From a virus (Duplodnaviria; Caudoviricetes): a stretch of 27,580 nucleotides of DNA. Position numbers and translations under genes: made by a program. The stretch spans positions 1 through 27,580 of the IMG/VR virus record IMGVR_UViG_3300020727_000067; one strand, written 5' to 3'. The notes beneath the pieces are model-generated. The model did not search any database and had not been told where the DNA came from. It saw nothing but the letters and a program-made list of their open reading frames with translations. This document shows, piece after piece, positions 1-27,580 of this stretch; position 1 is the first letter of the stretch; the number at the start of each line of letters is the position of its first letter.

Positions 1-1211
1 GCATTAATACGTCCGTTGAGAACGGTCTCTGTAGTTTTAATTCCTTCAAACCAAGTTTGCATACGTTTCTGCGTACCGATGGCTTTAAATTCTTTAAGCT
101 GTAGTTCGGGTTTGCGCAGAGTTTTCTGAATGCTTCTCTTTGTATCAAAACCTATAATAGATGTTCCTTTGACACCGAGTACCTGTGATGTTGCATCTGC
201 AACATAAAATCCTAGCTTGCGAGTTTTTGTGTTAAACACTACTACAGCAACCGCACCTACTAACTGCGATGCAGGCACACTAGCAATGTTATATCGGTCG
301 TCAGTTGCCTTGAATTTGATTTTTTTAACTTGATCTTCTGCGGGTTTTGCCTTCTTGGCGCGAGGAGCGCGGGCAATCTTAGCTTCGCCAGCAATTTGAT
401 CACATGCATTCACAACCTGAGTTAAGAAGTCGAACATTTTCTTGATGTTCTTCTTGCCATAGACTGTGTAGCCTTCCATTAAATCCTTAGGACAATCTAC
501 GCTTACAAGCTGAGTAAATTCTGCAAGATCCTTGACATAAAGATTTTTAATCAATCGTGCATGTGCTGCCTTTGCTTGCTTGCCGCGAAGCATTGCTGCA
601 ATCTTGTAAGATGCGGGATCAAACGCATTTGGATCAGTGATAAAGCTATCAATTGCTTCGTCAATTTCGTCAGCCATTGCATACGCAACTTCGCGCATAC
701 GTTCCTGAATAGTAGGAACATACACATTGACTTTTTTCTTTTCTGCAACCTTTTCTTCGACTACTTTGTTCGAACCTTTTTCGATTGCTTCTGCAAGTCG
801 TTCACGGATAAAAGTTGAACTAGGACGAATACTGCCACTGGTACCTGCTAGGCTTTCCCAGTATGTTGCATACAATGGATTAAAATCTGGCATGCCTGTG
901 TTGAGCATCCTGCAAACAATTGCAATATTGATGCTAATACCGTGTGCCTTAGCAGCACGAATATCGGCAACACTATAATCGTTTGCCTTCATCCATTCCC
1001 AAACATCTGGCTCAAGATCTGCAGATTGAAAATGTTCGTAATAAAAAGATCGAGCAGACTCTATCATCCGACCATACTTGTATCCATCTAGCTTTTCCCA
1101 GCCATCGAAGCTAGGACCGATCTTCTTGCCGCCTCGACGAACAGCAGGCGGTCTTGCTTTTTTCTTACGAACAGTCAAGCCCTTAGGGGCCGCTTTAACA
1201 GCTACAGCCAT
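1..1211 (-). CDS. Conserved phage hypothetical protein, >400 aa, 3' end runs off the window
   Basis: Not in the ORF track because it is truncated. Manual translation from ATG at 1211 (SD GGAGA): MAVAVKAAPKGLTVRKKK...QKTLRKPELQLKEF...ETVLNGRINA, open to the window edge. Preceded by a promoter at 1241-1269. Confidence 0.85.
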   Translation of the reverse strand, partial: MAVAVKAAPKGLTVRKKKARPPAVRRGGKKIGPSFDGWEKLDGYKYGRMIESARSFYYEHFQSADLEPDVWEWMKANDYSVADIRAAKAHGISINIAIVCRMLNTGMPDFNPLYATYWESLAGTSGSIRPSSTFIRERLAEAIEKGSNKVVEEKVAEKKKVNVYVPTIQERMREVAYAMADEIDEAIDSFITDPNAFDPASYKIAAMLRGKQAKAAHARLIKNLYVKDLAEFTQLVSVDCPKDLMEGYTVYGKKNIKKMFDFLTQVVNACDQIAGEAKIARAPRAKKAKPAEDQVKKIKFKATDDRYNIASVPASQLVGAVAVVVFNTKTRKLGFYVADATSQVLGVKGTSIIGFDTKRSIQKTLRKPELQLKEFKAIGTQKRMQTWFEGIKTTETVLNGRIN

Positions 1212-1240
1212 GATATCTCCTTATCTATGTTACAGCTTAG

Positions 1241-1269
1241 ATTATACATTAAAGTATTGATTTAGTCAA
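1241..1269 (-). promoter_or_regulatory. sigma70-type promoter
   Basis: TTGACT-17 nt-TATAAT on the minus strand. Confidence 0.8.
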
Positions 1270-1757
1270 TTGGAAACTACAGCCCAACCTAGTCGCTTAA
1301 GATCACTGCGTATTTCATCAGTTATTTCTCCTTCGTGAACTAGCCCATCTGAATCGCCCCAAGATCCGGAACAGTACCAGTCCACGTAGTCACCTTTTTC
1401 CTGCATATCTGCGATAATGCCTCCGGCATACCGCCACGAACATGACCATTTTTCTTCTTTAAGTATTTGAATAACTTCTAATTTGGTAAAATCATTGTTA
1501 CATAGTGCAGCATAAAGGTGTTGAGCATATACGTCTGACCCACGAACCTTTTCTAAAATCCAATCGGTAGAACGCAAATCATATTCTAAATTGGATTCAC
1601 GACTCTTAGGATCATCGAATTTGTGTTCAGAATTTCGTTGTACTTGAAGATAATAATCTAACATTTCGGGGTCAGGCAAGACACCTTCCTTCATCTTGCC
1701 TTCAACGTAGCAATCTCGTTGAAAGGTATTACGATGTGGACTTTTGCTTATAGACAT
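1266..1757 (-). CDS. Hypothetical phage protein
   Basis: 163-aa ORF tightly packed in the minus-strand operon; WSCSWRYAGGIIAD motif, function not recognised. Confidence 0.8.
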   Translation of the reverse strand: MSISKSPHRNTFQRDCYVEGKMKEGVLPDPEMLDYYLQVQRNSEHKFDDPKSRESNLEYDLRSTDWILEKVRGSDVYAQHLYAALCNNDFTKLEVIQILKEEKWSCSWRYAGGIIADMQEKGDYVDWYCSGSWGDSDGLVHEGEITDEIRSDLKRLGWAVVSN

Positions 1758-2413
1758 GATACTGAAGAATATTCGTCATTGGGTCCGATATACACCTGTG
1801 TATCGCCGTCCTTGAGAATTTTAATGAATGCGACATAATTACTGTCTTCTTCGATATCACCTTCTTCCCCGTCAATGACAACATTATCATATTCGATGTC
1901 GCTGCATACACACCAACCTTCGATTTCTGTGCAAAGAAATTTTAGTTTAGTAACATCAAACGGCTCAGTTAATTCGATAGTCCCTTCAAAAAACACACCT
2001 TTTTCGAATTGTTGACCATAGAATACAACAGACCCCTCTTTTTGATCGGATGCATCGATGTCGAGTCCAGTTAGTACTTCGCAACCGATTTCTTCTAGAT
2101 TAGCAGCATCTAAGTTACATGCCCAAACAATGTTGCCGTCTTGGTCGAATACTTCTATAACGTTCGATTCATCCATTTCGACACCGGATTCGTGTGCAAT
2201 TTCGTCACAGTCGAACCAAGCACCTGGATCAAACGGATGAAGATCATCATCTTCGATCTGATTGTCTTGCCAATCATTGGAAAACTCTGCAAGATCGATG
2301 TCGTTTTCTACGAAATAATCGTAGATCCTGGTAGGCACTTTACCTAGAACAACTTCTCCGCCATTCCCGTGCATTCTGATAGTATAGGTCTTTGGAGTTT
2401 CGATATTTGACAT
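1748..2413 (-). CDS. Highly acidic hypothetical protein
   Basis: ORF 1748..2437; start moved to ATG 2413 (MSNIETPK) after SD AAGGA; very D/E rich. Confidence 0.8.
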   Translation of the reverse strand: MSNIETPKTYTIRMHGNGGEVVLGKVPTRIYDYFVENDIDLAEFSNDWQDNQIEDDDLHPFDPGAWFDCDEIAHESGVEMDESNVIEVFDQDGNIVWACNLDAANLEEIGCEVLTGLDIDASDQKEGSVVFYGQQFEKGVFFEGTIELTEPFDVTKLKFLCTEIEGWCVCSDIEYDNVVIDGEEGDIEEDSNYVAFIKILKDGDTQVYIGPNDEYSSVSCL

Positions 2414-2414
2414 A

Positions 2415-2771
2415 TTATTTTCCTTCTCTGGTTGCAAGATCGAGCTTCTTTAGTTCATCAAAGGGGACTATTTGCCAATTTGTTTTAGCGCAAAGTCCGC
2501 CGTTATGATCTTTGAATAGAAATATATGGTCGGGAAACCTAGATTTGACAACTTTAAGTACTTCATCAAATGTTCCACCTTGGCCAAGAAATTTATGATT
2601 ATCAAAATCATACCAATATTCGATACCATTGATTTTTTCAACCTCTACAGTATGAATAATTTCATTGAGATATCTAACAACCTGTTCTCTCTTTTGTAGT
2701 AGTGCATTTTTATATGCTACAACAAAATAATATGCTATTATCAGCGCAATTACAATAGTAAATCCGATCAT
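2415..2771 (-). CDS. Hypothetical protein with N-terminal membrane anchor
   Basis: Hydrophobic N-terminus IGFTIVIALIIAYYFVVAY; ATGA overlap with the upstream stop. Confidence 0.75.
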   Translation of the reverse strand: MIGFTIVIALIIAYYFVVAYKNALLQKREQVVRYLNEIIHTVEVEKINGIEYWYDFDNHKFLGQGGTFDEVLKVVKSRFPDHIFLFKDHNGGLCAKTNWQIVPFDELKKLDLATREGK

Positions 2772-3583
2772 GTCCAAAGCCCATTGCGTACTTTGATAAG
2801 ACGAATCATCATTTCTTCGTCTTCTGCTTCATACTTTGCTTCGAGATCATGCAGTGTATCTAGAAGCCTACGAGATTCTTCCTTGTTTTCCTGGGGATCG
2901 GTTTCAAAAACATCGATACCGCGCTTACGCTTTTCATCACAGTATGCACTCCACCCGCTTACATCGTAGGGTTCTGGACGATTAGGATAGACTTCAGTCC
3001 ACCAAAGGTAAAGAGCCTTAATCTCCATTGCCTGCAGAGCCTGAGGAGTTGGTTTACTATAGTTAGGGCTGTCCTTGTCGACCCATTCCTCGTTATGAGT
3101 AAGGCCGGCTGCCCAATCGAGGTGTGCAAGACCGGCGTCGCGACTACGCCATGTACACCACCCTTGACGACGAAGCCACGAAGTTTTGTACTTCTTACTG
3201 GCTTCTTCGTCCCAAACTACCATCATCCACGCGGTTTCGACTTCGACGAAGTCAACAAGCGAATTAAAAAGGCAAGGAAGTAATCGATCACCCACATCAC
3301 GCCAAGTGCCAGGCGCAATATCACGAGGATGAGCAACAAGGCAATTACTACGGGTAATAAAGCGATTATTAATATAATATCGAACACTGCGAATTTTCTC
3401 CGGAATATACATGACAACATCTTGAATATGATCAAGACCTTCTTCGGCTAGCCACCAACGGATAGGGTGTGCTGCCCGGGCTTTGGTTTTCCAGTCTTTC
3501 CACTCGTCGCCAGTGCCCCACTTGAGCTTAGGGGTACCACGAAGCCAGTCAGCAAATTTTGAACAGGTCCAATAGTTTCTCAT
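2768..3583 (-). CDS. Trp-rich hypothetical phage protein
   Basis: 271-aa ORF with ATGA coupling on both sides. Confidence 0.85.
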   Translation of the reverse strand: MRNYWTCSKFADWLRGTPKLKWGTGDEWKDWKTKARAAHPIRWWLAEEGLDHIQDVVMYIPEKIRSVRYYINNRFITRSNCLVAHPRDIAPGTWRDVGDRLLPCLFNSLVDFVEVETAWMMVVWDEEASKKYKTSWLRRQGWCTWRSRDAGLAHLDWAAGLTHNEEWVDKDSPNYSKPTPQALQAMEIKALYLWWTEVYPNRPEPYDVSGWSAYCDEKRKRGIDVFETDPQENKEESRRLLDTLHDLEAKYEAEDEEMMIRLIKVRNGLWT

Positions 3584-3909
3584 CGCTTAAATTCCTTTAC
3601 GTCCTTGATCGCTTTCTTGAGTGCTTGGGCATAGTTAAGTGCCTGCTGCTCACGAAGGATAAGAGCAACTTCGTACTTGACTTCGCCTTTGGTAAGCAAC
3701 TGCCAAATTAACTTCCAACGACTAACGCTCCAAAGGGGAACATGAGCAGTGGTCCAGATAGTCGCAGTAACACCGAAATCTTTATCGGCTTCTACATCTA
3801 ATGTATGTGCATGATCAGGATCAGTGCATTCACATTCAATAGAATATGTCTTTGCCTTGCCCCAATCTCGCTGGAGCAAAATACCTTCTGCCGGTGTCTG
3901 CGCCTTCAT
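3580..3909 (-). CDS. Hypothetical protein
   Basis: 109-aa ORF, SD AGGAG, CxC-x3-HxH motif. Confidence 0.8.
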   Translation of the reverse strand: MKAQTPAEGILLQRDWGKAKTYSIECECTDPDHAHTLDVEADKDFGVTATIWTTAHVPLWSVSRWKLIWQLLTKGEVKYEVALILREQQALNYAQALKKAIKDVKEFKR

Positions 3910-3918
3910 AACAACTCC

Positions 3919-4146
3919 TTAATGTACAGTTTTGTTAGCGTTGCCTTTAAACTTATCTAGAATTTCTGCAGCTTCTTCGTCATCGTAGATGTAATCGCCT
4001 TCTTCTACTTCGCTGATCCTTGCTTGAAATTCATCACTTTGAACAAGATCCTTGATCATATTAACAAATTCGTCAAGTTCTTCCTGTGTCCCTTCAAAAT
4101 CGTCAAAGCATCCGGGCTCGAATCGAATTTTAATTTCATCGGTCAT
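3919..4146 (-). CDS. Small acidic hypothetical protein
   Basis: 75-aa ORF in the operon. Confidence 0.75.
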   Translation of the reverse strand: MTDEIKIRFEPGCFDDFEGTQEELDEFVNMIKDLVQSDEFQARISEVEEGDYIYDDEEAAEILDKFKGNANKTVH

Positions 4147-4148
4147 AA

Positions 4149-4385
4149 TTAACGTCCTGCGCTATAAGTTGTAATGTTCGGTCCATCACTTGCAAATTCT
4201 AGGCCCGAACTCTTACCTAGATATTTACGGCCATTCCACAATAAATGTAGCTTAATCGCCTTGTTCAATACAACAGTTAGTTTAAGATGTTCCTTGAATT
4301 CTAATACAACTGCTGATGTGGTTCTGCCGTTTTCTAAACAGGTAACATCACAATTTTCATCAACTTTACGATATTCTCTTGCCAT
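4149..4385 (-). CDS. Hypothetical protein
   Basis: 78-aa ORF; TAATG stop/start overlap with the exonuclease. Confidence 0.75.
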   Translation of the reverse strand: MAREYRKVDENCDVTCLENGRTTSAVVLEFKEHLKLTVVLNKAIKLHLLWNGRKYLGKSSGLEFASDGPNITTYSAGR

Positions 4386-4924
4386 TAGAAACTCCCACTA
4401 CGCATCAAGTATAACATATGATTGTACATTCTAAAAGTATTTTCTGCATCAGTTTGAGCATCATGTGCATGACCTTGGAATTTTAGGCCATACCTTTTCA
4501 TTGTAGTGCTAAGTCCGCCGCTATAAATTTTATCATCGCGTAATATCATGCGAGTTACAGCCACAGTTTTAGCATCGATCCATCGACGACCGAAACACCA
4601 ATCATCGCATACTGCGGGATCGAGTTGCGCACGAAGTTCCTCACTGTCGCTGCCACCCCACGTTACTGGATTGATAAAGTCTGAGTTTTTATGAAACTCT
4701 TTTAATTGCAGATAAGCTTCTTCAAGTGTACACCCTGAATCAACCTGCTCTTGTGAAATATCGCACAACTTAATAATTTCGGGATTAAGAGTTTCATTTG
4801 GATTTACATAAATCCGTAGTCTATGAGAAATTACTCCCGAACTGGTATCACCGATAACGGCACCAATTTGGATGATCTTGCCGCTAGGCTGATTCATTTC
4901 GAGGTCAAGGCAAGTTAGTTTCAT
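4385..4924 (-). CDS. DEDDh 3'-5' exonuclease (DnaQ-like)
   Basis: ExoI LDLEM, ExoII TWGGSD, ExoIII HAHDAQTDAENT. Confidence 0.85.
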   Translation of the reverse strand: MKLTCLDLEMNQPSGKIIQIGAVIGDTSSGVISHRLRIYVNPNETLNPEIIKLCDISQEQVDSGCTLEEAYLQLKEFHKNSDFINPVTWGGSDSEELRAQLDPAVCDDWCFGRRWIDAKTVAVTRMILRDDKIYSGGLSTTMKRYGLKFQGHAHDAQTDAENTFRMYNHMLYLMRSGSF

Positions 4925-4930
4925 TTGACT

Positions 4931-4959
4931 ATTATACTAACTTCTTTGTATGAAGTCAA
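4931..4959 (-). promoter_or_regulatory. sigma70-type promoter
   Basis: TTGACT-17-TATAAT, only a few nt before the ATG (possibly leaderless mRNA). Confidence 0.75.
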
Positions 4960-5267
4960 CTAAATCTTAGGTAATATTCTGAAAGTTTTTTGAGTTCAAA
5001 CGTTGCTACTACTTTGAACTCTATAGTCCATGTTTCTGGACGACGATAGGAATCATAATAAGGATCCTCGGCAGCATTTTTCAAGATCCATTGACCGCGT
5101 TCGGAATTTGCCCATTCGGCTAACCGCTCGACGATATTTATATCGACGATGTGCTGGCTGTCGTCTATTTCAAAATGGTGGACGACGAGTCGTTTGTATT
5201 CAACAACTGTGTCGTCCAACATTTTGTATTGGTAGAATTTATAGTCTTCTGGCTTTCTAATCAGCAT
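4956..5267 (-). CDS. Hypothetical protein
   Basis: 103-aa ORF, TAATG overlap. Confidence 0.75.
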   Translation of the reverse strand: MLIRKPEDYKFYQYKMLDDTVVEYKRLVVHHFEIDDSQHIVDINIVERLAEWANSERGQWILKNAAEDPYYDSYRRPETWTIEFKVVATFELKKLSEYYLRFS

Positions 5268-5707
5268 TATGCTGGCTTTTTAGCCTTACCGCGGTAATAT
5301 CGTTTCTTTTTAGGTTTAGAAACAGGAGGCATTGGTACTATCAATGGATCTGTACGTATTACCCCATTTGTTTTTGGTGTAGGAGATGGTTTCGTTTCGT
5401 TCCATTCTTCAAAACCCTGCGGAATAGGCAAACCTACCTTTTTTAAGTATCGATTTGCACCATCTAACCCTTCTCGACGAAATAATGCAATAGGCCCTTG
5501 CGAATCTGGACTAATTTGTCCAAAATCTCTTACTTCGTAGACGGGATCAATACCCGTCTGTACTTCGATTACATACAGTTCATAATCTGGATTATATTTT
5601 TCATTCAAATGTTCGAGGTCAATAATCTCAACTACTCGACCTTTAGTGAGCTTACGCTCTCCCATGTGAATCCAAACTGTATCTTTGATATTGTATTCTG
5701 TTTTCAT
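5267..5707 (-). CDS. Hypothetical protein with a basic, Pro-rich tail
   Basis: 146-aa ORF in the operon. Confidence 0.75.
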   Translation of the reverse strand: MKTEYNIKDTVWIHMGERKLTKGRVVEIIDLEHLNEKYNPDYELYVIEVQTGIDPVYEVRDFGQISPDSQGPIALFRREGLDGANRYLKKVGLPIPQGFEEWNETKPSPTPKTNGVIRTDPLIVPMPPVSKPKKKRYYRGKAKKPA

Positions 5708-5715
5708 ATCAAATT

Positions 5716-5874
5716 TTAAGTATCAGTCGATACTTTCCCTTCTAATAGGTCTTTGACAAACCGTAATGCTTTTCGGTTAGTATCAAAAACGTATTCGCTA
5801 TCTTCATCCGTTGTACGCAACGAAACGATAACACCGTTTTTAACCTTGCGAAGTTCGATTGCTTCAAAGTCCAT
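5716..5874 (-). CDS. Small hypothetical protein (52 aa)
   Basis: Manual translation MDFEAIELRKVKNGVIVSLRTTDEDSEYVFDTNRKALRFVKDLLEGKVSTDT fills the gap between neighbours; below the ORF-track cutoff. Confidence 0.7.
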   Translation of the reverse strand: MDFEAIELRKVKNGVIVSLRTTDEDSEYVFDTNRKALRFVKDLLEGKVSTDT

Positions 5875-5886
5875 ATTCGTACTTTC

Positions 5887-6612
5887 TTACTGTGGTACTG
5901 ACAGATTATAATTGAAGTGGAAAATACCGATGTGGGCAATTTCCTTGCTCAATTCGTGATCGCACCAAACAGGAATACCATTTTCTCTAGCCTTCTGACA
6001 GAAGTAGATATCTTCGCCAATTTCGAGATTCATTTCAGGAACAAAATCCTGTAGATAGTGCGGCTGTGGAATCTTTTCATAAACTGAACGATGTACCATT
6101 ACGCAACCGTGTGGCAATACGTCTACTTCCTGCATCGCAGGACTATTGTCGTCAGTGACGAGCTCAGTGAATGCACCGGGCGAACCCATCATTCCAGTAA
6201 AACCTGGATTAGGAAAACGGCGACGACGATAGTTACAACCAACTAGTGGCACACCACGCTTTAGAAGCTTGAGAGGAGCATCGATTGGAAACTTCATGTC
6301 GCTATCGATCCACCAAGCAAAATCAAAGTCGCTCTTCATGAAAATGTCAGTTAGATTACGACGAGCAATCGTGATAACACTTCCGATGTTAAATGCACAG
6401 TTAATCCTAACGCCATTAGCGACAAGATTTGCACACGCCATTGCAAGATGCTGAGCAAACTCAGCATTAACCATTTCCATTGCTGGAACAAGAATCATAA
6501 CACTCGGTGGAGTTTGTTGCTTGCCCACAGGCTGCGGTGTCTGCGGCACCGGAATTGGCGGAGTTGCTGCCTTCTTAGCAGCAGGAATTTGCAGTTTACC
6601 TTTATTTTTCAT
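5887..6612 (-). CDS. GT-A fold (family 2-like) glycosyltransferase
   Basis: ITIARRNL, DxD motif WIDSDM, GCVMVHRSVYEKI, GEDIYFC. Confidence 0.75.
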   Translation of the reverse strand: MKNKGKLQIPAAKKAATPPIPVPQTPQPVGKQQTPPSVMILVPAMEMVNAEFAQHLAMACANLVANGVRINCAFNIGSVITIARRNLTDIFMKSDFDFAWWIDSDMKFPIDAPLKLLKRGVPLVGCNYRRRRFPNPGFTGMMGSPGAFTELVTDDNSPAMQEVDVLPHGCVMVHRSVYEKIPQPHYLQDFVPEMNLEIGEDIYFCQKARENGIPVWCDHELSKEIAHIGIFHFNYNLSVPQ

Positions 6613-7207
6613 TTTCGTCCTTAAGTAGTTTATTTTGACAATTTGACAACAGGGTAATTGCTGTACTATCTAATTTATCGTCAAAAATCTCATTTAATGC
6701 AAGATCTGGCTCTACAGGCTGGTTTTCCTGCATTTGTATTACTTCAATATTAGATTTGAGTAAAAAATTTATGCCCGAGACATCGCGGTATACAGTTTTG
6801 TAAAAGACTCTTGATATACCGGTTTGGAGAATTAATTTAGCGCATTCGATACATGGGCTTAAGGTGATGTATAAATCACCGTCTTTACCTGATTCTGTTG
6901 ATTTTGCTAATTTAGCAATCGCATTGCTTTCTGCGTGTAACACTTCGGGTTTGGTTACTAAATTATAAGGTCTACCATTTTCGTCCTCATAATTCCATAC
7001 ATCATTGTCAATAGACCATTCGTTGGCGTATACTCTATCCTCGCAGCAGTTATCCCAGCCGGATGGCATACCATTCCAGCCCATAGAGATAATCCTACCG
7101 TCTTTGACAATGATAGATCCGACTTTTCGCCTTTGTGCATGGCTTTCTTCAGCTACGCGGCTGGCAATGTCGATATAAAGTTGATGATATTTGTTATGTT
7201 TATTCAT
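6602..7207 (-). CDS. dCMP deaminase
   Basis: KVGSIIVKDGRIISMGWNG, Zn motifs HAESNAI and SPCIECAK. Confidence 0.92.
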   Translation of the reverse strand: MNKHNKYHQLYIDIASRVAEESHAQRRKVGSIIVKDGRIISMGWNGMPSGWDNCCEDRVYANEWSIDNDVWNYEDENGRPYNLVTKPEVLHAESNAIAKLAKSTESGKDGDLYITLSPCIECAKLILQTGISRVFYKTVYRDVSGINFLLKSNIEVIQMQENQPVEPDLALNEIFDDKLDSTAITLLSNCQNKLLKDENEK

Positions 7208-7242
7208 TTGCTATTTTCGTATTATAGCATCTTTAAATCAAA

Positions 7243-8127
7243 TTACAAGAGTTTAAATTTCACGTATTTGACAATTTCTTCTGCAACATCGATGCCGCAA
7301 TATTGCTCGAATCCAGAGAACCCCGGCGCGGAATTAGCTTCACATACTTTAAAACTGTCTTTGTCAAACAGCAAATCGATTCCGGCAATACTAAGTCCAC
7401 ATACTTTTGCTGTTTCTCGAGCAATGAAGTCTATCTCATTAGTTATTTCAAACGGCTCTCCTCGCCCGCCACCTGTGATATTGGCTCGAAATTCGCCTTC
7501 TGCACCGATCCGCCTCATTGCACCGATGACTTTACCTCCGATTACTAATACTCGAAGATCTTCCCCTGGTCTAGTGTTCACATATTCTTGGACGATTAAC
7601 GTTTTCTGACTTTTTAAGCTATCGATTAGTTCCATTAACTTTTTAAAATCTTTGCGTTTTTCACAGAGATAAACTCCGTCACCGTAACTTCCGGTAACTA
7701 CCTTAACTACGCATGGCCAACCGATTTCTTGATGAACAATTTCGTGTGATATAGGAAACCTAACCAACATTGTATTTGGGATAGGTAATTTACTTTTTGC
7801 TAATAATTGACTAGTTCTTAGTTTATCTTTGGATATATTGATGCTTTCTGAGCTGTTAATACAGGTCACGCCAGCTTCTTCAAATTGGCGTATTAAAGCA
7901 TCTGCAAATTTTGTAGTTCCTGATCCTGTTCTAGTTAAAACAATTTCCGGCAAATCAATAATTTCGCCATTATATTTTACACCGTTTTTGATATCGCCGC
8001 CGACAACAATATCGAATTTGTCAGGATGTGCGAGTCTAACAACGATGTTATGCTCTTTAAATTTTTCGATTAGTCTAGAATTTTCGTATGAGGATTCAGA
8101 TAATTTAGATAAAATCAGTACGGTCAT
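7243..8127 (-). CDS. rimK: RimK-family ATP-grasp alpha-L-glutamate ligase
   Basis: SKDKLRTSQLL, PCVVKVVTGSYGDGV, IVQEYV, DLRVLVIGGKVIGAMRR, FRANITGGG, VCEANSAPGF. Confidence 0.88.
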   Translation of the reverse strand: MTVLILSKLSESSYENSRLIEKFKEHNIVVRLAHPDKFDIVVGGDIKNGVKYNGEIIDLPEIVLTRTGSGTTKFADALIRQFEEAGVTCINSSESINISKDKLRTSQLLAKSKLPIPNTMLVRFPISHEIVHQEIGWPCVVKVVTGSYGDGVYLCEKRKDFKKLMELIDSLKSQKTLIVQEYVNTRPGEDLRVLVIGGKVIGAMRRIGAEGEFRANITGGGRGEPFEITNEIDFIARETAKVCGLSIAGIDLLFDKDSFKVCEANSAPGFSGFEQYCGIDVAEEIVKYVKFKLL

Positions 8128-8149
8128 GTTTAAAACCTGAAATTGTTAG

Positions 8150-8251
8150 TGGTGCGGCCGGGAGGGCTTGAACCTCCAAAGGCTGTGTCTAAGACGTCGC
8201 CTAATCCTCGTCCAGTAGGTCGAGAGCTTTGCCATATTTGCTCACGGCCGC
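8150..8251 (-). ncRNA. tRNA-like RNA with a non-canonical anticodon arm and long variable region (isotype unassignable)
   Basis: Perfect acceptor GCGGCCG/CGGCCGC + A-CCA, D arm (G)AGC-AAATATGGCAAA-GCT(C), T arm GGAGG-TTCAAGC-CCTCC; no 5-bp/7-nt anticodon arm can be drawn. Confidence 0.75.
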
Positions 8252-8265
8252 ATTACTAATTATGT

Positions 8266-8294
8266 ATTATACATTATAATATGACCACGAGCAA
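8266..8294 (-). promoter_or_regulatory. sigma70-type promoter upstream of the tRNA-like RNA
   Basis: TTGCTC-17-TATAAT. Confidence 0.6.
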
Positions 8295-8302
8295 TATACA
8301 TT

Positions 8303-8494
8303 TTAAGCGTATGTAACCGAAGATACATGTAGGGAATGTTCCGAAACGAGCATTCCTTGGTCATTATAAACTTTGGCAGAATGGAAAGATAGGTAACTTA
8401 AGAACTCAATTGCGAGTTCATAAGATTCAAATACTTCAATTCTAACTTCTAGTCGACCAGCGTTCCAGTGGTGACTTCTTACTGTGTGTTTCAT
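8303..8494 (-). CDS. Small hypothetical protein
   Basis: 63-aa ORF, ATGA overlap, SD GGAG. Confidence 0.65.
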   Translation of the reverse strand: MKHTVRSHHWNAGRLEVRIEVFESYELAIEFLSYLSFHSAKVYNDQGMLVSEHSLHVSSVTYA

Positions 8495-9576
8495 TGTTGC
8501 ATCTCCTTATTGAAGTATTTAATCCAAATCTTCTTGGTTTTGTTGGTATAATTGGTTAATTTCTTCTGGTGAGCCCAAACATTTAATCTAGGGCTCTTAA
8601 ATGTATATTCTATTTTTTCAGCAATATCATCGCTAAATGCAGGCTTTGCGTTAAACATATGAAAGGACCATGGAATTTCTTCACATCCCACAATAGGTAC
8701 GCCTTGACTAATCAAGTCCGCTGATACAATATTGAATGTTTCTGAGAAATTGCATTGTAGTCCGATATCCATTGTTGCACAAAGTTCCAAAAATTGCTCT
8801 CTAGGAGTCCATTCATGACTAATAAGCTGGTGTCCGTGCTCGTTAAGATGCTGGAAAAATCCCTGCAAGTTATGTAATGCAGGACTTCCCTGCATTTCGA
8901 TGCGACCTGAGTTAATATGAAATCTTAGCTGAAGTTGATGCTTATTGGCAAATTTAACTGCGGCAACCGCCTGTTCCATGTGATTTTTTAATGGTCGCAC
9001 TGCACCGAAACAGCAGATATCGATCCAATACTTCTTACCTTTGTATTTTCCTGTAGGCAAGAATTTCTTAGTTTTGTATTCTTGTGGATAAAAGTTTGGC
9101 ATATATACAACACGGTTTTCGATCTCATCGTCGTTGTATCCCATTACGGTGGCCAAATAAGTTCGAATTTCATTTAGCATTCGTGGAGCGTTAATACCGA
9201 TTGAAATCTGTGGAAATTTGATATAATCACCTAACCAATCCATGGCCATTCCTTCACCTGCCATGAAAGGCATTTCACTATGAAGTCGAATAATCCATTT
9301 TACATTTGGATGCAGTTTAGTTAATACTGTGAATTTACTTGGTACTACCCACAGTGCTTCAACAATTACGTGGGTCGGTTTGTGTGCTGTAACTAATCTA
9401 TCGATACAATTATTGTCAATGGCAACTTCGAGAATTGATTCAACACCTACATCGTTAAGCATGTCTACTACGAAACTGGCAGAATTGTACAAACCTGTGG
9501 ATAATCCCACATGGCTATGTTTTTCACTGTTATAATCCTCTCGACGTTTGAGGATAAAAAGTACTTTAGGTATCAT
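8491..9576 (-). CDS. Putative GT-B (GT4-like) glycosyltransferase
   Basis: FGAVRPLKNH and SETFNIVSADLISQGVPIVG resemble the GT4 G-R-x3-K and E-x-F-x-x-x-x-x-E motifs. Confidence 0.65.
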   Translation of the reverse strand: MIPKVLFILKRREDYNSEKHSHVGLSTGLYNSASFVVDMLNDVGVESILEVAIDNNCIDRLVTAHKPTHVIVEALWVVPSKFTVLTKLHPNVKWIIRLHSEMPFMAGEGMAMDWLGDYIKFPQISIGINAPRMLNEIRTYLATVMGYNDDEIENRVVYMPNFYPQEYKTKKFLPTGKYKGKKYWIDICCFGAVRPLKNHMEQAVAAVKFANKHQLQLRFHINSGRIEMQGSPALHNLQGFFQHLNEHGHQLISHEWTPREQFLELCATMDIGLQCNFSETFNIVSADLISQGVPIVGCEEIPWSFHMFNAKPAFSDDIAEKIEYTFKSPRLNVWAHQKKLTNYTNKTKKIWIKYFNKEMQQ

Positions 9577-9660
9577 GATCGGCTCCGAATTAACTGTGTA
9601 TATAATTTCTATTATTTAGTACGTAGTTAATATTTTTTCTGCTATTTTGACGCCTAAATG

Positions 9661-10023
9661 TTACTTTTTTTGACTATCGCCCGGCATTACTCGATAGTTG
9701 TCTTCTACACTATCTGGAGTGCTAACTTCGATTATCACGCCTTCTTCGAGGCAAGTTAGTCGGTGTGGTAACAGTGGAGGATTGTGCCATGTGTTACCTT
9801 CGGACAAAATTTCAGTATGTACTCTAGCATTTGAAGTATCAATGTACTCTACTTCAAATTTTCCACTCAAAATGTACCAACTTTCGTCCTTTTCGCTATG
9901 AAAATGCATGGAAAATCGAGCATTTTTGTTAAATTTCATCAATTTTCCGCAATACTTGTCATTGGTAGCCCAAATATTTTCGTAGCCCCATCCTTTTTCG
10001 ACAAATCCGGTCAATCTAGTCAT
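9661..10023 (-). CDS. Cupin (sugar isomerase-like)
   Basis: KGWGYE, SMHFHSEKDESWYILSG, PPLLPHRL, IEVST. Confidence 0.8.
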   Translation of the reverse strand: MTRLTGFVEKGWGYENIWATNDKYCGKLMKFNKNARFSMHFHSEKDESWYILSGKFEVEYIDTSNARVHTEILSEGNTWHNPPLLPHRLTCLEEGVIIEVSTPDSVEDNYRVMPGDSQKK

Positions 10024-10781
10024 TGTATTTCCTCTAATTTTGGTGCATACACACCTGTATGCTGCACAGAAACTGCGCCAGCTTTGATAGCAAACTTAAT
10101 TGCTTCTTTAATATCTTTGGTTTTCAGGTATTGATACGCTAGAGCAGCGGTAAATGTGTCACCTGCACCGCAAACGTCTACAACTTCTGTTGCAGGCGCA
10201 GGATATTTTACGTTATCGTGTTCTGCGCCCTGTTCTCCGCGCGTTACAATAAGGTCTGTGCATACACTAGTAGCTGCTGCGCGCTCGTGTGCATTTACTT
10301 TAACGTAGCAACCTTCAAAATATTCTAGATCTGGCTTTTTGGTATCTACAAATATAGGTCCATCAAAATGATCACGTAGATCTCTAATCAATGTGTAGCT
10401 AACGTAACCTTTTTCGTAATCACTGACTACAATTGCGTCATAATCTTGAGTTAAATCGATATCATCGAATAACAATGGTTGGCTGGCTACATCTTCATCC
10501 ATGCGTAGCAAATGTTGTCTAGATCTAGAATCAATTACTCGAGTTTTTGTGCTAGAGATGCCGTGCATACACGTTACTGTGCATCCTAAGTTTAATAGAT
10601 TGTTTTTGACATTTGATACCATGCCTGGTCGATTCTCAACGTGTGTAAACCGGAAAATCGGAACAGGAGCCTCTGGACTTATACGGTCTACTACGCCGTA
10701 TTGATACACATCAGTACAATTATCACCGATTAGTAATATCTTGAATTTTTTTGGTTGTCGAGAATTCTTCGAGTCTTTCAT
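10020..10781 (-). CDS. PfkB/RfaE domain I sugar kinase (HldA-like heptose-7-P kinase)
   Basis: LIGDNCTDVYQYGVVDRISPEAPVP, VSDYEKG, VDVCGAGDTF. Confidence 0.88.
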   Translation of the reverse strand: MKDSKNSRQPKKFKILLIGDNCTDVYQYGVVDRISPEAPVPIFRFTHVENRPGMVSNVKNNLLNLGCTVTCMHGISSTKTRVIDSRSRQHLLRMDEDVASQPLLFDDIDLTQDYDAIVVSDYEKGYVSYTLIRDLRDHFDGPIFVDTKKPDLEYFEGCYVKVNAHERAAATSVCTDLIVTRGEQGAEHDNVKYPAPATEVVDVCGAGDTFTAALAYQYLKTKDIKEAIKFAIKAGAVSVQHTGVYAPKLEEIQ

Positions 10782-11127
10782 AAAAATCTATTTCTTTACA
10801 ATATTCTGCGCCGATTATTGGCTTGTCTTTATAGTCGCTGCCCTTGACCATTATGTCAGGTTCGAACCCACGAATGATATCGGCAAGCTCTTGATCGCTT
10901 TTGAAAGTATTTACAGCATCTACATAGCGGAGAGCCTGTAACATGGTTCGACGCTCTTCTTGCGTATTAACAGGTCGGCCAGGACCTTTGAGTTCTCGAA
11001 CTCGTTTATCGGAATCAATTAGCACATAAACAAATGCGTCGGGATATGCAGTTTTTGCATGTCGGAGCAATTCAATGTGTCCGACATGCAAAATATCAAA
11101 TGTGCCGTTTACTACGACTTTAGTCAT
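10723..11127 (-). CDS. RfaE domain II nucleotidyltransferase (HldC-like)
   Basis: NGTFDILHVGH (HxGH), DSDKRVRELKGPGRPVN, VKGSDY, FSTTKKI. Confidence 0.88.
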   Translation of the reverse strand: MTKVVVNGTFDILHVGHIELLRHAKTAYPDAFVYVLIDSDKRVRELKGPGRPVNTQEERRTMLQALRYVDAVNTFKSDQELADIIRGFEPDIMVKGSDYKDKPIIGAEYCKEIDFYERLEEFSTTKKIQDITNR

Positions 11128-11629
11128 TGCCTTGAACAATGCCCTTAAGAATATCCAAGGTTTCTAAAAGATCACCTTTGTGCAAGATTCCCTTACCGTC
11201 AACATTTTCCCATTCAATGATATTGCTGGGCTTATCATCGATCAGGATATCACCGGTCTTGCAGTGATCCTTTTTGTTCTTGGCAAACGGACCAAAGTGA
11301 ACAGGAATATCCGGGTAATACTTTTGGCCCCATAGCACCTTGTCGTAGAATGCCCAGTGAACATCGTTACCCTTGGGTACAGCAGTTAGGAACAGGAGTT
11401 TGTAATTACGTGTATCCCTAAGGTAACGACAGTATTCGACTAGCGCATCTGCTTCTTTGGTCTTTTCAAGCAGTCCATAGATGCGAGGATCGCGGATAAT
11501 GCTAGACCAAACTTCGTCGGGCCAGCGACCATCTGGAGCAGGCTGTCCGAGGACCTTGCTTGCATAGCCGTCAAAGTCGGCAACTACGCCGTCCATATCA
11601 AGAAAAAGGGTTGCTCGGGTAGTGGTCAT
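11120..11629 (-). CDS. HAD-family phosphatase (5'(3')-deoxyribonucleotidase-like)
   Basis: LFLDMDGVVADF motif I, FLTA motif II, ILIDDKPSNI motif IV. Confidence 0.85.
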   Translation of the reverse strand: MTTTRATLFLDMDGVVADFDGYASKVLGQPAPDGRWPDEVWSSIIRDPRIYGLLEKTKEADALVEYCRYLRDTRNYKLLFLTAVPKGNDVHWAFYDKVLWGQKYYPDIPVHFGPFAKNKKDHCKTGDILIDDKPSNIIEWENVDGKGILHKGDLLETLDILKGIVQGND

Positions 11630-11657
11630 AAAGTTGCTTTCTATATCTGTGTTAAAA

Positions 11658-11665
11658 TATAAATA
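11658..11665 (+). promoter_or_regulatory. T4-type late promoter box for the GIY-YIG gene
   Basis: TATAAATA about 95 nt upstream of ATG 11760. Confidence 0.5.
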
Positions 11666-11666
11666 T

Positions 11667-11695
11667 ATTATACAATTTTTGTTTTATCAAGTCAA
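11667..11695 (-). promoter_or_regulatory. sigma70-type promoter
   Basis: TTGACT-17-TATAAT. Confidence 0.8.
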
Positions 11696-11702
11696 CAAAA
11701 AA

Positions 11703-11759
11703 GTCCTTCGCGGTTCGGCAAAACCCAAGGACACTAACGGTTATAAAGGAACTATCAGC
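11703..11759 (+). promoter_or_regulatory. Structured 5' leader of the endonuclease gene, copy A
   Basis: GTCCTT-CGC-GGTT-loop-AACC-C-AAGGAC followed by ACTAACGGTTATAAAGGAACTATCAGC; same architecture at 18261-18320. Confidence 0.65.
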
Positions 11760-12503
11760 ATGACTATTTATTTGTACGTCAAAACTCACAATAAAACTGG
11801 GTTAAAATATCTCGGAAAAACAGAATCAAAAGATCCGCACAAATATCGAGGATCTGGAAAACGTTGGACCTATCATATCAAAAAGCATGGATATGATGTA
11901 ACTACAGAAATTTTAAAAGAATGTGCAACCGCTCAGGAAGTAACCGAATGGGGAATTTATTATAGTAAATTATGGGATATAGTTAATAGCACCATGTGGG
12001 CCAATTTAACTTTAGAACAAGGATCAGGCGGCAGTATCAATAAAGGGAAAAAATTTGGTCCTTTATCAGATGAACATAAATCTAAAATAAGTCACAAATT
12101 AAAAGGTATATCCCGATCGATCGAATTTAAAAATAAAATTAGTGAATCACATAAAGGTAAAACATTATCATCTGAAACAAAGAAAAAAATTTCAGATTTC
12201 CGAAAGGAGAAATATGTTGGAGAGTTAAATCCGATGTATGGAAAGGTCCATTCAGCTGCCGTGAAAACGGCTTCAGGCATTCGCCGAGCAAAAACGAATT
12301 CTGAAAGAAGTTGGTACAATAACGGCATAGAGACCAGATTTCTTAAAGAATGCCCAGAGGGATGGACTAACGGAAGATTAAACCAGAAACCCACTACACT
12401 GGGAAACAAGTGGTATAATAATGGGGTAATAGCAGTCTGTGCTAAAGAAAAACCATTTGGTAATGAGTGGGTTTCTGGTATGTTACTTAAAAAGAAGCCT
12501 TAA
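11760..12503 (+). mobile_element. Free-standing GIY-YIG (Seg-like) homing endonuclease with NUMOD3-type repeats
   Basis: IYLYVKTHNKTGLKYLGKT...YRGSG...WANL; repeated SxEHKxKIS and NPMYGKVHS; opposite strand and AT-rich; start at ATG 11760 after AAGGA. Confidence 0.85.
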
Positions 12504-12504
12504 A

Positions 12505-12999
12505 TTAGCCATCATTCAAAAACGAATTAATCACAGTGATGTCGCGGAAACCTTCCTCATGAGAAGGAAACTGGAACGACGCCAGCATAGACTGAATTGC
12601 ATTCTCAGGAATGGTCTTACCAGGACGCGAATTCAGTCGACGATTCCACTCAGTCTTGTCTTCGGGATGATCGAACACAACAACATCGAACACATAGCCC
12701 TTGTTCTTCAAATAGTTGATGAACTTAGCACGGCTCTTGCGGCTCATGTTAGTACGATCGATGACGATATCATGACCAAACAACACAGCACGATCGATGT
12801 GGCGCCACATCACAGTTTCAGCGAATCCAATAAGATCCTTGAAAGCTTCGTTGTAGGTCATACCATATTCACGAGCAGTTTCCTCAATGACACGATCCGT
12901 GGACGCAATATAAGTATCGTCCTTCAACGGCTGATTGCTGATCCAAGTGCTCTTACCGGCGGCAGGCACACCAACGAGAATAGTACAAGTCTTGGTCAT
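12505..12999 (-). CDS. P-loop kinase (polynucleotide kinase / AAA_33-like)
   Basis: GVPAAGKSTW Walker A, STD, VIDRTN, RxxxR. Confidence 0.8.
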   Translation of the reverse strand: MTKTCTILVGVPAAGKSTWISNQPLKDDTYIASTDRVIEETAREYGMTYNEAFKDLIGFAETVMWRHIDRAVLFGHDIVIDRTNMSRKSRAKFINYLKNKGYVFDVVVFDHPEDKTEWNRRLNSRPGKTIPENAIQSMLASFQFPSHEEGFRDITVINSFLNDG

Positions 13000-13029
13000 C
13001 TTATTTCCTTTAAGTTGTTTATAAGATAT

Positions 13030-13058
13030 ATTATACTAGGTTTCCGTCGAGAATACAA
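13030..13058 (-). promoter_or_regulatory. sigma70-type promoter
   Basis: TTGTAT-17-TATAAT. Confidence 0.6.
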
Positions 13059-13063
13059 CTGAT

Positions 13064-13213
13064 TTATCGTTCTATCGCTTCCTTAAGAATCCTCAATGCA
13101 TTGTTTCTGCGTTGCATTGCAAACTCGTATGTGGGTCCCCAACCAAAGTCTTCTTCGTCAGGCCCGCATTCAAGCAATGAATCGTAGACACGCTGTAAGT
13201 CTTCAACTGTCAT
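13064..13213 (-). CDS. Small hypothetical protein (49 aa)
   Basis: Manual translation MTVEDLQRVYDSLLECGPDEEDFGWGPTYEFAMQRRNNALRILKEAIER; SD GGGGAG. Confidence 0.65.
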   Translation of the reverse strand: MTVEDLQRVYDSLLECGPDEEDFGWGPTYEFAMQRRNNALRILKEAIER

Positions 13214-13418
13214 TATTTTCTCCCCACGCCTTTTCTACAATATCCAAATTGCGTTTCGGTACAGTAGTTTGTTCATTAGACATAATATCTTGCACTAAAA
13301 ACAGTCCAGATTTGCACTGCTTAATGACGATTGCTTTCTTGTTTATCCACTTTTTGTGAGTCATAGCAAGATCGCCGATGCTGTTGATGCTAACAGTCGT
13401 TCCAGGCTTAATCGTCAT
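13203..13418 (-). CDS. Small hypothetical protein (71 aa)
   Basis: Start at MTIKPGTT keeps the overlap with the upstream gene short. Confidence 0.6.
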   Translation of the reverse strand: MTIKPGTTVSINSIGDLAMTHKKWINKKAIVIKQCKSGLFLVQDIMSNEQTTVPKRNLDIVEKAWGENNDS

Positions 13419-13680
13419 ACCCATCACTCCATTCTTCGCGCATTTGTCTACGAAAGTCTTCTTCACGCTTGCGATCTTCCTCGGCCCATTTACGCTTACA
13501 CATAGCATCATAGACTTCATTAGCGCCACTGCCCCAATAGTTGCATTCTAGACCGCAATCGGGGCAGTGTTCACGACTCAACGTTTCTTTGAACCTAGTG
13601 CTTCTGCAGTTTGGACACCGGCGATTATTTAATTTCTTGCCGGTGTCTGCCCAACCATTACGCTCGTTGTAGTACGACAT
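13408..13680 (-). CDS. Zn-ribbon small protein
   Basis: CPNC...CPDC; TAATG coupling to the ligase. Confidence 0.7.
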   Translation of the reverse strand: MSYYNERNGWADTGKKLNNRRCPNCRSTRFKETLSREHCPDCGLECNYWGSGANEVYDAMCKRKWAEEDRKREEDFRRQMREEWSDGYDD

Positions 13681-14570
13681 TATGCAGTTTCCAGCACTTC
13701 ACGTACCCAAGCAAGACGATTCTGCTCGTCCATTGCGGTGTATTCCACAATATTAGCGCGGATCTTGTCAACCAGCGGATAATACTCCTCGTCGATCTGT
13801 TGCTTGATCTGATCACTCATTAACTTGTCAGTGCGCGGATTGCGGGCAACCCACTTGCTGGTCAAGTAGTACGGAGACTTGATCTTAGCAGCAACACCGT
13901 CTTCGGTGTAGAATACAAACCCTTCATGACGGACATTTTTTACTACCTTGAGCAGATCACCTACAGTAGTGCGAGCGCCTATAACAGGCAAGCAACCAAA
14001 CTGGATACCAAATACTGCAAGAGCATGTGAATCCAACTTCACCGGGCTATCCCATTCCTTCAAACGGTAGCCGATCAAGTACATACCTTCCTGCTCAGGA
14101 ATGATGTGCGGATCGTTGCGATGCACACATTCAAACATAAAAGTCAGGCGCGGATTTGCGCGGCAAATTTCACGATACACATTGACATCGATCAGTTCAC
14201 GTGCCATTGCACAGAAGTCACTGTCTAAGCTACCAGTAGTGGACACAAGGATATCTCCGTCATGCCAAGTAACAGCAACCATGAAACCGTTGATCTTGCG
14301 ATACGCATCAACAACAGTATCGTCGCTGAGCTTAGGCGCCTTCTTCTCGACGCCGTAGTTGTAGACCTTGGTAAACGGACGAGAAATCACATTGAAATCG
14401 CGATCGATTACAGTGCCACGACATTCCTCAAGGAAGCGATTCCACAGGTCGTCGTAGAACACCCGCTTAGTGTACTTGAGCACAAACAGACCGGGATATG
14501 CGTCGCTTTCGCGCATCTTAACCAGCTTGGGATTCTTTTCAACCCAATTCTTAAGTTCGATCTTGTTCAT
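13680..14570 (-). CDS. RNA ligase, T4 Rnl1-like
   Basis: ECRG, SRPFTKVYN, motif I KINGF, FECVH, motif IV EGFV, motif V KIKSPYY. Confidence 0.85.
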   Translation of the reverse strand: MNKIELKNWVEKNPKLVKMRESDAYPGLFVLKYTKRVFYDDLWNRFLEECRGTVIDRDFNVISRPFTKVYNYGVEKKAPKLSDDTVVDAYRKINGFMVAVTWHDGDILVSTTGSLDSDFCAMARELIDVNVYREICRANPRLTFMFECVHRNDPHIIPEQEGMYLIGYRLKEWDSPVKLDSHALAVFGIQFGCLPVIGARTTVGDLLKVVKNVRHEGFVFYTEDGVAAKIKSPYYLTSKWVARNPRTDKLMSDQIKQQIDEEYYPLVDKIRANIVEYTAMDEQNRLAWVREVLETA

Positions 14571-14599
14571 GTCTGTGTCCTTGTGTTGTTTATTAGCGC

Positions 14600-14628
14600 A
14601 TTATATAGACAATTCTAACGTATGTCAA
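14600..14628 (-). promoter_or_regulatory. sigma70-type promoter
   Basis: Perfect TTGACA-17-TATAAT. Confidence 0.85.
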
Positions 14629-15161
14629 TGGTGCTTCATTGGATCAACAAGTTTCATCTTCTGAATAACTTCATCTAACTCAACTACAATTTTTCCAGTT
14701 GCATCATATCCTACATCCATAATCCTTCCTGGAATACCAGTGGGCTGACCATGACGGTGGCCATGTAACATAATGCTACCATGCCCTGCTCGATTATGAT
14801 CAAATACTGGATAGTGGAACATCACTACAAAAGTCTTGTTATAAGTCATTTCATAATAAACATGGATTTCCTTGAAGCAACGACGAAACACCGGATCTTT
14901 TAGCATCTTGCGGTCGTGGTTGCCTTCGATTAGAATCTTATCGCCGTTTAGCTGATTCAGAATCTCAACCGCCTTGTTAGTAGGTGCGAACGCAACGTCG
15001 CCCAGGATGTATACAGTGTCCTCTGCGGCAACCTTGGCATTCCACTCGCGAATCATGCTCTGATTCATATCTTCGACGTCCTTATAAGGACGAGTTTCAG
15101 GGCAGAACTTCATTATATTCTGGTGGAAGAAATGGAGATCACTGGTCACATAGGTTTTCAT
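14625..15161 (-). CDS. Calcineurin-like metallophosphoesterase
   Basis: TSDLHF, LGDV, GNHD, HYP, HGHRH. Confidence 0.9.
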   Translation of the reverse strand: MKTYVTSDLHFFHQNIMKFCPETRPYKDVEDMNQSMIREWNAKVAAEDTVYILGDVAFAPTNKAVEILNQLNGDKILIEGNHDRKMLKDPVFRRCFKEIHVYYEMTYNKTFVVMFHYPVFDHNRAGHGSIMLHGHRHGQPTGIPGRIMDVGYDATGKIVVELDEVIQKMKLVDPMKHH

Positions 15162-15191
15162 ATCTAATTCCTTATTATCTATCTACTGCTT

Positions 15192-15220
15192 AATATACTA
15201 GATTAAAGTAATTTAGTCAA
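15192..15220 (-). promoter_or_regulatory. sigma70-type promoter
   Basis: TTGACT-17-TATATT directly after the terminator. Confidence 0.7.
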
Positions 15221-15221
15221 G

Positions 15222-15255
15222 AAAAAAGCCCTGACAAATTAATGCCAGGGCTTTT
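15222..15255 (-). terminator. Intrinsic terminator, copy A
   Basis: AGCCCTGGCA-TTAATT-TGTCAGGGCT + U tract. Confidence 0.85.
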
Positions 15256-15258
15256 AAT

Positions 15259-15390
15259 TTAAATTTCCGGAGTATGCTTTTTGCGATGCTTGACCATAAA
15301 CCTGCCAAACAACACTGAAGTTAGCACAACTCCTGCAATAAAGCTGAAAAAATTGACTTCAAGTGCGCTAGTGACTGCTGTGCAAAGCAT
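15259..15390 (-). CDS. Small membrane peptide (43 aa)
   Basis: MLCTAVTSALEVNFFSFIAGVVLTSVLFGRFMVKHRKKHTPEI; SD GAGG. Confidence 0.55.
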   Translation of the reverse strand: MLCTAVTSALEVNFFSFIAGVVLTSVLFGRFMVKHRKKHTPEI

Positions 15391-15391
15391 G

Positions 15392-16051
15392 TTAGTTGCC
15401 TCGGATCATCTTGCGGATCTTAACAATGATCCACACAATTGCAGTGATTACAAGGATCAGGATTACAAGGTTAAGAAGTCCGTAAAAGATCATTCCAAAG
15501 AAACCTGGACCTTGATTCTGCGGTGCCTGCGCATACTGAACCTGGCCGGGATCACCCTGCATCGGAGCGCCTTGAGCCTGAGGAGCATATCCGCCACCGC
15601 TGTTAACAACTACAGGAGCCTGCTGACGATTGTGATCAAACATCCACAGCCAAAAGAACGGACTGCTAGTGAATCCACCGCCACCACCACCATATCCGCC
15701 ACCACCGTAGTAGTGATTATTCACTACCGGAGAAGAACGATAACCTCCGCCGTAATAAGGACTGCTTGAACGCGGCACTACCTGTGTCTGTGCAGGCTTT
15801 GCAGTGTTATAGCTGGCACCCGAGCTAAAACGCGGTGCTGTAGCAGGTGCTGCGGGTTTATAAGTGCTCTGATAGCTGCTGCTAGGGCGATAGCTGCTTC
15901 CTGAGCTGTAGCTGCTGCTACGATAGCTGCTGCCCGAGCTAAAGCTACTGCGACTGGAACTAAAGCTACTGCCACCACCAAACTTTCCAGCAAAAGCAGG
16001 CTGTGCAATCATAAGCGCAGCCATGGCGCCAATAACAAACTTCTTAAACAT
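15392..16051 (-). CDS. Signal-peptide, Gly/Ser-rich membrane-anchored protein
   Basis: Signal peptide ending PAFA, low-complexity SSSY repeats, C-terminal TM helix. Confidence 0.8.
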   Translation of the reverse strand: MFKKFVIGAMAALMIAQPAFAGKFGGGSSFSSSRSSFSSGSSYRSSSYSSGSSYRPSSSYQSTYKPAAPATAPRFSSGASYNTAKPAQTQVVPRSSSPYYGGGYRSSPVVNNHYYGGGGYGGGGGGFTSSPFFWLWMFDHNRQQAPVVVNSGGGYAPQAQGAPMQGDPGQVQYAQAPQNQGPGFFGMIFYGLLNLVILILVITAIVWIIVKIRKMIRGN

Positions 16052-16062
16052 ACAAATACTCC

Positions 16063-16290
16063 TTATTCAGCAGGGAGGATGGTGAGAATCTTGTCCAAAA
16101 TTTCTTTCTTGGATTCGAAACCCTTGGATTCGTCGAGTTCATTGAAATAATCGACGAGCTTGTTGAGGGTAGATTCCTTGCCCTCGAGGTACTCAATGTA
16201 ATTCTGAGCTTCGTCAACGACCTTGCCAATTACGTATGGCTGGGTAGAACGAATGTTATTAAAATCTTCAAACAAACCTTCGTAATTCAT
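16063..16290 (-). CDS. Hypothetical protein
   Basis: 75-aa ORF, SD AAGGA. Confidence 0.7.
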   Translation of the reverse strand: MNYEGLFEDFNNIRSTQPYVIGKVVDEAQNYIEYLEGKESTLNKLVDYFNELDESKGFESKKEILDKILTILPAE

Positions 16291-16302
16291 CTTAATTTCC
16301 TT

Positions 16303-16617
16303 TTACCAAGAACTATCGGAACCGCCGCCGCCAAAGTCGCCGCCACCTCCGCTGAAATCACTGGATCCGCTATCGTAGCTAGAACCACTGTCATAGGAAG
16401 AAGTGTCGGAGCTCATAATATCACTGATTACTTCAGCTGCGATGATTGTGTCGACGATATCCGGACCGGAGTCATAATTTGTATTGGACTCTACGGGCCT
16501 ACGAATTTCTTCGCGAAGCTCTAGACGACGTGCTGCACTCTTAGGTGGAGCCGGCGGCATAGTTGGTGCTGCTGCCAAGTTCTTGTATTCCTTCTTACGC
16601 TTAAAAAATGAAAACAT
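16303..16617 (-). CDS. Hypothetical protein with a Gly/Ser-rich tail
   Basis: Ends DFSGGGGDFGGGGSDSSW. Confidence 0.7.
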   Translation of the reverse strand: MFSFFKRKKEYKNLAAAPTMPPAPPKSAARRLELREEIRRPVESNTNYDSGPDIVDTIIAAEVISDIMSSDTSSYDSGSSYDSGSSDFSGGGGDFGGGGSDSSW

Positions 16618-16648
16618 TAACAAGTTTCCTTTTGCTGTTTACTTCTAC

Positions 16649-16677
16649 AGTATAGTAGACTTTAGTAGGTATGTCAA
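16649..16677 (-). promoter_or_regulatory. sigma70-type promoter
   Basis: TTGACA-17-TATACT. Confidence 0.8.
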
Positions 16678-16681
16678 GCAC

Positions 16682-16717
16682 AAAAAAAGGTCCTGACAAA
16701 TTAATGCCAGGACCTTT
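16682..16717 (-). terminator. Intrinsic terminator, copy B (ends the Ro60-like transcript)
   Basis: AGGTCCTGGCA-TTAATT-TGTCAGGACCT + U tract. Confidence 0.85.
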
Positions 16718-16725
16718 ATTGTTAC

Positions 16726-18150
16726 TTAAATGTCATAACGCGGAATCATAACGGTTTTGAGACAAATGCCTTCTGGTGTGAAGTCAGTCATATCAGCTGC
16801 AAGCAGTGCCTTAACAATGCTTGGGCTGAAACCACTGACCAATGCAGCACCCGACTTATCTGCCTTTACAGGCACATTGTCGCTGGAGTTGATGTTCCAG
16901 AACACAACCTGCGGAACAGTGTAACCTGCATCAGCATACTTGCGTTCGATCATCTGCATTGCAGTGTCATCGTGCCCTCGGCAACAGTCGAATTGCATAT
17001 CACTGAGCACCAAAAGGATCTCAGGCATTTCGTGCTGCGGCACGTTGTTAGCGACCGCAACAGACAGGATCTTGTCAAATGCTCGGTGCAAGTTGGTGTT
17101 CATTTCCCACTTGCTCTTAACCATCTGGTTGATCTTGTCAATGACGTTGCCCTTGAGAGTGATCAGGTCCGGAGAACCGCTGAAAGTAAGGAACGTATCC
17201 TTGAACTTACCGCTGTTCTTGTCTGCAAGATACAGACCCAGCGAAACTGCAACTTCAAGGCAAGTAGTTTCACTCTTTGAGTTGTGGCCACCTGCTCGAC
17301 AAGTCATAGAACCCGAAACGTCAACAAGTGGAAGAATGTTAGCATCACCGACAAAGTCAGGCAACGCATCCCACTGTGCTACGATGTGATCAAGTTCAGT
17401 CTTCGACTTAGAAGTAGTACCGTACGCACTTACTACGCCCTTAAGGACATCGTAAGGGTAAACTGCACCGGCGTTGACCTTAACAGTCGGATCCTTCTTG
17501 ATCAACTTAGCCACATACTCGGCAAACTTTGGAGTGTGACGAGTAAACGCCTTCTTGTAGCGCGAAGCTGCAAGCGAAGGAACGTGGTTGAAGTTGATGT
17601 TGTCCCAATCCTTGGCACACATCTGAGTTTCGACGACCTTGGTCAAGTTGACCAGAGTCTTACGATACTGCTTAGGGCTCATACCGAGTGCAGCACGAAG
17701 TTCAGCTGCAACAGCGCCCTTACGCGGCATCCACTTGGCACAAAGACCGTTACTGGCAGCAAGTGCTTCGGCGATCAATGCGTATGCTTCGACCTTGAGA
17801 TCAGTGGTAGTGAAGACCAGCAAGTCGTCCCAACGACCGATTTCCGGTACCTTGGCAAGCAGTGCCTTTGCAGCATCCGTGTCAGTCTTTTCAAGATGTA
17901 CAAGGATGTCACGGAACAGCGTACGTTCACCTGCACCACCACGAGCATCACGTGCCCACTGTGCAATACGCAGAGCAATTTCGCGGTTTTCCACAAAAGC
18001 TGCGGTAAAGGCAGGAACAATGTTCTTGCCACGGCTTGCGCCGATGCCGTAGAAAAGTGAAACACAAGAATTTCCTGTAGATGCAAGTGCTCGCATTCCA
18101 TTTGCAGTTCTTGCCTCTTGATTTGCAACTGCTTCGATAAACGTACTCAT
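16726..18150 (-). CDS. TROVE/Ro60-like RNA-binding protein with a C-terminal vWA domain (DUF2828-type)
   Basis: RDARGGAGER, GRWDDLL, AKWMPRK, YRKTL, GAVYPYD, MIDAS DVSGSM, FLTFS, LSDMQFD, VFWN, LVSGFS. Confidence 0.8.
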   Translation of the reverse strand: MSTFIEAVANQEARTANGMRALASTGNSCVSLFYGIGASRGKNIVPAFTAAFVENREIALRIAQWARDARGGAGERTLFRDILVHLEKTDTDAAKALLAKVPEIGRWDDLLVFTTTDLKVEAYALIAEALAASNGLCAKWMPRKGAVAAELRAALGMSPKQYRKTLVNLTKVVETQMCAKDWDNINFNHVPSLAASRYKKAFTRHTPKFAEYVAKLIKKDPTVKVNAGAVYPYDVLKGVVSAYGTTSKSKTELDHIVAQWDALPDFVGDANILPLVDVSGSMTCRAGGHNSKSETTCLEVAVSLGLYLADKNSGKFKDTFLTFSGSPDLITLKGNVIDKINQMVKSKWEMNTNLHRAFDKILSVAVANNVPQHEMPEILLVLSDMQFDCCRGHDDTAMQMIERKYADAGYTVPQVVFWNINSSDNVPVKADKSGAALVSGFSPSIVKALLAADMTDFTPEGICLKTVMIPRYDI

Positions 18151-18163
18151 TATAACTTCCTTT

Positions 18164-18198
18164 CAGTCTAGGTTAAAAAATATTGCTGTTACTAAACT
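18164..18198 (-). promoter_or_regulatory. Stem + TAACAGCAA element in the 5' UTR of the Ro60-like gene (motif copy 1)
   Basis: AGTTTAG-TAACAGCAA-TATTTTTTAAC-CTAGACT-G immediately before SD AAAGGAAG. Confidence 0.6.
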
Positions 18199-18210
18199 AT
18201 CTATGTTGCA

Positions 18211-18239
18211 ATTATAGTAGAATTAATGTCTGGTGTCAA
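18211..18239 (-). promoter_or_regulatory. sigma70-type promoter of the Ro60-like gene
   Basis: Perfect TTGACA-17-TATAAT. Confidence 0.9.
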
Positions 18240-18247
18240 GCATAAAA

Positions 18248-18255
18248 TATAAATA
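18248..18255 (+). promoter_or_regulatory. T4-type late promoter box for the HNH gene
   Basis: TATAAATA 5 nt before the structured leader. Confidence 0.6.
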
Positions 18256-18260
18256 AAAGT

Positions 18261-18320
18261 GCAGGCCACGATGCTCGTAACATCTGCCTGCTCTAACAGT
18301 TGTAAAGGAACTATCAGCAC
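18261..18320 (+). promoter_or_regulatory. Structured 5' leader of the endonuclease gene, copy B
   Basis: GCAGGC-CAC-GATG-loop-CATC-T-GCCTGC then TCTAACAGTTGTAAAGGAACTATCAGCAC. Confidence 0.65.
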
Positions 18321-19103
18321 ATGTATTTACAAAACAAATATACCAAATGTTATGAATTTATTATTAATAATGCAAGAAATAGGATACATGATCCTTCTGA
18401 GTATTACGAAACTCACCACATTTTGCCAAGATGTATGGGAGGATCGAACGAAAGATCAAATTTAATCAAATTAACTGCAAGAGAGCATTTTATTTGTCAC
18501 ATACTTCTTGTAAAAATGGTGAACGATACTGTCATAAGATCAAAATTGTCTTATGCAGCTTGGCAAATGACTATGATAAAAAATAGACCCCGTTATATCC
18601 CAACATCAAAACAATACGAATTTTTACGCAAACAACTATCTAAAAATACAAAAGGTATTCCCAAAACTGAAGAACACAAATTGGCAATGCGTAAACCAAA
18701 ATCTAATACTGAACATATGAAGGGCGGTAAAGGGAGAACTCCCGGATTCACACAATCAGAAGAAGCAAAATTAAAGCTATCACTTAAAATGAAGGGCCGA
18801 TTAGTAGGAGAGAAAAATCCATTTTACGGTAAAACTCATAGTGAAGAAAATCGTAAAAAGTGGAGTGAAATGTTCAAAGGAGTTCCCTTATCGCTTGAAC
18901 ACAAACGTAATATCGGTAATGGTTTAAAAGGAAAACCTACATGGAATAAAGGTATTCCTATGAGTGAGATAGCAAAACAAAAAGCAGGTATATCACTTGC
19001 GGGCAGAATAACCGTTAATAACGGATTAAAAAATAAACGAGTCAGACCCGAAGAGGTTGACTCGTTTATTGTGCAAGGATGGGTTAAGGGAAAATTAATT
19101 TAA
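18321..19103 (+). mobile_element. Free-standing HNH homing endonuclease with NUMOD3-type repeats
   Basis: ETHHILPRCMGGSNERSNLIKLTAREHFICHILL; NPFYGKTHSEE; opposite strand. Confidence 0.88.
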
Positions 19104-19105
19104 AA

Positions 19106-19211
19106 CAGGATGTTGTGACATAAAAGACCGGGAGTCGAACCCACTGTCACTGTCCCCTACTGGACTGGCCCGCTAGGTTTGGCAGCGAAATTTGATTGCC
19201 GTAATCATCCT
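19106..19211 (-). ncRNA. Candidate Y-RNA-like ncRNA with tRNA D/T-arm module (motif copy 2)
   Basis: AGGATG(A)-TTACGGCAA ... CATCCT-G closing stem; inside are CGCT/AGCG hairpin, GGCC/GGTC stem, GTCC-AGTAGG-GGAC and GGG-TTCGACT-CCC. Confidence 0.65.
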
Positions 19212-19331
19212 AAAACATCAATCTCTGGTGGGAGTGACGATTCTTCACCCACTCTTTTACCCACTCACGAGCGCCACTATCATGAGTCTTTATGGCCTTG
19301 TTAGGTAATGTGCTACTTATTGATCGTTTAA

Positions 19332-19847
19332 CTACACTACAGAGAAAATTTGACTGAATTGTTTCGATAATGATTTAGAATATGTTGAAAAATCTTCGTA
19401 CATAACTGGAATGCTGTAAAGTTTTTTACATTCATAAACAGTCATATCTCCTGTTACGACATCAATTCCGTAGAATTTTTTAACTCCTGCAACAAATTCT
19501 TTTCGATCAATCCATTCAAAATTGAGGGTTTTATTTTTACAAATATATTTTACTATTCGATCAATATTCCATGCACCCGGAATGACACCTAGCATTCCTC
19601 CTATATCAATGCCGTCTACAATAAACCAATCATGAATTAGTGAGGCTTCGATGGGCCTATCGAGCACATTCAAAAGACGAACCATTTGCCATGGGTGTAA
19701 GAATTGTTGAATTTGACCAAACTGAAAAGTGGAATTGTTATTAATTTTTTTCTTGATTTTAATTTCAAGATCACCGCGTATAGATGACCAATCACCCAAC
19801 GCAACATCCATATTTTCAAAAGTCACTTTGAGGTCACTTATATTCAT
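19332..19847 (-). CDS. Hypothetical protein
   Basis: 171-aa ORF, SD GAGG, AT-rich. Confidence 0.7.
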   Translation of the reverse strand: MNISDLKVTFENMDVALGDWSSIRGDLEIKIKKKINNNSTFQFGQIQQFLHPWQMVRLLNVLDRPIEASLIHDWFIVDGIDIGGMLGVIPGAWNIDRIVKYICKNKTLNFEWIDRKEFVAGVKKFYGIDVVTGDMTVYECKKLYSIPVMYEDFSTYSKSLSKQFSQIFSVV

Positions 19848-19890
19848 AAAAATTCCTCGCTATTTGAAATAATTCTTATATAGAAAAAAC

Positions 19891-20103
19891 TTATAATGGT
19901 TTTATTGATAACAATGAATTACGATCCATGCGCTGTTTTTCGCGTAATGTTTCGCGGTCAATTGCATGTTCCGAGACTTCTTCGACGGTCTAAAAGTTAC
20001 CATCTTCCATTTCAACTCTTGCGCCTAACTTAGCGCCACGATCTTCGATCCAGCCAACTGTGTTGGTATTTTCAAGGGTGAGTTTACATTGTCGATACAT
20101 CAT
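19891..20103 (-). pseudogene. 70-codon ORF interrupted by an in-frame TAG at codon 38
   Basis: SD AAAGGA; MMYRQCKLTLENTNTVGWIEDRGAKLGARVEMEDGNF*TVEEVSEHAIDRETLREKQRMDRNSLLSIKPL; TAG at 19990-19992. Confidence 0.6.
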
Positions 20104-20122
20104 ATTTCTAATTCCTTTTAAA

Positions 20123-20187
20123 CAGGATGCCTTTTTTGCTTTTTTTGATTACAAGTCAAATGCATAAAGGTTTGCTGAAAGCATCCT
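20123..20187 (-). ncRNA. Candidate ncRNA presenting an isolated anticodon arm (UGU, Thr-like) (motif copy 3)
   Basis: AGGATGC-TTTCAGCAA-A-CCTTT-A-TGC-A-TTTGA-CTTGTAA-TCAAA...GCA..AAAGG-(G)CATCCT-G. Confidence 0.65.
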
Positions 20188-20197
20188 TAAACTTTAA

Positions 20198-20647
20198 TTA
20201 CGTAAACGTCTTTAGTGCCTTAATATCGTCACCGATGTTGTCTTCACTAATAGGACCAAGACCAAGACAAGTCGTGGTTGGCTCCGTGAATACAGTGAAT
20301 GCTGCATCAGTTACAAGATGCGTACCGCAGATGTTCTTATACTTTTCCTGGATGGCCCGAAGCTCATCTACAGTATCTACGATAAGAGTAATCTTATAAG
20401 CACGATCGCTATTCGCATAATCATGCGCCTGGTCGATTTTAGATTTCATGATCTCAAGCCGTTCAATGTTTTCTGCATCAGCCTCGACAATGTTATTTTG
20501 ATCCCACCAAGGACCACTATATGGAGTGATAGCATCCCAAAATGCATGAAGCGCCGCGTGTCCTGCTTGTGTACACATTTTACCACGGATACCGTTCATT
20601 TTATCAATACTTTCTTTAGCAAAAATAATATAGATTTTATGTCTCAT
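20198..20647 (-). CDS. pth2: Peptidyl-tRNA hydrolase, Pth2 type
   Basis: GKMCTQAGHA, KITL, VTDAAFTVFTEPTTTCLGLGP match the Pth2 motifs GK-x-x-x-Q-x-x-HA and DAG-x-T...T-x-LG-x-GP. Confidence 0.85.
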   Translation of the reverse strand: MRHKIYIIFAKESIDKMNGIRGKMCTQAGHAALHAFWDAITPYSGPWWDQNNIVEADAENIERLEIMKSKIDQAHDYANSDRAYKITLIVDTVDELRAIQEKYKNICGTHLVTDAAFTVFTEPTTTCLGLGPISEDNIGDDIKALKTFT

Positions 20648-21336
20648 TTGATATCCCTTTTCTTTGCTTCTCTTGCTTTTGCGGCTAATTTCATTTTTTC
20701 TATCGTCTCCGGAGAAAATTTTCTACCGGTCATTTTTTCACTAATCTGATTGCGTTGTTCGGTAGATATTATTTTTCCTTTATGTGCCGCCCCAATTTTT
20801 TTTCGATGTTCGGCAGATTTTTCTTTTCCAGTGAGTGAATTTGATATTTTTAATTTGTGATCTTCGGACTTTTCTTTTCCAGAAAGAGCATCTGATATTT
20901 TTTTTCGATATTCTTCAGAATATATTTTTTGTTTACTTTTATCCCCGATTTGGCGTTTCGTTACTTCTGAATGGGATTTTCCATAGAATCCATTATCTTC
21001 ACCAAATAGCCTAGGACCTGCATCGCCGCCTTCAGAAACATTTAATAAAATTCCTTTTTTATCTCCATAATGTTTGCGTCCAAATTTTTTGATCAACTCA
21101 ATCTCTAACAGAAATGCATCTTCTCTAGAAAGATTATTTTGCCATATCTTGATATATGGTTTAAACCCTAACAATTTAAGTTTTCTTATTTTTCTGAATT
21201 TAAGTCTATTACATGTTGTGTTTTCGGTTTCGAGATAATGATCATAACACCGATTACCTGAACCCATGCCGACATAAAACGGAAGATAAAAATTTGTAGG
21301 ATCGAGTAGTAAATAGACGTAAAAGATGTTTTCCAT
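20644..21336 (-). mobile_element. Free-standing GIY-YIG endonuclease with NUMOD3-type repeats, inserted in pth2
   Basis: FYVYLLLDP...PFYVGMGSGNR...E..LI...LLN; repeated KSEDHKxKIS; late-like GATAAATA at 21342-21349. Confidence 0.85.
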
Positions 21337-21370
21337 AATGTTATTTATCAAAAACAGTTTACTTACACGC

Positions 21371-21445
21371 TTATTGATTACCACGAATGCCGTTCATCTT
21401 CTCTACGCTTTCGCGGGCAAAGATGCAGTACATTTTAATCTTCAT
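21371..21445 (-). pseudogene. Orphaned original N-terminus of pth2 (24 codons)
   Basis: MKIKMYCIFARESVEKMNGIRGNQ* aligns without gaps to the Pth2 N-terminus MRHKIYIIFAKESIDKMNGIRG. Confidence 0.85.
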
Positions 21446-21602
21446 CATCTTGATCCTCTAAGTAGTATTCCTTGAGAGCGTCATAATCAATATGACCTTC
21501 GTCATCGAGATATTTGACAACTTTACGAGCGTCAAACATATTCATGCCACAATTTGACACTAGGTCAATTGTAAGACTGTGATACACATTGTTGGAATTC
21601 AT
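21435..21602 (-). CDS. Small acidic hypothetical protein (55 aa)
   Basis: Start at MNSNNVY; the longer track ORF overlaps tRNA-Cys. Confidence 0.6.
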   Translation of the reverse strand: MNSNNVYHSLTIDLVSNCGMNMFDARKVVKYLDDEGHIDYDALKEYYLEDQDDED

Positions 21603-21619
21603 ACAACTACTTTCTAAGA

Positions 21620-21697
21620 TGGAGCGCCGGGCGTGATTCGAACACGCGGTGTTACTGCTTTGCAAACAGTTGCATTGGGCCTCTCTGCCACCGACGC
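21620..21697 (-). tRNA. tRNA-Cys(GCA)
   Basis: Cloverleaf, loop TT-GCA-AA, U73, encoded CCA. Confidence 0.92.
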
Positions 21698-21710
21698 ACT
21701 ATTAAAATTC

Positions 21711-21800
21711 TGGCGGAGCGTGAGGGATTCGAACCCTCGGTACCGGTTAAGGTACGTCTCGTTAGCAATGAGGTGGTTTCAGCCGCTCACCCAACGCTCC
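21711..21800 (-). tRNA. tRNA-Ser(GCT)
   Basis: Acceptor GGAGCGT/ACGCTCC, long variable arm, G73, CCA; two mismatches in the anticodon stem. Confidence 0.9.
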
Positions 21801-21815
21801 GTGTTTGTTGTTGCA

Positions 21816-21844
21816 ATTATAGCAATATTTATCGTTATAGTCAA
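21816..21844 (-). promoter_or_regulatory. sigma70-type promoter
   Basis: TTGACT-17-TATAAT. Confidence 0.8.
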
Positions 21845-21848
21845 CTAA

Positions 21849-22244
21849 CTATTTTAGTTTTTCTTTCACAATTGGATGTGTCTTTGTGTAATCCGGATGT
21901 ACCCTATCTTTAGATGAAATACCAGAAAGGTCAACAAATGAATCATTATATATCTCTACAACCCGTTTAATGGCAGTAGCAGCTTCGCGATTATAGGGTA
22001 GAATCCATATTACCTTTTTAGACTTAAGAGATCGGCGTAGCTTAAACGCATTCTCATAATTGTGAGGATTGTTAGGCCAATTAGACCCCATTGAGATAAC
22101 TGTGTACGCATCTCCGCCTTTACCGATAAAATGCTTGACGATATAATCTGTGTCGGCACCGATCTTGGCATGAATTGCACATTTTGTATCTAATTGATGT
22201 AGTCCAACAGCGATACTATCACCAATATATACACAATCACTCAT
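21849..22244 (-). CDS. SGNH/GDSL-like hydrolase
   Basis: IGDSIAVG, MGSN, DRVHP. Confidence 0.7.
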   Translation of the reverse strand: MSDCVYIGDSIAVGLHQLDTKCAIHAKIGADTDYIVKHFIGKGGDAYTVISMGSNWPNNPHNYENAFKLRRSLKSKKVIWILPYNREAATAIKRVVEIYNDSFVDLSGISSKDRVHPDYTKTHPIVKEKLK

Positions 22245-22246
22245 TA

Positions 22247-22657
22247 TTACCTCCGCATACGAGCAATATCTTCTGCATCGCTTTGCTCAAAAATTGGGAC
22301 CATGTTCGATTTATGCATAGTGCCGATACCCAGCAGTTTGCGTTCTCCAGAATAGGCCATTGCAGGCTTAGCAAAACCATTACCTACACCGTTACTGCTA
22401 TGAACATCGGGACTTTTGCGAGTATAAACACCGGGATTGAGTGGATCTTTTACAACTTTAGCTTTGTAGCTACTCTTTCCCTGTTTATATGCAACATATT
22501 CCTCTAGGGTTTTTTCTTTACTGCCGACTCTACGCATGAGTTTATTATACTCGCGGAATTCAGCGGCAAATTTTGAGTTGAGAACAGTATCCTTGTTCTT
22601 CTTACGACGATTGTAAGTAGTTGTGGTCAAATGTGGACCGACTAAATGCATACTCAT
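22247..22657 (-). CDS. Conserved T4-like phage hypothetical protein
   Basis: C-terminal GIGTMHKSNMVPIF...ARMRR. Confidence 0.8.
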   Translation of the reverse strand: MSMHLVGPHLTTTTYNRRKKNKDTVLNSKFAAEFREYNKLMRRVGSKEKTLEEYVAYKQGKSSYKAKVVKDPLNPGVYTRKSPDVHSSNGVGNGFAKPAMAYSGERKLLGIGTMHKSNMVPIFEQSDAEDIARMRR

Positions 22658-22676
22658 CTGATAACTTTCTTAATAA

Positions 22677-22753
22677 TGGCGCTCACGGCAGGACTCGAAC
22701 CTGCACTTACCCGATTAGAAGTCGGGGGCCTTATCCAGTTAGACGACGTGAGC
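22677..22753 (-). tRNA. tRNA-Arg(TCT)
   Basis: Cloverleaf, CCCGA-CTTCTAA-TCGGG, CCA. Confidence 0.95.
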
Positions 22754-22761
22754 TTATATTG

Positions 22762-22950
22762 TTAATCTTGATAGGGATCCTCGTAGCCTGACAAATCCAA
22801 AGGTTCTTCTAGACCACGAATTGCTTTATAACCACGGTATAGACCTACTGCTACCAGTCCAGTGAAACCAAATACTGCAAAAAATGCAATAGCTGGTACC
22901 CAATTACTGGCATGTCCGTGCATTGTCTCCTTGATCCTCTTCATGTTCAT
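22762..22950 (-). CDS. Small membrane protein
   Basis: Start moved downstream of the promoter at 22979-23007; one TM segment. Confidence 0.65.
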   Translation of the reverse strand: MNMKRIKETMHGHASNWVPAIAFFAVFGFTGLVAVGLYRGYKAIRGLEEPLDLSGYEDPYQD

Positions 22951-22958
22951 GCCCTTTG

Positions 22959-23010
22959 TAAATGCTAGTTTGATCGTTAGTATAGTGTAAAATCTGTTGT
23001 TTGTCAACGG
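22959..23010 (-). repeat. 52-bp promoter-containing direct repeat, copy A
   Basis: 47/52 identical to 23571-23622; contains TTGACA-17-TATACT. Confidence 0.9.
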
Positions 23011-23023
23011 TGTTTGAGGATAT

Positions 23024-23557
23024 TTATTTCCTATTCAAAAACATAGACAGGCTAAATCTAAACTTTGGTGCAATAATAGACTGCGGACGCATGGTATGAG
23101 GAATGTTCCCGTCAAACAATATCAGCCTACCCGGAGTGTACGGTGAAGTGTATTTGATATCACGAAGATTATCTGAATAAAATTGTGTTTCACCGTGCCA
23201 TCCTTCTTTCCACTCTAAGTTTACATAGTATAGAAGAACTTTTTCTTCAGGATGGGTATGTGTATAGTACACATCACTAGGTGTTGTTAGATTTAATATG
23301 GACTTTGTTAATTCATAATTTTCTAGAATATGGCTAGCTGGTGAATTTCTTATGCTGGCTAAGATGCTTAGGCTTTCTACATATTCAGTAGACCAAGGAG
23401 AAAAGAATGACAGATTATGTGAATGTCTCTCTGGTACTGACGTGCAAGTCCAGTCTAGCAACGAAAAGCTGGAATTTAAGGCAGAATTAAAAGTATTCAG
23501 TCTCACAGACAGCGGAAAAACATCATCATGTATTTCAATGGTATGAGTACCTGTCAT
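23024..23557 (-). CDS. 2OG-Fe(II) oxygenase-like protein
   Basis: LLYYVNLEWKEGWHGETQF, PGRLILFDGNIPH, RFSL. Confidence 0.8.
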   Translation of the reverse strand: MTGTHTIEIHDDVFPLSVRLNTFNSALNSSFSLLDWTCTSVPERHSHNLSFFSPWSTEYVESLSILASIRNSPASHILENYELTKSILNLTTPSDVYYTHTHPEEKVLLYYVNLEWKEGWHGETQFYSDNLRDIKYTSPYTPGRLILFDGNIPHTMRPQSIIAPKFRFSLSMFLNRK

Positions 23558-23560
23558 CTG

Positions 23561-23815
23561 CTATCCCTTATAAATGCTAGTTTGACCGTTATTATAATAT
23601 AAAATCTGTTGTTTGTCAATGGCCTTTGTCAAACATTCATCGCAGACGGTAATCTCGATGAGTTCACTATAATCCATGGTATCAAAGAAAGTTGATCCAT
23701 AATGGCCATTGGTATTAAACACTGTGGCTTTATAGGGTTGATTGTGTTTACAACCACGATATGCTTCTTCGGGTTGATACCCACATACGATACAAGATAG
23801 CAATTTAGCTGTCAT
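23561..23815 (-). CDS. Small Zn-finger protein
   Basis: CIVC...CDEC; ATGA overlap. Confidence 0.7.
   Translation of the reverse strand: MTAKLLSCIVCGYQPEEAYRGCKHNQPYKATVFNTNGHYGSTFFDTMDYSELIEITVCDECLTKAIDKQQILYYNNGQTSIYKG
23571..23622 (-). repeat. 52-bp promoter-containing direct repeat, copy B
   Basis: Contains TTGACA-17-TATAAT; lies inside the 3' end of the Zn-finger ORF. Confidence 0.9.
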
Positions 23816-24219
23816 AGATCTAATCCTACCTTTCCTTTGTAACGAATAGTGGGTTCATCGGATTCTTCGTAGCGAGAATAACCAATCATTTCGCCGTCCT
23901 CGGCGTCAATGTACGGATCAATCCAATCGAGGAATAGGTTAATTTCGTTATCATAGTTCTTAAAGTCACTACGATTGATAAATGACCAGCTCTTACCGAT
24001 TTTGTCATACTCTAGTAGACTAGATGCAATTGGCGTAAAATAGTAACTGGACGAACGAAGCATATAATTCCACCGCCCAGTTTCGAACAAGGGATGGCTA
24101 GGCAAATCGACAATTTCGGGAACATCCAAATCCTCAGCAATCATTAGCTTTAACACATTAATCACCTTTGGGTCATCGACAATGCGAGTCGAAACAACAA
24201 GTTCAGTATACATTCCCAT
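23812..24219 (-). CDS. Hypothetical phage protein
   Basis: 135 aa, MGMYTEL...KNYDNEI..FLDWI, SD AAGGA. Confidence 0.8.
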   Translation of the reverse strand: MGMYTELVVSTRIVDDPKVINVLKLMIAEDLDVPEIVDLPSHPLFETGRWNYMLRSSSYYFTPIASSLLEYDKIGKSWSFINRSDFKNYDNEINLFLDWIDPYIDAEDGEMIGYSRYEESDEPTIRYKGKVGLDL

Positions 24220-24238
24220 AATACTTTTCCTTAAAAAG

Positions 24239-24559
24239 TGGTGCGCCCGGAGGGACTTGAACCCCCAACCTATCCGTTCAGATTTGTGTAGTTTTCACTA
24301 CTCTCTGGACTATATCATTACCCTCGTCATTACACGTTAGGGTATGGGGCGTTATTGAGAGATTATTGAGAAGGCTTCTCACTCTCTAGTCTCTGCACCT
24401 TCTGGTCTACTTTAATGCCTATTCGACCAGCTTGGCTCAGGATTGCCTTGGACTTTCGTCTTTAGGTTTCCCTGAATTAACCCCATTTGCAATAATATGT
24501 TTCCATATTATGTCACCCTTCGATGAGCGGACAGCTCTGACCAATTGAGCTACAAGCGC
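24239..24559 (-). tRNA. Intron-containing tRNA with CAT anticodon (Ile2 or elongator Met); exons 24523-24559 and 24239-24278
   Basis: Joined exons give GCGCTTG-TA-GCTC-AATTGGTCA-GAGC-T-GTCCG-CTCATAA-CGGAT-AGGTT-GGGGG-TTCAAGT-CCCTC-CGGGCGC-A-CCA. Confidence 0.92.
24279..24522 (-). mobile_element. ORF-less group I intron (IC3-like, 244 nt) after anticodon position 36
   Basis: 5' exon ends in U, intron ends in G; P1 TCAT/GTGA with U-G wobble; P AATTCAGGGAAAC, Q AATCCTGAGC, R GTGCAGAGACTAG, S ATGATATAGTCC. Confidence 0.93.
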
Positions 24560-25184
24560 ATTTGTTAATTTCTTCTTGCACATTATATGCATTATCGTTG
24601 ATCATGTCAACTTCTTTTTTCTTAATTACCAAGATAGGTTTATCAGAATATTTCCATTTAGCTCTGTCTCGATCAGTTTCGTAACCTTTAACTTCGATAT
24701 AGATGTTATCTGCTTCGATTAAGAAATCTGGAAAATATAAATGCCATGAATCATTCCACAAATAAGGAATCGGTTTAATTCCTTTCCTAGTCCATTTTAT
24801 ACCATGCAGGTCTAGATACTGTGCAACTATATATTCCCAAGTACTGTTAAATCTAACTCCATTAACTTCGAAATGTTTAGATCTACCGACTATATTTTTG
24901 TCGGAGTACGATTCTGGATGATCTAATACCGCTTGTTTCATTCTTAGAGATTGTTTTTCTCTATATTCCGGAGTTCTTTGATTTTTAATAGCAGTTTCGG
25001 ATAGTTTCTTTCGAGTTTCTTCAGATAACGGTGGTTGAGACAGTCTTATTTTACTCTGTTTCTGTTTATATTCGTCAGTTTCCCAAAAACCTGGGATCCT
25101 ATTTGGATTTTGAGAGCAACTTTTTGAGTGTACAGTTACTCTGCTTTTTACAGTAAATGCTCTATTACAATATTCACAATTCAT
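24513..25184 (-). mobile_element. PD-(D/E)XK (TnsA-like) endonuclease with N-terminal Zn finger
   Basis: CEYC...H...C; NSTWE, YFPDF, IEVKG; TATAAATA at 25201-25208. Confidence 0.8.
24582..24610 (-). promoter_or_regulatory. sigma70-type promoter for the intron-containing tRNA, embedded in the endonuclease ORF
   Basis: Perfect TTGACA-17-TATAAT. Confidence 0.8.
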
Positions 25185-25235
25185 AAAATTTCTCTTGTAG
25201 TATTTATAAATTGTAATTAAAAGAGCGGTTAGCTT

Positions 25236-25312
25236 TGGTGCTTCTGACTGGATTTGAACCAGTGGCCTATTTCTTAGGAGGAAATCGCTCTATCCTGCTG
25301 AGCTACAGAAGC
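25236..25312 (-). tRNA. tRNA-Arg(CCT)
   Basis: ATTTC-CTCCTAA-GAAAT, cloverleaf, CCA. Confidence 0.93.
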
Positions 25313-25317
25313 GTAAG

Positions 25318-25392
25318 TGGTGCTCCGTAACAGAATCGAACTGTTGACCGCGGGTTACGAATCCGCTGTTTTACCACTAGAACTAACAGAGC
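25318..25392 (-). tRNA. tRNA-Thr(CGT)
   Basis: GCGGA-TTCGTAA-CCCGC, cloverleaf, CCA. Confidence 0.88.
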
Positions 25393-25393
25393 A

Positions 25394-25481
25394 TGGTGCG
25401 GGCTACCGGACTCGAACCGGTACGGAACTAAATCCACGAGATTTTAAGTCTCGCGCGGCTTACCAATTTCGCCACGCCCGC
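25394..25481 (-). tRNA. tRNA-Leu(TAA)
   Basis: CGAGA-CTTAAAA-TCTCG, long variable arm, CCA. Confidence 0.92.
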
Positions 25482-25498
25482 ATGTACTCATATTTATT

Positions 25499-25534
25499 TG
25501 GCGGAAGCGGTGAGATTCGAACTCACGGATCTCA
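25499..25534 (-). pseudogene. 3' remnant of a split tRNA-Ser
   Basis: GTGAG-TTCGAAT-CTCAC-CGCTTCC-G-CCA; the acceptor strand pairs 7/7 with GGAAGCG at 26324-26330. Confidence 0.85.
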
Positions 25535-25543
25535 CAAAGTATA

Positions 25544-25629
25544 TGGCGGAGTGTGATAGCATCGAACTATATACCTGAAGGTATCTACTGCTTTCGAAAC
25601 AGCGTGAGGAGCCAACCTCAGCACACTCC
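25544..25629 (-). tRNA. Non-canonical 8/4 tRNA-Ser(CGA)
   Basis: 8-bp acceptor GGAGTGTG/CACACTCC, 4-bp T stem ATAG/CTAT, D stem TGAGG/CCTCA, loop TT-CGA-AA, variable arm ATACC-TTCA-GGTAT, G73, CCA. Confidence 0.85.
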
Positions 25630-25631
25630 GT

Positions 25632-26270
25632 CTAGTCATAAAGATTAATAAATTGTTTCCCATAGTTAGTAGTGACATAATCCAATATAGGTCTCATTTC
25701 TTTTTCATAAAGAACGATAATATCAGGATTTTGTGATAGTTTTGCTTCCCATTGGGGTGTGATCCATCCCTTAATTTCTACTAATTTAGAATCAACAATA
25801 AAATCTGGTGTATAACTTTTGATTTGATCTTCAAAGATATATGATCGTTTTTCAGTGTTTCTTTTAATGTCAATTTTGTGATCTAAACAATATATCACAT
25901 AAGCAAGTTCCCAGCTACTATCGCACCAAAATCCTTTATATCGACCAGATTTACCTCGGCCACTACCGCGTTTATAACCACCATTTCCTTGGGTTTTCGC
26001 CCAAATACTTCGTTGCTTTCGTTCTTTATCTGTCCATAATCGTCCCGGCCTGCCTATTTTTGATATAGATAAAGATTCAGCGCCTTTTAATACCCTTCTA
26101 TCGGAATCTTTAGTCAATCCCTTATTCCAAGGTATTACTCCCTTTTTAGCACCGGCGTTTGGTGATATTTTTCGTTGCACACGCGAGGGATTTAATTTGC
26201 AATATGGCCAATGACCACCTAGTGCACCACTATTACTGAACGTTCTATTACAAAATTTACATAGTATCAT
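25632..26270 (-). mobile_element. PD-(D/E)XK (TnsA-like) endonuclease with N-terminal Zn finger
   Basis: CKFC...H...C; DSSWE, YTPDF, VEIKG; start at MILCKFC just after TATAAATA (26276-26283). Confidence 0.8.
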
Positions 26271-26291
26271 GCAGGTATTTATACAAAATAA

Positions 26292-26330
26292 TCGAATGCA
26301 GTGCAATCAGCCGGGCTCTGCCACGCTTCC
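26292..26330 (-). pseudogene. 5' remnant of a split canonical tRNA-Ser(CGA)
   Basis: GGAAGCG-TG-GCAGAGCCCGGCTGATTGC-A-CTGCA-TT-CGA, then AT-rich non-tRNA sequence. Confidence 0.85.
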
Positions 26331-26336
26331 TAAATT

Positions 26337-26422
26337 TGGTGCCCAGGACTGGACTCGAACCAGCACGGACGTTAGTCCACTAGCCCCTCAAGCTAGCGCG
26401 GCTACCATTACACCACCTGGGC
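26337..26422 (-). tRNA. tRNA-Leu(GAG)
   Basis: CTAGC-TTGAGGG-GCTAG, long variable arm, CCA. Confidence 0.92.
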
Positions 26423-26424
26423 AA

Positions 26425-26871
26425 TTAAGTAAGTAAATATTTTAGGGCCTTTGCATCCCACCAGGCATTGTGTTGCACAGCACCATCTAGCGTAGTAGGA
26501 TATGCGTTAACACGAACCATGTGGAACGTTACCTGCGGAATGTTAATCATCATTCCTGGACCAGTTATGATAGCTTGACAAAAATAACGAATGTCATCGG
26601 GCCAATCCGTAATGATAACCGGAGCAGGATCTCCTGCAAGGAACTGCGCAATTTGCCTTGCGCCTGATTCCTGATCAACAGTGTATGCCATTCCTGGCAA
26701 TGGGTTAGGTATGTTCCAGATAATCGGAACTACATTTTCTTTGACCCATGGACCGTATTCTTCAAGTTCGGGATAGACTAGATAAATGCTTTCATTGTCC
26801 TCGCTTACAAGCGCAAGACTAATTAGGTCTCCGCCAAACTCGTTGAATTCGCAATCTAAATAATACTGCAC
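26425..26871 (-). CDS. DEDD-family 3'-5' exoribonuclease-like protein
   Basis: YLDCEF, LISLALV, TDWPDD, HNAWWDA. Confidence 0.75.
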   Translation of the reverse strand: MQYYLDCEFNEFGGDLISLALVSEDNESIYLVYPELEEYGPWVKENVVPIIWNIPNPLPGMAYTVDQESGARQIAQFLAGDPAPVIITDWPDDIRYFCQAIITGPGMMINIPQVTFHMVRVNAYPTTLDGAVQHNAWWDAKALKYLLT

Positions 26872-26887
26872 TAATAAATCCTTAAAA

Positions 26888-26977
26888 TGGCGGAGTCGGA
26901 GGGATTCGAACCCTCGGTACCCTTACAGGCACAACACCTTTCCAGGGTGTCACAATCGGCCACTCTGTCACGACTCC
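26888..26977 (-). tRNA. tRNA-Ser(GGA)
   Basis: ACACC-CTGGAAA-GGTGT, long variable arm, G73, CCA. Confidence 0.95.
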
Positions 26978-26978
26978 A

Positions 26979-27329
26979 TTAATCTTGTACAATTATAACA
27001 CGCTTTGTCTTTTTACGCAACCAGAATTCACCGGGTGCAATTGGTTTGTGCCAACCATTCTTTTTAGCTTCTGATACACTTTCAAAAAGTCCAAATTTGA
27101 CTAGAATATAAGAAATCATATTTTCATGATTTTCAAGTTTGCCTGTCGTTTCCCATAGGCCTCGAACATTTCGTCTGAGTTCTCGCGTTTCAATTACAAA
27201 AACATCAGCAAACGGTACAGGCTTGCCATCTTCTGTAAAAGATTCCCACCATCCACAATCTACGGCAAACTGTTGAAACTCAAGATTTTTTGCTCGAAGT
27301 CTTGCCATAAAATCTTCATGCGTTTCCAC
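26979..27329 (-). CDS. Hypothetical protein
   Basis: 116 aa, SD AGGAG, GTG start. Confidence 0.75.
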   Translation of the reverse strand: METHEDFMARLRAKNLEFQQFAVDCGWWESFTEDGKPVPFADVFVIETRELRRNVRGLWETTGKLENHENMISYILVKFGLFESVSEAKKNGWHKPIAPGEFWLRKKTKRVIIVQD

Positions 27330-27351
27330 AACGATTCTCCTTTAAAAAGAA

Positions 27352-27580
27352 TTAGTAACCTTCCCAGGGTTGAACCTTGCCGTATGGATTTTTGATTCCG
27401 TACTCTTTGAAATCATAATCACAAAGAGCACGGTCTCTATTACGTTTGCCTGCGCCGCTGTTCTTCTTGGCAGGAGCATTTGCACACCAACCTGCACGAG
27501 CATGAGTTTGACCAGGAATAGGAAGACCAAGTGCTTCCGCGTGGCGAATTTCCTTCAAACGACGGCTTCGCCACTCATTA
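27352..27580 (-). CDS. Hypothetical protein, 5' end probably outside the window
   Basis: Frame stays open upstream of the track's TTG start (NEWRSRRLKEIRHAEAL...). Confidence 0.6.
   Translation of the reverse strand, partial: NEWRSRRLKEIRHAEALGLPIPGQTHARAGWCANAPAKKNSGAGKRNRDRALCDYDFKEYGIKNPYGKVQPWEGY

Follow-up and report, generated by a model that had tools for sequence, protein, structure and literature searches.

The window, which is the whole stretch of 27,580 nucleotides of viral DNA analyzed here, carries on its minus strand a compact cassette: the 5'-half stub of a CAU-type tRNA gene, a free-standing PD-(D/E)XK endonuclease gene, and a replacement tRNA(CAU) gene interrupted by a group I intron that lacks an ORF. 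Judging from the arrangement of these elements and their relatives, we consider it reasonably probable that the cassette spreads in a manner resembling collaborative homing, in which the replacement tRNA would be protected by its intron: the enzyme likely cuts intron-free copies of the tRNA gene, and the intron would safeguard the spare copy as well as being transmitted along with it. From its gene content and late-promoter motifs, the window was judged to belong to a large phage tRNA region of the T4-like type, and the sequencing runs listed as containing this stretch were all freshwater metagenomes (24/24). The relevant features are as follows.

24239..24278, minus strand: 3' exon with CCA (the tract common to the window and the sister phage stops inside the first 15 nt)
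24279..24522, minus strand: ORF-less group I intron, 244 nt, Ile2.5Ug class (Rfam, 100 bits; guide GUGA at 24516-24513; P7.1/P7.2 at 24386-24357)
24523..24559, minus strand: 5' exon of the replacement tRNA(CAU), likely Ile2, with the canonical D-loop motif (D-loop score 15.3; control median 16.5)
24582..24610, minus strand: sigma-70 consensus promoter, TTGACA-17-TATAAT, inside the nuclease ORF (12/12 match; 23 nt ahead of the tRNA)
24513..25184, minus strand: free-standing PD-(D/E)XK endonuclease gene, 223 aa (phrog_15137, E 6e-33; Phage_endo_I, E 9e-6, below the cut-off; T7 endonuclease I, E 4e-5)
25174..25216, minus strand: predicted RNA hairpin between the late-promoter arm and the AUG start (-12 kcal/mol, z -3.79; 1/200 shuffles as good)
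25201..25208, minus strand: TATAAATA, which we take to be a T4-type late promoter motif (from the sequence; the same motif is found 5' of several relatives)
25223..25235, minus strand: CAU-type tRNA 5'-half stub, left end of the cassette (read directly; same register as the family stubs; D-loop score -2.0)
25498..26331, minus strand: parallel cassette, in which tRNA-Ser(CGA) is split after the anticodon, with a related nuclease and an 8/4-type replacement tRNA (CGA) (intact gene in the sister phage L291)

The intron-bearing tRNA gene and the overlapping nuclease gene

The Rfam model Intron_gpI (RF00028) matched the minus strand over its full length from 24534 to 24286, and the removal of 24522..24279 gave a 77-nt CAU cloverleaf with a CCA end. 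The insertion site corresponds to position 5 of the anticodon loop, after CAU position 36: U36 precedes the 5' side of the intron and the last intron base is G, and the alternative 244-nt registers tested lacked either the preceding U or the terminal G. In P1, UCAU of the exon pairs with the guide GUGA, with U36 on G, and a 33-nt P7.1/P7.2-type element, common to most bacterial and phage introns at the same site, is located between P7 and P3'. The fold of the intron-bearing precursor had a z value of -4.09. No ORF on the intron strand was contained wholly within the intron; a 51-codon frame (24592-24437) overlaps its 5' part.

The pairs and bases C4-G69, U12-A23, C29-G41, and A73, which we take to be Ile2 determinants, were present in the window's tRNA, and initiator features were absent; the host tRNA of the intron is likely Ile2 rather than Met. 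Among relatives of the cassette, UAU copies and TilS-like neighbors occur. The gene was miscalled as Gln by a tRNA finder, and such genes are missed or mis-called by these programs.

The nearest relatives of the intron were bacterial introns at the same site (70-75% identity over about 200 nt), and comparison with cultured phages gave short core matches only, none covering 80%. Among the features of the Ile2.5Ug class, a group I core, U at -1 on G in P1, a terminal G, and loop position 5 were found. Position 5Ug is one of four classical bacterial classes, and the Ile2.5Ug introns of bacterial tRNA-Ile2 are listed as subgroup IC3 (Williams 2020, 10.1101/2020.01.27.920355); the IC3 label for the window's intron is taken from this published class and not from structural subgrouping here. 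In spite of the shared position, U-G pair, and terminal G and the similar P1 and core, the window's intron differed from its bacterial counterparts in its phage location, its length, its P7.1/P7.2 element, and its neighbor: a family nuclease was found near none of the bacterial same-site introns with full flanks (0/41).

The nuclease consists of an N-terminal C2HC zinc finger, a helical linker, and a catalytic domain. Its Pfam matches (T7 endonuclease I family and C2HC zinc finger) were weak, its best relative of solved structure was T7 endonuclease I, and the catalytic PD...EVK (P152 D153, E164 V165 K166) was invariant in 24/24 aligned relatives. The structure model had a mean pLDDT of 83.6; Foldseek gave nothing at E 0.001, and the best match, to I-Bth0305I (E 0.014), was weak. 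Residues 214-223 were unstructured in the model (pLDDT <50), and the final ~14 codons come from reading through the tRNA 5' exon and P1, the stop codon TGA (24515-24513) being the last three letters of the guide and 10 nt of the ORF lying inside the intron. Since the ORF lies mostly outside the intron, the nuclease is not intron-encoded in the manner of I-Ssp6803I. A scan of viral contigs with this single protein returned the window's own sequence alone.

The coordinates agreed with two observations in the earlier note: a 244-nt ORF-less intron after CAU position 36, supported here by the Rfam core and the restored cloverleaf, and a PD-(D/E)XK ORF that holds a promoter, runs across the entire 5' exon, and ends in the GTGA guide. 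The Azoarcus intron, cited there for the same position, is described as compact, with 205 nt (PMC13168695), whereas the window's intron has the P7.1/P7.2-type element.

Without the 5' arm of the predicted hairpin, nothing folded (0 kcal/mol), and transcripts starting at the late promoter are predicted to lack this start-sequestering structure; nuclease translation is predicted from these folds to be confined to late transcripts. Embedded sigma-70 sites with 10 or more matches were found in 9/62 non-self relatives vs 10/502 control windows (p 5e-5), and the hairpin and internal promoter together are predicted to uncouple most of the tRNA precursor from translation. Start-burying hairpins and promoters embedded in ORFs are described for T4 homing endonucleases (Edgell et al. 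2010, PMC2988022). A second 12/12 sigma-70 promoter (23591-23619, minus strand) is embedded in the 3' end of the ORF 23561-23815.

Transfer footprint and the nuclease family

The same stub, ORF, exon, and intron were found in another background: in two metagenome loci (L291 and L294) and in a contig from run X4, which may all be one lineage. From 25242 to 24279, the sister tract had a single difference from the window in 964 nt, whereas the flanks were 79-93% identical and had different neighbors, with neither tRNA-Arg(CCU) nor the gene 23812-24219. In the 3' exon, 3/40 nt differed (24263, 24258, and 24253; L291 and L294), two of which form a compensatory T-stem pair. On sequence grounds, this near-identity between diverged flanks is a homing footprint, and the end of the tract just inside the 3' exon is expected from the repair of an anticodon-loop break. 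The nuclease unit was thus optional and recently transferred with co-converted flanks (1/964 vs 79-93%). No empty CAU site for this phage group was found in the material searched. Intron-less joints in X16 and X21 were rejected as empty sites because each side was less than 30 nt long and other organisms may be their source, and run X23, in which parts of the ORF appeared without differences but with neither intron cover nor a joining contig, was not used. In the 5' exon of L291, a 1-nt D-loop deletion near window position 24542 lets the nuclease frame continue as far as the intron core; it may be an assembly error.

The family set comprised the 80 best of 341 viral relatives, eight GenBank phage loci, the window itself, and two metagenome loci, and the removal of exact duplicates and five near-duplicates left 65 family loci. 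When scoring was limited to the 10-nt D-loop motif in the DNA upstream of the ORF (threshold score 8), a stub was found in 34/65 loci, one of which (L148) was an intact tRNA. At the unscored positions, the matches were 29/34 for C32, 29/34 for U33, and 21/34 for C34, followed by 8/34 for A35, 8/34 for U36, and 5/34 for A37 (position 33 vs 36, p 5e-7); among control hits inside ORFs, CT was in register in 0/10 (0/30 at score 6). From the end of the stub match at 33/34, we infer that the family inserted into the CAU anticodon loop, which would place its insertion site 2-3 nt from that of the intron. A mixed Met/Ile profile for the stubs was also tried and rejected: it was blunt (25/73 significant), and several of its hits were intact tRNAs of other kinds. 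The window's own stub comprises the 3' strand of the D-stem and the 5' strand of the anticodon stem, ends with CTC at position 34, and directly follows the CCA of tRNA-Arg(CCU); with 13 nt, it is too short to be significant alone.

A CAU or UAU replacement tRNA was found near the nuclease stop in 39/65 loci (three copies were UAU). The family stood next to intron-less CAU tRNAs in 36/65 loci, and a motif screen of the 64 non-self loci found no intron beside the family nuclease. The canonical D-loop was found in 2/36 CAU replacement copies vs 44/115 controls (p 1e-4), and the dead stub outscored the working tRNA copy in 19/21 paired loci, a contrast that is inflated because the controls were not lineage-matched and the stubs were picked for high score. 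The window's replacement copy has both the canonical motif and the intron, and L136 and L153 have a canonical intron-less CAU copy beside the nuclease. A similar D-loop variant was found in L022 with no family nuclease hit, and some family members are located beside Arg, Val, Leu, or Thr tRNAs or beside none.

In intron-less members, the ORF commonly runs on into the tRNA as well, and its stop falls at varying points, from ahead of the gene to beyond its end, so the overlap is not tied to the intron. Among the closest proteins, P0002 (87%) has a tail that resembles exon and P1, with another frame end, and looks intron-linked, and P0003 (84%) has a tail that resembles an uninterrupted loop in which the D arm is changed and looks intron-less; since a pattern for their DNA gave 22 matches, none with a tRNA following it, both tRNAs were read from the protein tails alone. 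In L050, an apparent stub and a related nuclease accompany an intron-bearing tRNA-Asn copy.

Several family loci had unusual tRNA genes. Behind a CAU-type stub, we observed UAU tRNAs (L127, L286, and L293) and UAU allo-type tRNAs (L135 and L137), and UAU replacements would read AUA without lysidine. In seven loci (L140, L160, L169, L183, L185, L186, and L198), the nuclease stop is followed by tRNA-like genes with a swapped arm order, in which the CAU arm comes directly after the acceptor stem and is followed by a D-loop-like hairpin; such genes also occur upstream in L158 and L168. In three cultured Straboviridae (L002, L004, and L008), the anticodon loop of a tRNA gene is interrupted by the family nuclease and both halves are retained, and neither a ribozyme nor a replacement copy was seen there. 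In many cases, the D-loop stub is better preserved than the functional tRNA, and it directly adjoins the late promoter; by analogy with I-TevI, family stubs could act as an operator.

Distribution of the intron and explanations of the locus

A viral 3'-end pattern gave 68 matches, including 20 same-site CAU introns, 15 of which were distinct: eight ORF-less (self included) and seven ORF-bearing. The ORFs in all seven were HNH (five by Pfam and two by visible likeness). A family nuclease flanked 2/7 non-self ORF-less phage introns vs 1/64 intron-less controls (p 0.024; p 0.17 when counted as one lineage), and because these two nucleases (L223/L228) are sister proteins in a convergent arrangement with T-arm-like stubs, the enrichment provides no support for a homing link. 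Among bacterial genomes, 68/120 pattern matches were same-site introns, and the intron-less pattern occurs in an estimated 14,000 or so viral stretches. The intron and the family nuclease occurred mostly apart in phages and bacteria. In L208, an unrelated nuclease-like ORF with no Pfam hit lies directly upstream of the intron tRNA. TilS-like genes adjoin the intron-bearing CAU tRNAs of L208 and L216, and group I introns were also observed in other phage tRNAs, including Asn, Lys, Leu, Arg, and Thr (L022, L050, L054, L117, L224, L230, L231, L233, L235, L236, L246, L253, and L263), several of them with HNH-like ORFs.

Under the collaborative-homing-like explanation, a founder insertion would have split a CAU tRNA gene at 33/34 and left the 5' stub upstream. 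The nuclease would cut the CAU anticodon loop, to which the window's copy would be immune by virtue of its intron. During repair, the 3' tRNA half of the recipient would pair with the 3' exon of the donor, and the left end would pair either with the stub or upstream tRNAs, transferring the whole cassette, or with the 5' exon, transferring the intron only; the intron would ride along by either route. The hairpin and late promoter would restrict nuclease synthesis to late times, the embedded sigma-70 promoter would supply ribosome-free pre-tRNA, and the fact that the ORF overlaps the exon and P1 would be an incidental by-product of the compact design. Homing of this kind at a tRNA target, as proposed in the earlier note, stands in part: the scar in the CAU loop and the joint movement of nuclease, exon, and intron favor it, whereas the general separation of intron and nuclease does not.

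That separation is one ground for an alternative that we regard as rather unlikely but deserving of weight, in which the cassette homes with the intron as a passenger that reached the replacement tRNA by a separate route, either out of a bacterial Ile2 gene or through an HNH intron relative, and protection comes from exon or flank differences or from tight expression control. The family is mostly intron-less, the intron is common without the family in phages and bacteria, the enrichment lost significance after lineage correction, the two canonical intron-less residents (L136 and L153) exist, and T4 SegB is described as coexisting with sites in its own genome (PMC2330249). However, the window's copy is one of the few with the canonical motif and would be exposed without the intron, and a distance of 2-3 nt separates the break of the stub from the intron site.

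A relaxed cutter like SegB, which would recognize a T-arm or D-loop motif present in many tRNA genes and drive the whole tRNA region with no special tie to the intron site, appears improbable. The members beside other tRNAs or none and the T-arm-like stubs of the convergent L223/L228 pair are consistent with it, as is the T-loop motif recognized by SegB (PMC2330249); however, the stubs end sharply at 33/34, and the shared tract is about 1 kb rather than a whole tRNA cluster, with different neighbors.

It is very improbable that the overlap itself is selected, either because ribosomes stopping on the guide gate P1 or as a step in the entry of the nuclease into the intron: although the stop codon lies in the guide, ribosomes on late transcripts would cover P1, and the L291 deletion extends the frame into the intron core, intron-less relatives have their stops at scattered points, some ahead of the tRNA and others beyond its 3' end, the ORF of P0002 terminates in a different frame, the tail has low confidence in the model, the hairpin and internal promoter are predicted to uncouple translation, and the intron ORFs at this site are HNH. 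Both corresponding suggestions in the earlier note were not supported: none of the seven ORF-bearing same-site phage introns represents the end state to which an intermediate towards intron invasion would lead, and, as regards an influence of translation on P1 folding, the stop position varies freely across the family and the closest relatives.

Known systems and a second cassette

Cases of collaborative homing in protein genes are F-CphI/psbA of cyanophage S-PM2 and T3 gene 5.3. The term refers to a free-standing endonuclease plus a group I intron without an ORF, acting at one target (PMC3984707). The window is similar in that an ORF-less intron adjoins a free-standing nuclease whose presumed target is the intron site, each being also found alone; it differs in that a tRNA gene serves as the target, the enzyme is of the PD-(D/E)XK type, the intron is located in a carried replacement copy, and a stub of the old gene remains upstream. 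I-Ssp6803I, a PD-(D/E)XK homing enzyme inside the Synechocystis tRNA-fMet intron, acts in the anticodon region of a CAU tRNA gene. It shares with the window's nuclease the PD-(D/E)XK type, the presumed target region, and the link to a group I intron, but is encoded within the intron and belongs to another loop position (fMet.2Ug), and it was absent from the sequence and fold matches of the window's nuclease. In the fungal mitochondrial mobile ORFs of Allomyces atp6, a nuclease inserts in the gene that it targets and brings a copy by which this gene is restored; unlike these, the window's carried copy is the 5' part of a tRNA holding a group I intron. T4 SegB, a GIY-YIG enzyme described as recognizing a T-loop motif, is located in a phage tRNA cluster and has its start in a hairpin (PMC2330249, PMC2988022, PMC13096335). 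The window's free-standing nuclease has the same kind of location and a predicted hairpin-sequestered start, and SegB is described as driving tRNA gene inheritance; however, as described, SegB sits between tRNA genes with no intron partner or replacement copy. Neither collaborative homing at a tRNA gene nor such a cassette family was described in the literature covered, which included few subscription papers; the main text of PMC7162821 does not contain the word "intron," and the covered portion of PMC7886860 reports no tRNA introns.

We tentatively propose, as a possibility still short of even chances, that a large family of anticodon-loop homing cassettes attacks phage tRNA genes, each cassette bringing a cleavage-resistant replacement. 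This may explain odd phage tRNAs, namely, those with extra D-loop bases, CAU-to-UAU changes, 8/4 allo-tRNAs, and arm-swapped genes, with the intron as one resistance allele, and the locus may then be the first case of collaborative homing at a tRNA gene as well as a route of spread for ORF-less tRNA introns. The locus, with its natural transfer footprint, bears on how such introns spread without a nuclease of their own and offers a pair that is testable in vitro: one enzyme, one 77-bp target, and one intron. It also suggests that phage tRNA sequences are shaped by selfish nucleases in addition to host anticodon nucleases or codon use.

In the second cassette, the PD-(D/E)XK nuclease gene (25632-26306) encodes a protein with 24% identity to the focal nuclease. 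The intact tRNA-Ser(CGA) of L291 shows the empty site for this cassette directly. The replacement Ser(CGA) gene (about 25542-25631, minus strand) was missed by ARAGORN and by Rfam at gathering thresholds; its predicted fold has a long acceptor stem and a short T stem, a form that may be likened to the 8/4 allo-tRNAs (PMC7609411). Further free-standing homing-endonuclease-like genes were observed in the window at 11622-12503 (by inspection), 18321-19103, and 20644-21384 (NUMOD3), two of them on the opposite strand.

Follow-up and report, generated by a model that had tools for sequence, protein, structure and literature searches.

A nuclease gene and a second tRNA-Ser(CGA) gene inside a split phage tRNA-Ser(CGA) gene

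How does a phage tRNA gene come to lie in two pieces, with a nuclease gene and a second, complete tRNA gene of the same anticodon between them? The question arises from a locus in a 27.6-kb piece of a phage genome (27,580 nt; the whole stretch analysed is hereafter called the window), for which CheckV gives a completeness of 8%. The phage is present in freshwater runs and no cultured close relative of it was found; a complete 360-kb relative, G003, has genes of the tRNA region in common with the window.

Anatomy of the split locus

On the minus strand, the locus reads tRNA-Leu(GAG), 7 nt, a tRNA 5' half, the motif TATAAATA, an ORF, an intact tRNA and a 3' piece. A cassette of 764 bp, consisting of a late-promoter motif, a gene for a predicted nuclease and an intact 8/4 tRNA-Ser(CGA), replaces 22 bases of a canonical tRNA-Ser(CGA):

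26292..26330, minus strand: 5' half of the original 7/5 tRNA-Ser(CGA), 39 nt, ending after the anticodon; no differences from the allele in record 28 of run X9
26276..26283, minus strand: TATAAATA late-promoter motif, 5 nt before the nuclease ATG
25632..26270, minus strand: gene for a 212-aa nuclease, ATG at 26270, stop at 25634-25632
25544..25629, minus strand: intact (8/4) tRNA-Ser(CGA), 86 nt, beginning 2 nt past the nuclease stop codon
25528..25543, minus strand: 16-nt spacer with no in-register match (by eye) to the empty allele
25499..25527, minus strand: 3' remnant left from the original tRNA, with T arm, acceptor strand and GCCA, bounded by the joint position in runs X5, X6 and X9

The 5' half (26330-26292) consists of a 7-nt acceptor strand, a canonical D arm, a 5-nt anticodon-stem strand, TT and CGA and, as the first-pass annotation had read it, stops directly after the anticodon. 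The 3' piece with its T arm is equally real, and its acceptor strand forms 7/7 Watson-Crick pairs with the 5' half; the span originally given to it (25499-25534) began a few bases too far out, and its start was moved to 25527 because 25543-25528 lacks an in-register match to the empty allele. This spacer is possibly a decayed variable arm. The description of the tRNA between the halves (25629-25544) as intact, of the same anticodon and unrelated in sequence also stands, as it has no BLASTN likeness to either half. About 3 kb upstream, the phage retains an intact canonical tRNA-Ser(UGA) of its own, which differs from the target at 10 anticodon-arm positions; the cassette therefore sits on the CGA isoacceptor. 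Upstream of the window in the same genome (L001, ~790-915), a tRNA-like sequence of ~130 nt with paired ends and CCA lies between tRNA-Leu(CAA) and tRNA-Val(GAC), where ARAGORN makes no call.

The motif TATAAATA, a T4-type late promoter motif, occurs five times in the window, four of them at the starts of nuclease genes, and the nuclease transcript made from it is probably a leaderless late transcript. Across the nuclease family, the distance from the end of ATAAATA to the ATG is 4-5 nt in 21/87 clusters and 16-41 nt in 27/87, which suggests both leaderless and leadered late transcripts. Two homing-endonuclease genes on the opposite strand of the window (11622-12503 and 18321-19103, both plus) each have the motif near their start. 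Elsewhere at gene starts, a 64-nt direct repeat (22953-23016 and 23565-23628, 86% identical) looks like a duplicated promoter.

The nuclease has an N-terminal C2HC zinc finger, a basic linker and a C-terminal PD-(D/E)XK-type domain, in which the PD...(D/E)xK motif is accompanied by an upstream helix glutamate. Among 576 candidates, 525 are homologs at E ≤0.001; in the 42 members that were aligned, E121, P155-D156 and E165-x-K167 are invariant (42/42), and the C-x2-C...H...C zinc finger and GGY..GSGRG linker are invariant or nearly so. PHROGs annotates the protein as an endonuclease, Pfam matches fall below cut-off (PF05367, sub-cut-off in 4/42) and the Atlas neighbours are Phage_endo_I and TnsA-like clusters, so that, to judge from sequence, its nearest families would be DNases. 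The structural model (pLDDT 84) is confident in both domains and shows a C-terminal order of helix, three strands, helix and strand, and a PDB sequence search returned weak zinc-finger matches only. In a tree built by a quick method and poorly resolved, the window enzyme falls among Ser(UGA) enzymes with no sister and away from L098 and L039 (same 8/4 family), and three Ile(GAU) cases group together (support 87).

The intact tRNA, hereafter the spare, has an 8-bp acceptor, a 4-bp T stem, a long variable arm, G73, CCA and the anticodon CGA; its fold has a z-score of -3.6, with none of 200 shuffles as good, and it is missed by both ARAGORN and Rfam. It is a member of the (8/4) allo-tRNA-Ser family described by Mukai et al. 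(2017), which is delimited by a long variable arm, G73 or U73 and a serine anticodon, and a gene of the same family appears in the supplement table (PMC5389517). That text reports allo-tRNA genes from phage tRNA clusters and, for other allo-tRNAs, serine charging and use in translation (PMC5389517). In IMG/VR, 40 matches to the spare represent 24 distinct genes, of which 22 are free-standing and two lie behind a family nuclease; the nearest ones, in G002 and G003, are 88% identical, likewise have the anticodon CGA and stand alone, no nuclease of the family preceding them. As the 8/4 family is mostly free-standing, an existing gene appears to have been captured by the cassette. Compared with the target, the spare is changed at 10/10 anticodon-stem positions and its D arm is non-canonical; the 7-nt loop is kept. 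A34 anticodons (AGA, ACT), which are unusual in bacteria, occur in serine-type phage tRNA genes of L026, L369, L372, L178, L188 and L198.

Relatives with an intact canonical tRNA at this locus, which the first-pass annotation had proposed to look for, were found when four runs were compared with the region. Contigs of X6 and X9 join 26292 to 25527 via 22 other letters, which by eye supply the rest of the loop from position 37, a stem strand pairing 5/5 with that of the window and the variable arm, and the joined allele is a canonical 7/5 tRNA-Ser(CGA). Because these contigs hold both halves in one intact gene, the pairing of the halves is not due to chance, and the halves derive from one tRNA-Ser(CGA) and not from two. 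An origin from a Ser(UGA) gene had been suspected, since among 120 intact viral genes sharing these two ends 104 are of this type and 3 are CGA; the X6 and X9 alleles overturned it.

On their short side the joints comprise 26-29 letters, and they were detected at 88% likeness; matches in this range often come from other organisms, and synteny therefore carries the argument for an empty allele. The X9 contig (record 28) matches the 5' half at 40/40 positions, has 316 other letters in place of most of the tRNA-Leu and continues into the RNase-H-like neighbour gene with 34 differences in 328 nt (~90% identical). An X5 contig (record 14) is continuous through tRNA-Leu(GAG), with 37 differences from the window in 618 nt (94% identical), and holds a second intact Ser(CGA) allele with a different anticodon stem. 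Both are credible because the same contigs run into the RNase-H-like neighbour. The empty alleles thus come from relatives ~90-94% identical in the neighbour gene, that is, from strains other than that of the window. X5 also contains exact pieces of the cassette, X6 and X9 have no cover over the nuclease gene, and the co-occurrence of stem variant and cassette in one run is one case only. A 993-nt contig of run X2 spans 25499-26490 without a difference to the window, so the filled locus is not an assembly artefact. The cassette is optional among relatives with homologous flanks. Joints with a UGA loop in X4, X13 and one in X5 proved to be similar-ended Ser(UGA) genes of other phages and were not counted, and a scan with a guessed intact arm gave 71 matches, including one canonical Ser(CGA) elsewhere (L584) and none that is syntenic.

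Recurrence of the layout

The nuclease family comprises 172 loci in 94 clusters at 90% identity; a genome-contig search gave 17 loci, all on MAG contigs, and a neighbour-gene search gave 76 loci that served as a tRNA library. A 5' half-tRNA lies upstream of the nuclease in 40/90 clusters compared with 5/150 control ORFs (p=3e-15), two of the 40 (L044, L072) being intact odd tRNAs that were left out of the junction analysis. In 27/27 UGA- or CGA-type 5' halves, tRNA likeness is lost at positions 35-37, by a score that is anchored at 35 and tests whether the tRNA fails to continue. At the other end, a tRNA lies at or inside the end of the ORF in at least 60/94 clusters (49 of them Ser(UGA)), a lower bound since the automatic caller overlooked spares visible by eye in L002, L012, L020, L049, L069, L103, L117, L132 and L157. 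By eye, other targets are Ser(GGA), Ile(GAU), Phe(GAA) and Gln(UUG), the last being the reading of L020. Five control ORFs of other families also have upstream tRNA 5' halves (Leu, Val, Met) and are candidates for further cassettes or introns (L059:2669, L037:1177, L152:876, L123:506 and L024:3266).

A 3' remnant at the same locus pairs 7/7 with the 5' half in 10/28 loci, compared with 14/297 cross-locus pairs (11 by script, L117 being dropped as an intact duplicate). Eight of these ten have a spare between the halves and two do not; L136 and L163, with both halves and no spare, count against the rescue reading. At 2/16 loci the dead half is a better pairing partner for the 3' strand of the spare than the spare's own 5' strand is, which looks as though just a new 5' half had been delivered, and L014 and L134 hold chimeric tRNAs. 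The layout thus recurs in many phages and, as set out below, with other nuclease domains, in line with the general class that had been proposed. Its recurrence with an 8/4 tRNA was also anticipated; as a rule this is not borne out, since 8/4 geometry is found in 16/50 spares.

The window itself contains two further cassettes:

24239..25208, minus strand (taken more widely, 24239-25235): second cassette of the same kind, a late promoter and a paralogous zinc-finger PD-(D/E)XK nuclease
20198..21445, minus strand: third cassette, a pth2 stub, a GIY-YIG/NUMOD3 nuclease and a pth2 gene with a recoded 5' part

The second nuclease (24513-25184, minus) is 24% identical to that of the Ser cassette, and its end reaches into a tRNA-Met(CAU) gene, where it overlaps both the 5' exon and a group I intron (Rfam, 24286-24534). 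Its promoter is preceded by a short decayed sequence that looks like the 5' strand of the Met anticodon stem; G003 has an intronless tRNA-Met, and contigs in X6 and X9 skip the intron. At the third, the pth2 5' stub (21445-21378) is 94% identical to the intact pth2 of G003 (L528:3970-4347), which represents the empty allele. The claim that pth2 follows the same logic holds for the plan of the insertion and not for its cargo, as just a recoded 5' part is brought and not a whole gene. One genome shows three modes of rescue: a whole unrelated gene, an intron and a recoded fragment. Among cultured phages, PhaxI has 27 nt of a tRNA-Met, a nuclease (a 29%-identical homolog) and a different tRNA-Met where BSP101 has an intact gene, with flanks 96-98% identical, and in Citrobacter phage CkP1 the two halves of a tRNA-Met flank a Met-type homolog (L705:2518-3153), apparently with no spare between them.

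An HNH protein of G003 is 43% identical to the window enzyme over the first 54 residues only, and its gene lies behind a decayed 5' half and before a tRNA-Ser(UGA). Among 61 distinct HNH relatives, 9/10 with the shared N-terminal domain and 9/51 without it are followed by Ser(UGA), neighbours being called by ARAGORN, by which 8/4 genes may be missed. The zinc-finger N-terminal domain is likely a targeting module, swappable between cutters. In the cultured Karamviruses KKP_3262 and EnA02, a zinc-finger HNH gene precedes a Ser(UGA) gene whose sole difference from the empty KaAlpha allele is a swap of two stem pairs, that is, of four bases in the anticodon stem; no 5' half lies upstream. EnC15 has a GIY-YIG gene at the same spot and keeps the usual stem. 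In this comparison of 30 Karamvirus-like phages, with the stem read in eight, the swapped stem also occurs in four Karamviruses without the zinc-finger HNH nuclease, which weakens the link between stem and nuclease.

Spares, targets and explanations

What distinguishes spares from targets? A canonical D arm is found in 9/50 spares compared with 74/107 background Ser(UGA) genes (p=2e-9), and its non-canonical counterpart (41/50 compared with 33/107) is a stronger signal than 8/4 geometry (16/50 compared with 9/107, with geometry ambiguous in 10/50 spares). The background set was preselected for the usual anticodon stem and was therefore used for D arm and geometry only. Among genes with a canonical D arm, the usual G30-T31/A39-C40 pairs are present by eye in 3/9 spares and 74/82 canonical genes (p=3e-4), and swapped stem pairs beside the loop in 6/9 and 8/82, respectively. 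None of 18 target-spare pairs has one or no difference in the last 10 nt, compared with 13.7% of target-background pairs. Spares are as far from their own target as from targets at other loci (3.67 and 3.68 mismatches in 10 nt), so there is no sign of a spare being tuned to its particular target. In many spares the GTCTTG of the target is retained just before the junction, which counts against immunity.

Elsewhere, targets may themselves be of spare type (L151, L152, L157, L046 and L048), and in L157 a gene of the window's own 8/4 type is the split victim. As targets are diverse and some are of spare type, one fixed recognition sequence cannot cover the family. At L117 a near-duplicate is carried as the spare, and even there the anticodon stem differs. 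That the 8/4 shape is itself the principle of immunity is contradicted by its minority among spares, by the 22 of 24 genes of the window spare's family that are free-standing and by the victim in L157. The shape would be a passenger, the role of spare being open to every serine tRNA lineage that differs from the target.

Relatives keep the gene unbroken at the same spot, and the cassette is therefore likely a selfish element. We consider it probable that it constitutes a homing endonuclease of the free-standing type with a carried spare, which would spread by cutting the intact gene and whose spare probably goes unrecognised. Starting from the observed anatomy, empty alleles and recurrence, we infer cutting, site, immunity, drive and tRNA function as follows. 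In a mixed infection, the nuclease would be made late from the TATAAATA promoter; its zinc-finger N-terminal domain would bind a site that begins in the D arm and extends across the anticodon stem, and the DNA would be cut by the PD-(D/E)XK domain at or next to the anticodon. Recombination repair would then copy the cassette, for which the dead 5' half would provide homology on the left and either the 3' remnant or downstream DNA homology on the right. Across the family the left edge is fixed and the right edge ragged, which is consistent with cutting at the anticodon and subsequent resection. The spare would keep decoding through its 7-nt loop and escape cutting through its 10 changed stem positions and non-canonical D arm, and the halves would be dead, with no rejoining.

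Homing may also be right without the spare being immune in sequence: cassettes in which the spare looks like the 5' half would recombine out, so that those with dissimilar spares alone persist, and self-cutting would be limited by late, weak expression. This account, compatible with homing, would explain the absence of pairwise tuning and the near-duplicate spare in L117, and a precedent is available in the accessible text on SegB, where T4's own tRNA genes contain SegB sites and are cut in vitro (PMC2330249). We nevertheless regard it as unlikely: KKP_3262 and EnA02 have the swapped stem despite having no 5' half with which to recombine, the L117 duplicate still differs in the anticodon stem, and the usual stem pairs are underrepresented among spares with a canonical D arm.

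A benefit to the phage, which does not exclude homing, seems more doubtful again. Here the 8/4 tRNA would resist a host defence that cuts canonical tRNA-Ser(CGA), with the nuclease as vehicle or idle. SegB is described, in the text available, as amplifying a tRNA gene against a tRNA-cutting defence (PMC13096335), and G002 and G003 use their free-standing 8/4 gene as Ser(CGA) with no nuclease of the family in front; against this, 8/4 geometry is lacking in two thirds of spares, 8/4 genes can themselves be victims (L157), and pth2, which is not a tRNA gene, is split by the same layout.

It is very improbable that the enzyme is an RNA anticodon nuclease directed at the tRNA-Ser(CGA) of hosts or rivals, that the 8/4 tRNA serves as its antitoxin and that the broken gene is a by-product. 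Allo-tRNA genes often lie near toxin-antitoxin systems, according to the available text (PMC5389517), but the nearest families of the nuclease are DNases with zinc-finger or NUMOD3-type modules, and an RNase would leave the fixed DNA junction at the anticodon and the optional presence of the cassette unexplained. Despite a real group I intron in tRNA-Met 1 kb away, an intron or integrase-type element, with the halves joined again at the RNA level or made whole by a duplicated end, is largely refuted, as a search of 25480-26345 with intron models gave no match even at E 10 (which places the ORF outside any intron or intein), the 34 window ORFs include no integrase, no duplicated att core or BLASTN likeness of spare to halves was found at the locus, and 22 exon bases are lost, so that splicing could not rebuild the tRNA.

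Comparison with known systems

The closest known systems to the preferred reading, a homing endonuclease with a carried spare, are the T4 free-standing homing endonucleases. SegB, SegF, SegG, MobA and MobE of T4-like phages ('intronless homing') are, in the parts of the sources available, optional non-intron nuclease genes with their own late promoter and an empty allele in relatives, like the cassette (PMC2988022, PMC2330249). SegB likewise cuts tRNA genes of related phages, but is a GIY-YIG enzyme located between tRNA genes that recognises a T-loop motif near the 3' end (PMC2330249), and both its domain and its intergenic position are absent from the Ser cassette. MobA and MobE split host genes, but leave two working half-proteins (PMC2988022). 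Unlike in all of these, the nuclease here lies inside the gene at the anticodon, part of the gene is deleted, and a complete, unrelated gene of the same anticodon follows.

The (8/4) allo-tRNA-Ser of Mukai et al. shares acceptor, T stem, variable arm and G73 with the spare (PMC5389517). It differs in that the window's 8/4 gene is cargo of a nuclease cassette; the supplement of that paper gave no match to 'endonuclease', and its available text draws no link to a nuclease (PMC5389517). In collaborative homing, a free-standing nuclease acts with an ORF-less intron, which fits the second cassette of the window (PMC2988022, in the part available); there an intron protects, whereas at the Ser cassette a different gene sequence would do so. 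Mobile group I introns differ in that the cassette has no intron core around its ORF and has lost exon sequence. A group I intron in a cyanobacterial tRNA-fMet gene encodes the PD-(D/E)XK homing endonuclease I-Ssp6803I, whose target is at the anticodon loop. This enzyme is alike in the class of its catalytic motif and in its tRNA-gene anticodon-loop target, but is intron-encoded, with splicing restoring the gene, and no sequence likeness of the window enzyme to it was found. Fungal mitochondrial homing-endonuclease genes (atp6, rps3) carry a replacement end of the invaded gene, and integrative elements restore a tRNA gene via attP. Both break a gene and mend it with carried sequence, and they come nearest to the pth2 insertion and the L014 and L134 chimeras; what they supply is a homologous fragment, whereas the Ser cassette brings an entire gene of different structure and has no integrase. 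Truncated atp9 copies beside a LAGLIDADG ORF are described in the accessible part of a further source (PMC6506933). A literature search that covered few subscription papers found no published case of a nuclease splitting a tRNA gene and bringing a substitute with it.

Tentatively, phage tRNA arrays could be an arena of a large class of cut-and-rescue gene drives, in which a portable zinc-finger module on PD-(D/E)XK or HNH cutters is retargeted among Ser (UGA, CGA, GGA), Ile, Phe, Gln and Met genes, resident tRNA genes are repeatedly exchanged for lineages that escape cutting and spares later become targets; this might be a main reason for the 8/4 and odd-D-arm tRNAs of phages. The locus offers a testable selfish-DNA account of non-canonical phage tRNAs and mosaic tRNA arrays. 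Annotation tools overlook both the broken gene and the spare. Cultured pairs with and without the insert are at hand in PhaxI/BSP101 and KKP_3262/KaAlpha, and the locus supplies a natural target, a natural stem variant and a spare for direct comparison. The locus is real and probably a variant of the free-standing homing endonucleases; it contributes that target together with its variant, a change of isoacceptor to CGA, cargo in the form of an 8/4 tRNA, and evidence that the targeting domain can be swapped. Beyond introns and inteins, it would represent a third way for a homing nuclease to reside inside a useful gene, by carrying a whole substitute.
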